Assembly (NCBI GenBank): GCA_051885355.1
Contig: JBJEXC010000002.1
Coordinates: 10,496-74,495 of the forward strand
Direction: 5' to 3'
Origin: Alphaproteobacteria bacterium
GTDB taxonomy: Bacteria; Pseudomonadota; Alphaproteobacteria; Rs-D84; CACZYB01
DNA: 64,000 bases
Of the stretch, positions 1-64,000 are shown one piece after another. Position numbers and translations under genes: made by a program. The notes below the pieces were generated by a model. That model saw nothing but the letters and a program-made list of their open reading frames with translations, was not told the DNA's origin and did not search any database. How positions within the stretch are numbered: the first letter of the stretch is position 1; every line of letters begins with the position of its first letter.

Positions 1-202
1 CGATGATCGTGGAACAAGAAAATACAACCAAGCTCTTGGTGAAAAACGTGCAAATGCTGCTAAACGTTATTTAATTGCTCAAGGTGTTTCTGCTAAACGT
101 ATTACAACAGTATCTTATGGTAAAGATAAACCTGCTGTTCTTGGAAACACAGAAGAAGCATATGCTAAAAACCGTCGTGATGTAACTGTTATTGCAAAAT
201 AA
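1..202 (+). CDS. pal: OmpA-family / peptidoglycan-associated lipoprotein (Pal-like), C-terminal fragment; 5' end lies outside the window
   Basis: Frame 2 translates to ...[66 protein letters not shown], the characteristic OmpA/Pal C-terminal peptidoglycan-binding motif. Stop TAA at 200-202. Confidence 0.6.
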
Positions 203-225
203 CTTATACATTATATGTTTTTAAG

Positions 226-250
226 GCCTCCTTTATGGGGGCTTTTTTTT
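226..250 (+). terminator. rho-independent terminator-like hairpin after pal
   Basis: gcctcc-tttat-gggggc stem-loop (one G.U pair) followed by a T8 run. Confidence 0.4.
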
Positions 251-319
251 ATATTTTTATTTACATTACTTTTTTGTTATGCTAAATTTTAATTACTTTT
301 AACTTTATGGGGAAATATT

Positions 320-892
320 ATGGCATATACAAATTTCAATGAAATAAAAACTGACTTAAATTCAAAAATGACAAAGGCATTAGATGTTTTTAAAAAGGAT
401 TTATCCGGTCTTCGCACTGGTCGTGCATCTATAAACCTTCTTGATAATATTATGGTGATGGCGTATGGTGCTCCTACACCTATTAATCAAGTGGCAAGTC
501 TTTCTACTCCTGATGCAAGAACTATTTCTATTTCTGTTTGGGATAAATCTGTTGCAGGAGCGGTGGAAAAGGCTATAAGAGATTCTGATTTGGGACTTAA
601 TCCTGCATCTGATGGAACACTTATAAGAATTACTCTTCCAACTCTTACAGAGGAAAGAAGAAAGGAACTTGTAAAGGTGGCAAATAACTATTGTGAACAG
701 GCAAAAGTTTCTGTTCGTAATATTAGGCGTGATGGTATGGACGGTGTAAAGGCTCTTGAAAAGGACAAAGTTATTTCTGAAGATGAAAGAAAAGCAAACG
801 AAGATGAAATTCAAAAAATTACTGACAAATTTACTAATGAAATTGATGAACATCTTAAAACTAAACAAGCAGAAATTATGAGTATTTCATAG
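320..892 (+). CDS. frr: ribosome recycling factor
   Basis: 190 aa; typical RRF sequence (…GLRTGRASINLLDNI…VRNIRRDG…). Conserved frr-uppS-cdsA order. Confidence 0.9.
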   Translation: MAYTNFNEIKTDLNSKMTKALDVFKKDLSGLRTGRASINLLDNIMVMAYGAPTPINQVASLSTPDARTISISVWDKSVAGAVEKAIRDSDLGLNPASDGTLIRITLPTLTEERRKELVKVANNYCEQAKVSVRNIRRDGMDGVKALEKDKVISEDERKANEDEIQKITDKFTNEIDEHLKTKQAEIMSIS

Positions 893-901
893 GAGTTTTT
901 T

Positions 902-1612
902 ATGGCGGATAATTTGAAAATTCCTCAACATATTGCCATTATTATGGACGGTAATGGAAGATGGGCGAAATCTAAGGGGCTTCCTAGAACTGTGGGACAT
1001 ACTAATGGTGCAAAAGCAATGCAACGAGTGGTGGAAGCATGTAAAAAATTTGGTGTGAAAATACTTACTGTTTATGCTTTTTCAACTGAAAATTGGAATA
1101 GACCAAAGGAAGAAGTTGATTTTTTGATGGATTTATTTGCAAAATATCTTAAAAATCAATCAAAAAAGTTAGTGGAAAACAAAATTCGTTTTAGGGTGCT
1201 TGGCGATAAATCTCGATTTTCAAAGGATATTCAAGAATCTATGATAAAACTTGAAAATGAAACAAGGGATTTTGATGAATTTTATCTTAATGTTGCGATG
1301 AATTATGGTGGCAGGGCTGAAATTGTAAAGGCTGTAAAGGAAATTGCTGATGAAGTAAAATCTGGAAACCTTGATATAAATTCAATTGATGAAAAGGTTT
1401 TTGAAAATCATATTTATACTGCGGGACAACCTTCGCCTGATTTAATAATTCGCACAAGTGGGGAACAAAGGTTGAGCGGATTTTTATTATGGCAATGTTC
1501 GTATAGTGAACTTTACTTTCCAAAAACTAATTTTCCTGATTTTGATGAGGAACAAATCAAACTTGCAATAGAAGAATACACAAAAAGGGATAGACGCTAT
1601 GGAAAAGTTTAA
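902..1612 (+). CDS. uppS: undecaprenyl diphosphate synthase (di-trans,poly-cis-decaprenylcistransferase)
   Basis: HIAIIMDGNGRWA motif, a cis-prenyltransferase signature; 236 aa. Confidence 0.9.
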   Translation: MADNLKIPQHIAIIMDGNGRWAKSKGLPRTVGHTNGAKAMQRVVEACKKFGVKILTVYAFSTENWNRPKEEVDFLMDLFAKYLKNQSKKLVENKIRFRVLGDKSRFSKDIQESMIKLENETRDFDEFYLNVAMNYGGRAEIVKAVKEIADEVKSGNLDINSIDEKVFENHIYTAGQPSPDLIIRTSGEQRLSGFLLWQCSYSELYFPKTNFPDFDEEQIKLAIEEYTKRDRRYGKV

Positions 1613-2459
1613 AAAAATTTTTGCACCTTTTATTTCAACAAACAAAAGACTTCGTATCACAACGGCAATTATTATGCTTTTGTGTGCTTTTATAATTTTT
1701 AAAATTGGAGTGGTGGCTGTATCTGCCTTGGCTTTGTTTATAAGTTCCCTTATGATTTATGAATATGATATAAAACTTTTCAAAGTATCATCAAAAAAAT
1801 TTTTGTGGGATTTGATAAGTATTTGCGGAATGCTTTGTTTGTTTTGTCTTAACAAATTTACATATAAATTTCCAGCATATTATTTTTCTGCTATTTTTGT
1901 TGGCTTATTCTGTATTTCAAATCTTTTTAACATTGCAACGGACAGAAAGCATTGGATACTTGAAAGTTTAGAGCCTATTTATATAGGGTTTGGAATTATG
2001 TCTTTGTTGTATCTTTATTTCTTAGATGCTTTTTCTCTTATATATGTATTTGTAATAACTATATCAACAGACAGTGGTGCATATTTTATAGGTGGTTTAG
2101 TGGGTGGTCCAAAGTTATGTCCTAAAATCAGTCCGAAAAAAACTATCAGTGGAGCGATTGGTGGAGTGCTTTGTGCTTTTGCATTTGGAACAACTCTTTT
2201 AATTGGTATTGTATGGCTTTCTGGTGATTATTTTGGAAGTATTTATGTGTTTGCTTTAATCACTATTATACTTTCAATGATTTCTCAAATAGGAGATTTA
2301 TTTGAATCGTGGCTTAAAAGATTAAATAACATAAAAGATTCGAGCAATATTATCCCAGGTCATGGTGGTGTGCTTGACAGGTTTGACAGTATTTTATTTG
2401 TTGCGCCGGTTATGGCTTTGATTATTGCCTTTGCAAAGGAAGGAATTTTTTACCTTTGA
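1599..2459 (+). CDS. cdsA: phosphatidate cytidylyltransferase
   Basis: Multi-TM protein with C-terminal GHGGVLDRFDS CTP-transferase motif; overlaps the uppS stop. Confidence 0.85.
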   Translation: MEKFKKIFAPFISTNKRLRITTAIIMLLCAFIIFKIGVVAVSALALFISSLMIYEYDIKLFKVSSKKFLWDLISICGMLCLFCLNKFTYKFPAYYFSAIFVGLFCISNLFNIATDRKHWILESLEPIYIGFGIMSLLYLYFLDAFSLIYVFVITISTDSGAYFIGGLVGGPKLCPKISPKKTISGAIGGVLCAFAFGTTLLIGIVWLSGDYFGSIYVFALITIILSMISQIGDLFESWLKRLNNIKDSSNIIPGHGGVLDRFDSILFVAPVMALIIAFAKEGIFYL

Positions 2460-2501
2460 TTAAAAATTGATAAAAAAGCCGGCTTTTAGAGGAAAAAATT
2501 T

Positions 2502-5468
2502 ATGAAAAATGTATTTAACATATCGCCTGTTTATTCTTTTTTAGATGTGCTTGGTGAATATGTATTAAATACAGCAAAATCCCAAAAACTTAATATAGCA
2601 AATGATATTATACTTCTTCCAACAAGAAGGGCGTGTCGTGCATTGAAAGATGTTTTTGTTCGCCTTAATAATGGGGCAAGTGTGCTTCCTAAAATACTTC
2701 CTCTTGGTGATGTGGATGAAGATGGATTCGCGTTTCTTGATTATGAAAATGATAATATAATTGCAGAGGAACTGCTTCCTGCAATTCCTGATGTGGAAAG
2801 GAATTTAATTCTTTCTACGCTTATAAAGAAAAAGAATCCAACTCTTAATGATGAGCAGGCGTTTGCGCTTGCGGTGGATTTGGCACATCTTATAGATACA
2901 GTTGAAATGGAGATGTTGGATTTTTCTGGCTTGTCTGAAATAGTGCCGGAAAACCTATCTATTTATTGGCAGGATACATTGAAATTTTTGCAAATTATTA
3001 CTGAGTGGTATCCGCAAATTTTAAAGGAGAGAGGTTATCTTAATCCCATTGATAGAAAGATAAAACTTATATATAAGCAAGTGGAAATATGGAAGAAAAA
3101 TCCGACTGGGGGAAGGATTTTTGTTGCGGGGTCTACTGGTTCGCTTGTGCCTATATCCTATATGATAAATGCTATATCAGAAATGGAAAATGGGTATGTG
3201 ATACTTCCTCATCTTGATAGGGTTTTAAGTGATAATGATTTTTTTAATGTGGGGCAAAATCATCCTCAGTATGGTATCAAAAACCTTCTTTTGAAAATGA
3301 AAGTTAAGCGTAGCGATGTTATAGATTTAGAACCCTTCTCTACTAAAACTGTTGCATTAAAAGACAGGGAAGTTTTGGCAAGTTATATTATGCTTAATTC
3401 ATCATTAAATGATACATGGCAGAATATGCCTGCTGTATCCTCAAATGTATTAGATGGGGTTTCGAAGATAGTTCTTAAAACTGATTCTGATGAAACTTTG
3501 GCAATATCACTTTGTTTGAAAAAGATGGTGGAGGAAGGTAAAAAAACTTTGCTTATTACTCCTGATAGAAAGATTGCGAAGTCGGTTGCCTCTGAACTTA
3601 AACGATGGAATATAATTGTTGATGATTCGGCAGGTATCAGTGCAAGTGAAATTGATATTGGAAATTATATGATACTTCTTTTAAATGCGATAATTGATAA
3701 GTATCCTCCGTTTGAAATGCTTTCCATTTTGAAACATAAATTTACATCTTTTGGTTATTCAAAGGATGTTTTAGAGGGCATTGTAAATAATCTTGAAAGA
3801 GAAGTTTTGCGTGGCAATTTTGGGTTGGAAACTTTGGATAAAATTATATCAAAGGCAGAGGAAGCAAAACTTGTAAAAGAAGAAATTGTTATAACTCCTA
3901 TTTTACAACTTCTTTCGAAATTGAATGAAAAAGCCAGTGTTTTTGATAAAATTTTTGATACGGAGGATAAAAAAGCCTCGCTATATGATATATTAAGTAA
4001 TCATATAAATATTGTTGAAGAATTTGTGCAAAATGATGAAAAAGAACCGGCTTTTGTGGATAAAATTTTATATAATGGCGATTTGGAATCGCAACTTTCA
4101 AATGCTTTGCGGGAACTTTTGGCAACACTTTTGAAACTTAAAAATGACGATTTGGGTATTGATAGAATGGATTTAAAATCCTATCGCGATTTTATTTCAA
4201 ATTATCTTTTTAATTTAAAGTTGCGACCTACTGTCAATTCGCATCCATTGATTGCGATTATGAATTCGATTGAGGCAAGACTTCTTGACGCTGATGTGTT
4301 TATTATGGCGGGACTTAACGAGCAAACTTTTCCATCTACCACAGCAGATGATCCATGGATGAGCAGACCTATGAAGGGTAAATTTGGGCTTCCACTTCCA
4401 GAGCGAAAAATTGGATTATCTTCACATGATTTTACTGAATTTTTCTGTAAGCCTAATATTATTATGACAAGGGCGGTAAAGGTTGATGGAACTAATACTA
4501 TCGAATCGCGATGGCTTCAAAAACTTGATGCGATAGTGCAAATTAAAAACTTACATATTGATGATGAGTTTTCAAAAACTGTTTCTTATTGGACGCTTAA
4601 TATTGATAAAAGCGAATCGAAGCCAGTAAAATGTGAAAGACCTGCACCAAAGCCACCTGTTTATGCAAGACCGCGCGAACTTTGGGCTACAAGTATTGAA
4701 AAACTTTATCGTGACCCGTATATAATTTTTGCAAATAAAATTTTAAAACTTAAAAAACTTGATGATATTGATATGGATACTATGCCAGCGGATTTTGGAA
4801 ATATTATTCATAATTCGTTAGAGGAGTTTAAAAGCAAAAATCTTTCTACCTATACTGATTTAATGGCGATTATTATGCGCAGTGCTTTGCCATACAAGGA
4901 AATTGATATAATTGATTTTTGGTATAAGAAGTTTGAAGATATTGCAAAGTGGTTTATTGATTATGAGGCAAGTATTAAAAATTTAGTAACAAATACCTAC
5001 ACAGAAATAAGTGGTGAAATGAAAATTACATCTAATTTCACACTTAAAGCAAAGGCGGACAGAATAGATATTCTTAAAAATTCTGGTGGAGCGATTATTT
5101 CTGATTATAAAACAGGAACTGCTCCTTCGAAAAGGGAGGTTTGTTCTGGATATGCACCGCAACTTCTTTTGGAAGCACTTATCCTTAATAATAATGGGTT
5201 TGCTTCTTTAAAAGGAAAGTCAACGGTTTCAGAACTTAGATATTTAGAAATTGCGAAAGGAAATCTTTCCTTATTCACAGAGGAAAGTGTTGAACTTAAC
5301 AAATTACTTTTAAAAACACATCAAACTTTATTTAACATTATTACGAAGTTTGAAGATGAAAATACGCCTTATATATCGCGCCCTAACCCTTCAAAAGTTG
5401 GAAGTGCGATAGAAGAATATTCTGAATATACTCATCTTGCAAGAGTGAAAGAATGGAGCGAACAGTAG
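2502..5468 (+). CDS. addB: double-strand break repair protein AddB-like (inactivated helicase-like N-terminus plus C-terminal PD-(D/E)XK nuclease)
   Basis: 988 aa. The C-terminus contains ADRIDIL…ISDYKTG, a RecB-family nuclease motif. Size and architecture match alphaproteobacterial AddB. Confidence 0.55.
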   Translation: MKNVFNISPVYSFLDVLGEYVLNTAKSQKLNIANDIILLPTRRACRALKDVFVRLNNGASVLPKILPLGDVDEDGFAFLDYENDNIIAEELLPAIPDVERNLILSTLIKKKNPTLNDEQAFALAVDLAHLIDTVEMEMLDFSGLSEIVPENLSIYWQDTLKFLQIITEWYPQILKERGYLNPIDRKIKLIYKQVEIWKKNPTGGRIFVAGSTGSLVPISYMINAISEMENGYVILPHLDRVLSDNDFFNVGQNHPQYGIKNLLLKMKVKRSDVIDLEPFSTKTVALKDREVLASYIMLNSSLNDTWQNMPAVSSNVLDGVSKIVLKTDSDETLAISLCLKKMVEEGKKTLLITPDRKIAKSVASELKRWNIIVDDSAGISASEIDIGNYMILLLNAIIDKYPPFEMLSILKHKFTSFGYSKDVLEGIVNNLEREVLRGNFGLETLDKIISKAEEAKLVKEEIVITPILQLLSKLNEKASVFDKIFDTEDKKASLYDILSNHINIVEEFVQNDEKEPAFVDKILYNGDLESQLSNALRELLATLLKLKNDDLGIDRMDLKSYRDFISNYLFNLKLRPTVNSHPLIAIMNSIEARLLDADVFIMAGLNEQTFPSTTADDPWMSRPMKGKFGLPLPERKIGLSSHDFTEFFCKPNIIMTRAVKVDGTNTIESRWLQKLDAIVQIKNLHIDDEFSKTVSYWTLNIDKSESKPVKCERPAPKPPVYARPRELWATSIEKLYRDPYIIFANKILKLKKLDDIDMDTMPADFGNIIHNSLEEFKSKNLSTYTDLMAIIMRSALPYKEIDIIDFWYKKFEDIAKWFIDYEASIKNLVTNTYTEISGEMKITSNFTLKAKADRIDILKNSGGAIISDYKTGTAPSKREVCSGYAPQLLLEALILNNNGFASLKGKSTVSELRYLEIAKGNLSLFTEESVELNKLLLKTHQTLFNIITKFEDENTPYISRPNPSKVGSAIEEYSEYTHLARVKEWSEQ

Positions 5469-5472
5469 GAAT

Positions 5473-6132
5473 TTATGCTTCTATTGTTTCAGATAATAAC
5501 CAGTTGGAATTCTTTTTTGCATAATCCCTTGAAAAAACTAAAATATCCTTCATTGTTTCAAGTTGATTATCGTCGCCCTTTATAACTTTGCCAGCCTTAT
5601 CCTTTATAAAAGCACATTGTTCGGTTGTATATTCTATAACAATTTTTGCTAATTTATGTTCAATAATTATATCTGTCATAATTATTTTTTTAAAACGAAC
5701 AATTTCTGTAATTAAAGTTTGTTCCTTCTTTTCAATTTCCTTTATTTGCTCATCAAAAAGGTTATAAATATTTTCTGTGACAAGAGGTTTTAAATTTTTT
5801 CTGTCCTTTAATTCCATATATTTTGTAATTTTTTCAAAAGTTTTTTTTGAATTATCAAGAAAAGTTTCTGGATTAAAATCCTTATCTAATTTAGAAAGTT
5901 CCGCCGTTCTTTCGTTTATATGTTCTTTAAGAAGTTGTTGCATAACTTCGTTCACTATACGTTTATCCTTTAATTCCAATATACTTTTTACAAAATTCTT
6001 TTTAAATTGTTGATTTGCTGCAATATCTGAATTTTTATTATTTTTTGCATTTTCAGGTTTAAGTATTCCGTAAAGTGAAATAACTATTACGATAAAAAGT
6101 CCAATAATTAAAAAATCAAATAAATTTAACAT
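5473..6132 (-). CDS. Tim44-like domain protein (membrane-anchored)
   Basis: N-terminal TM helix plus a C-terminal Tim44-like domain. Adjacent to secB, as is typical in alphaproteobacteria. Confidence 0.55.
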   Translation of the reverse strand: MLNLFDFLIIGLFIVIVISLYGILKPENAKNNKNSDIAANQQFKKNFVKSILELKDKRIVNEVMQQLLKEHINERTAELSKLDKDFNPETFLDNSKKTFEKITKYMELKDRKNLKPLVTENIYNLFDEQIKEIEKKEQTLITEIVRFKKIIMTDIIIEHKLAKIVIEYTTEQCAFIKDKAGKVIKGDDNQLETMKDILVFSRDYAKKNSNWLLSETIEA

Positions 6133-6216
6133 TATTACCCTTTAAAAATTTTCTTGTTTAATTTATATAATATAATATAGTATAAATATCAACAAATTTA
6201 AAGAGGAAAAAATAAA

Positions 6217-6687
6217 ATGAATGAAAATTTACAAAACAATACTCAAAAAAAACCTGAATTTGAAATACTTAATCAATTTATAAAGGATTTATCTTTGGAA
6301 GCACCTAACTCTCCTAAGATTTTCTTTGAAAAAATTGAAGAAAAGCCAAATATGGAAATTAATTTGGAAGTAAAATCTACTCCTGTTAATGAAAAACTTT
6401 TTGAAGTAGTTCTTCATATAAAAGTTAAAAATACATTAAAGGAACAAGTTTTATACTTAATTGACCTTTCCTATGGTGCTATGGTGGTTTTAAATGTTGA
6501 AGATGAGGAAACTAAGAAAGCACATCTTTTGAAATCTGTGCCATCATATCTTTTCCCATTTGTAAGGAGTATAATTTCTGATTTAACAAAGGATAGTGGA
6601 TTTATGCCTTTTGTCCTTCAACCTATCAATTTTGATGGATTAAAAGAAGAAAATAAGCAACCTCTTCCTGCAAATGAAAATAAATAG
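6217..6687 (+). CDS. secB: protein-export chaperone SecB
   Basis: 156 aa; SecB-like sequence (…FEVVLHIKVKN…VLYLIDLSYGAMV…CPSYLFPFVRSII…). Confidence 0.85.
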   Translation: MNENLQNNTQKKPEFEILNQFIKDLSLEAPNSPKIFFEKIEEKPNMEINLEVKSTPVNEKLFEVVLHIKVKNTLKEQVLYLIDLSYGAMVVLNVEDEETKKAHLLKSVPSYLFPFVRSIISDLTKDSGFMPFVLQPINFDGLKEENKQPLPANENK

Positions 6688-6697
6688 AAAGTATTAG

Positions 6698-7492
6698 ATG
6701 GTTAAAAATATTATTGCTATTATTAAAATAATCTTTTTTGTGCTTTGGATGATTGTGCAGATGCCTATTTTGATAATTATGCATTACACAAGGATTTTGA
6801 TGCCATGGTATGCAAAATTTTATTTTAAGGCAGTTTGTTTGATTTTAGGAATAAAAGTAAAAGTAAAGGGTGAAAAACTTTCCAATGCTAAAAAACTTCT
6901 TATCCTTTCGAATCATGCTTCGTATTTAGATATTTTTGCTTTGGGTTCCGTATTTAAAACTAACTTCGTATCAAAGGCAGATGTGAAAAAGTGGCCTTTA
7001 TTTGGCTGGATTGCATCCCTTGGCAATACTGTGTATATTACAAGGAACAGAATGGATGCAAAAAATCAGATAAATGTTCTTGATAGGGCATTTGAAAAAC
7101 GCAAACTCCCTCTTATTATTTTTCCAGAAGGAACAAGTTCTAATGGGTGTGAGGTTTTGCCTTTTAAAAGTTCTATGTTTGCGATGTTTGAAAATCAAAT
7201 AGGAAAAAAGTCCGATAGTAATATTGTAATTCAACCTGTTTCTATGGCATATGTTTCAAAAAGAGGTAAAAAAATGACTGATAGTGAAAGGCAAGCGTTT
7301 GCCTGGTGGCTTGACAGTCAGACTATCACAAATCATCTTTTTGGTGCGGTAAGGGCTATGCCTGTTGATGTAGAAGTTATTATTCACAAGCCTATTGATA
7401 TTTCTAAATTCAAAGACAGAAAAGAACTTGCTTTGTATTGTCATAATATAGTAGAATCTGGATTTAATAAACTTATAGATAAGGAGGCATAA
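6698..7492 (+). CDS. plsC: 1-acyl-sn-glycerol-3-phosphate acyltransferase
   Basis: NHASYLD (HX4D) and FPEGTSS acyltransferase motifs; N-terminal TM segment. Confidence 0.8.
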   Translation: MVKNIIAIIKIIFFVLWMIVQMPILIIMHYTRILMPWYAKFYFKAVCLILGIKVKVKGEKLSNAKKLLILSNHASYLDIFALGSVFKTNFVSKADVKKWPLFGWIASLGNTVYITRNRMDAKNQINVLDRAFEKRKLPLIIFPEGTSSNGCEVLPFKSSMFAMFENQIGKKSDSNIVIQPVSMAYVSKRGKKMTDSERQAFAWWLDSQTITNHLFGAVRAMPVDVEVIIHKPIDISKFKDRKELALYCHNIVESGFNKLIDKEA

Positions 7493-7677
7493 TGTTAGGT
7501 GGAAGTAAAAGAATTTCTATTGGAAATAACAGAAGAAGAAATCCCATTTCAAAAAAACAGATATTAATTTTGCTTGTTTTGGTTTTGATTATATTCCTAT
7601 CTGTTTGGCAAATGCCTATAAATCAAAAAACTGTGTCGGAAAATATTGAAACGCCTGTGCCAACAGAAATTAAATAA
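7492..7677 (+). CDS. small membrane protein (hypothetical)
   Basis: 61 aa ORF with one TM helix. Strong SD (aaggagg) lies inside the plsC 3' end. ATG overlaps the plsC stop (taATG). Confidence 0.35.
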   Translation: MLGGSKRISIGNNRRRNPISKKQILILLVLVLIIFLSVWQMPINQKTVSENIETPVPTEIK

Positions 7678-7682
7678 AAAAG

Positions 7683-7707
7683 GACGGTGATTACCGTCTT
7701 TTATTTT
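7683..7707. terminator. bidirectional rho-independent terminator
   Basis: gacggt-gatt-accgtc hairpin followed by ttttatttt; sits between convergent genes. Confidence 0.5.
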
Positions 7708-8003
7708 ATAAATCTTTTGTTGTTTATTTCTATTTTGCTTTTGATGGCTTCATTTAAATCTATGCCACATTTTTCAGCCAAAGCGTAAAGGTATATAGCG
7801 ACATCTGCCATTTCGTGTTTAAGAGAACTTTTATCCTCCTCTGGTGGTAATTCTTTATTATATACATATTTAGCACGAATTGCAGTCGCAAGTTCACCAA
7901 TTTCGCATGTAAGACCACAAAGAAGAAGCATTTGGTCTTCCTCATTAAAATGCCAACACTTTCTTGCATTACAAACAGTGTTTTGAATTTTTTTATCTGA
8001 CAT
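7701..8003 (-). CDS. MazG-like nucleotide pyrophosphohydrolase (small single-domain)
   Basis: 100 aa; the EIGELATAIR…EMADVAIYLYALA pattern fits the MazG/NTP-PPase helical fold. Confidence 0.65.
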   Translation of the reverse strand: MSDKKIQNTVCNARKCWHFNEEDQMLLLCGLTCEIGELATAIRAKYVYNKELPPEEDKSSLKHEMADVAIYLYALAEKCGIDLNEAIKSKIEINNKRFIK

Positions 8004-8017
8004 AGGGGCCTCCTATA

Positions 8018-8599
8018 CTATCTGCTGAAAACTTTATTAAATATATCTTCGTCACAAATAAGTCCGTTATAAACTATTTGCGGTTTGTTTGGAATACTTA
8101 AAACTTTTTTGTTTTCATGTTCTTTTTTATAAGCGTTATATATTTCCTGTGCGAAATATTGCAAATGTGATTGTTCTGGGGAAACAAATGCTTTTTTTAT
8201 AAAAAAATCAAAATTATTAAACAGATTTATAAATTTAATGACTGTTTCATTTTCTAATGGGTTTTCCCAAATTCTTTTCAATGTTGAATTTCTTTTTACT
8301 TTATAAGGGGGGTCCCATTTTGTATTTTGAACAGTTGCATAGCCATTTAGGTAAGAACTTTTATTAAAATGAAGATGTTCGAAAATTATTTCTGAGGTAT
8401 ATGCTTTATCCTTTTTATGATTATCTTTAAATCGTAGGATTGCAATTTCTGTTACCTGTTTATCATTAAAAGTAAAGGGAACTTCTCTTTCAATATCTAT
8501 ACAATATGGTCTTTTGGAATCGTAAGATGTAGGAAAAAATGCCTTTATTAAAAAATCACCTTCTTTTTTTGTTTCGGTATTATTTATTAGTAATTTCAT
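8018..8599 (-). CDS. hypothetical protein
   Basis: 193 aa ORF with no recognisable motif. Its start overlaps the proS stop by 20 nt on the same strand. Confidence 0.4.
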   Translation of the reverse strand: MKLLINNTETKKEGDFLIKAFFPTSYDSKRPYCIDIEREVPFTFNDKQVTEIAILRFKDNHKKDKAYTSEIIFEHLHFNKSSYLNGYATVQNTKWDPPYKVKRNSTLKRIWENPLENETVIKFINLFNNFDFFIKKAFVSPEQSHLQYFAQEIYNAYKKEHENKKVLSIPNKPQIVYNGLICDEDIFNKVFSR

Positions 8600-9866
8600 T
8601 TTCTATAATCTCCTTTATTTCACCTGCAATATTTGTTGTTGAAAGTTCGGATTTATATTCATTTGAAAGTCCAGAATATTTCATTTCAAATATATTTTTT
8701 TCAAGATTTTTAGGACTTATTATTGCGCGAATCGGTGCGCCAATTAAATCTGCATTTGCGAATTTGGACCCTGCTCTGTCCGCTGTTGTATCAATTATAG
8801 TAGGGACGCCAGCGGAGGTTAGTTTTTCATATAAATCATTTGCAAGGTGAAGAACCTTTTCATCATCGCCAATGGAAATTATATGAACTTTGTATGGAGC
8901 AATTGTCATATTGAAAATTGCCTTTGATTCATCTTCACTTTGTTCCAAAAGGCACGCAAGGGTGCGAGAAACACCAATACCATAGCAACCCATAATAGGG
9001 GTTTGCTTTTTGCCATCCTCATCCATATAAGTGACATTCATTGCCTTTGTATATTTATCACCAAGTTGGAAGATATTTCCAACCTCTACACCACGAAGTT
9101 TTTGAAGTTTCTTTCCACATTTTGGGCAGATTAAGATATCGTCTGCATCTTTATCAGTTAGGACTTCTTTATTTGCACGGTAATCGCAACCTTCACAAAT
9201 GTAGATAGTGTCTTCACCAATATCGGTTATCATTTGAAATTCGTGGGAAATTTTGCCCCCCATATCGCCGGTAGGAGCGAGAATATCTACAACATTTTTT
9301 AAACCTACACGTTTATAAATTACCTTGTAAATTTCAAGCATTTTATCGTAAAACTTATTCAAATCTTCCCAATCTGTGTGATATGAATATGCGTCCTTCA
9401 TCATAAATTCGCGTGTTCTGATAAGCCCTGCCCTTGCACGAAGTTCATCACGATATTTTGTTTGTATTTGATAAAGGCAAAATGGAAGTTGCTTATAACT
9501 TTGCAAAGTGGAACGAACATAATCGGAAATGATTTCTTCGTGTGTTGGATTTAAAACTGCATCAGTGCCTGCACGAGTTTTGAATTTTAATAAAACATCA
9601 ACTGTATCGAATCTTCCTGTTTCCTTCCAAATTGTGGCAGGTGATACCATAGGCATAAGTATTTCCTGACAACCAAGTTTTGATAATTCTTCGCGTATTA
9701 CTTTTTCTATATTTAAAAGTAATGTTAAGCCTAAGGAAGAATAAGTGTAAAGTCCGGCACCGGTTTGATGAACATAACCACCCTTTAATGCTAATTTATG
9801 ACCAGAGGTTGTTGCATCGGATGGAAGTTCTTTTGTTCGTTTTATGAATAAGTTTTCAATTCTCAT
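8580..9866 (-). CDS. proS: prolyl-tRNA synthetase (short alphaproteobacterial type)
   Basis: 428 aa class II aaRS with a C-terminal anticodon-binding domain; characteristic ProRS sequence. Confidence 0.85.
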   Translation of the reverse strand: MRIENLFIKRTKELPSDATTSGHKLALKGGYVHQTGAGLYTYSSLGLTLLLNIEKVIREELSKLGCQEILMPMVSPATIWKETGRFDTVDVLLKFKTRAGTDAVLNPTHEEIISDYVRSTLQSYKQLPFCLYQIQTKYRDELRARAGLIRTREFMMKDAYSYHTDWEDLNKFYDKMLEIYKVIYKRVGLKNVVDILAPTGDMGGKISHEFQMITDIGEDTIYICEGCDYRANKEVLTDKDADDILICPKCGKKLQKLRGVEVGNIFQLGDKYTKAMNVTYMDEDGKKQTPIMGCYGIGVSRTLACLLEQSEDESKAIFNMTIAPYKVHIISIGDDEKVLHLANDLYEKLTSAGVPTIIDTTADRAGSKFANADLIGAPIRAIISPKNLEKNIFEMKYSGLSNEYKSELSTTNIAGEIKEIIENEITNK

Positions 9867-10054
9867 TATCTTGTTTGTCCCTTAACAATTCTTTCTATTT
9901 CATTGTAATATTCTTTTTTTACTTTTTTACAAATATCTTTCATATATTCTTGATTTTCAAAGCAGTTTTGAACGCATGGATAATACATACGACCATCATA
10001 TTCAGGACATTTATGCACAAAACTATTTAATTCTAAACTTGATATTTTTTTCAT
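9866..10054 (-). CDS. small cysteine-containing protein (twin Cx10C)
   Basis: 62 aa ORF between infA and proS, with its stop overlapping the proS start. Contains CPEYDGRMYYPC and CFENQEYMKDIC. Confidence 0.4.
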   Translation of the reverse strand: MKKISSLELNSFVHKCPEYDGRMYYPCVQNCFENQEYMKDICKKVKKEYYNEIERIVKGQTR

Positions 10055-10055
10055 T

Positions 10056-10304
10056 TTATAATTCTTCCTTTATTGTTCCTTGTTTATCTTTGTAGCGGAA
10101 AGTTATACGACCCTTTGTTAAATCGTATGGTGTCATTTCGATATTTACGACATCACCTACCATAACCCAGATTCTAAACTTTCTCATTTTCCCAGCGGTA
10201 TGGGCAATAACTGTATGACCGTTTTCAAGTTCAACTTTGAACATTGCGTTTGGAAGTTTATCAATAACTGTTCCTTTGAATTCTAATAATTCTTCTTTAT
10301 CCAT
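10056..10304 (-). CDS. infA: translation initiation factor IF-1
   Basis: S1-like OB-fold sequence [37 protein letters not shown]…GD. Confidence 0.9.
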
Positions 10305-10390
10305 AAATTCACCTTTTTTGTTGTTTTTGTTTTTTTAATTTTATATCATTATAAACCAGAATTAATTAAAATTGCAACAAGGATTTAAAA

Positions 10391-11341
10391 ATGTCATATT
10401 TAGAGCATTTTCATTTTGATAAAGAACCTTTTATTGATAACTCTTTTAACTATATTTATGAAAATAAAAAGCAATTTAAGATTATAAATGAAATATCTGA
10501 TTCTATCAGATTTAATTCTGGCATTTACAGTATTATTGGTGGAAATGGGGTTGGTAAAACTTTTGTCTTAAAGCAAATTCAAAAAAATCTTTGTAATAAT
10601 GATATTGTCGTTTTTATACCTTCTTCTGATAAAACTGATATATTGAAGATGATTTCTGAGAAACTTTCTTTACAAACAAAAAAAGGCAATGTTGATGACG
10701 TTTTTCAACTTCTTTCTAAATTTCATAAAAAGGGGCAAAATATTATACTTATAATTGATGATATGCAGGAACTTGATAAATCACAAATCAGAAACCTTAC
10801 CTCTATTATAGAAGTTATTGGATATTTAAAAGTGATTGTAAGTGGTAATAAAAGTTTAAAAAAGATTTTAAAAAATAAAAATTATTCTATTTTAAGGGAG
10901 AAGAAAGTAAAAAGTTATAAACTTTCGCATTTTTCATTTATTTCTGCTATGAGGTATATAGATTCTATATCTGTTAGCGCTTTATCGCTTAGTCAATATA
11001 AAAAGGTTATAGGATTTATGCCAAGGGTTGTTATTTCCTTTATTTCTAACAGAAATATTGACAATATTAATCTTATTACTTTGGAAGCGATAAAAGATGC
11101 GTATCAACAAAAACAAAGCAAAGTGAAACTTAAAAATGTTTATAATGTGGCAAAGAAAAATTTTGATATAGTTATGGAAAATATTTATTTTAAATTTCAG
11201 AAGATTTTTCTTTTTATACTTATAATTTTATCTATTTATTATTGTGTAAGGCTTGTTGCGGACAGGCAATATTTGCTTCAAAAAATTGAAGTGGAAAAAT
11301 CTATTGATGAGCAAGAAAAAAGTTTTGAAAAACTTTATTAG
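10391..11341 (+). CDS. ExeA/GspA-like AAA ATPase with C-terminal TM helix
   Basis: N-terminus YLEHFHFDKEPF…, Walker A GGNGVGKT and Walker B IILIIDD match the ExeA-family layout. There is a hydrophobic segment near the C-terminus. Confidence 0.5.
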   Translation: MSYLEHFHFDKEPFIDNSFNYIYENKKQFKIINEISDSIRFNSGIYSIIGGNGVGKTFVLKQIQKNLCNNDIVVFIPSSDKTDILKMISEKLSLQTKKGNVDDVFQLLSKFHKKGQNIILIIDDMQELDKSQIRNLTSIIEVIGYLKVIVSGNKSLKKILKNKNYSILREKKVKSYKLSHFSFISAMRYIDSISVSALSLSQYKKVIGFMPRVVISFISNRNIDNINLITLEAIKDAYQQKQSKVKLKNVYNVAKKNFDIVMENIYFKFQKIFLFILIILSIYYCVRLVADRQYLLQKIEVEKSIDEQEKSFEKLY

Positions 11342-12975
11342 TATTTCATAGATTTTAACTTATTATAGGTATTAGTATCTTCTATAATTTTTGTGGAAAT
11401 TTTGATTGGTAATTCTTGTGCACTTTTAAGTGGGTAAAGGGATTTACAAGAATTTCTTATCCTTTTGACATCAGTATCAGTTGGGGTGCTTATAAATCTT
11501 TCTCTGTTATCCTTAAATTTATCTTCTTTAACATTTTTAATGAATGTATCAATGTCACTATCAGAGGTAAAACTTGATACGCATACAAGTGGTATTACAC
11601 CAACTTTGTTTAATACATAATCGTTTGGAGATACGGCCTGTTTTGTTGTAAATTTTATTTGTGATTTGTTTGGTAAATCAAAGGTTTCAAAAATTGTTCC
11701 CTTACCAAATGTTGGTGAACCAACAAGAACTGCTCTGTTATTTGATTGAAGAATGAATGCGAAAATTTCTGCTTCGCCCTTTGTTGTATTATCAGCAAGA
11801 ACAATTATAGGTTTTCCATTTAATAAATCGCCCGATTTTGCTGTATAAACTTGGTTTTTATTTTCGCCTAAGCCCTTTGTTTTTAAAATCTCACCACCAG
11901 AAATGAATAAGTTGGAGGTTTCTATTGCCTCTGTCAAATCGCCACCGTTGTTTGCCCTTACATCTATTACAATACCATTTATATTGTTTTTATTAAGGTT
12001 ATCAATTGCATCTTTTACTTCGTAAGATGATTTTTCCTTAAAATTGGTAATAGAAATTACTGGAACTTTTGGATTGGAATTATCAACAAAAACTGATGGT
12101 ATTGTGAATTTATTCCTTTTTAAATATTCTTCTTCCTGTTTGCCACTTATATAACTTATATAATTTAAATGAATGATAGAGGAATTGTCGTTTGTGAAAG
12201 TTGCTTCTATCTCTTCATCTTTTAATTTTGATACTGGGGTAGCGTTTATGTGTGTTATAACATCACCTTCTTTTATATTTGAAAAATATACAGGAGATTC
12301 ATTTATAATACTTAAAACTTGAAGTCCATAAGGAATTTTTCTATATGTAAAACCGAGCGAGTGGGAGTTATAACCCTTTTGTTTCTTTTGAAGGCTTATA
12401 TAATCCTCATAAGTTGCATTTTCATCTAAACTTTTAAGTAAATAAGTTGATGTGAGGTAGAAAATTTGTTCTGGGTGAGCATTTTTTACAATAGGATTTT
12501 TTTCTCTTAAACTTAATATAATATTTACAATTAAGTTTGCCCATGCCTTTGCATCGCCTTCGGTAGGAGTTGTAAAGTTGCCAACTAACTTTAAATCCTT
12601 ATCGTGAATTAGAACACGACTGTTTGCAATGGTGATTTCCAATTTACCAGAAAAGCCAGATAATCCCTCCAAAATGTAATTTAATAATTTTTCGTATGAA
12701 ATGTCATAGATATAATTATTTTGAATATCTTGAAGAAGGTTTGTGTAAAACTCACTAGCATTTTGAATGGAAAAATTATCTACTATATCTGTTCCTTTTA
12801 GCCAATATTCGCCCTTGTTATAGGAATATTTTTCTCTGTCTGCCTTTGTTATAGGAATTATTTCAACAGAATTAGTATTTTTTACTATGTTAGTTGGGAC
12901 TGTGTTAGATAGGGAAATATTAGGTATAAAGATTATACCTAATAAAAATTTAACTATTGTTTTTGTTCCCCCCAT
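11338..12975 (-). CDS. ctpA: S41 family C-terminal processing peptidase homolog (CtpA-like)
   Basis: Signal peptide, PDZ segment, NGIVIDVRANNGGDL and TFGKG motifs. The canonical SASASE catalytic Ser block reads TTKGEAE (see findings). Confidence 0.7.
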   Translation of the reverse strand: MGGTKTIVKFLLGIIFIPNISLSNTVPTNIVKNTNSVEIIPITKADREKYSYNKGEYWLKGTDIVDNFSIQNASEFYTNLLQDIQNNYIYDISYEKLLNYILEGLSGFSGKLEITIANSRVLIHDKDLKLVGNFTTPTEGDAKAWANLIVNIILSLREKNPIVKNAHPEQIFYLTSTYLLKSLDENATYEDYISLQKKQKGYNSHSLGFTYRKIPYGLQVLSIINESPVYFSNIKEGDVITHINATPVSKLKDEEIEATFTNDNSSIIHLNYISYISGKQEEEYLKRNKFTIPSVFVDNSNPKVPVISITNFKEKSSYEVKDAIDNLNKNNINGIVIDVRANNGGDLTEAIETSNLFISGGEILKTKGLGENKNQVYTAKSGDLLNGKPIIVLADNTTKGEAEIFAFILQSNNRAVLVGSPTFGKGTIFETFDLPNKSQIKFTTKQAVSPNDYVLNKVGVIPLVCVSSFTSDSDIDTFIKNVKEDKFKDNRERFISTPTDTDVKRIRNSCKSLYPLKSAQELPIKISTKIIEDTNTYNKLKSMKY

Positions 12976-12983
12976 ATTTTTCC

Positions 12984-13877
12984 TTACTTTATTTTTGATT
13001 TATTAAATAATAACAGTGATGATGTTGATATAAACATAGAGGAATAAGTTCCTGCTATTATACCGAACAACATTACTGCGGAAAAGCCACGCAAAACTTC
13101 ACCACCAAAAAAGAAAATTGCAAGAACCGCAAAAATGGTTGTGAAACCTGTTAAAACAGTTCTTGAAAATGTTTCATTTATGGAAAGGTCTATCACTTCA
13201 CTTAATGATTTTGATTTATACTTTTTAAGATTTTCTCTTATTCTGTCGTATATAACAACTGTATCGTTTATGGAATAACCAGCAAGTGTTAGTAATGCTG
13301 CCAAAGTTGTTAAATCAAATTCTATTCCAGTTATACATAACATTGCAAGAGCAAGCAAAACATCGTGCAAAAGGGAAATTCCTGTTCCAAAGGCAAATGG
13401 AAGTTCGAATCTTATCCATATATATATTGAAATTACTAATATGGAAAGAAGAACTGCTAAAACGCCATTTTTGATTAAGTCGGCACCAACCTTTGGTCCA
13501 ACTATTTGTGTATTTCTGTATTCAACCTCTTCTCCTAAAATATTTTTAACAGATGCAAGGTCAGTTGAAATTTCTGTTTCATCCTTTGCCCCTTGTGGAA
13601 GATAGATTGAAACAATATCCCCAGTATCACCTTGGGATTGAATTTGTGGAGAAAATGATTTTAGTTTATGTCTTAAATCCTCTATATTTGCGACTTCCTT
13701 AGTTTTGATTTCAATTAAAACACCACCGGTAAAATCTATACCATAATTAAATGGTTTTACACACAATGTAATGATTGATGAAAGAACTAAAAGAACAGCA
13801 ATTGATACGAAAATTGTGTTTTTTTTCATTATTTTAAAATGTGTTTGGATAGGGATAAGTTTTATAAGTTTAAACAT
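12984..13877 (-). CDS. secF: protein translocase subunit SecF
   Basis: 297 aa, 6-TM, SecF-typical sequence (…GIDFTGG…; …INDTVVIYDRIRE…). Confidence 0.85.
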   Translation of the reverse strand: MFKLIKLIPIQTHFKIMKKNTIFVSIAVLLVLSSIITLCVKPFNYGIDFTGGVLIEIKTKEVANIEDLRHKLKSFSPQIQSQGDTGDIVSIYLPQGAKDETEISTDLASVKNILGEEVEYRNTQIVGPKVGADLIKNGVLAVLLSILVISIYIWIRFELPFAFGTGISLLHDVLLALAMLCITGIEFDLTTLAALLTLAGYSINDTVVIYDRIRENLKKYKSKSLSEVIDLSINETFSRTVLTGFTTIFAVLAIFFFGGEVLRGFSAVMLFGIIAGTYSSMFISTSSLLLFNKSKIK

Positions 13878-13889
13878 AATAATTCCTTT

Positions 13890-14183
13890 TTACTCAATTA
13901 TTTTTGGAACTGTGAAAAATTCACCCTCATCATCAGGAGCAGGAGCAGAAGATAAAACCTCTTCTCTTGTATTTTCAACAACTATTGTATCAGTTCTTCG
14001 TGGAAGTGGGTGATCCGCAACGGAAATAAGTGGTTCAACACCGTCAACATTGACATCGTCAAGCCCCTTTATCCATTCAATTACATTTTCAAGTTCACCA
14101 GTCATTTTTTCGGCCATTTCATCGGTCATACCGATACGAACCATTTTGGCATTTGCCTTTACTTTTTCTTTTGTAAAATACAT
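13890..14183 (-). CDS. gatC: Asp-tRNA(Asn)/Glu-tRNA(Gln) amidotransferase subunit C
   Basis: 97 aa; GatC-like sequence (…ELENVIEWIKGLDDVNVDGVEPL…). Confidence 0.8.
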   Translation of the reverse strand: MYFTKEKVKANAKMVRIGMTDEMAEKMTGELENVIEWIKGLDDVNVDGVEPLISVADHPLPRRTDTIVVENTREEVLSSAPAPDDEGEFFTVPKIIE

Positions 14184-14361
14184 ATTATTTCCTTTGTTAT
14201 TTTGATTTGGATTTTAGCACAAGTTTTTTATACCAGTCAAGGAAAACTATTTTTATTATTGTTTTTTTGGTGAAGATGTTCCTACTGACTATATCTTTTG
14301 ATTATATTATAATGATTTTATCCATAAAGGATAAATATTAACTAATGAAAGGAATAAAAAA

Positions 14362-14577
14362 ATGCATAAAATGATGAATTATATTTGCACACCTTTAATG
14401 ATTATTGGTGCTATTAACTGGGGTTTAATTGGTGCTTTTAACTTTAACCTTGTATCTGTATTATTTGGTTCTATGTCTATACTTTCAAGAATTATTTATA
14501 TACTTGTTGGTATTGCTGGACTTTGCGGTATATATATGTATGGAAAAACTTGCCAAATGGCTAAAAATAATAAATAG
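14362..14577 (+). CDS. DUF378 family small membrane protein
   Basis: 71 aa, two TM helices; the IGAINWGLIGAFNFNLV pattern is typical of DUF378. Confidence 0.55.
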   Translation: MHKMMNYICTPLMIIGAINWGLIGAFNFNLVSVLFGSMSILSRIIYILVGIAGLCGIYMYGKTCQMAKNNK

Positions 14578-14598
14578 TTTTTTGGTTTGAAATTTAAA

Positions 14599-14628
14599 GC
14601 TCAGTTTTTGCAAACTGAGCTTTTTTTT
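14599..14628 (+). terminator. rho-independent terminator
   Basis: gctcagttt-ttgc-aaactgagc perfect 9-bp stem followed by a T8 run. Confidence 0.65.
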
Positions 14629-14695
14629 ATTTTCTTGAATAAATTAAGTTTTTATTCTAACTTACTTATATATAAAAAAATTTGAAAGAAAGAAA

Positions 14696-16150
14696 ATGCA
14701 AAAGATTAAAAATATGAATAAATACTTAAAGGCAACAGTCCTTGTTCTTGGAATTTTAACTATTGTTCGTTTGATATTGGCGGGTTTTATAGGGCTTGAT
14801 GGTGGTCCAGCATATTATGCTATGTGGAGCAGACATTTAGAACTTTCGTATTTTGACCATCCTATGATGGTTGCCGTTATTGTAAGGATTTCCACATTCT
14901 TTTTTGGTTGGAATAATTTCGCGATAAAATTGCCTTCTATTTTGATATATCTTACAACTTCTATATTTATGTATAAATCTATCAAATTATGGGGTGGTAA
15001 AGATAAAGGCGCGTTTTATGCGGTAATGTTTTTTAATTTTATACCATGGATTGCGGAAAGTTTCGGGATAAAGGCTGGTAATCCGGATATTCCTTTTCTT
15101 TTTTGCTATATGATGGTGTTTTATTATTTTTCGAAACTTTATAAAACTGAAAATCCTAATAATTGGTATTTTATTGGGTTATGGACGGCTCTAGGACTTC
15201 TTTCTAAATACAAAATGGTATTTGTATACCCTGCTCTTTTATTATGTATGTTAGGAATGCCAAAGTTAAAATCACAATGGAAAAAGCCACAACTTTATAT
15301 TTCCGGTCTTTTTGCACTTATTGGGATCCTGCCAACGGTCATTTGGAATATTAACAATGATTTTGCATCATTTTCATATCATTTAGTTGAAAGGCAAGGT
15401 CATTTTGGCTTTAAACCTATGCAACTTTTGAAATTTTTGGGAAATCAGGTTGCTATTATGGGTGTATTTATTCCAGTTCTTTTGTTCATAAATGCTTATA
15501 AAAATAAATCAAGCGAAGTAGGAAAAGCAACGATATTTTTTGTTGCTCCGGCAGTAGTAGTATTTTCATTTGTTAATTTATTTTTCGGGCAAAGTATGCA
15601 AAATTGGTGGGCATCTGTTTATATGATTTTGCTTGTTTTGTATGGAGTAAAAAGAGTCCTTAACAAATATGATAAATGGATTTTGAATTTTACTGTTATT
15701 GTATCAATAATTGGGACAGTATTTTATGTATATCCGTTTGGTGTTAAGTTGAAAGAGACAACAAACTTTCTTGACCATCATTTGTTTGATGAAGCATCAG
15801 CACATCTTGAAAAAATAATAAAGGATAGAGAGGCAAAAGGTGAAACTGTTTATGTGGGAACTCCACGATATAGAACTACGGCTATGCTTGGAGTTTATAT
15901 GCCTAATCGCAAAATCTATTCTATGGATTACAGGAAGGGGGACCAGTTCCAAATATGGTATAATCCAGCGGAACTTATTGGTAAAAATGTGATTTATGTT
16001 GCGGGTGGTTCACAGGCAAAACAAAAACCTGAAAATATATTTAATGCAGATGAAATAATTTTGTTTGATACACAAAAATATGTATATAACCCAGCTTTTT
16101 CACGCACTTTTTATTTTTATGAGCTTAAAAATTACAAGGGGTTAAAATAA
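14696..16150 (+). CDS. ArnT/PMT-like (GT39/GT83) membrane glycosyltransferase
   Basis: 484 aa polytopic protein; N-terminal loop LDGGPAYYAMWSRHLELSYFDHP is typical of the dolichyl/undecaprenyl-phosphate sugar transferase family. Confidence 0.6.
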   Translation: MQKIKNMNKYLKATVLVLGILTIVRLILAGFIGLDGGPAYYAMWSRHLELSYFDHPMMVAVIVRISTFFFGWNNFAIKLPSILIYLTTSIFMYKSIKLWGGKDKGAFYAVMFFNFIPWIAESFGIKAGNPDIPFLFCYMMVFYYFSKLYKTENPNNWYFIGLWTALGLLSKYKMVFVYPALLLCMLGMPKLKSQWKKPQLYISGLFALIGILPTVIWNINNDFASFSYHLVERQGHFGFKPMQLLKFLGNQVAIMGVFIPVLLFINAYKNKSSEVGKATIFFVAPAVVVFSFVNLFFGQSMQNWWASVYMILLVLYGVKRVLNKYDKWILNFTVIVSIIGTVFYVYPFGVKLKETTNFLDHHLFDEASAHLEKIIKDREAKGETVYVGTPRYRTTAMLGVYMPNRKIYSMDYRKGDQFQIWYNPAELIGKNVIYVAGGSQAKQKPENIFNADEIILFDTQKYVYNPAFSRTFYFYELKNYKGLK

Positions 16151-16608
16151 TGTTTAAGCGATTTTTAAAATTTGGGATAGTAGGTGGATTTGGAACAATA
16201 GTTAATCTTGTGATATTCGCCCTGCTCTCATTTGCTGGGATAAATTCTATAATAAGCGCGATAGTGTCTTTTATAGTTGCGGCGACATTTAACTATATAC
16301 TAAATTCGCTTTGGGTTTTCAAAGACAGAGGTCACAACTGCACAAAAACATTATGGGTAAAGTTTATGTGTGTATCTGTGTTTTCCCTCTGTATAAACTT
16401 AATTGTGCTTTTTATTATGGAAAGATATATTATGCCAATGATGATAAAATGGTGGCTTGTTGAAAAAATAATGCAAATTACAGCCGGAATTTTGAATGTA
16501 AAAACTATATCGAAAATTATCGCTCTTTATTCGCAGGCAGTAGGTATTGCTTGTTCTATGATTTTTAATTTTATAGGAAATAATTGTATAACTTTTAAGA
16601 AGAAGTAA
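16150..16608 (+). CDS. GtrA-family membrane protein (polysaccharide-synthesis flippase-like)
   Basis: 152 aa, 4 TM, GtrA-like; start overlaps the stop of the upstream glycosyltransferase. Confidence 0.6.
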   Translation: MFKRFLKFGIVGGFGTIVNLVIFALLSFAGINSIISAIVSFIVAATFNYILNSLWVFKDRGHNCTKTLWVKFMCVSVFSLCINLIVLFIMERYIMPMMIKWWLVEKIMQITAGILNVKTISKIIALYSQAVGIACSMIFNFIGNNCITFKKK

Positions 16609-16612
16609 AATT

Positions 16613-16631
16613 TGGCTGGGGTAAATGGATT
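16613..16631 (-). other. tRNA-Gln 3'-end fragment (19-nt direct repeat of 16757..16775)
   Basis: tggctggggtaaatggatt is identical to the 3' end of the intact tRNA-Gln 126 bp away. No complementary 5' acceptor half exists, so this is not a full tRNA. Confidence 0.5.
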
Positions 16632-16756
16632 GTCTGCTCGTTCCTCGCATTCATCTTGTCAATTTGCTTCGCAACCGGCAAAACTTTTTGCCTATTGACT
16701 GCGATTCCGAACCACTTCGTGTGGTTCAAATCCTAATCAACTTCACTCATTATCCT

Positions 16757-16830
16757 TGGCTGGGGTAAATGGATTCGAACCACTGTTAACAGAGCCAGAA
16801 TCTGTTGTCCTACCACTAGACGATACCCCA
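16757..16830 (-). tRNA. tRNA-Gln (anticodon CTG)
   Basis: The reverse complement TGGGGTATCGTCTAGTGGTAGGACAACAGATTCTGGCTCTGTTAACAGTGGTTCGAATCCATTTACCCCAGCCA folds as a cloverleaf. Anticodon stem is ACAGA/TCTGT and the loop is TTCTGGC. CCA is encoded. Confidence 0.85.
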
Positions 16831-16881
16831 AAACATCCTTAATTATATAACTACTTACTTTTAAATCAATAAAAATATAAT

Positions 16882-16910
16882 TTGACATAGGGTTTTTCAT
16901 AAAGTAGAAT
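16882..16910 (+). promoter_or_regulatory. sigma70-like promoter upstream of uvrD/rep
   Basis: TTGACA, 17-bp spacer, TAGAAT; about 30 bp upstream of the helicase start. Confidence 0.5.
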
Positions 16911-16942
16911 CTTTGTAGAACAAATTAGGAAAGTTGAGTCAA

Positions 16943-18964
16943 ATGAATATTATTGATAGTGAAAAAAATTTGCCTGAATGGCTTGTGAAACTTAATCCTG
17001 AACAAAGAGAAGCGGTGGAAACGACAGAGGGACCTTTGTTGGTGTTGTCCGGTGCGGGAACTGGAAAAACTCGCGTGCTTACTTCTCGTATTGCCTATAT
17101 CATATATAAACAACTGGCTTTACCATGGCAAATTTTGGCTGTGACCTTTACTAATAAGGCTGCAAATGAGATGAAAAATAGAGTTAAATCTATTATAGGC
17201 GACGGCGCGGATAGTCTTTGGATTGGAACTTTTCACTCTATTGGACTTAAAATTGTAAAGCGCTATCACGAAATTGTTGGGCTTAAAAATAATTTCCTTA
17301 TTTTTGATGATAATGATCAAAAGATACTTGTTAAAAAAGTTATGGAGGAGGATTTAAGGATTGATACTAAGCAATGGCCTCCGGCTTATGTGCTTGAAAC
17401 TATATGCAGATTGAAAGATAAGGGATATTACTTTGATGATGAAAATATAACTATGAATGATGTCGATACTATTAATGGGCGACTTTTGGAAATATATAAG
17501 ATTTATCAGCAAAAACTTCGCGAACTTAATGCTGTGGATTTTGGGGATTTGCTTTTATATCCGCTTATGATTTTTGAAAAAAATCCGGCTGTTTTGGAAG
17601 AATTTCAACATAAATTCAAATATATTTTGGTGGATGAGTATCAGGATACAAATGCTGTGCAAGATAAACTTTTAAAACTTTTATCAAAGATGCATAACAA
17701 TATTTGTTGTGTTGGTGATGATGACCAATCAATATATTCATGGCGAGGTGCTGAAATTGAAAATATTTTGCGATTTGAAAAGGATTTTGAAAATGCAAAA
17801 GTGATAAGGTTGGAAACTAACTATCGTTCTACAACTCATATACTTAATGTTGCATCTGCTTTGATTGCAAAAAATAAAGACAGACTTGGGAAAAGGTTGA
17901 AACCTTGTGATGCTGTGGTTGCAGAAGATTCTAAGAAAGTGCAAATACATGGTGTTTGGAATGGTGATGAAGAGGCTCATAGTATAGTTGATGAAATAGA
18001 ATATTATCAAAGGAAGGGATTTTCACTTTCTCAAATGGCGGTGCTTGTAAGAGCAGGGTATCAAACAAGACTTTTTGAAGAATCATTTATAAGAGCCGGA
18101 ATTTCATATAAAATTATTGGTGGGCTTAGATTCTATGAGCGACAAGAAATAAAGGATATTATTGCGTATTTAAGGTTGCTTGTTTATCCGCAAGATAATC
18201 TTTCGTTTGAAAGAATTATAAATGTACCAAAGCGAGGAATTGGGGATAAGACTTTGCAAAATATAAATATTTATGCAAGAAATAATCATTTATCTTTGAT
18301 TGAAGCAAGTGAAGAAATGCTAAAAAGTGGAAAAATAACCGGAAAAGCAGGCTTGAATATGCAAAAGTTTGTTGACGATTTTCATAAATGGCGAACTATT
18401 TATAATGGGGATGCTGTGGATTTATTGGATAATCGCAAGGTGACAGAGCATTATCAATTAGTAGAAATGATTGTTAATGAATCAGGCTATATTGATATGT
18501 GGCAAAATTCCAAAAAGGCGGAGGCGGAAGCAAAACTTCAAAACATAAAGGAATTTTTGGGAATCATAAAGTCGGATTTTGAAACTATAAATGAATTTCT
18601 TGAATATATAACTTTGTTTACTGAAAATAATGAGGCAAGTTTGGCAAATCAAGATGCTGTATCTTTGATGACTTTACATGCAGCAAAAGGGCTGGAATTT
18701 GATATAGTATTTCTTCCTGGATGGGAAATGGGTATATTTCCAAATGAAAAATCAACTTCTGAAAGTAGTAGTTCGGTTGAGGAAGAAAGAAGGCTTGCTT
18801 ATGTTGGAATAACAAGGGCAAAGAAAATTGTGGAAATTTATTATGCGGGAAGTCGTATGGTATTCGGACAATGGCAACAAAATCTTCCTTCTATTTTCCT
18901 AAATGATTTGCCGGAGGAAGATATTGAGCATACAAGTTTTTCAAATGCCTATATTTACAGATAA
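16943..18964 (+). CDS. uvrD: UvrD/Rep-family ATP-dependent DNA helicase
   Basis: Helicase motifs GAGTGKTRVL, DEYQDTN, GDDDQSIYSWRGA and …VGITRAK. The ATG at 16943 is preferred: the track ORF starts at a TTG at 16934, and an SD (aggaaag) sits 9 nt upstream of the ATG. Confidence 0.85.
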   Translation: MNIIDSEKNLPEWLVKLNPEQREAVETTEGPLLVLSGAGTGKTRVLTSRIAYIIYKQLALPWQILAVTFTNKAANEMKNRVKSIIGDGADSLWIGTFHSIGLKIVKRYHEIVGLKNNFLIFDDNDQKILVKKVMEEDLRIDTKQWPPAYVLETICRLKDKGYYFDDENITMNDVDTINGRLLEIYKIYQQKLRELNAVDFGDLLLYPLMIFEKNPAVLEEFQHKFKYILVDEYQDTNAVQDKLLKLLSKMHNNICCVGDDDQSIYSWRGAEIENILRFEKDFENAKVIRLETNYRSTTHILNVASALIAKNKDRLGKRLKPCDAVVAEDSKKVQIHGVWNGDEEAHSIVDEIEYYQRKGFSLSQMAVLVRAGYQTRLFEESFIRAGISYKIIGGLRFYERQEIKDIIAYLRLLVYPQDNLSFERIINVPKRGIGDKTLQNINIYARNNHLSLIEASEEMLKSGKITGKAGLNMQKFVDDFHKWRTIYNGDAVDLLDNRKVTEHYQLVEMIVNESGYIDMWQNSKKAEAEAKLQNIKEFLGIIKSDFETINEFLEYITLFTENNEASLANQDAVSLMTLHAAKGLEFDIVFLPGWEMGIFPNEKSTSESSSSVEEERRLAYVGITRAKKIVEIYYAGSRMVFGQWQQNLPSIFLNDLPEEDIEHTSFSNAYIYR

Positions 18965-18965
18965 A

Positions 18966-20690
18966 CTATTTAAGTCCGAAATGGATTTTCTTATTTAATT
19001 TAGATGGAGTTAAATATTCTTTGGATTTGGTAGTTGCTAAATAATTTAGTGCCTTTTTCCATTCGTAAATAGCCTCTTGTTTTCGACCTAAAGTCCAGTA
19101 AATATCACCAAGATGATCAATAATAATTGCATTTTTTGGTTGAAGTGTTTTTGCATATTCTACCATTTTTAAGGCATCATCAAATTTACCCAATTTAAAA
19201 TATGCCCAACCATAGGTATCAAGGTAATATGGATTTAGCGGTTCGTATCCTACTACTTGTTCAGCAAGTTTAAATGCATTCTCTACATCTTCATTATTTA
19301 AAAGTAGGAAATATGAATAATAATTTAAAATTACTGGATTTTTAGGACTTAAAACTACGGCTTGTTCTAAATCTTTTTTTGCCTCATTTGTTTTTTTCAA
19401 AGTATCGTAACAAACGCCCCTTGCAAAATAAAGTTCTGATTTTAAAATTTTATTATCATTTGCTTGGTCTATACCGGCTGTGTAATATTCTATTGCTTTA
19501 TCACAATCATTTTTATCTTCATAATAATCGCCAAGATTTTGATAGAGTTGCAAAATAGCCGGATTTTGTTTTATTAAATCCTTGTATAAAGCAACTGCTT
19601 CAAATTGATGTTCTGGTTGCTTTAATAAAAATGCAGCATAATTTATTTTATTTATCAAACTTAGATAATTTTCAGTTGGGACAGATTCTGATATAGATTT
19701 ATATTCGTTAAACTTATTATATTTTCTGAAAATTTCCGCCTTCATAATTTGTGCCATATAAAAATTGCTATCTAAATTTAGAACCATATCTATATACATA
19801 AGGTATAAATCAGTTGCGGAAGGGAATAAAGTGACAATTATATTTGAAATATCAAAAATAGATTTTGCCATTCCTTTTTGTGGAGTATCTATATAATAAG
19901 GTGTGTAAGTATCATTTTCAATAGCCTTTAATAAAGATGTAGCAGAGATAGAATTAGGTGCCTTTTTTAGATACTGCATTACTACATCGATTGCTTTTTG
20001 CTTACGGTTATTTTTTAAATAAAAATTAACAATTGTTTCAATATCAAGCAAATTTAGTGATGTTGTTTGAGCCTCTTCATATAACTCCTCGGCATAATCA
20101 TTATCATTTGAAAGTTCGGCTTGAATAGCTAAATTCATTAAAATAACATTATCAAAAGCAGGGTTATTTATTTCTGTTTCCAATAAATCCATCGCTTTAT
20201 CGTTTTTATTTTGAGCTATTAAAACCCAACTTTTTAATAACTTTATCATAAAAGTATCTGATTTATTTTTTATGTTATTAAGTTTATTGTAGGCATCATT
20301 ATAATTACCATTTTTGAAATCTACATAACTGAGATAAATAGTAGCAATAACATTTGATGGATTTTTTTCAAGTTCTTTTTGTGCATTTTTAACCGCAATC
20401 TCTTCATTATCTTTTGCATTAATTATATATGATTTACCAAGGAAGTCATTTCCATTTTGAGAAACTGCCTCATTATAAAATTTGTTAAGATTGAAATAAT
20501 CGCCCATAACTTCGGCACGAAAACTTGAAAGATAAAGGCCATATTTATTATCTTTAAAATCTACACCATTATAACCTGTTGATTTTTCATCAATTTTTAC
20601 AGGATGAATAAAAAAACTTAATACTAAAAATATAAATATTAAAGCAAGGACAAATCTTCTTATATATTTTTTTAAACTTTTATTTTGCAT
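18966..20690 (-). CDS. TPR-repeat protein with N-terminal signal/anchor
   Basis: 574 aa; N-terminal hydrophobic segment; multiple TPR-like repeats (…AIEYYTAGIDQ…, …DALKMVEYAKTLQPKNA…). Confidence 0.6.
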   Translation of the reverse strand: MQNKSLKKYIRRFVLALIFIFLVLSFFIHPVKIDEKSTGYNGVDFKDNKYGLYLSSFRAEVMGDYFNLNKFYNEAVSQNGNDFLGKSYIINAKDNEEIAVKNAQKELEKNPSNVIATIYLSYVDFKNGNYNDAYNKLNNIKNKSDTFMIKLLKSWVLIAQNKNDKAMDLLETEINNPAFDNVILMNLAIQAELSNDNDYAEELYEEAQTTSLNLLDIETIVNFYLKNNRKQKAIDVVMQYLKKAPNSISATSLLKAIENDTYTPYYIDTPQKGMAKSIFDISNIIVTLFPSATDLYLMYIDMVLNLDSNFYMAQIMKAEIFRKYNKFNEYKSISESVPTENYLSLINKINYAAFLLKQPEHQFEAVALYKDLIKQNPAILQLYQNLGDYYEDKNDCDKAIEYYTAGIDQANDNKILKSELYFARGVCYDTLKKTNEAKKDLEQAVVLSPKNPVILNYYSYFLLLNNEDVENAFKLAEQVVGYEPLNPYYLDTYGWAYFKLGKFDDALKMVEYAKTLQPKNAIIIDHLGDIYWTLGRKQEAIYEWKKALNYLATTKSKEYLTPSKLNKKIHFGLK

Positions 20691-20760
20691 AATTGTTTCT
20701 TTCTGTTATTATTTAAAAATAATTATAACACAAAATTAAAATTAAAAAAAGAGTAAATAA

Positions 20761-21321
20761 TTGAAAAATTACAATAAAAAAGATTTTGATAAATATGTTG
20801 AAATTTTGCTTAAATGGCAAAAATCAATAAATCTTATAAGTCCTAATACTATACCTGTATTATGGGAAAGGCATTTTGAGGATAGTCTTTCGCTATATGA
20901 TTATGTTAAGGATAAAGAAAATATTTTTGATATAGGAAGTGGTGGAGGATTTCCTGCACTTGTTTTAAGTATTGCAGGAATAAAAAATATTACCGTTGTG
21001 GAAAGTGATAAAAGAAAATACTTATTTTTAAATGAGATTAAACGCGCTTATAACCTTGATGTAAAAATTATAAATGATAGAGTGGAAAATCTAATCTTTG
21101 AAAATAAAAATTGTATAATAGGAAGAGCGTTTGCTCCTCTTGATAAATTTCTTAATTTATGTTCTGGGATTATAAATAAAGATAGCGAAATGATTTTATT
21201 AAAAGGAACAAATATAAATACTGAAATAAAAAACTCACAAAAAGACTGGAATTTTGATTATAAATTATATAAAAACAACGATGGATTTATAATTTATGTT
21301 TCAAATATAAGTAAAAAATAA
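20761..21321 (+). CDS. rsmG: 16S rRNA (guanine527-N7)-methyltransferase RsmG (GidB)
   Basis: SAM-binding DIGSGGGFPALVL; TTG start; conserved position upstream of parAB. Confidence 0.75.
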   Translation: MKNYNKKDFDKYVEILLKWQKSINLISPNTIPVLWERHFEDSLSLYDYVKDKENIFDIGSGGGFPALVLSIAGIKNITVVESDKRKYLFLNEIKRAYNLDVKIINDRVENLIFENKNCIIGRAFAPLDKFLNLCSGIINKDSEMILLKGTNINTEIKNSQKDWNFDYKLYKNNDGFIIYVSNISKK

Positions 21322-21334
21322 TGTTAATAAAAAA

Positions 21335-21350
21335 TGTTTCACGTGAAACA
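21335..21350. promoter_or_regulatory. parS: parS centromere site
   Basis: Perfect 16-bp palindrome TGTTTCACGTGAAACA, matching the parS consensus. It lies between rsmG and parA. Confidence 0.85.
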
Positions 21351-21500
21351 ATTTAGCATATTTTTATGTAAAATCAATAACTTAATTTTTCAAAATTTTG
21401 TAATATATTGTTAATAACTTTTTTATTTATAAAAATGGCTTGCAAAGTTTTTGTAAAAATATTATATTTATAATATGAATTTTCAAAATATGGAGGAAAA

Positions 21501-22310
21501 ATGAGCATATTTCAAAATACAAAAATCATTTCAATAACAAATCAAAAGGGCGGGGTTGGTAAAACAACAACTGCTGTTAATCTTGCAACTGCACTTGCAA
21601 GTGTAGATAAAAAAGTTTTGGTAATTGATTTTGATCCACAAGGAAATGCAAGTACTGGACTTGGAATAGAACAAAACGACAGGATTAAAGATATTTATTC
21701 TTTATTATTTGAAAAGAATACTTTTAAAGATTCTATAAAACAAACAAAAATTAAAAATCTTGATGTAATTCCTGCATCTATTGATTTATCGGCTGCGGAA
21801 ATAGAATTATCAAATGTAGAGGATAAAACATTAAAACTTAGAAATTTATTTAAGAAAAATGTTTTTCTTTCACAATATGATTATATATTTATTGATTGTC
21901 CGCCGGCTCTTGGTTATTTAACTATAAACGCCTTGGGTGCTTCTGATTCAGTGATTATACCTTTACAATGTGAATTTTTTGCGTTGGAAGGTGTAAGTCA
22001 TCTTATGAACACAATTCAACTAGTTCAACAAAATATAAATAGTGAGTTGAAAATAGAAGGTGTAATTCTTACTATGTATGATAAAAGGAATAAACTTTCC
22101 GAACTTGTTGAAAAAGATGTAAGAAATTGTTTTGGGGAGTTTGTTTTTGATACAATTATTCCAAGAAATGTCAGAGTATCAGAGGCTCCTTCACATGGAA
22201 AACCAGTGATTTTGTATGATTTTGATTGTGCTGGAAGTCAATCTTATATAAATTTGGCTGCTGAATTTTTAACAAGAAATGAAAATAAAAATTTAAGAAA
22301 GGTTGCGTAA
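21501..22310 (+). CDS. parA: chromosome partitioning ATPase ParA (Soj)
   Basis: Deviant Walker A KGGVGKTT; 269 aa. Confidence 0.9.
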   Translation: MSIFQNTKIISITNQKGGVGKTTTAVNLATALASVDKKVLVIDFDPQGNASTGLGIEQNDRIKDIYSLLFEKNTFKDSIKQTKIKNLDVIPASIDLSAAEIELSNVEDKTLKLRNLFKKNVFLSQYDYIFIDCPPALGYLTINALGASDSVIIPLQCEFFALEGVSHLMNTIQLVQQNINSELKIEGVILTMYDKRNKLSELVEKDVRNCFGEFVFDTIIPRNVRVSEAPSHGKPVILYDFDCAGSQSYINLAAEFLTRNENKNLRKVA

Positions 22311-23213
22311 ATGAAAGTTGAAAATAGATTAGGGAAGGGATTGTCCGCCTTCTTTGAAAATAAAAATCAAGCGGTTCCTGTTTTTAATAACACAACTCAA
22401 GAAATTGTTGATACTTCTGTAAATGAAGTAAAAGAAAATTTGGAAAAGAACGGGATTTTATATATTCCTGTTGGAAATATTGTTGCAAATCCAAATCAAC
22501 CAAGAAAAGAGTTTAAAGAGGAACAACTTCGCGAACTTGCTCTTTCTATTGAAAAAAATGGCGTGTTGCAACCTATTTTAGTAAGGAAAACTTCTACACC
22601 AAATCAATTTGAAATTATTGCTGGTGAAAGAAGATGGAGAGCAGCAAACCTTGCTGGAATTTACGAAATCCCTGCTATTTTAAAAGATTTATCAGATAAA
22701 GAAACTTTTGAAATAGGATTGATTGAAAATTTACAACGCGAAAATCTTTCTCCGATAGAAGAGGGTAATGGTTATAAAAAACTTATGATAGATTTTGGTT
22801 ATACTCAAGAAGATATTGCAAAGTTGATAAATAAAAGTCGCTCTTATGTTGCGAATATTTTGCGACTTCTTGCTCTTCCAAAAGATGTGCAAGAAATGAT
22901 TTCTGATGGAAGGTTATCTTATACTGTTGCAAGAACTTTGATTGGAGAGGAAAATCCTTCTAAAAAAGCAAAATCTCTTATCAAAGGGGATATTAATGCT
23001 AGGGATGCTGAGAAGATGAAAGAGAACATTCCTGTAAATCATAAATCTTCTGATGAGCTTAATCCTGAACTTATATCTCTCAAAGATAATTTGATGGAAC
23101 ACCTTGGTGTGAATGTTGATATTAAATGTAAAAATAACAAAGGTGAGGTTATCATAAAGTTTAAGGATTTAGGTGAACTTGATACACTTATGACTAAACT
23201 AAATAATATATAA
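22311..23213 (+). CDS. parB: chromosome partitioning protein ParB (Spo0J)
   Basis: ParB box GERRWRAA and an HTH region; translationally coupled to parA. Confidence 0.9.
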   Translation: MKVENRLGKGLSAFFENKNQAVPVFNNTTQEIVDTSVNEVKENLEKNGILYIPVGNIVANPNQPRKEFKEEQLRELALSIEKNGVLQPILVRKTSTPNQFEIIAGERRWRAANLAGIYEIPAILKDLSDKETFEIGLIENLQRENLSPIEEGNGYKKLMIDFGYTQEDIAKLINKSRSYVANILRLLALPKDVQEMISDGRLSYTVARTLIGEENPSKKAKSLIKGDINARDAEKMKENIPVNHKSSDELNPELISLKDNLMEHLGVNVDIKCKNNKGEVIIKFKDLGELDTLMTKLNNI

Positions 23214-23268
23214 TAAATATTGTTTTTGTTGGTCGTGTGGAAATTGTTAATTACTTTTTATTAACAGG

Positions 23269-23371
23269 TTATTCACAGAAAAAATTTAAAAAATAGAAAA
23301 AGAGTCCTTTTAAACTGGGATTCTTTTTTTATTTATTCACAGAATTTTGGTAAAGTGTAGAGTTATTCACA
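23269..23371 (+). promoter_or_regulatory. cluster of three DnaA-box 9-mers (TTATTCACA = TTATNCACA)
   Basis: Identical 9-mers at 23269-23277, 23333-23341 and 23363-23371, all in the same orientation, within an AT-rich 247-bp intergenic region. Confidence 0.45.
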
Positions 23372-23432
23372 TGTTTATAAAATTGTTTATTGATTTGTGT
23401 ATAGTTTGCTTTTATACTTTTTTACAAAGTTA

Positions 23433-23448
23433 TTAACAATTTATTAAC
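23433..23448 (+). promoter_or_regulatory. CtrA-box-like motif TTAA-N7-TTAAC
   Basis: ttaacaatttattaac matches the CtrA consensus exactly. It is flanked by a repeated 11-mer ttattaacagg (23258-23268 and 23441-23451). Confidence 0.4.
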
Positions 23449-23459
23449 AGGATTTTTTT

Positions 23460-23675
23460 ATGAGTGTGAAAATAGGTGGGATTTATAAGCATTATAAGGG
23501 AAATTTGTATGAAGTTTTAGCAATTGCAAAGCATAGTGAAACTTTGGAGGATATGGTTGTATATAAAGCTTTATATGGGGAAGGTTTGGTTTGGGTGCGA
23601 CCTTTATCTATGTTTGAGGAGGAAGTTCTTAAAGATAGAGTTGTCGTTAAAAGGTTTGAATTGGTTGAAAAATAG
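23460..23675 (+). CDS. DUF1653-family small protein
   Basis: 71 aa; GIYKHYKGNLYEV…HSETLEDMVVYKALYG…WVRPLSMF matches the DUF1653 pattern. Confidence 0.6.
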   Translation: MSVKIGGIYKHYKGNLYEVLAIAKHSETLEDMVVYKALYGEGLVWVRPLSMFEEEVLKDRVVVKRFELVEK

Positions 23676-23724
23676 TTTTTTTGCTTGATTTTTATAAAAA
23701 CGGTAGTATATTTGTTTTCATTAT

Positions 23725-23799
23725 TGGGGTGTCGCCAAGTGGTAAGGCAGCGGGTTTTGGTTCCGCCATTCGTTGGTTCGAATCCAGCCACCCCAGCCA
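23725..23799 (+). tRNA. tRNA-Gln (anticodon TTG)
   Basis: TGGGGTGTCGCCAAGTGGTAAGGCAGCGGGTTTTGGTTCCGCCATTCGTTGGTTCGAATCCAGCCACCCCAGCCA. Anticodon stem is GCGGG/TCCGC and the loop is TTTTGGT. CCA is encoded. Confidence 0.9.
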
Positions 23800-23993
23800 A
23801 GAGGTTTCAATATTTTATTATCTGATACCATATATCAAAAGGATATTCAAAGTGGAAATTATCAAATACGAAGACAGAATTACTCATCCGGCACAAAATA
23901 TTTTAATAACATCTGCTCTTGAAGATGCTAAGACTAACAAAAAATAATATTAGCACTGACTTAGGAGAAAATTTTATGAAGTATCAATTTATT

Positions 23994-24773
23994 TTACTGT
24001 TTTGTTGTTAATATTTTTCTTATCTCTGTTCGGAATTGGTTTGCATTATTAGAGGTTTTTGCTACACTATGAGGTGTGTTTTTTAATATTATAAATTCTT
24101 TTTCACAATTTAATTTTTTATAAAGTTTATTATTATCATCAAGTCTTATTTTATTTTCCAAATCCCCAATTATTAAAATAGTTTTTGCTGTTATTTTATT
24201 TGCTTTTTTTAAAAAATTATGTTTTTTTAAATCTTTAATAAAATTATATGGAATATATAAGGATTTGTTTCTTGATTTTGAAAATTTATTAAAAAAACCT
24301 GTATTTTTCCAATTTTTTATTGTTTGAATATCGGTTTGTTTTAATTTTGATGTAATATTTAACCATGGGAAAGATATAAGTAATAGTAAATTTACTTCTT
24401 TGGGAAAATTTTCAGTATAATAAAGAATAGAACAAGCTCCTAAAGAATGTCCTGCTAATGTAAAAGGTTCTTTATAAAAGGATTGAGTTTTAGCCCATTT
24501 TATAACATCTGTTAAATCATTATAATGTCCTGAAAATGTTAATCCTTCTGGTGTTGAATCACTTTCATTAATAGAATTGGTTGCATCCATATTTATGACT
24601 GTATATCCTGCTTTTGATAATTCATATTCTAATATTAATATATGTTTTTCATCTTTACAGCCAGAAAGTCCATGTTCTATTATTGCAAGTTTATCTGTAT
24701 TATTGGGTTTAGTAATACGGATAGATAAATTAAAACCATTTCTGTTTTTTATTATAGTTGTATATTTTTTCAT
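23994..24773 (-). CDS. alpha/beta-fold serine hydrolase
   Basis: 259 aa; GHSLG nucleophile elbow (LAGHSLGACS). Confidence 0.6.
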   Translation of the reverse strand: MKKYTTIIKNRNGFNLSIRITKPNNTDKLAIIEHGLSGCKDEKHILILEYELSKAGYTVINMDATNSINESDSTPEGLTFSGHYNDLTDVIKWAKTQSFYKEPFTLAGHSLGACSILYYTENFPKEVNLLLLISFPWLNITSKLKQTDIQTIKNWKNTGFFNKFSKSRNKSLYIPYNFIKDLKKHNFLKKANKITAKTILIIGDLENKIRLDDNNKLYKKLNCEKEFIILKNTPHSVAKTSNNANQFRTEIRKILTTKQ

Positions 24774-24894
24774 TTTACATATAATCCTTTGAATTTATTA
24801 TATATATTTTTTTGAATTTTTAAAGTAGATTTATATTGAATTTGCGGTATTTTTTACTATATTGTTATTAATATAACAAAATAAAGGTAGTTTT

Positions 24895-25536
24895 ATGAGT
24901 GATAAATTGAAGCCTAATCCTTATCAAATATTTCCAGTAAAAGGTTGTGATAGTGTGACTTATATTAAGCCTACTATTAAAAATCCAAATATTATTGTTG
25001 GGGAGTTTTCTTATTTTAGTGATGTTGATTTTGAAAAGCATATAACTCATTTTTATGATTTTAATGGCGATAAACTTATTATAGGAAAGTTTTGTCAGAT
25101 TGCCTCTGGTGTAAATTTTGTTATGAATGGGGCGAATCATCAGATGAATGCTGTATCTACTTATCCTTTTTATATTTTTAATGGCTGGGATGAGGAAGTT
25201 CTTTCTGTTTCCTCTTTGCCTATAAAGGGGGATACTGTTGTTGGAAATGATGTTTGGATAGGGCAGAATGCAACAATACTTCCTGGTGTTCATATAGGTG
25301 ATGGTGCGATTATAGGGATGAATAGTGTAGTTGGTAGTGATGTTGAGCCATATAGTATAGTGGTTGGAAATCCAGCAAGACAAATTCGTAAGCGTTTTGA
25401 TGATGAACTGATAGAATTGATGCTTAAATTTAAGTGGTGGGATAAAAGTATAGATGAGATAAACTCTCTTATACCTATACTTACTTGTAGTGATTTAGAG
25501 AAAGTTAAAAATAAGTTGAAAGAATTAATAAAATAA
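24895..25536 (+). CDS. Vat-family xenobiotic (streptogramin A-type) O-acetyltransferase, hexapeptide-repeat
   Basis: 213 aa; near-colinear with Vat/CatB-type enzymes (…IGKFCQIASGVNFVMNGANHQMNAVSTYPF…IKGDTVVGNDVWIGQNATILPGVHIGDGAIIG…GNPARQIRKRFDD…KWWD). Confidence 0.75.
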   Translation: MSDKLKPNPYQIFPVKGCDSVTYIKPTIKNPNIIVGEFSYFSDVDFEKHITHFYDFNGDKLIIGKFCQIASGVNFVMNGANHQMNAVSTYPFYIFNGWDEEVLSVSSLPIKGDTVVGNDVWIGQNATILPGVHIGDGAIIGMNSVVGSDVEPYSIVVGNPARQIRKRFDDELIELMLKFKWWDKSIDEINSLIPILTCSDLEKVKNKLKELIK

Positions 25537-25542
25537 AAAAAA

Positions 25543-25566
25543 TCCCCCGAAATGGGGGAGTTTTTA
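25543..25566. terminator. bidirectional rho-independent terminator
   Basis: tccccc-gaaat-ggggga hairpin, T-run downstream, A-run upstream; sits between convergent vat-like and hsp20 genes. Confidence 0.6.
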
Positions 25567-26031
25567 TTCGCCTTTTACTTCTATTTTTTTGCGATTTTCA
25601 AGTTGATTTAATTTTGGTGCATCTATTTTTAAAACACCCTTTTTAAATGAGGCTGAAACCTTATCTATATCAATTTCTGATGGAAGTGAAATAGTTCTTT
25701 CTACCATTCCGTAACTTCTTTCTGAAAAATAGTGATTTTTGCTTTTTTCTTCGTTTGATGATTTCTTTTCACCGCGGATTGTTAGGTATCCATCTTTTGA
25801 AATATCTATTTCTATATCCTTTTCATCCATTCCTGGAAGTTCGGCTGTTACTTGGATATCTTTATCGTTTTCAATTACTTCTATTTTTGGTTCTAAAATT
25901 TGATGTGTGTGTATAGGGAAATCGAAAACATCAAGAAAGTTATCGAATACTCTATTTACTTCATTTTGAAGCATATTATAGTTGTTATTGTGATTTTTGA
26001 CGGCTAAGTTTTTACATTTGTTACATACCAT
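25564..26031 (-). CDS. Hsp20/alpha-crystallin family small heat-shock protein
   Basis: 155 aa; alpha-crystallin domain (…AELPGMDEKDIEI…GVLKIDAPK). Confidence 0.85.
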   Translation of the reverse strand: MVCNKCKNLAVKNHNNNYNMLQNEVNRVFDNFLDVFDFPIHTHQILEPKIEVIENDKDIQVTAELPGMDEKDIEIDISKDGYLTIRGEKKSSNEEKSKNHYFSERSYGMVERTISLPSEIDIDKVSASFKKGVLKIDAPKLNQLENRKKIEVKGE

Positions 26032-26232
26032 TTTTATCTCCTTTGTGTTTGGTTGTTACAATAAATTATATAAGTTTGAGAGAGTATTTTATTCAAGGGG
26101 ATTAGAATTTATTCTTTAAAAAATTAAGTAAAATCAACGAAATAAAATATTTTTATATTTTTAGGAAAAAATTATTTAAAAAGTTGAGTAAGTAGTATAT
26201 AATTTTACTGTTTAACAATTAAAGGAGAAAAA

Positions 26233-26499
26233 ATGAAGAAATTTTTAATTATTGCAATGATGGTTGCAAGTTGTTCAACAATGCAATCAAAAATTGGTGC
26301 AGAAAATAATCAAAAGGTTCAATGCGTTTCTGCTATGACTTTGACTATTGGTGCAACCTGTTCAAATGAAAAGGCTTGTATAAAAAAGAAATTGGAAAAG
26401 AATTATAGGGCAATTTCAAATAAATGTAATTTGACAAGTGTTCAGGAATTGATTTCTTTGTATGATAATATACAATTTATGAAAAATCTTTCAGAATAA
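26233..26499 (+). CDS. small lipoprotein (hypothetical)
   Basis: Signal peptide with lipobox VASC; 88 aa; no other motif. Confidence 0.4.
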   Translation: MKKFLIIAMMVASCSTMQSKIGAENNQKVQCVSAMTLTIGATCSNEKACIKKKLEKNYRAISNKCNLTSVQELISLYDNIQFMKNLSE

Positions 26500-26504
26500 A
26501 AAAG

Positions 26505-26530
26505 AAGGGCTGTTTTAAGGCCCTTTTTTT
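26505..26530. terminator. rho-independent terminator
   Basis: aagggc-tgttttaag-gccctt hairpin followed by T6. Confidence 0.5.
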
Positions 26531-26825
26531 AATATTCATCGTCGTCATATTGGTTTTTTGAAGATATTGTTTCGTCGTTATCCATATCAAAAAACATTTC
26601 TGATTCTGATAAATCTATTTCATTGTCGTTTATATCTATATTATCAATGATTTTATCATCATCATTTACTTTGTTTTCGACTTTCTTTTTTTTCTTTATA
26701 AATTCAAGTTCGTCATCCTTTGAAAGAGTTTTTTTACATTTAGGGCAGTTTATTACTTCCTTATTCATATCATAAAAAATTGCATTACAGAAAGGACATA
26801 TATGTTTTTTACCTCTAATATCCAT
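26529..26825 (-). CDS. FYDLN_acid-type zinc-ribbon protein with acidic C-terminal tail
   Basis: CPFC…FYDMN…CPKC zinc ribbon, then a D/E-rich tail; resembles the alphaproteobacterial TIGR02300-like family. Confidence 0.5.
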   Translation of the reverse strand: MDIRGKKHICPFCNAIFYDMNKEVINCPKCKKTLSKDDELEFIKKKKKVENKVNDDDKIIDNIDINDNEIDLSESEMFFDMDNDETISSKNQYDDDEY

Positions 26826-26895
26826 TTGATGCCTCCGGATTTATGTTAATTTAAGTTGAAAATACATACATATTTATATAAATGTCAAGAGAAAA

Positions 26896-27552
26896 TTACC
26901 AGGATGAGCAAGAATTTTTTATACGGATATATTCTTCATCTGAATCGTGGGCTAAATTTTTATCTATTATTGCCTGTTCTAGGCGGTTTTTGAGTATATT
27001 TAGTTTTTCATCATTTTTTAATAGAATATCGATTTTTTTATTTATTTTTGTTTTTGTTGTATCGGAGGAGGTTAGAAATGGTTTTAAATTTTCAATTAAG
27101 ATTTTCATTTCATCAGTGATAAGTTTGCCGTAGTATTTAAGTTCTTCCTGATAAATATTTATATGACCTTGTTCGTGTTTTTTTATTTCATTGTATTGAC
27201 AGGTATTTTCTTTGTATTTTTCATCTATTATTACATCAAGGGAGTTATATCCTATGTTAAAATCAATAGTATTTATATTTACGCATATTCCGTTTGGTGT
27301 GGGATTTTTATCTATAGTTATAGAGTATTGAATTTGAAAATCTGCTATAGTTAGTCCCATAGTGCGTAGTGGGTTTTTGAGCCCCGATACAGCGATAATT
27401 GCTTCTTTTGGGACAAGTGTATAGGAAGGTGTGCCATAATTGATTGTAGTTGTGATTTTTGGTGTTGTTTTGAATTGGTCGCATTCTGAGTATGCAAATG
27501 TTGGAGTTGAAGTTAATAAAAATAGAGCGATTTTGATAAAATTGCTTTTCAT
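26896..27552 (-). CDS. secreted DUF922-like putative Zn-dependent protease
   Basis: Signal peptide and an HEQGH (HExxH) motif; 218 aa. Confidence 0.45.
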   Translation of the reverse strand: MKSNFIKIALFLLTSTPTFAYSECDQFKTTPKITTTINYGTPSYTLVPKEAIIAVSGLKNPLRTMGLTIADFQIQYSITIDKNPTPNGICVNINTIDFNIGYNSLDVIIDEKYKENTCQYNEIKKHEQGHINIYQEELKYYGKLITDEMKILIENLKPFLTSSDTTKTKINKKIDILLKNDEKLNILKNRLEQAIIDKNLAHDSDEEYIRIKNSCSSW

Positions 27553-27560
27553 TTTAGTGC

Positions 27561-29996
27561 CTATTTAAAATTATCAAGATAGACTTCAACAAATTTGTTT
27601 CCGTGCAATTTTCTTAATTCTTCGGCAAGGAGAACAGCCTTTCTTCCACTGTTGAATAATTGTAGGTATGGACCAAGACCAGATAAATCTATGTTTAATA
27701 TTACAGATTCATCAATAGTTGGTTTGCGGAAAAGGATGGCATATTTTAAATCCTTGTAAATTTTGCCTTGAATAAATGCCATTTCCTTTGGTGTTAGGTT
27801 CCAACTGTCGTAATCTTCTGGTCTTGCCTGAACATTACGGAAGAATATTTGTGTTTGACATTGTCCGCGGATAACCTCACCAATACCTAATTTATCAAGG
27901 ACATTAGGTTGTTGGAATGCAGCAAGGTATGCTTGGCGTTTTTTACGACCTTCCTGTAGACCTATTACAAAATTGTTGCGGAATACTGGGTTTACAAGCA
28001 TAGGTGCAGTTTCATCAATTATGATTAAACTTGGAGCACCAGTTCTGCCAGTTATATTTTGAATGCGGTTCATAATGTAACTGACAACCGCTGGGGCGAG
28101 GGTTTCATCCTCAAAAATATAAGTAAAATCAAAAGTATTGAAGCGATTTGATAAATCCAAACTGTCGGCTTCGCTGTTAAATAAAAGTCCGTATTGATTA
28201 TCATCAACCCAACGGAAAAGTTCCCTTCTCATTTTACCAGCAGGGGAAAAGCAAGATTTGTAAAGGTTTTTAAGACTTCTTTTATTTGGTTCCAAATAAT
28301 CAAAAGAAGTTGTGATTGCGCGGGCTATTTCGGCTTCGCTATTTGCATCATCAACTTGAGTGATTTCTTTTAGCCAACGACGAAGGAAGGCGCGATTTTC
28401 TGGGGTATCATCTATACGGAAAGGGTTAAGGTGTGCGGTTGTGCCACCCTTTACAACATCCTTGTCCTTTGTATCGCCTTCGAAATTTATGTATGAACCG
28501 CCGGCTGCGTAAGTGAAAATTTCTGCGCCACGGTGGCGATCGAAAAAGAATACTCTTAAATCATCGAATCGCAAAGATTGTCCGGCAAGGAAAGAGTAAA
28601 GAGTTGTTTTACCTTGACCAGTTGGACCTATTGCCACTGTATGGGCTACGGCTGCGGGTTCATCGGATACATGAAATTCAAATTGATATGCGGTTCCTTG
28701 ATATGTTGGGAATATAGCAATAGGACCATTTCCCCAGTCGCATTTTGATAAACCCTCCGGTTGGTGTTCAAAATTAAAACTTGTTGCAACTGCGCGGGAT
28801 AGCATTTTATACATTCTTGGGTATTTATCATAGGTTGGGAATTGTGAGAACCAAGAACTTTGTGCAATCCAACCTTCGCGAACTGGTGTTAATCCGTAAA
28901 GTCGGCAAATTTTTTCAATTTCAAATACGGCTTCGTCCAGACCTTTGAAACTGTCGCTTGTGATGAAAAAAGTTTCTGCATAATTAACAAGGGTTTGGTG
29001 ATCTTCGTCATTTTGTTCTATTAATGCAAGGGCATCATCAAATTGGCGTAAAACATCGTAAGAGAAAGTGCTTGAACTTGCCATTCTTCGTTGATTTACC
29101 AAAATCATTTGTGCTTTCATTTTTGGAATAGGGAATAAGTTATGTAAAACTGTTATTTCATAGTTAAGGGCGAGAATATCGGAGAGCATTTGCTCATCAA
29201 CTGTATTTGATTGTTGCTTTATACCGACAACTGCCATATATTTTTCGCGACCTCCGGAACGAAAACGAATATATCCTTTGTTAGAAAAGAATATTTCATC
29301 GGATACCATAAGTTCAGAAATATTATCAAAAACTATGTTTTCAGATTTTGGGTTAGGGCGAGATATAGGGTTTATTATATGGGCGAAAAATGTAAGTGGG
29401 CTTTCGTTTATGCCATCTTCTTTTAAAATTTTTACACCGAAGTTGGAAAGAATTGCTTCTAAGTTACTTGATGCGGTATCTAAATCCTTTAGGGCATCCT
29501 TTCTGTCGTTGACAGATATGACAATGTAATGGGAGTTTTTGAAAATTTCCTTTTGTGCTTCGCTCCATTTTTCAGAAATTTCCTTTAATACTTTGTTATC
29601 GTTGTTTATAACCTTTTCTGTTTTGACCTTTTCACGAATTGTGAAAATACGGCTTTCAATACTTATTTCAGATAAAGAATCAATCCATTTTTTTCTTTCT
29701 TCAAGCAAAGATTGTATTGTTTCACGGCGGGCAAATGCTATGCTTGCACCATGAATTTTGAAAATACGAACTAAACTTCCGTTGGAGCAGAGTATAGTTT
29801 TTTTATCATCCAATAATTTTTCAAATGGAAGGTAGTCAATAAGTCTTGTATCATAAGGGCGTGGAAGAAATAAGTTTGATTTTTTTGATATTATTACAGT
29901 TATTATTATAGCAATGGCAATAATACCCAAAATCAATGATATTGTGTAAGTGTTTGATAAGTTCATAAGTAATATTTTTGATAAGTTAAAATTCAT
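27561..29996 (-). CDS. virB4: type IV secretion system ATPase VirB4
   Basis: 811 aa; Walker A GPTGQGKTT; CagE/TrbE/VirB4 family layout; follows virB3. Confidence 0.9.
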   Translation of the reverse strand: MNFNLSKILLMNLSNTYTISLILGIIAIAIIITVIISKKSNLFLPRPYDTRLIDYLPFEKLLDDKKTILCSNGSLVRIFKIHGASIAFARRETIQSLLEERKKWIDSLSEISIESRIFTIREKVKTEKVINNDNKVLKEISEKWSEAQKEIFKNSHYIVISVNDRKDALKDLDTASSNLEAILSNFGVKILKEDGINESPLTFFAHIINPISRPNPKSENIVFDNISELMVSDEIFFSNKGYIRFRSGGREKYMAVVGIKQQSNTVDEQMLSDILALNYEITVLHNLFPIPKMKAQMILVNQRRMASSSTFSYDVLRQFDDALALIEQNDEDHQTLVNYAETFFITSDSFKGLDEAVFEIEKICRLYGLTPVREGWIAQSSWFSQFPTYDKYPRMYKMLSRAVATSFNFEHQPEGLSKCDWGNGPIAIFPTYQGTAYQFEFHVSDEPAAVAHTVAIGPTGQGKTTLYSFLAGQSLRFDDLRVFFFDRHRGAEIFTYAAGGSYINFEGDTKDKDVVKGGTTAHLNPFRIDDTPENRAFLRRWLKEITQVDDANSEAEIARAITTSFDYLEPNKRSLKNLYKSCFSPAGKMRRELFRWVDDNQYGLLFNSEADSLDLSNRFNTFDFTYIFEDETLAPAVVSYIMNRIQNITGRTGAPSLIIIDETAPMLVNPVFRNNFVIGLQEGRKKRQAYLAAFQQPNVLDKLGIGEVIRGQCQTQIFFRNVQARPEDYDSWNLTPKEMAFIQGKIYKDLKYAILFRKPTIDESVILNIDLSGLGPYLQLFNSGRKAVLLAEELRKLHGNKFVEVYLDNFK

Positions 29997-30005
29997 TTAC
30001 TTTCC

Positions 30006-30299
30006 TTATGGTGCAAATTTGTTGCCATGTTCTTTTATTAAATTTTTTGTTTTTGCCTTTATGTTTGTTCTTGCACTTATTATATTGTCAATGTGGGGTT
30101 CTTTTTTTGCAAGAAGGATAAGTAATAAATGGATTATTACTATTTGTAACATAGGAATCCATATATAACCTATAAGTCTGAAGACTAAAAAAATCATTAT
30201 TTCAACTATACCAATGGTTAAGTTGAAAATGGATAGTCCAAATGGTGCAAATAAAATTAAACTTGGATATGCAATTGATTTTAAAAGTTCTTCTTTCAA
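30006..30299 (-). CDS. virB3: type IV secretion system protein VirB3
   Basis: 97 aa, two TM helices, immediately upstream of virB4. Confidence 0.7.
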   Translation of the reverse strand: MKEELLKSIAYPSLILFAPFGLSIFNLTIGIVEIMIFLVFRLIGYIWIPMLQIVIIHLLLILLAKKEPHIDNIISARTNIKAKTKNLIKEHGNKFAP

Positions 30300-30367
30300 T
30301 ATTCCCCCCTAAATACTTATAGTAAATTTTATATGAAAAGCCTTTAAAATACAAGTAAAAATTCTAT

Positions 30368-30775
30368 TTATTTCTTGTTTTTACCAAGGCCCGTTTTTTT
30401 TGCCAGTGTGCTTCTTTTTTTTGCATAATTTGGGGCAATCATAGGATAATCAGATGGCAAGGACCATTTTTCCCTGTAATCTTTATCGCTCATATTGTAT
30501 TTTGTTTTTAAATAGCGTTTTAGCATTTTTAATTTTTTGCCGTCTTCTAAACATACTATGTATTCTGGATGGATAGAATCTTTTATATCGACAGATGGTT
30601 TAAAAGTGTAAGAAGAGGTTTTATCGGTAATTGAAATAAGGTTTGAATAAACACTTTCTATTAATTCCGCTATATTATTTTTTTCAATGGAATTATTTGA
30701 AATATAACTGCTTACTATTTGTGAAGTTGCTGATATTATTGAAAGTTGAAGATTTTCAGATATATTTTTTTTCAT
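30368..30775 (-). CDS. mucR: Ros/MucR family transcriptional regulator (zinc-ligand-deficient variant)
   Basis: The C-terminal half aligns with the Ros/MucR zinc-finger region (IVCLEDGKKLKMLKRYLKTKYNMSDKDYREKW…PMIAPNYAKKRSTLAKKTGLG). The second Cys and both His ligands are replaced by D, Y and Y. Confidence 0.75.
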   Translation of the reverse strand: MKKNISENLQLSIISATSQIVSSYISNNSIEKNNIAELIESVYSNLISITDKTSSYTFKPSVDIKDSIHPEYIVCLEDGKKLKMLKRYLKTKYNMSDKDYREKWSLPSDYPMIAPNYAKKRSTLAKKTGLGKNKK

Positions 30776-30861
30776 TTTATAACCTTTAGTTTTTAATTTT
30801 TTCTCTTGTATTATATCAAAAATTGAGGTAAAAGTAAAAGGTAAAATAATTATAAGAGGAA

Positions 30862-32133
30862 ATGATGTTTTTTGAAAATTTCTTTAATAAATTTAGTTTT
30901 GATATTCTTCCAACTCTTCCAATAGATATTTCTTTTAAAGGATTTATGTTATTGTTTTTATTTGTGTTTTTGCCTTCGTATATTGTTTATGCAAAGCAAT
31001 CGTTACAAAGGAAGATTATTTATTTATTTGATGTTTTAGATTTTTTTCTTTTTTACATTTGTATTTTTGTAAAAATTGAAGATTTTCATTTTGATAGGGG
31101 GCATTTGACTGTATTTGCAAAAACTTTGTATGTGCTTTTGTTTATTGGGGCGATTTTAGATGCGGAGGATAAAAAGTCGTATCCATATAGAAAGAAAAGT
31201 TTTTTTAAAAAGTATATTCAACATCCGCTTGAATCCTTTGCTTCACATTTTTTATATTTAATTTTTAAAATACTTCCTGTTGAGTGGGCGTCAGCATTAG
31301 GTGGTTTTTTAGGAAGAATGTTAGGGCATACACAAAGAGGGTATAATCAATTGATGGATGCAAATTTGAATATTGCTTTTCCAAGGAAAAAGGCTTCTGA
31401 TAAGGCTAAGATTAAAAAAGAGGTTTGGGATATGATGGGTAGGTATGTAAGTGAGCCTGCACATTTTAAGTATATATATAGAAATTATAAGAAATATTTA
31501 ACTTTTGAAAATGATGAAATTTTGGAAAAGTTGAAAGGGAAGCCATTTATTGCATTTATTACTCATTGTGGTAGTGTTGGGCTTATTTCTATACCGTTTG
31601 CCCTTCATCATGCAGATTGTTCTATTATTTACAAATATCCAAGTAATAATTTGACTAATAACCTTGTTACAAAATCGTTTGGAAATGGTATAGGGAATTT
31701 GAAGTTTATACCTAATACCTCTAATGGAACAAAAGATGCGATGAAGATACTTTCTTCTGGTGGGGCGATTTTGGCTGTGCCAGATCAAAAATTTATGACT
31801 GGTATTGATACAAAATTTTTTGGAGCAAAGGTGAAAAGTCCTGTTGGTGTGGCAAAACTTGCTTGTCATTTCAATTGTCCTATACTTCCTGTGCAACTTG
31901 TAAGAGAAAAGGGTGTTAAGCATAAAATTATTTTCCATGATACTTTTATGCCTTATAAATCTAAAAATAAAGAGGAAGATGCTGTAAAAACTATGCAAAA
32001 GGTGAATGATGTTATTGAAGGTTGGATTAAGCAAAATCCGTCTCAATGGTTTTGGGTTCATGATAGATGGTTTATTAAACATATTTTAAAAGCAAAAGGA
32101 GTAAAGAAAAATGCAACAAAAAACAATAAGTAG
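30862..32133 (+). CDS. lpxL: lipid A biosynthesis (Kdo2-lipid IVA) acyltransferase, LpxL/HtrB family, with extended hydrophobic N-terminus
   Basis: The C-terminal ~290 aa resemble LpxL-family acyltransferases. The N-terminal ~130 aa are polytopic. Immediately upstream of lpxC. Confidence 0.5.
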   Translation: MMFFENFFNKFSFDILPTLPIDISFKGFMLLFLFVFLPSYIVYAKQSLQRKIIYLFDVLDFFLFYICIFVKIEDFHFDRGHLTVFAKTLYVLLFIGAILDAEDKKSYPYRKKSFFKKYIQHPLESFASHFLYLIFKILPVEWASALGGFLGRMLGHTQRGYNQLMDANLNIAFPRKKASDKAKIKKEVWDMMGRYVSEPAHFKYIYRNYKKYLTFENDEILEKLKGKPFIAFITHCGSVGLISIPFALHHADCSIIYKYPSNNLTNNLVTKSFGNGIGNLKFIPNTSNGTKDAMKILSSGGAILAVPDQKFMTGIDTKFFGAKVKSPVGVAKLACHFNCPILPVQLVREKGVKHKIIFHDTFMPYKSKNKEEDAVKTMQKVNDVIEGWIKQNPSQWFWVHDRWFIKHILKAKGVKKNATKNNK

Positions 32134-32962
32134 AGAAATTGTTATTTCTGGAATTGGGCAACATAAGGGAACTGAAAATACTATTGTTTTAAAGCCTGCA
32201 GATGTTGATACTGGTATTGTCTTTAAAGTGAAAGGAAAAGAATATCCTTATAATATTAAAAATGTTTTTGGGGAAACCGGATATACTTGTGTTGGTGAAA
32301 AAGATGGTAATAATTTGAAAACTGTGGAACATCTTATTTCTACACTTAATGGACTTGGTGTTGATAATTTGATTATTGAAACAGATTCAGAGGAAGTTCC
32401 TATATGTGATGGGTCGTCAGTAAAATTTGTAGAAGAAATTGAAAAAGCCGGCTTGAAAGAGCAAAATGCTCCTAAAAAGGCGATAAAAATTTTGAAAAAA
32501 GTAACTTATACTGATGAAAAGGGTGATGTGTCGATAGAGCCATCAGAGAATAAAACTCTTACCCTTGATGTAATGATTGATTATAGTGGGGTAAAGCCTA
32601 TTGGTATTCAAAAGATAAAAATTGATTTGAATGAGGATAATTATAAAAATCTTATCAGTCCTGCACGAACATATGCAAGAATGAGTGATGTGGAATATCT
32701 TCATTCTAAGGGTTTATGTTTAGGGGCTACACTTAAAAGTGGAATTGCAGTAGATGAGGAAAAAGTTATAAATCCTGAAGGTTTGAGATTTGAAGATGAA
32801 TTTGTAAGGCATAAAGTTTTGGATGCAGTTGGTGATTTATATCTTCTTGGTCATTACATAATTGGTTATTATAAAAATAGTAAGGGTGGGCATTTCCACA
32901 ATAATCAGTTAGTAAGGGCTGTGTTATCTGATAAATCTAATTATGAAATAGTTGAGATTTAA
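32111..32962 (+). CDS. lpxC: UDP-3-O-acyl-N-acetylglucosamine deacetylase
   Basis: 283 aa; LpxC-typical N-terminus (TISREIVISGIGQHKGTENTIVLKPA…) and HKVLDAVGDLYLLG motif. Confidence 0.85.
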   Translation: MQQKTISREIVISGIGQHKGTENTIVLKPADVDTGIVFKVKGKEYPYNIKNVFGETGYTCVGEKDGNNLKTVEHLISTLNGLGVDNLIIETDSEEVPICDGSSVKFVEEIEKAGLKEQNAPKKAIKILKKVTYTDEKGDVSIEPSENKTLTLDVMIDYSGVKPIGIQKIKIDLNEDNYKNLISPARTYARMSDVEYLHSKGLCLGATLKSGIAVDEEKVINPEGLRFEDEFVRHKVLDAVGDLYLLGHYIIGYYKNSKGGHFHNNQLVRAVLSDKSNYEIVEI

Positions 32963-33440
32963 TATGATTATTATGGGGATTGATCCAGGGTTAAGGTTTA
33001 ATGGCTATGGTGTAGTAGAATATAACTCTGGCAATTTTAAGCATATTGCAAATGGGACTTTTAAAACAAATGAAAAGTTAAGTTTGGCGGAAAGGCTTTC
33101 ACAAATTTATTATAATTTGGAAGATATACTTAAAACTTATAAACCTGATGAGGTAGCGGTGGAGGAAGTATTTGTTAATGTAAATCCTTCGTCTACTTTA
33201 AAATTAGGGCAAGCAAGGGGAGTTGCGATTTTGACTCCTTCGCTTTTGGGGATACCTGTGTTTGAATATTCGCCTAATCTTATCAAAAAATCGGTGGTTG
33301 GTGTTGGTCATGCTGGAAAGGAACAAATACAGATGATGGTGAAGTTGTTGCTTTCTAATCCTAAGATAGATAGTGAGCATAGTGGTGATGCGCTTGCTAT
33401 GGCTATATGTCATGCTAATCACAGAAATTCCTTTAAATAA
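32952..33440 (+). CDS. ruvC: crossover junction endodeoxyribonuclease RuvC
   Basis: IMGIDPGLRFNGYGVVE… RNase H-like fold N-terminus and catalytic acidic residues; 162 aa. Confidence 0.85.
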   Translation: MRFNMIIMGIDPGLRFNGYGVVEYNSGNFKHIANGTFKTNEKLSLAERLSQIYYNLEDILKTYKPDEVAVEEVFVNVNPSSTLKLGQARGVAILTPSLLGIPVFEYSPNLIKKSVVGVGHAGKEQIQMMVKLLLSNPKIDSEHSGDALAMAICHANHRNSFK

Positions 33441-33589
33441 ACGAATTTTTTATTTTTAGGATTTTATACTTGATTTTCTTTTTTTATAGTATTATATTGA
33501 TAAATGTAAGAAAGCAAACTAAATTGGTTTGTGCCGACTTTCTTACTTTCTTTGTGTTAAAAAAGTCTATATATTTTTATATAGGCTTT

Positions 33590-34105
33590 TTATTTTCTTA
33601 AATATATATAAAAAGCACCATCGTTTTTTGTTTTGTATGGAGCATATTCAACATAAAGAATCATTTGATTTATGTCAGGAGAATTTATCCATTTTGTAAA
33701 TTCGCGACGGATTGTGCCAGTTTGTTTTTCTGGATTGCCTCTGCCTGTGATTACAAGTAAAGTTCGTTTATGTAAAAGATAGTTTTTCGTTATGAATTGT
33801 ATGAAAGTTTCATAAGCGGATTGTAGGGTAAATCCATGTAAATCAAGTGTAGAATCCGGCTTTTTTGTTTCATTTTTGATTTTTTTCTGTATTGTTTTAT
33901 CAATGCGGGAAGTATCGGATATAGATAAATCTTTTTCAAATATATAGCGGTGAGGTTTTGGCTTTATATCCTCCGGTGTAATAAATGAAATTTCAATATC
34001 GTTTTGTTTTTTTACCTGTTTTGATGTAGGAATGGATAAATTCCCCTTTGTTTTGGATTTAAGGGGTTTTATTGATGATATTATTTCTTCCCATAGTTTA
34101 TTCAT
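33590..34105 (-). CDS. Smr-domain protein
   Basis: C-terminal LDLHGFTLQSAYETF…LLVITGRG Smr motif. Confidence 0.65.
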   Translation of the reverse strand: MNKLWEEIISSIKPLKSKTKGNLSIPTSKQVKKQNDIEISFITPEDIKPKPHRYIFEKDLSISDTSRIDKTIQKKIKNETKKPDSTLDLHGFTLQSAYETFIQFITKNYLLHKRTLLVITGRGNPEKQTGTIRREFTKWINSPDINQMILYVEYAPYKTKNDGAFYIYLRK

Positions 34106-34137
34106 AAGGTTAATATACTTTGTTTGTGGGGTAAAAG

Positions 34138-34169
34138 CAAATAAAAATCCCTACCGCTGGGATAGGGAT
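34138..34169 (-). terminator. rho-independent terminator downstream of dnaN (minus strand)
   Basis: atcccta…tagggat 7-bp stem; on the minus strand it is followed by a T-run (plus-strand A-run at 34143-34147). Confidence 0.45.
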
Positions 34170-34189
34170 TAGTTTTTAATATGATTTAA

Positions 34190-35311
34190 TTATATTCTCA
34201 TAGGCATAAGAACATAGATTGCAGATGTGTCATCAAGTTCTGTTATTATTGCAGGTGATGAGCCATCAGAAATCATAAATTTCATAAATTTGCCTTCTAT
34301 CTGTGATGCAATATCAAGTAGGTATTTGGAGTTAAATCCAATTTCCATTGCATCGCTGTCGTATACAACTTCTAAATCTTCGAATGCACTACCTGAATCT
34401 GGGGTTGATGCAAGAAGAGTTAATTTTGATTTTGAAAGTTTAAGTTTGATAGCCTTTGATTTTTCATAAGCAACAGATGATACACGGTCAACTGCCTCTG
34501 AGAAAAGTTTGCAATCTACTTCCATTGCTTTGTCATTTGATGTTGGAATAACCTTTTCATAATCAGGGAATTTTCCATCAATAAGTTTTGAAGTGATTGT
34601 TGTTCCGCTGAAAGAAAATCTTGCCTTTGTTTCGCTTATTTCAACATTGATATCTGATGATGTATCTTCAAGAAGAGCACGAAGTTCAGTTACAACTTTT
34701 CTTGGGATAATGATGCTTGGCATACCCTTTGCACCTTCTGGACTTAGAACATCTTGACGAGCAAGACGATGACCATCAGTTGCAACAGCACGAAGAAGTT
34801 CCTTGCCGTCCTTTTCTAATGTATGGAAGAAGATACCGTTTAAGAAGTAGCGAGTTTCTTCTGTGGATACAGCGAATTTTGTTTTATCAATAAGTTTTAT
34901 TAAATCATCGCATGGAAGTGTGAATTTGAATGGCATTGATGAACTGTTCATTAATGGGAAATCATCAACTGGAAGGGATGGAAGTGTAAATTCTGAATTT
35001 CCAGCCTTTATTACAACCTTTGCATTATCAGATGATGTTTTAAGTTCAATGTTTCCCTCTGGAAGTTTACGAACTATATCATATAAGATATGTGCAGGGA
35101 TTGTTGTTGAACCCTTTTCGTTTATAGTTGCCTCTAAAACCTCGATAATTTCCAAATCTATATTTGTAGCAGTGAATTTTAGGTTATCGCCCGCTTCTAT
35201 TTTAATATTTGAAAGAACAGGAATTGTAGATTTTTTTTCAACAATTCTGTATAAGTGAGAAAGAGTTTTTGATAGGTTTGCTTTTTCAATAGTAATATAC
35301 ATTTTTTTCAT
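34190..35311 (-). CDS. dnaN: DNA polymerase III subunit beta (sliding clamp)
   Basis: 373 aa; three-domain clamp-like sequence. Confidence 0.85.
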   Translation of the reverse strand: MKKMYITIEKANLSKTLSHLYRIVEKKSTIPVLSNIKIEAGDNLKFTATNIDLEIIEVLEATINEKGSTTIPAHILYDIVRKLPEGNIELKTSSDNAKVVIKAGNSEFTLPSLPVDDFPLMNSSSMPFKFTLPCDDLIKLIDKTKFAVSTEETRYFLNGIFFHTLEKDGKELLRAVATDGHRLARQDVLSPEGAKGMPSIIIPRKVVTELRALLEDTSSDINVEISETKARFSFSGTTITSKLIDGKFPDYEKVIPTSNDKAMEVDCKLFSEAVDRVSSVAYEKSKAIKLKLSKSKLTLLASTPDSGSAFEDLEVVYDSDAMEIGFNSKYLLDIASQIEGKFMKFMISDGSSPAIITELDDTSAIYVLMPMRI

Positions 35312-35422
35312 CTCCTTTATTTATAATTTAAGTTTATTCTAGTCCATAAAGGATTATAAAAGCAAGTAAATTTTTATAATATTTTTGATATTAAAAAAGG
35401 CCCCGTTAGGAGCCCTTTGTTT

Positions 35423-36724
35423 TTATTTTTTAGGTTTTGTAAATTCCGTAGATGGAACTTCTTTTTCCTTTGTTTTTACTTTTGAAAGAAGTAGGTCGAG
35501 AACCTTTTCTTCAAAGATATTTGCACGAATTGCTTCTGCTGCAGATTGATTTTTTTGATAGTATTCAAAAATTTGACCTGCTTGTTGAGGATATTTCATA
35601 GCCTCTGCCATAATTGCTTGTTGTATATCGTTTTGGGTGATTTCGATTTTTTCCTTTTTACCAATATCAGCAATTATTAAACCAAGTTTTACACGGCTTT
35701 CGGCTTGTTTCTTTAATTCATCTTTTTTCTTTTTTTCAGCCTTTTCATCCAATTTTTCTGATGTTGTGTGTTGGAATTGATGGAACATATATTCTACTTC
35801 TTGATTTATAAGTGATTCTGGAAGTTCAATTTTTTCATCAGATAATTTTTCAAGAAGTTCGTCCTTCATCATATTTTTTGATGCAGTTTCAAAATTTTGT
35901 TCCAATAGTTCCTTTACATAAGATTTAAGGTCTGCTAAATCCTTTCTTTTTAATTCAACAGCAAAAGCATCATTGATTTCAGGGATTTTCTTTTCCTTTA
36001 TATCATTGATTTTTACTTTGAATACGGCTGGTTTTCCAGCAAGTTTGTCGTGTCCGTAATCCTTTGGAAATTCAACATTAACATCAAAAGAATCGCCCTT
36101 TGAATGACCTATTACTTGATCTTCGAATCCTGGGATGAAAGTGTTAGAGCCAAGTTCAAGTGGGTAATTTTCACCTTTACCACCTTCAAATGGTTTGCCA
36201 CCTTCGAATCCTTCAAAATCAATAACAGCGATGTCGCCAGATTTTGTTTTTCTTTCTGTTTTGATAGATTCTGTTGTGTATCTTGATTTTGCGATGTTTT
36301 CAATGGATTCATCAATTTCTTTATCAGTTGCATGTGCAACCTTTTTTTCAAGAGTGATTTTTGAAAAATCTATATCTTTTATAATAGGGAGTATTTCAAA
36401 ATCAGCAGAAAATTTTAATGGTTCGTTACGAACAAAACTGTCAACCTTTACATTTGGTTGAATTGCTGGTGTGATTTTATGCTCTTTGCAATAATTAGAA
36501 AGAGTTTCATTTATAAGGGTGTTTATAACATCACCAATGAAATGACCTTCGTATTTTTGCTTGATTACTTCCATAGGAACATGTCCAGGGCGGAAACCCT
36601 TTTCCTTATGTGTTTTTGCAAATTCGGTTAATTGTTCGTTTAATTTTGTTTCAAATTCCTCAGTTGGGATTTCAAAAGATAGTTCGTATTTAATTCCTTT
36701 TATTTTTTCTTTTGTTGGTTGCAT
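35423..36724 (-). CDS. tig: trigger factor
   Basis: 433 aa; N-terminal ribosome-binding region and a central FKBP-like PPIase region (…FEGGKPFEGGKGENY…). Confidence 0.9.
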   Translation of the reverse strand: MQPTKEKIKGIKYELSFEIPTEEFETKLNEQLTEFAKTHKEKGFRPGHVPMEVIKQKYEGHFIGDVINTLINETLSNYCKEHKITPAIQPNVKVDSFVRNEPLKFSADFEILPIIKDIDFSKITLEKKVAHATDKEIDESIENIAKSRYTTESIKTERKTKSGDIAVIDFEGFEGGKPFEGGKGENYPLELGSNTFIPGFEDQVIGHSKGDSFDVNVEFPKDYGHDKLAGKPAVFKVKINDIKEKKIPEINDAFAVELKRKDLADLKSYVKELLEQNFETASKNMMKDELLEKLSDEKIELPESLINQEVEYMFHQFQHTTSEKLDEKAEKKKKDELKKQAESRVKLGLIIADIGKKEKIEITQNDIQQAIMAEAMKYPQQAGQIFEYYQKNQSAAEAIRANIFEEKVLDLLLSKVKTKEKEVPSTEFTKPKK

Positions 36725-36754
36725 TTTAATATCCTTTGATTGATTAAGTTAGTT

Positions 36755-36838
<84 letters not shown>

Positions 36839-36946
36839 ATAATTGTTAATAATATATGAGTGTTTATATCACAAAAAAAAATAAAATCCATAAAAAAATT
36901 AAAATTTTGAAAAAAGTATGTTATAATGTTTTGCTAGGAGATAGAG

Positions 36947-37420
36947 ATGAAAATATTTTTGTGTTTATTTATGCTTTTTAGTTTTAATGCCTTTGCACAG
37001 GAAAGCCGGTTTTCGGGAAAAGAGTTACCTAGGTTTTCCGCATTAAGGAGTAACAGTGTTAATGCGAGAGTTGGTCCAAATGTTAAATATCCATTGAAAT
37101 ATGTATATGTGAAAAAATTTCTGCCTGTGGTAGTGGTAAATGAATATTATGGTTGGTATCAGATAAGGGATATTACCGGTGATTTGTCTTGGGTGTATAG
37201 GGATAATTTTACATCAAAGGATTATGCTATGGTAAAAAGCAATAATGTAGCCTTGTATAAAAAAGCAAAACTTACTTCAAAGATTTTAGCAAAGATTGAT
37301 AAGGGTATAATATTCCTTGTTGATAAATGTGAAGGAAAGTTTTGTAAAGTAAAAACAAATTATAATGAGAAAAAATTTGAAGGTTATATTTTAAAAAGTG
37401 AGTTATATGGTGTAAATTGA
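36947..37420 (+). CDS. secreted SH3b-domain protein
   Basis: Signal peptide plus a bacterial SH3-like region (…ARVGPNVKYPLKYVY…GWYQIRD…). Confidence 0.5.
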   Translation: MKIFLCLFMLFSFNAFAQESRFSGKELPRFSALRSNSVNARVGPNVKYPLKYVYVKKFLPVVVVNEYYGWYQIRDITGDLSWVYRDNFTSKDYAMVKSNNVALYKKAKLTSKILAKIDKGIIFLVDKCEGKFCKVKTNYNEKKFEGYILKSELYGVN

Positions 37421-37483
37421 TATTGTAAAAAAGGTTTAAATAGTGTATTATTAAAGTAATATTTTATAACAAAAGGAAACAAA

Positions 37484-39910
37484 ATGTTAAAATTATTTGC
37501 TGAAAAATTTGGTATGGGGGGGGGTAAAAACCCTGTAAAATCAAATAGTTACAAAAACTTTGCAATCTGTCTTTGTTTAATATTTTTTATATCTCTAACT
37601 ATATTTGCTTTGTCTGGTTCTGTGAATGCGGCAAGAAATGTTAGAGGTAACAGAAATGGTGGTGTTAAAAAAACAAGTGGGGCAAAGAAAGCAGGTAATG
37701 TTAATAAATCTAATAGTAGTTCAAATAAATCTATACCTGTAAATGCTAATAGGAAGGCTAGAGCGGCTGTTACTAATAAAAGGTCTGCGACTTCAGGTAA
37801 TGCAAAAAGGGCTGGCGTTTCTGGAAATGTTAGAAAGGCTAGAGTGGTTTCTGCTAGAAAGACTGTTAATAATAGGGCGTTAAGAGGAAAAATAAAAGCC
37901 GAAGAGGAAGCAAGTTTGGAAGAGACAGAAACTTTATCCTCAGAAGTAGTAAATAAGATGTCTGAACATGATAGAAAATTTAAAAAATTAGCTGAGTTGA
38001 AAGGTTTGGCAAACGACTGTCCTGTTGAAAAGGCTCTTGGTAGAAAAATTGATGAAGATGGTGATGAATTTTTCTATACAGGAAAAGAACCTTTTAATGG
38101 AGAAAATTTTTGTGATGAAAGACTTATATTATCTAATCAAATTGCTGATTTATATAAATGGAAAGAAAGTGACAAAGAAAAATATCCTAGGGGTAGTTTG
38201 GATGATAGTGATGAAATTTTTTATTTTAAATGTAAGGAAGGTTATGTTGCTAAAAATAACAGTGATGGTATAAGGACTTGTGTATCAGTTTGTCCTTTGA
38301 ATGTTGCTTTGGAAAAAAGTGCAAGTTATGAAGATAAATATATTTCTCCAACAAATGGTTTGATTTGTTCTGTTCCAGCAAATTCAAAAGCAAGACTTGT
38401 CAAAGATGGTGAAAATACAAGAAGTGATTTGGATGATGAAAATGCTTATATAGTAGAATGTAATGCAAATAAATATTCTGCTGTGTTAGATGGTTCTGAT
38501 TCGGAAGTGCATTATCAATGTTTGACTTGTCCAAGTGGGTATGTGTCCTCTGCTGGTGCAAAATCTGTTGCTGAATGTAAGGAAGAATGTAAAGGGGATA
38601 AGATTAAACTTGATGATGGAAGTTGTGTTGCTTGTGATGCGAATGCTTCTGTATCGGGTAATTCCTGTATCTGTAAAGATGGTTATTATGGTAAGGGATA
38701 TGGAACTGATGGATGTGTGACTTGTCCTTCTGGATATGTATGTTCTGGTGGTGAAAAGAAATCCAAATATGTAAGTGAACAGGCGGAAGAAACATCATCC
38801 AATGAACAACAATCTTGTCCAGAGGGTTCAAAACCTTCCTCTGATGGCACAACTTGTGTTTGTGATGATAGTAATTATACTTTTGATTCAAAATCCAATA
38901 GTTGTGTGGAAAAAGTTTGTGGTTCAAATGAAGTTAAAATGTCAGATGGAACTTGTAAAGCAATATCTAGTTTGGTTGCATCTGAATTTAACAGAGTTGC
39001 CACAGGAAAATCTGGTAATTCCAATTGTCCAACTGGTGATTTGGAGGCTGGTGTCTACTTAGTTACACTTAAAGGTGGTAATGGTGGAAACAGCGGTAGT
39101 AGTGGAAAAAATAAGGCTGGTCAAACAGAGAAAGATGTTTCCGGTGGAAAGGGTGCAAAATTGCAATATGTATTTAAGTTGAGTAAAAATGCAACTTTTG
39201 AAATTTGTGCCGGTGAAAATGGTAAATTGCCTGCTGATACAGATTCTCCAAATGAAGGAGGCGGTGGCGGTGGTGGATCATGGCTTAACATTAATTCACC
39301 TGAATTTTCTGGCGATGTCTACTTTGTTGCCGGTGGTGGTGGCGGTGCATCCGCAGACTATGCTGGTCAAGACGGCGGTGGCGGCGGTGGCGGCGGCGGT
39401 ATTGGTGCCGGTGGTGCTGCTGGTGAAGGTAAAGGTTATAGTTATGGTGGTTACGGTGGTATGAGTGGAAAATACCCTGGTGGAGTATACAAGCAATATA
39501 ATGATAATAATAAAAGTGGTGTAACAAAACTTTACGGTTACATACCTGATATTGCGAAGGGTTTAAATGACAGTAATCCGCTTTTGATGGGTGATTCTGG
39601 TAGAAGCGGTGGTGGTGCCGGTGGTGGAAATGGTGGTGACGGTGGTGACGGTCAAGAATGGTTTGGTAACGCTAATTGTGCAAAGGGTGCTGTTGCAAAT
39701 ATAGATACTATAAACATTATTGACTTTGACGGTAAAGTTACAAAGCAAAGCCAACAATACGGTGGTAAAGGTGGTGTTGCTTGTCAAGCCTCTCACCATA
39801 GAGCCGGATATGATGGTGAAAGTTCACATATTTCGAATATAAACCTTTCGAATTTATGTGGTGGAAGCAATAAGGCTGATGCCTGTGCTGAACTTTACAA
39901 GTTAAAATAA
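37484..39910 (+). CDS. large secreted/anchored protein: basic low-complexity region, Cys-rich ephrin-receptor/TNFR-like repeats, C-terminal polyglycine-rich (ALK/LTK GlyR-like) domain
   Basis: 808 aa. TM/signal segment at aa 26-48, then a K/R/N-rich stretch. More than 40 Cys in CxxCPSGY-type repeats, for example TCVTCPSGYVCSGG. The C-terminus has G6-G10 runs spaced by short beta-like strands (YVFKLSKNATFEICAGENGK / EGGGGGGGSW / VYFVAGGGGGAS / GGGGGGGGGIGAGG). Confidence 0.6.
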   Translation: MLKLFAEKFGMGGGKNPVKSNSYKNFAICLCLIFFISLTIFALSGSVNAARNVRGNRNGGVKKTSGAKKAGNVNKSNSSSNKSIPVNANRKARAAVTNKRSATSGNAKRAGVSGNVRKARVVSARKTVNNRALRGKIKAEEEASLEETETLSSEVVNKMSEHDRKFKKLAELKGLANDCPVEKALGRKIDEDGDEFFYTGKEPFNGENFCDERLILSNQIADLYKWKESDKEKYPRGSLDDSDEIFYFKCKEGYVAKNNSDGIRTCVSVCPLNVALEKSASYEDKYISPTNGLICSVPANSKARLVKDGENTRSDLDDENAYIVECNANKYSAVLDGSDSEVHYQCLTCPSGYVSSAGAKSVAECKEECKGDKIKLDDGSCVACDANASVSGNSCICKDGYYGKGYGTDGCVTCPSGYVCSGGEKKSKYVSEQAEETSSNEQQSCPEGSKPSSDGTTCVCDDSNYTFDSKSNSCVEKVCGSNEVKMSDGTCKAISSLVASEFNRVATGKSGNSNCPTGDLEAGVYLVTLKGGNGGNSGSSGKNKAGQTEKDVSGGKGAKLQYVFKLSKNATFEICAGENGKLPADTDSPNEGGGGGGGSWLNINSPEFSGDVYFVAGGGGGASADYAGQDGGGGGGGGGIGAGGAAGEGKGYSYGGYGGMSGKYPGGVYKQYNDNNKSGVTKLYGYIPDIAKGLNDSNPLLMGDSGRSGGGAGGGNGGDGGDGQEWFGNANCAKGAVANIDTINIIDFDGKVTKQSQQYGGKGGVACQASHHRAGYDGESSHISNINLSNLCGGSNKADACAELYKLK
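37516..37524 (+). repeat. G9 homopolymeric tract in the 5' coding region
   Basis: atGGGGGGGGGt encodes MGGGK; nine consecutive G in an ~30% GC genome. Confidence 0.8.
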
Positions 39911-39934
39911 TAAAAAATGATAGATTTTTTAAAG

Positions 39935-39960
39935 TCGCCCTTTTGTGGGGCGATTTTTTT
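39935..39960. terminator. bidirectional rho-independent terminator
   Basis: tcgccc-ttttgtg-gggcga hairpin followed by T7; sits between the convergent Gly-rich gene and yraN. Confidence 0.6.
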
Positions 39961-40342
39961 ATAGTCCCCAAGCGTTTTCAATGTATTCGTGATTGAAAAA
40001 GTCGTCAAAAAGTATTGCATCGAATCGGCAATCAAAGTTTTCAAATTCCTTATGATTGCTTAGGAAAAATTCGGCGGAGGAATAAATTCTTTTCATTTGG
40101 GTTGTGCCAATTGATTCGCCCGCAAGGGATAAGGTTTTTCGTTTTTTTACCTCTATGAAAAGTAATAATTTTTTCTGTTTGTTTATGGCGATTATATCAA
40201 TTTCGCCGGCTTCAAGTCCATGGCCTACCTGATATCGGGAAGTGAAAATAGAAAAGCCCATATTTTGCAAAATTTCTTTTGCTTTGTTTTCTGCTTCTAT
40301 CCCTATGGAGTAGTTAGTTCTTTTTTGAATTTGATGTTGCAA
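39959..40342 (-). CDS. yraN: YraN (UPF0102) family endonuclease
   Basis: 127 aa; GEIDIIA…IEVKKR PD-(D/E)XK-like pattern typical of YraN. Confidence 0.7.
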   Translation of the reverse strand: MQHQIQKRTNYSIGIEAENKAKEILQNMGFSIFTSRYQVGHGLEAGEIDIIAINKQKKLLLFIEVKKRKTLSLAGESIGTTQMKRIYSSAEFFLSNHKEFENFDCRFDAILFDDFFNHEYIENAWGL

Positions 40343-40958
40343 CCATAGCCTCGCGTATTACTTTGTCGCCTAATTTATATCCTGCTTGAAGTTCGCGTGC
40401 GATGGTGCCCTCCGCTACATTTGGGTCATCGACTTGCATTACTACGCAATGTTGGGCTGGATTAAGTGGTTCGCCAACGGTAGGGATTTTACAGATACCG
40501 TTTTTTTCAAGGGCGGAAATGAAACTGTCTTTTATAGATTTAAGTCCATTGAAGATATTTTCATCCACTTTACCCTCCATTGATGTGAGGGCTAGAGCAA
40601 GGTTATCAGCAAGAGGCAACATATCCTTTGCAAATTTAGAAATTTTGTAATCAACCATATTTTTTGCATCTATTTCGGCTCTGCGTTTAGCGTTTTCGCA
40701 ATCTGCCATTGTGCGGAGGTATCTTTCCTGCCATGAGGAAATTTCTGCCTTTAGATTTTCGATTTTATCGTTTTCGGCTTCACAACCTTCTGGTGCGCAT
40801 TTTACACCTTCGCCACAATCTGCGTTGACTTTGTGATGTTCGCATTCACAATTATGGCAGTGGCATTCTTTATTTTCATTACAGGCGCATTCACAAGTAT
40901 GTTCAGTTTGTTTATTATCCATATTATCGTTGTGTTTGTTTTTGAATTTTTTACTCAT
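40314..40958 (-). CDS. grpE: nucleotide exchange factor GrpE with Cys/His-rich N-terminal extension
   Basis: The GrpE core starts at about aa 65 (…LRTMADCENAKRRAE…). The N-terminal 60 aa contain about 10 Cys and 5 His (TEHTCECACNENKECHCHNCECEHH…CGEGVKCAPEGCE). Confidence 0.85.
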   Translation of the reverse strand: MSKKFKNKHNDNMDNKQTEHTCECACNENKECHCHNCECEHHKVNADCGEGVKCAPEGCEAENDKIENLKAEISSWQERYLRTMADCENAKRRAEIDAKNMVDYKISKFAKDMLPLADNLALALTSMEGKVDENIFNGLKSIKDSFISALEKNGICKIPTVGEPLNPAQHCVVMQVDDPNVAEGTIARELQAGYKLGDKVIREAMVATSNSKKN

Positions 40959-41089
40959 TTTAAATCCTTTGTTTTTATTTCCTTATATAATTATAGATAA
41001 TAATATTATTTTGTTTTTTCAAGTATAAAAAAACTTTTAAATCTTTTATTTTTTTGGTATAATGTGTTTTATGTGTTATGGAGGGTTAA

Positions 41090-41983
41090 ATGAGTGCGAA
41101 ATTGCTTGATGGGAAAAAAACTTCTTTGAAATATATGGAATCTTTTAAATCTTTGATTGAAAAGGTAAAATTAAAGTATAAAAAAGTTCCTTTGCTTACT
41201 GTTGTGTTGGTTGGGGAAAATCCTGCCTCTCTTATTTATGTGAAAAATAAGCGCAAAAGATGTGCGGAAATAGGAATTAAATCCGAGGTTATACATTTAT
41301 CAAAAGATGTCAGTCAAAAGGAGCTTTTGAAAATCATTTCTAAATTGAATAAGAATAAAAAGGTAAATGGAATTTTGGTGCAACTTCCTCTTCCTTCGCA
41401 TATTGATGAAAGTTCTGTAATAAATGCGGTGAGTCCAGAAAAGGATGTTGATGGATTTAATGTTGTAAATAAAGGTAAATTGGCGGTAGGGGATGTGACA
41501 GGTTTTATTCCTTGCACTCCATTTGGGATTTTAAAACTTCTTAAACATTATAAAGTAAAAATAGAAGGGAAAAATGTTGTTATTTTGGGGCGTTCTCTTA
41601 TTGTGGGGAAGCCTATGGCGGAATTGATGCTTCAAAACAATGCGACTGTCACTATTTGCCACAGTAGGACTAAAAATCTTAAGGAGATTGCCAAAAATGC
41701 GGATATAATTATATCTGCGATGGGGGTTAAGGCTGGTATGATTAATGCAAGTTATGTAAAAGAGGGATGTGTAGTTGTTGATGTTGCTATGATAAGGAAT
41801 TTTGAAACAAACAAACTTGCAGGTGATGTGGATTTTAAATCTGTGTCAAAGGTTGCATCATATATTACACCTGTTCCTGGTGGTGTGGGACCTATGACTA
41901 TTGCAATGTTAATGGGTAATACTATAAAGGCTTTTTTAACACAAAATAATATAGAAAATGAGGATACACAAGTTCAAATATAA
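41090..41983 (+). CDS. folD: bifunctional methylenetetrahydrofolate dehydrogenase/cyclohydrolase
   Basis: 297 aa; FolD-typical sequence (…VILGRSLIVGKPMAELML…TVTICHSRTKNL…). Confidence 0.9.
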   Translation: MSAKLLDGKKTSLKYMESFKSLIEKVKLKYKKVPLLTVVLVGENPASLIYVKNKRKRCAEIGIKSEVIHLSKDVSQKELLKIISKLNKNKKVNGILVQLPLPSHIDESSVINAVSPEKDVDGFNVVNKGKLAVGDVTGFIPCTPFGILKLLKHYKVKIEGKNVVILGRSLIVGKPMAELMLQNNATVTICHSRTKNLKEIAKNADIIISAMGVKAGMINASYVKEGCVVVDVAMIRNFETNKLAGDVDFKSVSKVASYITPVPGGVGPMTIAMLMGNTIKAFLTQNNIENEDTQVQI

Positions 41984-43823
41984 ACTTTCTAATGGAGCGA
42001 AGTCGTTTCATTGTGGACCTGCTTATCATAAAAAGATAAGGGGGTTTAAATATACGAAAGGTATTTGGGGTAAGGTGTTTTATTATTTTGTTTGTTGTGG
42101 AATATGGGTTGGAATAATTTTATCTGTTGTGCTTCTTTATTTGGCTTTGACCCTTCCTAATATTGAGCATATTACTAATCAGACGCGTAAGCCAAGTATT
42201 ACAATAGTTGATAGAAATAATCAGAAAATTACTTCTATTAATGATATTTATGGTGAAACAGTAGAGGTGGAAAGTCTTCCTCCTCATATTTGGCAGGCAA
42301 TTGTGGCGGTGGAGGATAAAAGGTTTTATTCTCATTTTGGTGTGGATATTAAGGGACTTTTTCGTGCGGTGGTTAATAATATAAGAAAGAGTCGTGCTGC
42401 ACAAGGGGGAAGCACTATTACTCAGCAAGTGGCGAAAAATGTTTTTCTTTCCAGCGAAAGGTCTATTAGTCGTAAGATACAGGAAGTTATGATAACTTTT
42501 TGGCTTGAGCATAAATTTACGAAAAATCAGATATTATCGTTGTATTTGAATAGAGTTTCTCTTGTAGGTGGAAAGTATGGAATTGCAAATGCGGCGGAGG
42601 CTTTGTTTAATAAATCTGTTTATGATATAAATGTTGCGGAGGCGGCAATACTTGCTGGTATGTTGAAGGCACCAACAAGACTTAATCCTATGAATAATCC
42701 GGAGGCTTCTCTTAATAGGGCGAAAATTGTGATTTCCCTTATGAAGGAGCAAAATTATATAACAGATTCCCAGTATGAAGAGGCTATGAAGTATCAATAT
42801 GTGGCTCCATCAAATAAGCATAATTTGGTAAGGTATTATATTGATTATACCTTGAATGAGATGAATTCTTTGGTAAGTGATTTTTCAAAGGATATAGTGA
42901 TACATACAACTTTAGATAATAATATACAGAAGACGGCGGAAAATGTTGCAAAAACCTATATGGAAAAAAATGGGGAAAGATATAATTTTTCTCAGGTTGC
43001 TATGGTTGTTATGAATACGGACGGAAATATTCTTGCGATGATTGGGGGAAAGGATTATACACAAAGTCAGTTTAATAGGACTAATCAAATGAAGCGTCAA
43101 CCTGGGTCTGCGTTTAAACCTTTTGTTTATTTGGCTGCACTTGAAAAGGGATTTAAGCCGACGGATATGTTTGAGGATAAGTTGACGACTATTGAAAATT
43201 GGACGCCGAAAAATCATGATGAAAAGTATATTGGGGCTATTTCTATGGCTGATGCACTTGAAAAATCGGTTAATACGGTGCCTGTGCAAATTGCAAAGCA
43301 GATAGGGCTTAAAAGCATAATTGCTATGGCGAGAAAACTTGGACTTATTGATAGAATTAGTAATGATTATACTATTATACTTGGAACTTCGGAAACAACA
43401 CTTCTTGACTTGACTTCGGCTTATGCTACTTTTGCGAATAAGGGGTATGGGGTGATTCCTCATTCTATTGTAAAGATAACTGATGCAAGTGGAAATGTTA
43501 TTTATGAGCGAAGTGGAAGTGGTGTTGGAAAACTTCTTTCTAATCAAGAAGTGGAAAATATGAATTATATGTTAAGACGCGTTATACAAGGGGGAACTGG
43601 TGCAAATGCAAATATATATGGGACATATATTTGTGGAAAGACTGGGACAAGTCAGAATAATAGAGATGCTTGGTTTATAGGGTATTCGCCTGATTATATT
43701 GCTGGGGTATGGATAGGTAATGATAATAATGAAGCGATGAGTAATTCCAGTTATGGTGGAACAATTCCAGCAAAGATATTTAAGGCTATTATGAGTTATA
43801 TTATAAGTACTAATCCTTCTTAA
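41958..43823 (+). CDS. mrcA: class A penicillin-binding protein (bifunctional transglycosylase/transpeptidase; short PBP1A-like)
   Basis: GT51 motifs EDKRFYSHFG and GGSTITQQ; transpeptidase SAFK, SVN and KTGT. The N-terminal TM overlaps the folD 3' end. Confidence 0.8.
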   Translation: MRIHKFKYKLSNGAKSFHCGPAYHKKIRGFKYTKGIWGKVFYYFVCCGIWVGIILSVVLLYLALTLPNIEHITNQTRKPSITIVDRNNQKITSINDIYGETVEVESLPPHIWQAIVAVEDKRFYSHFGVDIKGLFRAVVNNIRKSRAAQGGSTITQQVAKNVFLSSERSISRKIQEVMITFWLEHKFTKNQILSLYLNRVSLVGGKYGIANAAEALFNKSVYDINVAEAAILAGMLKAPTRLNPMNNPEASLNRAKIVISLMKEQNYITDSQYEEAMKYQYVAPSNKHNLVRYYIDYTLNEMNSLVSDFSKDIVIHTTLDNNIQKTAENVAKTYMEKNGERYNFSQVAMVVMNTDGNILAMIGGKDYTQSQFNRTNQMKRQPGSAFKPFVYLAALEKGFKPTDMFEDKLTTIENWTPKNHDEKYIGAISMADALEKSVNTVPVQIAKQIGLKSIIAMARKLGLIDRISNDYTIILGTSETTLLDLTSAYATFANKGYGVIPHSIVKITDASGNVIYERSGSGVGKLLSNQEVENMNYMLRRVIQGGTGANANIYGTYICGKTGTSQNNRDAWFIGYSPDYIAGVWIGNDNNEAMSNSSYGGTIPAKIFKAIMSYIISTNPS

Positions 43824-44841
43824 AAAGATGTAGCAATTTTATATACCATGGGTCCTTTGTTTGGGCTTGAAGTTCTCTTAAAAAAGGTTCTAATAGATGA
43901 TAGTTTTTCATCCTTTTAAGTTTATTTAATGTTTTTAAGAAATTTTTGTAATCGGAATGCCATGGTTTCCAGCAAGTATAGATATTAAAATCTTGAGACA
44001 TTTGGGAATTGCTCCAGTTGTCCATTCTCCAAAATAAAGCGGTAGCATTGTATTTGTTTGCCATTTTTACGAAAGCAGGCATTTCTTTGTAATTTAGGGA
44101 ATGTATTACAAAGTTGAAATTGATTTCTGTATTATTTAAAGATTTTATATATTCTAAATTTTGTAAAAGTTGTTCCCATTTTCCACCACGAACAATTTTT
44201 TCGTAGGTTTCTTTTGTTGCAGAGTGAATTGATATGGATATCTCTTTTATTTTTCCTTCTAATCCAATTTCTTTGATATTTTTTTTGTTAAATAAAAGTC
44301 CGTTAGTGCTTAATTCAAATTTTAGATGCGGATATTTATCTGTTAATTTTTTGATAAGGTTTTTTGAATGAGGGCTGGTTAAAAATTCACCACACCCATT
44401 CATATAAATAATTTCTGCATTTTTACATATATCAATGATTTTATCAGTGAAATTGTTAAGATATTCGGTTTCTTGTTTTGTTTCGCAAGTGATATTATCT
44501 CTACACATCATACATCTTACATTACATGAGTCAGTATGACTTAGATAGACTTTTTTTGGATATGGTGGTTTTAGTAAAGTTTCCATTTCTTTTTTGCTTA
44601 AATTTTCTTTATCAAATTCGCAAAATTGGGAGCATTTTTTAAGATTGCAATATTTGTAAGATTTATCTAATATAGATTTTCTAAATTCTATTGCTTTATC
44701 ACCATACCATATTTCCTCAAATGAATTTTCAAAAAAGTTACCTAGGCAATAGTGGTTGTTGTATGCAGAGCAACAAAAGTAGACATATCCACCTGCCTCT
44801 ATAATAACATTTTCGAATGGAAATTTACAATATGTCTTCAT
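43810..44841 (-). CDS. radical SAM protein with N-terminal SPASM-like Cys-rich domain
   Basis: CNVRCMMC (CX3CX2C) at about aa 106. The N-terminal 100 aa contain CKFPFENVIIEAGGYVYFCC…GNFFENSFEEIWYG…C..C…C, a SPASM/twitch-like pattern. Located 12 bp downstream of mnmG. Confidence 0.65.
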   Translation of the reverse strand: MKTYCKFPFENVIIEAGGYVYFCCSAYNNHYCLGNFFENSFEEIWYGDKAIEFRKSILDKSYKYCNLKKCSQFCEFDKENLSKKEMETLLKPPYPKKVYLSHTDSCNVRCMMCRDNITCETKQETEYLNNFTDKIIDICKNAEIIYMNGCGEFLTSPHSKNLIKKLTDKYPHLKFELSTNGLLFNKKNIKEIGLEGKIKEISISIHSATKETYEKIVRGGKWEQLLQNLEYIKSLNNTEINFNFVIHSLNYKEMPAFVKMANKYNATALFWRMDNWSNSQMSQDFNIYTCWKPWHSDYKNFLKTLNKLKRMKNYHLLEPFLRELQAQTKDPWYIKLLHLFKKD

Positions 44842-44853
44842 TTTTCCCCTTTG

Positions 44854-46695
44854 TTATTTCTTAACATACTTTAGAAGGGATGTCAAGGCGGCAGGGGTTA
44901 TTCCAGGTATTCGTGAAGCAGAGGCAAGAGTTTCTGGTTTTGTAGTTTTAAGTTTGTTTTTTACCTCTAATGTAAGACCGCCTATTTTATCATAATTAAT
45001 GTTTGCTGGGATTTTTAGGCTTTGATCTTTTTTGTATGCCTCTATATCCTTTTCTTGTCGTTTAAGATAGCCTTGATATTTACCCTCTATTTCAATTTGT
45101 TTTACGATAGAATTTTCAAAGGTATCAATTTTTGGGAAAAGTTTTCTTAATACTACCATATCAATTTCAGCATAGCGGAGGGCATCGTATAAATTTTTTC
45201 CGGCGATGCCTGCGACATTGATATTGACACTTTTAAGTAGTTTAAGATTTAGTTTGTGGGAGGTTAAGAATTTTTTAAAATCCTCCATCTTTTTAATTTT
45301 TTCATTAAAAAAGCCGGCTCTTTTGTTACTTACTACACCAATTTTGATACCGATAGGGGTTAGTCGTTGGTCGGCGTTGTCCGCCCTTATAGAAAGGCGA
45401 TATTCGGAGCGGGAGGTGAACATTCGGTATGGCTCATCTACACCAAGGGTTGTAATATCATCAACTAAGACACCAATATAAGCTTGGGAACGATCAAGTG
45501 TGATTTCATCACAACCCTTTGCGAAAAGTCCGGCATTGATACCGGCGAGTATTCCCTGTGAAGCGGCCTCTTCGTATCCGCTGGTGCCATTTATTTGACC
45601 GGCAAAGTAAAGTCCCTTTATTCGTTTAGAACCCAAAGTTGGTTTTAATTCTCTTGCATCAATTGCATCGTATTCAATTGCGTATCCATAGCGAAGAATT
45701 TTTACATTTTCCAAACCCTTTATAGAGTGGATAAAGTCTTCTTGCACATCCTTTGGAAGGGAAGTTGAAATACCGTTTGGATAAATGACATCGGAGCCAT
45801 AACCTTCTTGTTCCAAAAATATATGATGAGATTCGTGATGGGCGAATCTGACAACTTTATCCTCTATACTTGGGCAATATCTAGGTCCAATAGATTTTAT
45901 TTGTCCGTTATAAAGTGGGGTTCGGTCCTTATTATCAGTAATAATTTTATGGGTTTTGAGATTTGTATAAGTGATGTAGCAAGGAAGCATTTCTTGACTT
46001 ATTTTTTCGGTCATATATGAAAAAGCCTCTGGCACTTCATCACTTTCTTGGCATTCAAGTTCGGAGTAATTAATAGTTTTTTTTGAAAGGCGAGCAGGGG
46101 TTCCAGTTTTAAGTCGTAAAATGGAAAAGCCGGCTTTTTTGAGCGATTCTGTTATTCCGTAGGAGGCATTTTCACCAATTCTTCCACCTATGGTTTTTTC
46201 CTCTCCCGTATGCATAATGCCATTTAAAAATGTTCCGGTTGTAAGGACAACTGACTTACAATCTATTTGTCTTTTGGATTTTAAAACAACACCATTTACA
46301 GATGAAAAATCGTTATTAAATAAGATTTCAATAACTTCATCTTCTATTATATCAAGGGTTTTATATTCTGATAGAATTTCGTTGACTGCTTTTTTATAAA
46401 GGGTTCTGTCTGCTTGTGCTCGAGGGCCTTGGACTGCGGCACCCTTTGATGCGTTAAGGACACGAAATTGGGTTCCGGCTTTATCAATAGCCCTTGCCAT
46501 AACACCATCTAAAGCATCAATTTCACGGACAAGATGACCTTTCCCCAAACCACCGATAGATGGGTTACAACTCATTTCGCCAATATTTCCTTTTGAAAAA
46601 GTTATAAGGGCGGTTTTTTGCCCTAATCTTGCAGAAGCACTTGCTGCTTCAATACCTGCATGTCCGGCACCGACAACAACTACATCGTATTCCAT
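44854..46695 (-). CDS. mnmG: tRNA uridine 5-carboxymethylaminomethyl modification enzyme MnmG (GidA)
   Basis: 613 aa; FAD-binding YDVVVVGAGHAG; characteristic MnmG sequence. Confidence 0.9.
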   Translation of the reverse strand: MEYDVVVVGAGHAGIEAASASARLGQKTALITFSKGNIGEMSCNPSIGGLGKGHLVREIDALDGVMARAIDKAGTQFRVLNASKGAAVQGPRAQADRTLYKKAVNEILSEYKTLDIIEDEVIEILFNNDFSSVNGVVLKSKRQIDCKSVVLTTGTFLNGIMHTGEEKTIGGRIGENASYGITESLKKAGFSILRLKTGTPARLSKKTINYSELECQESDEVPEAFSYMTEKISQEMLPCYITYTNLKTHKIITDNKDRTPLYNGQIKSIGPRYCPSIEDKVVRFAHHESHHIFLEQEGYGSDVIYPNGISTSLPKDVQEDFIHSIKGLENVKILRYGYAIEYDAIDARELKPTLGSKRIKGLYFAGQINGTSGYEEAASQGILAGINAGLFAKGCDEITLDRSQAYIGVLVDDITTLGVDEPYRMFTSRSEYRLSIRADNADQRLTPIGIKIGVVSNKRAGFFNEKIKKMEDFKKFLTSHKLNLKLLKSVNINVAGIAGKNLYDALRYAEIDMVVLRKLFPKIDTFENSIVKQIEIEGKYQGYLKRQEKDIEAYKKDQSLKIPANINYDKIGGLTLEVKNKLKTTKPETLASASRIPGITPAALTSLLKYVKK

Positions 46696-46715
46696 AGTAT
46701 AAGCCTTTTAAAAAA

Positions 46716-47399
46716 TTATTTAGTATTAGATACTATTATATCCTTAATTTTTAAAATATCATTAACTTTATCAATAATTGCGATAGGATTTTCTTTTTTT
46801 AGCATATTTTTATTTTCTGGAATTTCATAGCAAACGCCTATACCCATTCCATTTAAGTTTTTTGCAAGTTGTATATCTTTTTTACTATCGCCAACAGTAA
46901 AAATTTGTTCTGTTTTATCAATGCCTGATTCATTCATCATATAATGAACAGGAATAGGTGAAGGTTTATCGTTTATGAATCTTCCTGCCAGTGTGCCAAT
47001 TACATTTATAAAGTATTTTCGAATGTTTAAATATTTTAGAAGTTCGGAGGTAGATTCTGTATCTCTGCTTGTGCAAACCATAAGTTTATAATCAAGTTCA
47101 AATAAAATTTTTAATAAGTTTTCAATATTTGGAAAAAGTTTTATTTGATTGTAGAATTCCTTGGTCATTTCTATTTGTATAATGTCGGGTATGATTTGTT
47201 TTTCATAAATTTCTTTTTGAGTTTCCAAATCTATACCATCAAAAAGTTCTTTGTCTTTCCAGACGGAGTGAATTTCTTTTAAACCTTCTATTGTTTTAAA
47301 GGAAAGTTTTAAATTATTAATAACAGAGGCAGTTGCCCATGCGAGTGGATATTCTCTTTCAACCAAAGTTCCGTCCATATCAAATACGACAACTGTCAT
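46716..47399 (-). CDS. HAD-superfamily hydrolase
   Basis: DMDGT motif I (VVVFDMDGTLVE) and C-terminal GDSKKD motif. Confidence 0.6.
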   Translation of the reverse strand: MTVVVFDMDGTLVEREYPLAWATASVINNLKLSFKTIEGLKEIHSVWKDKELFDGIDLETQKEIYEKQIIPDIIQIEMTKEFYNQIKLFPNIENLLKILFELDYKLMVCTSRDTESTSELLKYLNIRKYFINVIGTLAGRFINDKPSPIPVHYMMNESGIDKTEQIFTVGDSKKDIQLAKNLNGMGIGVCYEIPENKNMLKKENPIAIIDKVNDILKIKDIIVSNTK

Positions 47400-47404
47400 T
47401 TTAA

Positions 47405-48175
47405 TTATCTTTCGTTTATTAAAGAATCTATTATTTGTGGAATTTGTTTTATATCATCTGTTGATGAAAGTATTGCATTTGGTTTATGAAGTTTTATTTC
47501 TTCAAGAGTAGTTATATCACCATAACCAACGCCTATTGTTTTCATACCTGCATCATGTCCCATTTTTATATCGCCTGATGTATCGCCAATCATAACTGAT
47601 TTTTCAAGTGGGATGCCAAGTTCTTGTGAAATATAATTTACGATTTGGGTATGTGGTTTATCCTTGAAATGTTTACCACCTTCGGTTGCTTCTACTATAT
47701 CAAAATATGAAAATAGTGCTTCGCGTTTTAAAATTTTTATTATAGAATATAAATCACGGGAGGAAGCAATAGCCAATTTTATATTTGTTTTTGCAAGTTG
47801 CTTTATTACCTCACGCATACCATTGTAAAGTTTTACTTGATTAAGAAATTCTTCCTGATTGCATAATTTTGTGCTAAGTGGAGAAAATTTGTTATGAAAT
47901 ATAGATAGTTGTTCGTTAAAATCTTTTCCCCAACCTATATACTTACTTAATGCTAAAGAGTAGACTTTTTTTGCAATTTGTTCTGTGTATGGAAGTTTTA
48001 GTATATCCATTGCTTTTTTGTTAAGGTTTAGGAACATAGCGTTACTGTGAACTAATGTTTCATCAAAATCGAAAACGACAAGTTTTTCTTCTTTATGTTG
48101 TGGTGTGTTTAGTTCATAAATACTTTTTCCAGCAAATTTGTTTCTTAAATATTTATCTTTTTCTGTTGCATTCAT
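47405..48175 (-). CDS. HAD-superfamily hydrolase (phosphatase-like)
   Basis: DFDET motif I and GDTSGD motif; in tandem with the previous HAD gene. Confidence 0.6.
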   Translation of the reverse strand: MNATEKDKYLRNKFAGKSIYELNTPQHKEEKLVVFDFDETLVHSNAMFLNLNKKAMDILKLPYTEQIAKKVYSLALSKYIGWGKDFNEQLSIFHNKFSPLSTKLCNQEEFLNQVKLYNGMREVIKQLAKTNIKLAIASSRDLYSIIKILKREALFSYFDIVEATEGGKHFKDKPHTQIVNYISQELGIPLEKSVMIGDTSGDIKMGHDAGMKTIGVGYGDITTLEEIKLHKPNAILSSTDDIKQIPQIIDSLINER

Positions 48176-48233
48176 TTTGTAATCCTACTAATATATTATT
48201 ATTAAAATTTATACAAAATATTAAACAAAGGAA

Positions 48234-51200
48234 ATGATTATGTCAAGTAAAAATTATCCAGAAACTATGTCAAAACCAAATTTCCCTGAAATAGAGGAAA
48301 AAATTCTTGCTTTTTGGAATAAAGAGAAGATTTTTGAACGTTCTGTTGATGAGCGTGATGAGAAGAATGAGTTTGTTTTTTATGATGGTCCTCCGTTTGC
48401 AAATGGGCTTCCTCACTATGGTCATGTGTTGCAAAGTTATACAAAGGATACTGTTGCCCGTTATCAAACTATGAAGGGGAAAAAAGTTAATCGTCGTTGG
48501 GGATGGGATTGCCATGGGCTTCCTCCGGAACTTAAAACCGAAAAGGATTTAGGTATAAGTGGTAAAAAAGCGATAGAAGAGTATGGTGTTGATAAATTTA
48601 CTGATAAATGTGGGTGTGATGTTTTAACCTATGCTAATAATTGGAAGGGAATTATCAACAGACTTGGTCGCTGGGTTGATATGGAAAATGCTTATAAAAC
48701 TATGGATAAAGAGTATTCTGAAAGTATTATGTGGGCCTTTAAAACTCTTTATGAAAAGGGACTTCTTTATGAAGATTTTCGTATTCTTCCATATTCTTGG
48801 GCGGCGGAAACTCCTCTTTCTAATTTTGAGGTTAATCAAGGGTATAAGGATAAAACTGATACTACTGCGACAGTAAAGTTTAAGTTGGAAAATGGGCTTA
48901 CACTTCTTGTGTGGACTACTACCCCTTGGACTTTGCCATCAAATTTGATGCTTGCAACAGGAGCGGATATTGAATATACAATCTTTGAGCGTGATGGTGA
49001 GAAGTTGGTTCTTGCAACTGCTCGTGTTCCTGCTTATAAGAAAGAATTAGAGGGTGCCACACCAACAGGCACAATTATGGGTTCAGAATTGAAGGGAATT
49101 CATTATACTCCACTTTTCCCATATTTTGAAAATTATCGTAATGAATATGATACTTTTCAGGTATTAAATGGGGATTTTGTTTCAACAGAGGATGGAACAG
49201 GTATAGTGCATATTGCTCCTGGGTTTGGTGAAGACGATTTTGCACTTTGTAAGAATTTTAATCCAAACTTTCCTATACTTTGTCCTGTGGATTCCACTGG
49301 AAGTTTTAATGCAGAAGTGAAGGATTTTAAGGGCAAGCAAGTTTTTGAAACTAACGATGAAATACTTGCAAGGTTGAAGGCTGAAAATAAATTATTTAAA
49401 AAAGACCAAATGGTTCACTCCTATCCATTTTGTTGGAGGACTGACAAGCCACTTATTTATAAAGCAATGAGTTCTTGGTTCGTCCGTGTGTCTGATATAA
49501 AGGATAAGTTGATTGAGGCAAATCAATCTATTACCTGGATTCCTGAGCATATTAAAAATGGTCGTTTTGGTAAATGGTTGGAGGGAGCAAGAGATTGGTC
49601 AATTTCTCGTAACCGTTTCTGGGGTGCACCAATTCCAGTTTGGAAATCGGATAATCCAGAATATCCAAGGATTGATGTGTTTGGTTCAATTGCTGAACTT
49701 GAAAAGGCAAGTGGTATGAAGGTGGAAAATCTTCATCGTCCACACATTGATAAAATTACATATAAAAATCCAGATGATCCAACAGGAAAATCTATGATGG
49801 TTCGTGTTCCTGATGTCTTTGATTGTTGGTTTGAAAGTGGAAGTATGCCATTTGCATCTTGCCATTATCCATTTGAAAACAAAGATTGGTTTGAAAAGAA
49901 TTTCCCAGCCGATTTTATTACAGAGGCGACAGACCAAACTCGTGGTTGGTTTTATACTCTTGTTGTGATGGGGGTTGCTTTGTTTGGAAAGGCTCCATTT
50001 AAAACTTGTGTATGCTCTGGTTTTGTTTTTGATGAAAAAGGGCAGAAGTTATCAAAAAAGCTGGGTAATTACTCTGAGCCAACAGAATTTTTCAATAAAT
50101 ATGGCTCTGATGCGTTCCGCTGGCTTCTTCTTTCATCTCCACTTTTAAGAGGGGAGATTGCTCGTATTTCGAAAGAGGGGGTTGAAGTTGCAACTACTGC
50201 AAGAAAATCTCAAATACCATTTTATAATGCGTATCATTTCTTTACTTTGTATGCGAATGCTGATGATATAAAGGCGGTTTATGATTTATCTTCTGATAAC
50301 ATAATGGATAGATATATAACTGCAAAACTTGATGAATTAAAGGAAAGTGCAAGTTTGACGCTTGATAAATATGATATTGCGACTTTCTGCACTAAGGTTG
50401 AAAAGTTCCTTGATATACTTAACAATTGGTATATTCGTCAAAGTCGTGAAAGATTTTGGGGAACAAGTGTTGATAGGGCTACTCAGCAAAAGGCCTTTAA
50501 TACACTTTATTCCGTTCTTATTGATTTATGTAAGATAATGGCTCCGCTTATGCCATTTATAACTGACTTTGTGTATAAAAATTTGACAGGTGAAGATTCT
50601 GTGCATTTGGCTATGTATCCTCAATCAAGTGGTAAGTTTGATAAGGATTTGATTGAGGCTATGGATATGGTGCAAGATGTTTGTTCCGCAGTGAAAAATA
50701 TTCGTGAGGAAGTGGGCATACGCAATCGCCAACCTTTATCCTCTATGACTGTTGCATCGCCAAAGGAGGAAATTTTAAAACCATATTCTGATATTATAAA
50801 GGCTGAATCTAATGTAAAGGAGATAGTCTTTACTGATGATATTGATAAGTATGCAAAGAAACTTCTTTACATTTATACACCTATTGTTGGAAAGAGGTTA
50901 GGTAGAGCGTTGGCTGAAATTCAAAAATCTGCGAAGGCGAATGATTACAAAATTGAAAATGGCGTTTGTAAGATTGCAGGGTATGAACTTACCCCAGATG
51001 AATTTGAAATTAGGGTTGAAATTTTGGGTGATGTAAAGGGTAGGGCGACATCTGATAATTCGGCTGTTGTTATACTTGATACAAAAATTACACCAGAACT
51101 TCAAGTAGAAGGAATAATCCGTGATTTCATTCGTGCGATACAAGAAGAAAGAAAATCGCGTGATTATAATGTTTCTGACAGGATTGAACTTTCATATTAT

Positions 51201-51350
51201 ACAAATGATAAATCAATTATTGATGGTATGGAAAAGTTTGAAAATGAAATATCATCAACTGTGTTATCAACAAAGTTTGAGTTGGCAAGTTTGCCTTTGA
51301 CGGTCAAAATTGATAATACGGATTTAAGTTTTGATATAAAGAAAGTGTAA
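48234..51350 (+). CDS. ileS: isoleucyl-tRNA synthetase, type 2 (eukaryote-like)
   Basis: 1038 aa; HYGH (HIGH-class) motif, WDCHGLP, KLSKKLGNY (KMSKS-like). The length and C-terminal extension are typical of the type 2 IleRS seen in Rickettsiales. Confidence 0.9.
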   Translation: MIMSSKNYPETMSKPNFPEIEEKILAFWNKEKIFERSVDERDEKNEFVFYDGPPFANGLPHYGHVLQSYTKDTVARYQTMKGKKVNRRWGWDCHGLPPELKTEKDLGISGKKAIEEYGVDKFTDKCGCDVLTYANNWKGIINRLGRWVDMENAYKTMDKEYSESIMWAFKTLYEKGLLYEDFRILPYSWAAETPLSNFEVNQGYKDKTDTTATVKFKLENGLTLLVWTTTPWTLPSNLMLATGADIEYTIFERDGEKLVLATARVPAYKKELEGATPTGTIMGSELKGIHYTPLFPYFENYRNEYDTFQVLNGDFVSTEDGTGIVHIAPGFGEDDFALCKNFNPNFPILCPVDSTGSFNAEVKDFKGKQVFETNDEILARLKAENKLFKKDQMVHSYPFCWRTDKPLIYKAMSSWFVRVSDIKDKLIEANQSITWIPEHIKNGRFGKWLEGARDWSISRNRFWGAPIPVWKSDNPEYPRIDVFGSIAELEKASGMKVENLHRPHIDKITYKNPDDPTGKSMMVRVPDVFDCWFESGSMPFASCHYPFENKDWFEKNFPADFITEATDQTRGWFYTLVVMGVALFGKAPFKTCVCSGFVFDEKGQKLSKKLGNYSEPTEFFNKYGSDAFRWLLLSSPLLRGEIARISKEGVEVATTARKSQIPFYNAYHFFTLYANADDIKAVYDLSSDNIMDRYITAKLDELKESASLTLDKYDIATFCTKVEKFLDILNNWYIRQSRERFWGTSVDRATQQKAFNTLYSVLIDLCKIMAPLMPFITDFVYKNLTGEDSVHLAMYPQSSGKFDKDLIEAMDMVQDVCSAVKNIREEVGIRNRQPLSSMTVASPKEEILKPYSDIIKAESNVKEIVFTDDIDKYAKKLLYIYTPIVGKRLGRALAEIQKSAKANDYKIENGVCKIAGYELTPDEFEIRVEILGDVKGRATSDNSAVVILDTKITPELQVEGIIRDFIRAIQEERKSRDYNVSDRIELSYYTNDKSIIDGMEKFENEISSTVLSTKFELASLPLTVKIDNTDLSFDIKKV

Positions 51351-51356
51351 AAAATT

Positions 51357-51382
51357 TCCCCTCACTAAAGGGGATTTTTTTT
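51357..51382. terminator. bidirectional rho-independent terminator
   Basis: tcccct-cactaa-agggga hairpin followed by T8; the stop of the convergent minus-strand gene abuts it. Confidence 0.6.
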
Positions 51383-52172
51383 ACCTTTCTTTGTTTTGTA
51401 TTTTAAACAGAATATTATTAAAGTTTTCTAATTTATTAGATATATGTATTTTTTTATTTTCATTTTTTGAAAGAAATTCTGAACCAATATAGGTTGCTGA
51501 TGGAAGATAAATTTTTTCCATTATTTTATTATTATAAAGAACAAAATTTCCAATATATTTTGCTTTTGGAACATTAAGTATTTTCATATTTTTATTATTG
51601 AAAAATGCGGTATCTGAAATTTTTAGTGCATTTGGGAAATTTGCTTCCTCTAAATCTTTATCAAGATATAAAAATGATGTTGGAATTTCTTTTGCTTTTG
51701 TAAAATTGATACGGATTAATTTATTATCCTTTACTTCAACAATCGGAGACCCATCTGCTGCAATAATTTTTTTACCGGTTACATCAAGTCCAAGATATGA
51801 GATGATACTTACTGTTTTATTTTTAATTTCATTATTAAATACTTTTACAAAAGAATCGCTATGATTTTTTTCTGTTATAACCTCATTTTTTAAAGTAGAT
51901 AATCTTAATGACAATAAATCAGTTAAAGTATTTTTTTCCAAGTTGAATAAGAAATGTGAAAAAATAATTTCATTTGATTGTAATTCGTGAAGTGCTACTA
52001 AGTCGTTATCTTGAATTACAAAAGTATTACTGTTTGTAAAGATAGATGTATATGTATTAAAATATTCTTTATCTGTAAAAATGGTATCTCTAATATCCTT
52101 AAAATATATTCTTGTTGTATCATTTTTATAATTTGGTTTGATGATTGTATCTGATAATTTGAAAATTTCCAT
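51381..52172 (-). CDS. hypothetical protein, possible BspA-type leucine-rich-repeat (LRR_5-like) protein
   Basis: The C-terminal half has repeated I..AF..N..L..I.LP....IG..F-like units (ISDTAFFNNKNMKILNVPKAKYIGNFVL…IYLPSATYIGSEFL). Confidence 0.35.
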   Translation of the reverse strand: MEIFKLSDTIIKPNYKNDTTRIYFKDIRDTIFTDKEYFNTYTSIFTNSNTFVIQDNDLVALHELQSNEIIFSHFLFNLEKNTLTDLLSLRLSTLKNEVITEKNHSDSFVKVFNNEIKNKTVSIISYLGLDVTGKKIIAADGSPIVEVKDNKLIRINFTKAKEIPTSFLYLDKDLEEANFPNALKISDTAFFNNKNMKILNVPKAKYIGNFVLYNNKIMEKIYLPSATYIGSEFLSKNENKKIHISNKLENFNNILFKIQNKER

Positions 52173-52275
52173 TTTGATCTCTTTTTGGTTTTGTATATAT
52201 ATTATTAAAGAGAGAATGAAAAGTAAAGAAAAAAAGGGACTTAAAAAAGCCCCCTTCTTATTAGTTTATAAAGTG

Positions 52276-53157
52276 TTAAGCGTCGGCTTCTTCCTTATGT
52301 TCAACACCATCACCAACAGCAAAGCGAATAAATTTTACAATCTTTGCATCGTCAGATATTGATTTAACAACATCTTTGATTTTCTTTGATGGTTCCATAA
52401 AGAATGCTTGTTCGGTTAAAACAACTTCTTCGTAATATTTGTTGATTCTTCCGTTAATCATCTTTTCAACTATTTCAGCAGGTTTTCCAGATTGCATTGC
52501 TGTATCACGGAAAATTGCCTTTTCACGTTCAAGAGAAGCCTCATCAACATCAGCAATATTTAAGAATGCAGGAGCAGATGCAGCAATGTGCATTGCAATG
52601 GTGTCGCCTACTTCCATAATTTTTGCTTTGTCAGCAGATGATTCAATTGCAACAAGAACAGCAATCATACCCATACCTTCTGCGACACGGTTGTGAATGT
52701 ATGAAATAACTGCGCCGTTTGAAACTTCAACCATATCACTTCTACGAATATTAAGGTTTTCACCGATAGTTGCAATTTCATTTGCTAAAGCATCAGCAAC
52801 TGGCATACCATCAATAGTTGCGGATTTGATTTTTTCAATGTCGCCATTTTCGTTGTATGCAACATCAGCAACTTTTTTAACGAATGCTTGGAATTTTTCG
52901 TTTCTTGCAACGAAGTCAGTTTCAGAGTTTACTTCAACAACAACACCTTTGTTACCTTCAACTTTAACAGCAACAACGCCGGCAGATGCTTCTCTGTCAC
53001 CCTTTTTAGCAGCCTTTGATAAACCTTTTTTTCTCAAGATATCAATTGCGGCTTCTATATCACCATTTGCTTCAATAAGTGCCTTTTTACAATCCATCAT
53101 TCCGGCACCGGTTCTTTCTCTTAAATCTTTAACTAAACTAGCAGTAACTTCTGTCAT
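52276..53157 (-). CDS. tsf: elongation factor Ts
   Basis: 293 aa; N-terminal UBA-like LVKDLRERTGAGMMDCKKAL; conserved rpsB-tsf order. Confidence 0.9.
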   Translation of the reverse strand: MTEVTASLVKDLRERTGAGMMDCKKALIEANGDIEAAIDILRKKGLSKAAKKGDREASAGVVAVKVEGNKGVVVEVNSETDFVARNEKFQAFVKKVADVAYNENGDIEKIKSATIDGMPVADALANEIATIGENLNIRRSDMVEVSNGAVISYIHNRVAEGMGMIAVLVAIESSADKAKIMEVGDTIAMHIAASAPAFLNIADVDEASLEREKAIFRDTAMQSGKPAEIVEKMINGRINKYYEEVVLTEQAFFMEPSKKIKDVVKSISDDAKIVKFIRFAVGDGVEHKEEADA

Positions 53158-53158
53158 A

Positions 53159-53917
53159 TTATGCCTCCTTTTTTACTTCAACTTTTGGGTTAAGTGCAGC
53201 ACCTATATCAGCACCAGATTTTTTAAGTTGTTCTTCTAAGCCGTCAAGAACAGCCTTTACTGCTAAATCACAATAAAGTTTGATTGCCTTGATTGCGTCA
53301 TCATTAGCAGGAATTGGGAAGTCAACATTGCTTGGGTCAGAATTTGTATCGCAAATTGCAACAACTGGAATGCCAAGTTTGTTTGCTTCTACAATAGCCA
53401 AATCTTCTTTACTTGCATCAATTACGAAAATTATATCAGGAGCGCCGTTCATATCCATAACACCGCCAAGAACAGCCTTTAATTTTCTAAGTTCAAGTTC
53501 CATTTTTGCGATTTCTTTTTTTGTAAGACCTAATTTGTCAGCATTTTCAATATCAGATTCCATTCTTTTAAGTTTTTTAATGGAATTTACAACTGTTTTC
53601 CAGTTTGTAAGCATACCACCTAGCCAACGAGTATTGATATAGTATTGTCCGCACATTTCAGCAGATTCGCGAACTATATCTTGAGCTTGTCTTTTTGTTC
53701 CAACGAATAAAACTTTACCACCGTTTGCGGCAACATTTCTTAATGCAACAAGACCAGCGTGTAGCATAGGAACAGTTTTTTGTAGGTCGATAATGTGAAT
53801 CTTATCTTTTACACCGAAGATATATGGTGCCATTTTTGGGTTCCAACGACGAGTATGATGTCCGAAGTGGCTTCCTGCTTCAATAAGTTCTTTCATAGTA
53901 AATTTAGGGAATGTCAT
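53159..53917 (-). CDS. rpsB: 30S ribosomal protein S2
   Basis: 252 aa; S2-typical sequence (…LIEAGSHFGHHTRRWNPKM…). Confidence 0.9.
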   Translation of the reverse strand: MTFPKFTMKELIEAGSHFGHHTRRWNPKMAPYIFGVKDKIHIIDLQKTVPMLHAGLVALRNVAANGGKVLFVGTKRQAQDIVRESAEMCGQYYINTRWLGGMLTNWKTVVNSIKKLKRMESDIENADKLGLTKKEIAKMELELRKLKAVLGGVMDMNGAPDIIFVIDASKEDLAIVEANKLGIPVVAICDTNSDPSNVDFPIPANDDAIKAIKLYCDLAVKAVLDGLEEQLKKSGADIGAALNPKVEVKKEA

Positions 53918-54144
53918 TTTTGTATCCTTTCATTTTTTATTAGTTATCCCTCTATTCAACGAACCGATTTCTCGGACTAAACGGCAATTTCAAAAGGAAA
54001 AGTACCAATGTTGAATATGTGTATTTATCTTTATAAGAATAAAGATTTATAAAAAATAGTGCAAATTGGAAAAAAAGTCAAGTAAAATCATTAAAAAGAC
54101 TTGCAATTTTAAAATTTTTGGGATATAAATCTTTACATCTTTAT

Positions 54145-54222
54145 GGCGAATGTAGCTCAGTTGGTTAGAGCGCCAGTTTGTGGTACTGGATGCCGCCAGT
54201 TCGAATCTGGTCATTCGCCCCA
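54145..54222 (+). tRNA. tRNA-His (anticodon GTG) with G-1
   Basis: GGCGAATGTAGCTCAGTTGGTTAGAGCGCCAGTTTGTGGTACTGGATGCCGCCAGTTCGAATCTGGTCATTCGCCCCA. Has the extra 5' G pairing with discriminator C, which is the His identity element. Anticodon loop is TTGTGGT. Confidence 0.85.
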
Positions 54223-54240
54223 TTAAAGAGATTGTGCTTT

Positions 54241-54325
54241 GGGAATGTGGCGGAATTGGTAGACGCGGCGGACTCAAAATCCGCTGGGGCGACCCTTGAG
54301 AGTTCGATTCTCTCCATTCCTACCA
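54241..54325 (+). tRNA. tRNA-Leu (anticodon CAA), long variable arm
   Basis: GGGAATGTGGCGGAATTGGTAGACGCGGCGGACTCAAAATCCGC…GAGAGTTCGATTCTCTCCATTCCTACCA. Anticodon loop is CTCAAAA. Confidence 0.85.
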
Positions 54326-54426
54326 AAAATTTTAAGTAAAGGCGATTGCCAAACGAGGATACAAACTTACAATTCTAAAATTCCTCACTATCGCCGTTCG
54401 TCGTTAAGAATTATTCGCGTTTGTGT

Positions 54427-54443
54427 TCTCTGATTCCTACCAA
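54427..54443 (+). other. possible tRNA-Leu 3'-end remnant (ttctctgattcctacca)
   Basis: 15/17 identity to the last 17 nt of the tRNA-Leu(CAA) gene 102 bp upstream (ttctctccattcctacca). Immediately followed by a terminator. Confidence 0.3.
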
Positions 54444-54450
54444 AGTTAGA

Positions 54451-54479
54451 ATCAGCATTTTTTAGTGCTGATTTTTTTT
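54451..54479 (+). terminator. rho-independent terminator after the tRNA pair
   Basis: atcagca-ttttttag-tgctgat 7-bp stem followed by T8. Confidence 0.6.
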
Positions 54480-54752
54480 ATAAATTTTTTTGTAGTTAAA
54501 AATTTATCTTGATAATTGTCTTTATTATTTGTATTATAAAATTAGTTTTGCATAACAAAACTGGGGCGTAAGAACCTCTAAAATAAAAATGGATTACCAT
54601 CCGGCCTTTGTTAAAGGCTGGAAGGTGATAAAATAAGTTATATGTAGTTTTATGTATAACGAATATATTACGCTATTTTATTTTATAGTTCTTAACTTCC
54701 AGTCGCTATGTAAAACGCAAGCGATTTTTTAAAAAAAGAGGGAGAAAAGAAC

Positions 54753-55043
54753 ATGAACAAAAAATTTTATATATTTCTGTGTGTATTTTTAACAAATTTT
54801 CTATCAATAGATGTATTTGCAAATAACTTGGATAATTTGCTTTTGCAATATTGTGTGCCAAGAGAGGGTAGTTGCATAAATAAAGCAACATACTCTAATG
54901 GTAAATGTGTCTGTTCTGGAAAATCTTTGTATATAGATAGGGAATGTTATGCCCCTAAATGTCCGTCAGGAACTTATATATATTACAGGAATGATACGGA
55001 TTCTTGTGGTGCAGGCAATTCTAGGACAAAGATGAAAAATTAA
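54753..55043 (+). CDS. small secreted Cys-rich protein, truncated paralog of the Cys/Gly-rich family
   Basis: Signal peptide MNKKFYIFLCVFLTNFLSIDVFA, then 10 Cys including a CPSGTY motif shared with the 55237 and 37484 proteins. It stops after 96 aa. Confidence 0.5.
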   Translation: MNKKFYIFLCVFLTNFLSIDVFANNLDNLLLQYCVPREGSCINKATYSNGKCVCSGKSLYIDRECYAPKCPSGTYIYYRNDTDSCGAGNSRTKMKN

Positions 55044-55064
55044 GAAGTTATGGGAGGAAGTTTA

Positions 55065-55090
55065 TCATGGTCTTCGCTTCCTCCCTCCCG
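55065..55090. repeat. inverted-repeat copy of the family gene-start cassette (partner at 56383..56406)
   Basis: The reverse complement cgggagggaggaagcgaagaccatga matches cgggagggagaatgaagaccatga at 56383-56406. It is also internally palindromic (gggaggaag…cttcctccc). Confidence 0.55.
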
Positions 55091-55236
55091 AAAAATATGG
55101 AGGAGAATATGAATGAGAAATTTAATCAGCACATAAGGAATTAAGTGATTGCGGTCACCTCTTCGGAGGGCTGGGGGTGATTGCTTGCTGATGGGATATG
55201 CTCTCAAAATTTTATTAACAAAAAAAGGAGAAAACT

Positions 55237-56232
55237 ATGAACAATAGAAAATATATTATATCGGCAATAACTTTGTTGAGTTTTGCTGGAATTGCACATT
55301 CTGCGATTTATCAGTGTAGGACTTGTCAAGAGGGAACTTATAGTGATGGAACAAGCACAAGTTGTACGGCGTGTCCGTCTGGGGCTGTGTGTCCAGAGGG
55401 AACTGGGGCACCAATTTATTTATCCAAATATAAAGATAAAATATTTTCAGCATGTGGAGAAATAGGTAAAGATTTTGTTAAGAATGGGACTATTTCGTGG
55501 AAAAAATATTATTCATCAGACTTTATTATTGATATGCGTGATAGGCAAAAAGTAAAAATAAATTCTGATGGAAATATAATTAAAAAGGGAGCAAGTGGTT
55601 ATAATTCCGCACGAGCATATCATGAAGTTAATTGTTATGACCTTGATGGGTATTATGAAAGTGATGGATATAAATCTGTTGTAGATGAGATTCATGGTCT
55701 GTGTGGTGATATTGTACAAATATCGAAATTTACCACAGGAAGTGGTAGTTTTACTTTGTCCCCTGGAATATATTATATTAACATTGGTGGCGCCGGTGGT
55801 GGTGGTGGTGGCGGACATTATTGTCCTGAATTTATGCATATTATACATAAAGATGGTGGTAATGGAGGAAGTGGAGAATACATAAGCAAGGTTATTTATA
55901 TATTAAAATCGACTTCATTTTCTTATAATGTTGGTACAGGAGGAAATGGAGGAAGTGGTAGAAGATGTAGCTGTTCTGATGCGGGAGAGCGCGGTGGAAA
56001 TTCATATGTATCTAATACTCTTCTTTCTTTATCAATTACAGCAAGAGGTGGTGCCGGTGGTGGACGAGCATGTGAAAGTGGAAGCACAGATGCTACAGAT
56101 TTAGGATTAGGAGGAAAAGGTGGTCTCGGTGGAAAAGGTAGTAAAACGGGTCACTATGATAGAGGAAGTAATGGAGAAAATGGTTACATAGAAATTAAAC
56201 AATTTATATATAGTCAATGGTGTGCCAAATAA
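55237..56232 (+). CDS. secreted Cys-rich / polyglycine-rich (ALK/LTK GlyR-like) protein, paralog of the 37484 gene product
   Basis: Signal peptide (…GIAHS/AI), CRTCQEGTY…CTACPSGAVCPEGT Cys-repeat, then IYYINIGGAGGGGGGGHY…GGNGGSG…GGNGGSG…GGAGGG…GGKGGLGGKG glycine runs. Confidence 0.6.
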   Translation: MNNRKYIISAITLLSFAGIAHSAIYQCRTCQEGTYSDGTSTSCTACPSGAVCPEGTGAPIYLSKYKDKIFSACGEIGKDFVKNGTISWKKYYSSDFIIDMRDRQKVKINSDGNIIKKGASGYNSARAYHEVNCYDLDGYYESDGYKSVVDEIHGLCGDIVQISKFTTGSGSFTLSPGIYYINIGGAGGGGGGGHYCPEFMHIIHKDGGNGGSGEYISKVIYILKSTSFSYNVGTGGNGGSGRRCSCSDAGERGGNSYVSNTLLSLSITARGGAGGGRACESGSTDATDLGLGGKGGLGGKGSKTGHYDRGSNGENGYIEIKQFIYSQWCAK

Positions 56233-56237
56233 AAATT

Positions 56238-56264
56238 TTCCCCTCTTTGTAGGGGAATTTTTTT
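56238..56264 (+). terminator. rho-independent terminator
   Basis: ttcccct-ctttgt-aggggaa hairpin followed by T7. Confidence 0.55.
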
Positions 56265-56393
56265 AAGAAAAAAATCCGAGTCACATATTTTGCTTTTCAT
56301 TTTATAAATATTTTGGTATTATTTTTTTAGCAAGGAATGGTTTTTTATGTTATTTGTTTTTTCCTTTGCTGTTCCTTGTTATCGGGAGGGAGA

Positions 56394-56477
56394 ATGAAGA
56401 CCATGAACAAGTTTTATTCTTTTCCTGAGAAAAAAAGGGAGAGGTTTTTGTTAGCCTCTCCCTTTGATTTTAGTTGA
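56394..56477 (+). pseudogene. gene-start fragment of the Cys-rich family (27-aa ORF MKTMNKFYSF…)
   Basis: Strong SD gggagggag followed by ATG…ATGAACAAG TTT TAT, paralleling the starts of the 54753 (MNKKFYIF) and 55237 (MNNRKYII) genes. It terminates after 27 codons. Confidence 0.3.
56430..56462 (-). terminator. rho-independent terminator of infB (minus strand)
   Basis: gggagagg…cctctccc 8-bp stem; on the minus strand it is followed by U7 (plus-strand aaaaaaa at 56430-56436). Confidence 0.55.
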
Positions 56478-56486
56478 TAGATTTTG

Positions 56487-58970
56487 TTAAAGAGTTGCCT
56501 TTACCTCTTCTACCTCAAAACATTCTAGGCGGTCGCCAACTTGGATATCGTTAAAGTTTTCAAATGAAATACCGCATTCCATACCGGAGCGGACTTCTTT
56601 CACATCGTCCTTCATACGTTTAAGTTGAGCAAGTTTGCCTTCGAATATAACTATGTTGTCGCGAAGCATACGAACTCCACAACCTTTTTTGACTATACCC
56701 TCGGTAACCTTACAGCCGGCAGCCTTTGCCTTTCCAGCATTGAATACTTGAAGGACATCGGCATAACCTATAAAGGTTTCCTTTGTAATAGGGGCAAGAA
56801 GACCTGACATAAGAACCTTTACATCATCAATAATGTTATAGATGATTGAGTAGTATCTTATATCCACTTCGTCATGGTGGGCTTGTTCCTTTGCATTTGT
56901 ATTTGCGCGAACATTGAAAGCGATGATAACTGCGCCAGTTGTTTTTGCAAGGGTTACATCGGATTCGTTTATACCACCAACACCGGAGTGCATAACTTTG
57001 ACCTGCACCTTTTCAGATGGAATTTTGATTAAAGATTCTGCAATTGCTTCGGCTGAACCTTGGGTATCTGCTTTAATAATAACAGGTAGGGTTTCTGCAC
57101 GCCCTTCCTTGATATTTTGGAAAAGTTCTTGCCAGTTGGATTTTTTCGCAATCATTTGGCGTTCCTTTTCCTTTCTTTTACGGTAATCGGATACTTCGCG
57201 GGCCTTTGCCTCTGATTCAACAACTACGAAATCGTCACCTGCAACAGGAGTTCCCTCAAATCCCAAAACTACAACTGGTTTTGATGGGGTTGCTTCGGTT
57301 ACTTTTTTTCCGTATTCATCAAGAAGTTCGCGAACGCGTCCGGTTGAGGAACCTGATACGAAAATGTCGCCCTTTTTAAGTGTTCCTTTTTGGATTAAGA
57401 TTGTTGCGATGGAACCTTTACCCTTTTCCATTTTTGCCTCTATCACAGCGCCCTTTACATTGCCGTTATAGTCAGCCTTTAATTCAAGCATATCTGCCTG
57501 TAAAAGGATAAGTTCTTCAAGTTTATCTAAGTTAATTTTTTGTTTTGCGGAGATTTCAACATCCAAAACTTCACCACCCATTTTTTCAACAACTACACCT
57601 TGTTGAAGAAGGTCCATACGAACCTTTTCTGGATTTGCATCAGGTAGGTCGATTTTGTTTATTGCAACTATCATTGGGACATTTGCAGCCTTTGCGTGGT
57701 TTATAGCCTCCACAGTTTGAGGCATAATACCGTCGTTTGCGGCAACAACCAAAATCACAATATCGGTGATGTTGACACCGCGGGCACGCATTGCGGAGAA
57801 AGCCTCATGTCCTGGAGTATCAATGAAAGTAATTTTTCTTCCGGATTTAGATTTGATTTGGTATGCACCTATGTGTTGGGTGATACCGCCTGCTTCACCA
57901 CTTACAACATCAGTTTTACGGAAAGCATCAAGAAGTGAGGTTTTACCGTGGTCAACATGTCCCATAACTGTGACAACTGGTGGACGAGATTCTAAGTTTT
58001 CGGATTTTGTATCCTCGGTTAAAATTTCCTTTTCTATATCGGAATCGGATACACGTTTTACGGTATGACCAAATTCCATTACAATAAGTTCGGCAGTGTC
58101 GGCATCAATTATTTGGTTGATTGTTGCCATAATGCCTAGTTTCATCATAGTTTTTATGACATCACTGCTTTTTTCAGCCATACGAATAGCAAGTTCCTTT
58201 ACGGAAATAGTTTCTGGAAGTATGACTTCGTGATAAGTTTTTACAACTTCCTTTGGTTCCTGACGTTCCATAAATTTACGGTATTGCTTTTCCTTTTGTC
58301 TTTTTATTGAGGCAAAAGAGCGACGTTTTTGATAAACACCGACAACTTCCATTGCGGAGGTAAGAGAGTTTGATGGACCTTCGGAAGATTCATCATCGTC
58401 GTCTTCGAAATCTAAATCACTGCTGGAAACTATGATATTAGAAAAGTTAATTTTTTTATTATCATAAGATTTCTTTTTGAAATTTTTTTCATCATCAGAG
58501 GATTTTGATTTTTTGTTTTTGTATTTGTCGTTATTATCTTCCTCTTCGTCATCATCTTCGTAAGAAGATTTGTTTTTGGATTTTTTCTTATCAGAATAGT
58601 TTTCCTTTGGGGAAGAAACTTCTTCTGGTAAAGATTCAGGAGTTGATAATTTTTCTTCCTCTTTCTTTTTATTTAATTCAATTTGTTCAAGACGTTCCTT
58701 TTCAAGAAGGGCGAGACGTTCTTGTTCTGCCTTTTGTATTATGGATTGTTCTTCCTTTGCCTCTTCTTCAAGACGTTTTGCATTCTCAAGGATATTTTTT
58801 AATTTATCTGTTTTTTGAGCATCAAATTTTGATTGTGCGGAATCAGTTTGAGAAGAGGTATTTTCAGCAGTTGAAAAAACACGTCTTTTCTTTATAACTT
58901 CAACTTCCACACCGTCCTTGCGAGGGGAAGATATTTTTGTTCCAAGTTTTAATGTTAATTTTCCAGCCAT
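56487..58970 (-). CDS. infB: translation initiation factor IF-2
   Basis: 827 aa; GTPase G-domain [28 protein letters not shown]; acidic/basic low-complexity N-terminus. Confidence 0.9.
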
Positions 58971-58993
58971 TTAAATACCTCTTTTTTTTAAAA

Positions 58994-60538
58994 TTATTCC
59001 TTTTCAAACCAATGTGAACGAGCAGACATAATGATTTTTTCTGCATCCTTTTCACTGATTGTTTCTTCACCCAAAATTTCGACAAGTTCGTATGCGGCTA
59101 AATCTGCTAAATCATCAAGAGTTTTTACACCATTGTTTCCAAGGGTTAAAATCATATCAGATGTAAGTCCGTCGAATTGAGCAAGATTTTCATCAATACC
59201 GATTTTTTTGGATTCTTTATTAAATGTTGCTTTTTCTTTTTCCAAGAATTCTTTTGCACGGTTTTGAAGTTCGGTTGCTAAATCTTCGTCGAAGCCTTCG
59301 ATAGATTTAAGTTCATTGATATTTACGAGTGCGATTTCATCAATAGTTGTAAATCCTTCTGCAACAAGGAGATGTGCGATAACATCATCAATATCAAGAG
59401 CGTTGATGAATTTTTCAATACGTTCTTTTACATCCTTTTGACGTTTTTCAGATGATTGATCTTCGCTCATCACATCAATTCCCCAACCGAGAAGTTGAGA
59501 AGCGAGGCGGACATTTTGACCATGGCGACCAATTGCAAGAGAAAGTTGATCGTCCTCCACAATAGCGTCGATTTTCTTTGCTTCTTCATCAATGATAACT
59601 TTTGATACTTTTGCAGGAGATAATGCGTCAATTGCAAGAGCAGCAATGTTTGTAGTCCATTCTATGACATCAATTTTTTCACCAGCAAGTTCGTTCACTA
59701 TGTTTTGGATACGACTTCCTTTCATACCAACGCAAGCACCGACTGCGTCAATAGAACTGTCGCTAGCAAATACAGCAACTTTTGCACGAGAACCTGGGTC
59801 ACGAGCAACGGATTTTACTTCTATTGTGCCCTCATACACCTCTGGGATTTCGGCTTCAAAAAGTTTTGCCAAAAATAGAGGGTGTGAACGAGTAAGTAAA
59901 ATTTGGGAGGAATTGTTATCCCTTTTTACTTCTAAAATAAGGGCACGAATTCTGTCACCAACATGAAGGTTTTCGCGTGGAATAGTTTCGTTCCTTCTGA
60001 TTAAACCTTCTGCTTTACCATTTATATCAACATAAATGCTTCCGTATTCAACACGTTTTACAACACCATTTATGATAGTTGAAACTTTGTCTGCAAATTC
60101 GTTGTATTCTTTTTCCTTTTCTGCGGATTTGATTTTTTGAAGAACTATTTGGCGAACAGATTGGAAATTTGCACGTCCAAAATCAACAGGCAATAATTCT
60201 TCGTCAATGAAAGAGCCGATTTCTAATTCTTTATCAATTTTTTTTGCATCAGAAAGGCGCATCATTGTGTTAGAATCAAATTCAACTTCTTCGCCCATAT
60301 CATCAAGAATTTTATCGTCTGGCACAACAGTGATTCTTTTAAGAATGGTAATAGTTCCATCGCGACGATTGATGCTTGCGACTATATCATAATCGTATCC
60401 GTATTTATTTTTTGCAACCTTTTCAACGGCAGCCTCTAATGCCTTAAATACTATTTCAGCATCAATGTTTTTTTCACTGCTTACGCTTGTTGCGATTGCA
60501 ACTAATTCAGGGCGTGGTAAAGATAGTTTAGAAGTCAT
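58994..60538 (-). CDS. nusA: transcription termination/antitermination factor NusA
   Basis: 514 aa; S1 and tandem KH regions plus a C-terminal acidic repeat; rimP-nusA-infB order. Confidence 0.9.
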   Translation of the reverse strand: MTSKLSLPRPELVAIATSVSSEKNIDAEIVFKALEAAVEKVAKNKYGYDYDIVASINRRDGTITILKRITVVPDDKILDDMGEEVEFDSNTMMRLSDAKKIDKELEIGSFIDEELLPVDFGRANFQSVRQIVLQKIKSAEKEKEYNEFADKVSTIINGVVKRVEYGSIYVDINGKAEGLIRRNETIPRENLHVGDRIRALILEVKRDNNSSQILLTRSHPLFLAKLFEAEIPEVYEGTIEVKSVARDPGSRAKVAVFASDSSIDAVGACVGMKGSRIQNIVNELAGEKIDVIEWTTNIAALAIDALSPAKVSKVIIDEEAKKIDAIVEDDQLSLAIGRHGQNVRLASQLLGWGIDVMSEDQSSEKRQKDVKERIEKFINALDIDDVIAHLLVAEGFTTIDEIALVNINELKSIEGFDEDLATELQNRAKEFLEKEKATFNKESKKIGIDENLAQFDGLTSDMILTLGNNGVKTLDDLADLAAYELVEILGEETISEKDAEKIIMSARSHWFEKE

Positions 60539-60539
60539 T

Positions 60540-61061
60540 TTACTTTCCTTTCTTATTAGTTTGTTTGTTATTTCTTAAAATTTCTTTTATTAGTTCATCA
60601 GTGATGAGTAATTTTGCCTTTGCTACATTATCAAAATCAAAAGAGATGATTTGTTGGGTATCGTCCAAAAATGTATCAAGGAATATTGTTTGGTTTTCGA
60701 TATGGTTGATTTTGCCCTTGAAACGCTTTCTTTCATCATCAAGGTTTCGTGGCATTTTAAGTTCAACCTTTATATCGCGACCGATAAATTTTTCAAAGTC
60801 GGCAAGTTTTGTAAGAGGGCGGTCCATACCAGCAGAGCCAACCTCCAAAAAGTATTTTTCTTTTATTAAATCCTCTACATCAAGGGTGGCGGAGAAAGAT
60901 TTTGATAATTCTTCGCATTCATCAATAGTAGGAGATGAGCCGTCCTTTTTTTCAAGTAATATTTGAAGAGTTTTTTTGGTATAGGTTATTTGGACTATAT
61001 CCATATCTGCCTCATTCGCAAGAGGGGTTAAAACTTCTTCTATTTTTTCAGTTAATAGCAT
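60540..61061 (-). CDS. rimP: ribosome maturation factor RimP
   Basis: 173 aa, immediately upstream of nusA; RimP-like sequence (…YFLEVGSAGMDRPL…). Confidence 0.8.
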   Translation of the reverse strand: MLLTEKIEEVLTPLANEADMDIVQITYTKKTLQILLEKKDGSSPTIDECEELSKSFSATLDVEDLIKEKYFLEVGSAGMDRPLTKLADFEKFIGRDIKVELKMPRNLDDERKRFKGKINHIENQTIFLDTFLDDTQQIISFDFDNVAKAKLLITDELIKEILRNNKQTNKKGK

Positions 61062-61148
61062 TTTTACCTCAATATATTAAAAAAAGCGGGGCTTTAGGCT
61101 CCCACTCTTTGTTTTTGTAAGAATGTAAAGTTATTATAAATAGATTCC

Positions 61149-61177
61149 TTTACAAAATCAATAAAAAAATGTATAAT
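61149..61177 (+). promoter_or_regulatory. sigma70-like promoter upstream of clpP (extended -10)
   Basis: TTTACA, 17 bp, TGTATAAT; SD aaggag lies 7 nt before the clpP ATG. Confidence 0.5.
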
Positions 61178-61206
61178 TATTCATATTTTAACAAAAGGAG
61201 AAAATT

Positions 61207-61812
61207 ATGAATGAAATGATGGATTTAGTGCCAGTTGTTGTTGAACAAACAGGGCGTGGTGAAAGAAGTTATGATATTTTTTCACGACTTTTGAAAGAAA
61301 GAATTATCTTTTTAAATGGTGAGGTTAATGATACTTCGGCAAGTTTGATTGTTGCGCAACTTTTATTTTTAGAATCGGAAAATCCTGATAAAGATATATT
61401 TATGTATATAAATTCTCCGGGTGGAGTGATTACCTCTGGTATGGCAATTTATGATACTATGCAATATATAAAGCCGGATGTTGCAACACTTTGTATTGGA
61501 CAGGCTTGCTCTATGGGTTCATTTTTGCTTGCTGGTGGTGCAAAGGGTAAAAGATATGCTCTTCCAAATGCAAGGATTATGATACATCAACCTCTTGGTG
61601 GATTTCAAGGACAGGCAACAGATATTGAAATTCATGCGAAGGAAATACTTAATATAAGGCATAGAATGAATACACTTTATTCTTTCCATACTGGTCGTTC
61701 CTTGGAAGAAGTGGAGCGTGCTGTGGAAAGAGATAACTTTATGAGTGCGGAAGAGGCAAAAAACTTTGGTCTTATTGATAATGTTATTACAAATAGAGGC
61801 GATATAAAATAG
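61207..61812 (+). CDS. clpP: ATP-dependent Clp protease proteolytic subunit
   Basis: 201 aa; catalytic-triad context [11 protein letters not shown] (Ser) and IMIHQPLGG (His). Confidence 0.9.
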
Positions 61813-61846
61813 ATTTTGGCTATAACTTATAGAATAAGGGAAATTA

Positions 61847-61875
61847 TTGACTATATTCCCATTTTGATATATAAT
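61847..61875 (+). promoter_or_regulatory. sigma70-like promoter upstream of the OMP gene
   Basis: TTGACT, 17 bp, TATAAT. Confidence 0.45.
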
Positions 61876-61928
61876 TTAGTAGTAGTTTTTTTATAAAACT
61901 GCGTAATTTTAAGTAAAAGGAGAAAAAT

Positions 61929-62534
61929 ATGAATAAAAAATTACTTATTGCAAGTTTAGTTGTTTCTTCAATTGTTGGAACTTCTTTAAAGGCAGATGCT
62001 TTTTATGTTGGTGCTGGTGTCGGTTCATCAAAAACAAAAGTAAGAGTTGATGACCTTGATATAAAGGGTGATGAAAAAACAGCATTTTCTGTTTATTCTG
62101 GTATGGAAATTCCTCTACCTCTTATTCCAATAAGGGCTGAAATTGAATATTTACATCTTAAATCAGATAAAGATGGCAATGATGCAACAACTTATGGTGC
62201 TTCTGCAAATGCGTATGTGGGACTTCCTCTTCTTCCTATTATTAAACCTTATGTTGGTATGGGACTTGGTTATATGCAACAAGAGTTAAAAATGCCTCTT
62301 ATTGATGAAGATAATGGTTTAATTCTTGGTAAATTAAAGGATAAATCTGATTGGACTGTTGTTCCACAATATATGTTAGGTTTTGATATATCTTTACCAC
62401 TTATTCCAATAGCAGGTGGTGTTGAATATAGATATATTGATACTAAGTTTAAAGGATTTAATGATGACGATGGTGATTTTTCTGCTAAATCAAAAATCCA
62501 TACTTTCCTTGTAAAAGCAAGAGTTAAATTCTAA
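61929..62534 (+). CDS. small outer-membrane beta-barrel protein (OmpW/Opa-like porin family)
   Basis: Signal peptide, alternating hydrophobic beta-strand pattern, and a C-terminal aromatic residue (…RVKF). Confidence 0.5.
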   Translation: MNKKLLIASLVVSSIVGTSLKADAFYVGAGVGSSKTKVRVDDLDIKGDEKTAFSVYSGMEIPLPLIPIRAEIEYLHLKSDKDGNDATTYGASANAYVGLPLLPIIKPYVGMGLGYMQQELKMPLIDEDNGLILGKLKDKSDWTVVPQYMLGFDISLPLIPIAGGVEYRYIDTKFKGFNDDDGDFSAKSKIHTFLVKARVKF

Positions 62535-62560
62535 TAATAAATTTAAAAAATGAGAATTTA

Positions 62561-62587
62561 AGCTGTCCTTTGCGACAGCTTTTTTTA
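62561..62587 (+). terminator. rho-independent terminator
   Basis: agctgtc-ctttgc-gacagct hairpin followed by T7. Confidence 0.6.
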
Positions 62588-62640
62588 TTGCAGATAATGT
62601 TTTTATGTTTTAATATCTTTTTAGATAAGGAGAATGAAAA

Positions 62641-63423
62641 ATGATGAAGTTTGTTTTTATTTTTATGGTGCTGTTTTCTTCGTCTGTTATGGCGCAGGTT
62701 AATGATGATACTTTATCTAATATAGAAGCAAGAATAGATAGATTTGAGGAGTTGGTAAAAACTTTGACTTCTGAAATGGAAGAAAGTGGTTATAATCAAA
62801 AACAAGAAAATGGAAAAATTGAAGGACTAGTTAAGGAGTTAGATTTATCTGTTAAGGAATTAAAGAATGGTTTTGAGGCGTATGAAAATAGGGTGAAGAT
62901 GCTTGAAACCTCTAATGACTTGCTTATTAAAAAAATTGATAATATGGAGCAAGATATTTTAAGGATTGATGATTTTACTAAAACTATTCCAACAAAGGAG
63001 CCGTTGAGTTTGGTTGAAGGGAAGGCAAAATCTTCTCCTGCAGTTGTTTCTTCGAAATTGGAAGATGAATTGTTGGTGTTAAATAAAGAAAAAGAAGAGC
63101 GTGGAGAAAATTCGTCTGTTAATGTTGAAGAGAATAATGAATATAAAGATGCGCTTTCTTTTTATAATGATAAAAACTATACCGAATCGGCTATAAAGTT
63201 TGCGGAATTTATTAAAAAATATCCGGAAGGTGGTAATTTTTATTCGGCACTTTTATACCTTGGACTTTCTATGGCTGAGTTAAATAAAATTAATAATTCT
63301 TGTCAGGCGTTTGCAAATATTATAAATTCAAAAGAAGAAGTTGCTGACAAAGTTAAATTTAGAGCAAATACTGAGTTTGATAAGTTAAATTGTAAAAATT
63401 TGAATAGTAGAAATGGAAAATAG
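62641..63423 (+). CDS. ybgF: Tol-Pal system protein CpoB/YbgF-like (coiled-coil plus TPR)
   Basis: Signal peptide, N-terminal coiled-coil heptads, and a C-terminal TPR-like region (YKDALSFYNDKNYTESAIKFAEFIKKYP…). Confidence 0.6.
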   Translation: MMKFVFIFMVLFSSSVMAQVNDDTLSNIEARIDRFEELVKTLTSEMEESGYNQKQENGKIEGLVKELDLSVKELKNGFEAYENRVKMLETSNDLLIKKIDNMEQDILRIDDFTKTIPTKEPLSLVEGKAKSSPAVVSSKLEDELLVLNKEKEERGENSSVNVEENNEYKDALSFYNDKNYTESAIKFAEFIKKYPEGGNFYSALLYLGLSMAELNKINNSCQAFANIINSKEEVADKVKFRANTEFDKLNCKNLNSRNGK

Positions 63424-64000
63424 TAATATAGATATTTTGGAATTTTATGTTCAAGCGGGTGTGGATGAAACATATAATGATGTTCCATTTAATTTTTTAA
63501 GTTTGAAAAATGATGTCAGTGTGGCTGAAAACAAGCCTATACAAAAGGTGTTTGAGGAAAACTTTAAGGCAGATAATAGTCTTATTTCAATTTCCCAAAT
63601 ACATAAAATGGCGATGGATATTTGTTCCTCTGTTTCTTCTTTTGATGAATTAGAGGCGAAAATTAAGGAGTTTGATTATTGTCCGTTGAAGGCGAAAAGT
63701 TCATCTACTATTATTGGGTGCGGAAATAAGGTTAATCCGGATTTGTTAGTTTTAACGGAAATTCCAAATGCTGTGGAAGATAAAAGTGGGGAGGCTTTTA
63801 GTGGTGATACAGGGATACTTTTGGAAAAAATTTTGGGTGCGATAGGTTTGTCATTGCAACGGAATGTTTTTGCTATGCCTGTAATGTTTTATAGACCCGC
63901 TGGAGGAAGAATGCCAACATCGGAGGAAATGGATACTGTAAAGCCGTTTGTGTTTAAGGCTGTTGAGTTATTGAAAACTAAGGTAATTCTTACTATGGGG
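63413..64000 (+). CDS. uracil-DNA glycosylase family 4 protein, N-terminal part; continues beyond the window
   Basis: Open frame from ATG 63413 to the window end (196 codons). The IIGCGN…TEIPNAVEDKSGEAFSGDTG motif resembles the family-4 UDG GEAPG…F.G..G motif. Overlaps the ybgF stop by 11 nt. Confidence 0.55.
   Translation, partial: MENSNIDILEFYVQAGVDETYNDVPFNFLSLKNDVSVAENKPIQKVFEENFKADNSLISISQIHKMAMDICSSVSSFDELEAKIKEFDYCPLKAKSSSTIIGCGNKVNPDLLVLTEIPNAVEDKSGEAFSGDTGILLEKILGAIGLSLQRNVFAMPVMFYRPAGGRMPTSEEMDTVKPFVFKAVELLKTKVILTMG

Follow-up and report, generated by a model that had tools for sequence, protein, structure and literature searches.

Copies of a 5′ gene-start cassette that lie in both orientations around a gene for a secreted protein suggest DNA rearrangement, and this is a tempting reading of the region between tRNA-Leu and infB in the window (the whole 64-kb stretch of DNA analysed here). 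Yet these copies behave as fixed elements. Judged by sequence comparison with relatives, they look like RNA-level control elements in a two-gene operon, and not like DNA recombination sites. The four 'start cassettes' are probably three different things, namely two real gene starts, an anti-start hairpin behind the first gene, and a copy in IG2, the spacer between the second gene and infB (IG1 denotes the spacer between the two genes, which are referred to as small and large). The locus as a whole is likely to be a small, strain-variable islet that extends from tRNA-Leu to infB and holds a two-gene operon of secreted proteins.

The islet and its two genes

The host is an uncultured gut alphaproteobacterium whose lineage is known from metagenomes alone; its genome has 32% G+C. 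At the upstream edge of the islet (Table 1), the tRNA-His/tRNA-Leu pair recognised in an earlier sequence-only reading is borne out (Rfam scores of 67.7 and 58.4 bits), and tRNA-Leu precedes the locus also in L001, L005 and L011. Beyond tRNA-Leu, the window and L005 have 93% identity. In L005, 22 nt of the tRNA 3′ end recur as a direct repeat; L011 and L019 lack the insert. Within IG1, the mini-ORF has a comparable SD-ATG mini-ORF in relatives, with a different length and no conservation of the peptide; the leader and start module of the large gene were compared with L005, L037 and L038. A search of positions 53900-56600 against Rfam 15, with E up to 1, returned the tRNAs and sub-threshold infB-terminator matches only.

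Table 1. Positions of the islet features and of a distantly related gene in the window
Feature	Position	Strand	Remarks and source
808-aa protein gene (37484 gene)	37484-39910	+	Cys repeats and Gly-rich C-terminus
tRNA-His(GTG)	54146-54222	+	Upstream islet edge; ARAGORN
tRNA-Leu(CAA)	54241-54325	+	Upstream islet edge; ARAGORN
Insert, ~112 nt, plus terminator-like hairpin	54326-54475	+	Ends in degenerate copy of tRNA-Leu 3′ end; sequence reading
Terminator-like hairpin	54448-54475		After insert; terminator scan
Sigma-70-like promoter, TTGATA-17-TATTAT	54509-54537	+	Ahead of ~210-nt small-gene leader; promoter scan
Small gene, 96-aa secreted Cys-rich protein	54753-55043	+	Intact
Conserved stem-loop motif	55044-55098	+	Stem 55052-55061 / 55076-55085
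Mini-ORF, start-like (GGAGGAGAATATGAATGAG...)	55097-55144	+	Forward
G+C-rich structured leader, then conserved large-gene start module (TTTTATTAACAA...GGAG...ATGAACAAT)	55148-55236	+	
Large gene, 331-aa secreted protein	55237-56232	+	
Operon intrinsic terminator	56238-56257	+	Terminator scan; kept in all lineages
IG2 conserved non-coding unit	56294-56475	+	Candidate small RNA, ~145 nt (56329-56475)
IG2 extended -10 promoter-like site	56294-56322		Consensus match
IG2 stem-loop 1	56329-56380		
IG2 stem-loop 2, forward cassette	56383-56406		Position is that of the cassette
IG2 terminator	56434-56465		Shared with infB; terminator scan
infB	56487-58970	-	Conserved downstream islet border

Both open reading frames described earlier are present, but the first, which had been taken for a truncated paralog of the second, is a conserved, intact gene. 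Its product is identical to NCBI MAG protein ACI4N3_00750, and its orthologues (101-113 aa) end at the same ...RTK..N stop. A dN/dS of 0.19-0.31 indicates purifying selection; comparisons with L008 were discarded because an internal stop codon corrupted the codon alignment. The small and the 331-aa protein have no significant similarity beyond the signal peptide and the CPxGT motif (E=0.079). The small-gene module forms a standalone family of 104-127 aa and is also repeated within large proteins, and the pair of small gene and glycine-rich gene is found again in a different genomic context in L036. A -1 frameshift near the small-gene stop, on an A AAA AAT site followed by a hairpin, was considered and rejected: in the window the slippery sequence is imperfect, and L036 lacks it.

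The large protein consists of a signal peptide, an ephrin-receptor/TNFR-like Cys repeat, a middle domain and a C-terminal glycine-rich domain (approximately residues 169-325) that is hypervariable between strains. Residues 169-314 match Pfam Gly_rich_2 (PF21722) with 39.9 bits against a cut-off of 24.3, and the domain has fold similarity to solved glycine-rich domains. Recognition of a host, a phage or a neighbour would be a natural role for the protein. A scan of species-representative genomes with the large-protein alignment gave two loci only.

Start-region copies, stem-loop and IG2

The 15-mer GAAGACCATGAACAA, with up to two mismatches, has four matches in 64 kb where 0.31 are expected, and all four fall inside the locus (54746+, 55061-, 55230+ and 56396+). 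The inverted and third copies noticed in the sequence-only reading are therefore real and above chance. The reverse complement of 55065-55090 is cgggagggagGAAGCgaagaccatga, and the third, forward copy reads cgggagggagAATgaagaccatga; the two share 10 + 11 identical bases, with a 2-nt indel. The 27-codon ORF that opens at 56394 also exists, but its length is not conserved: its counterpart has 7 codons in the L005-type lineage and, in the L001-type lineage, where the first ATG is lost, 6 codons from the second. A conserved peptide is thereby ruled out.

In principle, all four copies could be independent instances of the genome's preferred strong SD and start context, a reservation already attached to the sequence-only reading. 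Both clpP and an outer-membrane-protein gene carry AGGAGAAAAnTATGAAT, which is within two mismatches of the large-gene start, and the likeness of the two real gene starts is largely the strong start context that this genome uses in general. The explanation is contradicted for the inverted and third copies, since they share TCGGGAGGGAG and GAAGACCATGA exactly, neither of which occurs elsewhere in 64 kb; moreover, one of them lies on the non-coding strand and neither opens a conserved ORF. It applies to the two real gene starts alone, and as an account of all four copies it is improbable.

The inverted cassette corresponds to the loop and 3′ arm of a stem-loop (-16.7 kcal/mol, z -2.6) that follows the small gene. 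The loop, the 3′ arm and the tail are antisense to the ribosome-binding/start region of the family; one arm is SD-like and the other anti-SD, and as a CCUCC-rich arm pairs with any SD, part of the anti-start resemblance is unavoidable. In every homologue examined (8 distinct versions), the element lies directly after the stop codon, within ~10 nt. A covariance model (R1), built without L037 and L038, recovers it behind the small gene of L035, L036, L037, L038, L019 (two copies) and, weakly, L001. Scores are 70-83 bits, including homologues that only profile search detects (E=1e-5 and 5e-4), and drop to 19 bits in the L001-type lineage, where the motif has drifted. In the alignment fitted to the model, 98.7% of stem cells are paired, and five of the nine pairs have double changes.

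Conservation of the stem-loop is far above that of the adjacent small protein. With its ~55-65 nt kept almost base for base, and without a family match in Rfam 15, it is an undescribed RNA motif. Minus-strand matches to R1 (E<=0.1) are confined to gene starts of the family, IG2 and the palindrome within the motif itself. Among the 53 gene starts in the window, that of the small gene is the best predicted partner of the stem-loop (-21.5 kcal/mol; mean of the 53 starts -9.8, sd 3.9), while the large gene's own start is a poor one.

IG2 carries the forward cassette in the second of two stem-loops and has a predicted fold of -50.9 kcal/mol (z -4.9). Its sequence is identical among strains within each species, even where the neighbouring gene is only 80% identical. 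Stem-loop 1 shows pair-preserving substitutions; with only three diverged versions of IG2, there is little covariation support for the structure. The promoter-like and terminator-like flanks are kept in three lineages, although promoter-like matches are not enriched over shuffles. Outside itself, IG2 is predicted to pair best with 55051-55095 of the window (-43.6 kcal/mol, z -8.2), that is, with the stem-loop, which also ranks first among non-self targets in L022 (z -6.6), though not in L001. These duplex results rest on 35-45-nt scans; RNAduplex runs on long sequences, which gave unrealistically extended duplexes, were set aside. The flanks of L036 and L037 contain no copy of IG2. Together with the drift of the stem-loop in the L001-type lineage, this means that pairing between IG2 and the hairpin is not a universal requirement. 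A scan of JGI metagenomes with the IG2 core TTCCTTTGCTGTTCCTTGTT gave chance, unrelated matches only, and the source lineage seems to be absent from that collection.

Could the inverted and third copies be functionless, decaying relics of duplicated gene starts? The third copy in the window (MNKFYSF) does resemble the small gene's MNKKFYIF, IG1 holds additional start-like mini-ORFs, and the gene content of the islet varies between strains. Relics, however, are expected to decay no slower than synonymous sites. Across three lineages 70% of IG2 columns are invariant, including blocks of 24/24 and 14/14, compared with 51% of 4-fold sites (P=2e-6), and over deep divergence the hairpin has changed far less than the coding sequence beside it. 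An origin as mere debris is thus unlikely.

Strain variation and recombination

The expectation that the locus belongs to a variable surface or secreted-protein system is supported, and the alternative, invariance among strains, is not what is seen. Between L001 and L004, infB/nusA are 99.5% and IG2 100% identical, whereas the small gene is 90% and the large gene 80% identical. A module of ~400 nt that codes for the glycine-rich domain is replaced between strains, and the divergence has sharp borders. Strains differ further in the number of C-terminal repeats, in a nonsense allele and in the gene content of the islet. It is proposed that this variation arises by homologous replacement of the glycine-rich module, changes in C-terminal repeat number, gene gain and loss, and nonsense alleles, and that it would be independent of the stem-loop and start-cassette elements. 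Poly-G slippage in related genes probably adds to it.

Such a tract is found in the 37484 gene, where G9 (37516-37524) lies just upstream of the signal-peptide codons; no other G/C run in the window exceeds 6. The gene had been described as a G9-bearing paralog. The tract is real and conserved, but the protein, with ~23% identity, is only a distant, domain-level relative. Two relatives have G9 at the corresponding position: L033 reads in frame, and L034 is out of frame through a single-nucleotide difference immediately after the tract; at these three loci no tract-length polymorphism was seen, all being G9. The second small-gene copy of L019 contains a G10, the sole G/C run of at least 7 in L019, and Logan contig L028 starts at the G10. 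Neither G9 nor the G10 of L019 lies within 54700-56480.

The sequence-only reading had further proposed that the start cassettes serve as substrates for recombination or gene conversion. This was not supported: no second orientation, recombinase, silent copies or homogenisation came to light. One form of the idea is an invertible switch, in which recombination between 55065-55090 and 56383-56406 flips the large gene off and on. Imperfect inverted repeats do bracket the large gene, as is typical of invertons, and three independent short-read contigs end at one identical base in the hairpin loop. However, the samples with this left-contig break have an unbroken right contig, from the large gene through IG2 into infB, and the break point fits neither predicted recombinant junction. 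Comparison across relatives revealed a single arrangement and orientation, without inversion, in all fetched loci that cover the features in question (assemblies from three lineages).

The repeats themselves are short and interrupted, and their match has largely decayed in the L001-type lineage. The window and the L005-type lineage agree in how the IG1 copy differs from the IG2 copy (GGAAGC versus AAT); hence, the two copies are not homogenising. Among ORFs of at least 120 aa in the 64-kb window there is no integrase/invertase (serine or tyrosine recombinase) Pfam domain, and the syntenic flanks have no recombinase either. A switch of this kind is very improbable. An integron attC-like cassette boundary was considered too but appears unlikely, no integrase domain being found in window ORFs of at least 120 aa.

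The second form is gene conversion of the pilE/pilS or vlsE type, with the short ORF and the 27-codon fragment as silent 5′ fragments. The large-gene alleles are indeed mosaic with sharp borders, as in antigenic variation from silent cassettes, and related glycine-rich modules exist at a second locus, yet with only 68% nucleotide identity. The same mosaics fit exchange between strains, and the short ORF is an intact gene of another family. The fragments hold at most ~35 nt of start region and no variable module; the variable segment is inside coding sequence, away from the cassettes. There is no other copy of either gene in 64 kb, where tblastn/blastn searches with both genes for silent copies find only the distant 808-aa gene. 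Finally, dS in the variable segments is 0.25-0.76, compared with 0.018 in infB, which points to old alleles that would have been imported between strains rather than to within-genome conversion. Gene conversion from silent fragments is therefore extremely improbable. Recent conversion between the two glycine-rich loci was also dismissed (best match 68% over 601 nt).

A possible RNA circuit and its likeness to known systems

The conserved, mutually complementary elements suggest how control at the RNA level might operate. In the operon mRNA, the anti-start element would be either locked in its own hairpin or paired to a start region, for which the small gene's own start would be the best real partner in the window; this pairing would tune translation or stability of both cistrons. 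If IG2 is transcribed, its RNA could act as a start-region mimic, pair with the anti-start element in vivo, and so relieve or alter control. A three-part riboregulatory circuit composed of a real start, a cis anti-start hairpin and a trans start-region decoy is a tentative and somewhat doubtful proposition. If true, it would set the ratio of the small Cys-rich protein to a hypervariable, tail-fibre-like adhesin in uncultured gut Alphaproteobacteria; no such circuit is known to have been described, and the hairpin would be a new class of conserved RNA motif belonging to the small-gene family. The data are explained just as well if the stem-loop has a simpler role and acts as a partial terminator or as a 3′ stabiliser between the cistrons.

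The hok mRNA is inhibited by fold-back, and SD/anti-SD switches couple the translation of neighbouring cistrons. As in hok, a 3′ element shows complementarity to the start region of its own mRNA, with a choice between local hairpin and long-range pairing, and it is placed right behind the stop codon, where terminating ribosomes would melt it. Here, however, there is no toxin, no Sok-type antisense RNA over the start and no evidence of 3′ processing, and IG2, proposed to act in trans, would mimic the sense strand instead of being an antisense RNA. A stable hairpin between cistrons, directly 3′ of the upstream gene, also recalls Rhodobacter puf and the malE-malF REP element, and could give the small-gene segment of the mRNA a longer life than the large-gene segment. 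Stabilising hairpins of the puf/REP type are conserved in structure and not in sequence, whereas in the present motif near-complete sequence conservation extends beyond the stem to its loop and to the unpaired tail on the 3′ side.

With Hin, Fim and the invertible promoters of Bacteroides (invertons/shufflons), the locus shares inverted repeats around a surface-protein gene of a gut bacterium; it differs in having neither a recombinase nor a second orientation, and in repeats that are short and interrupted, with a match largely decayed in one lineage. Contingency loci based on homopolymers are known from Campylobacter, Haemophilus and Neisseria. The G9/G10 tracts resemble them in lying early in the coding sequence of secreted proteins and in being length outliers. 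Both frame states are seen, so far with an unchanged G9. The tracts belong to the 37484 gene and the second small-gene copy of L019, not to the genes at 54700-56480. The glycine-rich domain, lastly, is akin to the domains with which phage tail fibres (Pam3 gp24, Bxb1 gp33) bind receptors, and to the corresponding domain in the human ALK receptor. Unlike these, it is found without phage genes nearby in a chromosomal, signal-peptide-bearing protein, fused to ephrin-receptor-like Cys repeats: a phage-like binding domain on a variable bacterial protein, the module being swapped between near-identical gut strains.

Sequence repeats and gene content of the locus

The window has a G+C content of ~32%, and its 96-aa and 808-aa proteins are identical to entries ACI4N3_00750 and ACI4N3_00675, respectively, of an NCBI MAG labelled "Alphaproteobacteria bacterium" (77,895-nt contig). 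Metagenome assemblies of human-gut and other gut-type origin supplied the related loci (L001, L005 and so on); L010 is a Hadza gut MAG and L011 is MAG Mgla_MAG_30-bin_7. Three lineages are distinguished, namely window, L005-type and L001-type.

Features of the locus in gene order, followed by features elsewhere in the window and in related loci
Feature	Position	Strand
tsf, rpsB		-
tRNA-His		
tRNA-Leu		
Post-tRNA-Leu insert	54326-54447	
5' leader of small gene	54540-54752	
Small gene (96-aa ORF)	54753-55043	+
Stem-loop	55051-55095	
Inverted copy	55065-55090	
G+C-rich stem (UUCG loop)	55148-55185	
Large gene (331-aa ORF)	55237-56232	+
Operon terminator (IG2 bound)	56238-56257	
Extended -10 promoter-like site	56294-56322	
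Third copy	56383-56406	+
infB terminator (IG2 bound)	56434-56465	
infB, nusA, rimP		-
VirB4/TrbE-like ATPase gene, adjoining Ros/MucR-family regulator gene	27561-30775	
37484 gene (808 aa)	37484-39910	+
G9 tract	37516-37524	
~14-kb block	39950-54240	
Extra genes: second small-gene copy; 97-aa secreted protein; 269-281-aa Cys-repeat protein	L019 3045-4678 (= L011 1350-2986)	
Nonsense allele of large gene	L008 2719-3777	
G+C-rich hairpins	L005 5745-5790; L036 5380-5690; L037 3505-3545	

The sequence-only reading had located the repeated start-like cassettes correctly. The inverted copy (as its reverse complement) and the third, forward copy both contain TCGGGAGGGAG and GAAGACCATGA exactly, separated by GAAGC in the former and AAT in the latter. 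Allowing up to two mismatches, GAAGACCATGAACAA occurs four times in 64 kb against 0.31 expected, and all four matches (the two gene starts and these two copies) lie inside the locus; the repeat is therefore not due to chance. The likeness that had been seen between the two real gene starts is present, but it mostly reflects a strong start context general to this genome, with AGGAGAAAAnTATGAAT also found at clpP and at an outer-membrane-protein gene.

The small and large genes are two real genes in one apparent operon. The former had been taken for a truncated paralog; its orthologues of 101-113 aa at four other loci, however, end at the same stop (...CGAGN.RTK..N), its dN/dS is 0.19-0.31, and its product has no significant similarity to the 331-aa protein outside the signal peptide. 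In a profile search of the full database, standalone proteins of 104-127 aa with the same Cys pattern make up a small family, and the module also occurs repeated in large proteins.

The small gene has a long 5' leader that is conserved and contains hairpins. One stem reads AUGG...CCAU in the window and ACGG...CCGU in L005, a double change; the leader of the L001-type lineage is different and shorter. Window, L005-type and L001-type loci have a ~112-nt insert directly behind tRNA-Leu. At its end is a degenerate copy of the tRNA 3' end, which in L005 forms a direct repeat of 22 nt with a single mismatch. The insert, which looks like the footprint of a tRNA-integrated element or a 3'-trailer RNA, is missing from L011 and L019, where the tRNA abuts the terminator. 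The L001-type gene order (gidA, radical SAM, PBP, folD, grpE, UPF0102, tRNA-Leu, small gene) is what would be expected from inverting the ~14-kb block. One end of the block lies directly downstream of the 808-aa gene and the other within the 18 nt that separate tRNA-His from tRNA-Leu; both breakpoints adjoin the two Cys/Gly-rich loci.

A conserved stem-loop and a complementary non-coding unit

A conserved SD/anti-SD (SD: Shine-Dalgarno) stem-loop, GGGAGGAAG(U) / (G)CUUCCUCCC, is located behind the small gene, starting 8 nt past its stop; the inverted copy makes up its loop, 3' arm and tail. The predicted fold has -16.7 kcal/mol (z -2.6). A covariance model built from five versions recovers the motif directly past the small-gene stop codon in L037 and L038, both outside the training set, with 70 and 72 bits, and the small-gene homologues there are detectable by profile search only (E=1e-5 and 5e-4). 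The L001-type lineage has a drifted version (19 bits). The consensus reads UAUGGGAGGAAG-U-run-GGUUCAUnGUCUUC-n-CUUCCUCCCUCCCGA, with conservation as strong in the tail and in the loop's unpaired half as in the stem. Pairing is kept via double changes in two divergent versions; in a model-fitted alignment that includes one minus-strand start-region match, 98.7% of cells are paired and 5 of the 9 stem pairs have changed on both sides. The reverse complement, GGGAGGGAGGAAG..GAAGACnAUGAACC-A-run, has the sequence of a start region, and every minus-strand model match with E<=0.1 falls on a family gene start, on IG2 (the spacer between the large gene and infB) or on the motif's own palindrome. Among 53 gene starts in the window, the best predicted partner of the anti-start segment is the small gene's own start (-21.5 kcal/mol; mean -9.8, sd 3.9). 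A search of Rfam 15 gave no match for the stem-loop.

IG2, which harbours the third copy, is a conserved, structured non-coding unit behind the large gene, complementary to the stem-loop. Its position and orientation are the same in every locus of the three lineages, and within species it is identical across strains, even next to a gene that is only 80% identical. Across the lineages, 70% of its aligned columns are invariant, compared with 51% of the 4-fold degenerate sites in infB and nusA (P=2e-6), including blocks of 24/24 and 14/14; TGnTATTAT of the promoter-like site is kept in all three versions. The predicted 147-nt RNA has three stem-loops (-50.9 kcal/mol, z -4.9). All four substitutions in the first stem-loop's 5' arm preserve pairing; this is weak evidence, since each is a transition opposite G or U. 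The 27-codon fragment noticed behind the third copy exists in the window but is not a conserved peptide, since the ORF has 7 codons in L005-type loci and 6 in L001-type loci, the latter counted from a second ATG, the first being lost. Over the whole window and both strands, the best non-self duplex partner of the IG2 cassette segment is the stem-loop (predicted -43.6 kcal/mol, z -8.2); the stem-loop is likewise the best non-self IG2 partner in L022 (z -6.6), though not in L001.

G+C-rich palindromic hairpins also occur in these A+T-rich genomes. Several have a poly-G loop (CCCGCAAGGGGGGGGGTAAGGG), and the length of the G-run varies by strain (G5 in L019, G6 in L022, AGGAGGGGGG in L021).

Recombination and strain variation

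The cassettes had been proposed as substrates of recombination or gene conversion. Neither their orientation nor the way in which the copies evolve supports this reading. In all fetched loci, the small gene, large gene and IG2 lie on one strand and infB on the opposite one. The copy in IG1 (the spacer between the small and large genes) has GGAAGC and that in IG2 has AAT in both the window and L005-type lineages, so each copy follows its own orthologues and not the other copy. No integrase, resolvase or invertase domain was found in window ORFs of at least 120 aa or in the syntenic flanks, and the 64 kb hold no other copy of the small or large gene as a donor. Three independent short-read Logan contigs (ends of L026, L027 and L028) share the same last base, in the hairpin loop (...CATGGTTCATTG); in two of the three samples, continuing contigs (starts of L031 and L032) begin at the G+C-rich hairpin, ~100 nt further along. 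Neither predicted inversion junction coincides with the break, and partner contigs from these samples run unbroken through the large gene and IG2 into infB. The breaks possibly reflect heterogeneity in a 7-nt repeat or G-run. Inverton and silent-cassette conversion were both tried as classes for the locus and rejected on their membership tests.

Comparison across related genomes, as the sequence-only reading had suggested, finds the cassette arrangement uniform, but large-gene alleles and gene content vary. Allelic replacement in the large gene acts at the level of modules, and the variable segments have sharp borders in sliding identity. Between L001 and L004, identity is 99.5% for infB and nusA and 100% for IG2, but 90% for the small and 80% for the large gene. 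L001 and L008 differ only in a ~400-nt glycine-rich-domain module and the C-terminal GGCSSGGYF repeats (40-60% identity); between L022 and L019, nearly the entire mature large protein differs, with IG1 and IG2 near 100%. Against a dS of 0.018 for infB, the small gene has 0.25 and the glycine-rich part 0.76. These raised values in the variable parts point to old alleles, moved by homologous recombination, and not to fresh mutation. The 27 alleles comprise two module types plus C-terminal repeat-number variants; in one of them, a nonsense change from TCA to TAA splits the large gene into ORFs of 62 and 258 aa, and this allele is present on eight contigs, which stem from several samples.

The large protein matches Pfam Gly_rich_2 above the cut-off and ephrin-receptor/TNFR Cys repeats below threshold. 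The glycine-rich domain of Pam3 combines a conserved glycine stem with a hypervariable receptor-binding tip (PMC9608196), a description that the strain variation of the large protein fits.

In L011 and L019, three additional genes separate the small gene from tRNA-Leu. Among these, the second small-gene copy has a G10 tract and its own hairpin; Logan contig L028 starts exactly at G10. In the 37484 gene, a G9 tract lies immediately past an internal ATG and before the part for the signal peptide of the Cys/Gly-rich 808-aa protein; the window has no other G/C run longer than six. Both relatives, L033 and L034, keep a G9 at this codon position; it is in frame in L033 and out of frame in L034, where the gene is consequently called from an internal Met. 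Poly-G slippage may switch these related genes on and off.

Mode of action and known systems

The cassettes are probably RNA-level elements, not DNA recombination substrates. Acting on the RNA, the stem-loop would fold back on a start region or stabilise the upstream cistron, or do both. IG2 would be transcribed and, as a mimic of the start region, could pair with the stem-loop; a specific circuit of start, anti-start and decoy is, however, rather doubtful. Two features are new: a specific conserved RNA motif that accompanies a family of small proteins, and a secreted bacterial protein whose glycine-rich domain, of the tail-fibre type, is exchanged among strains. In its workings, the system is like SD/anti-SD switches and fold-back control, intercistronic stabilisers, contingency loci and mosaic surface proteins.
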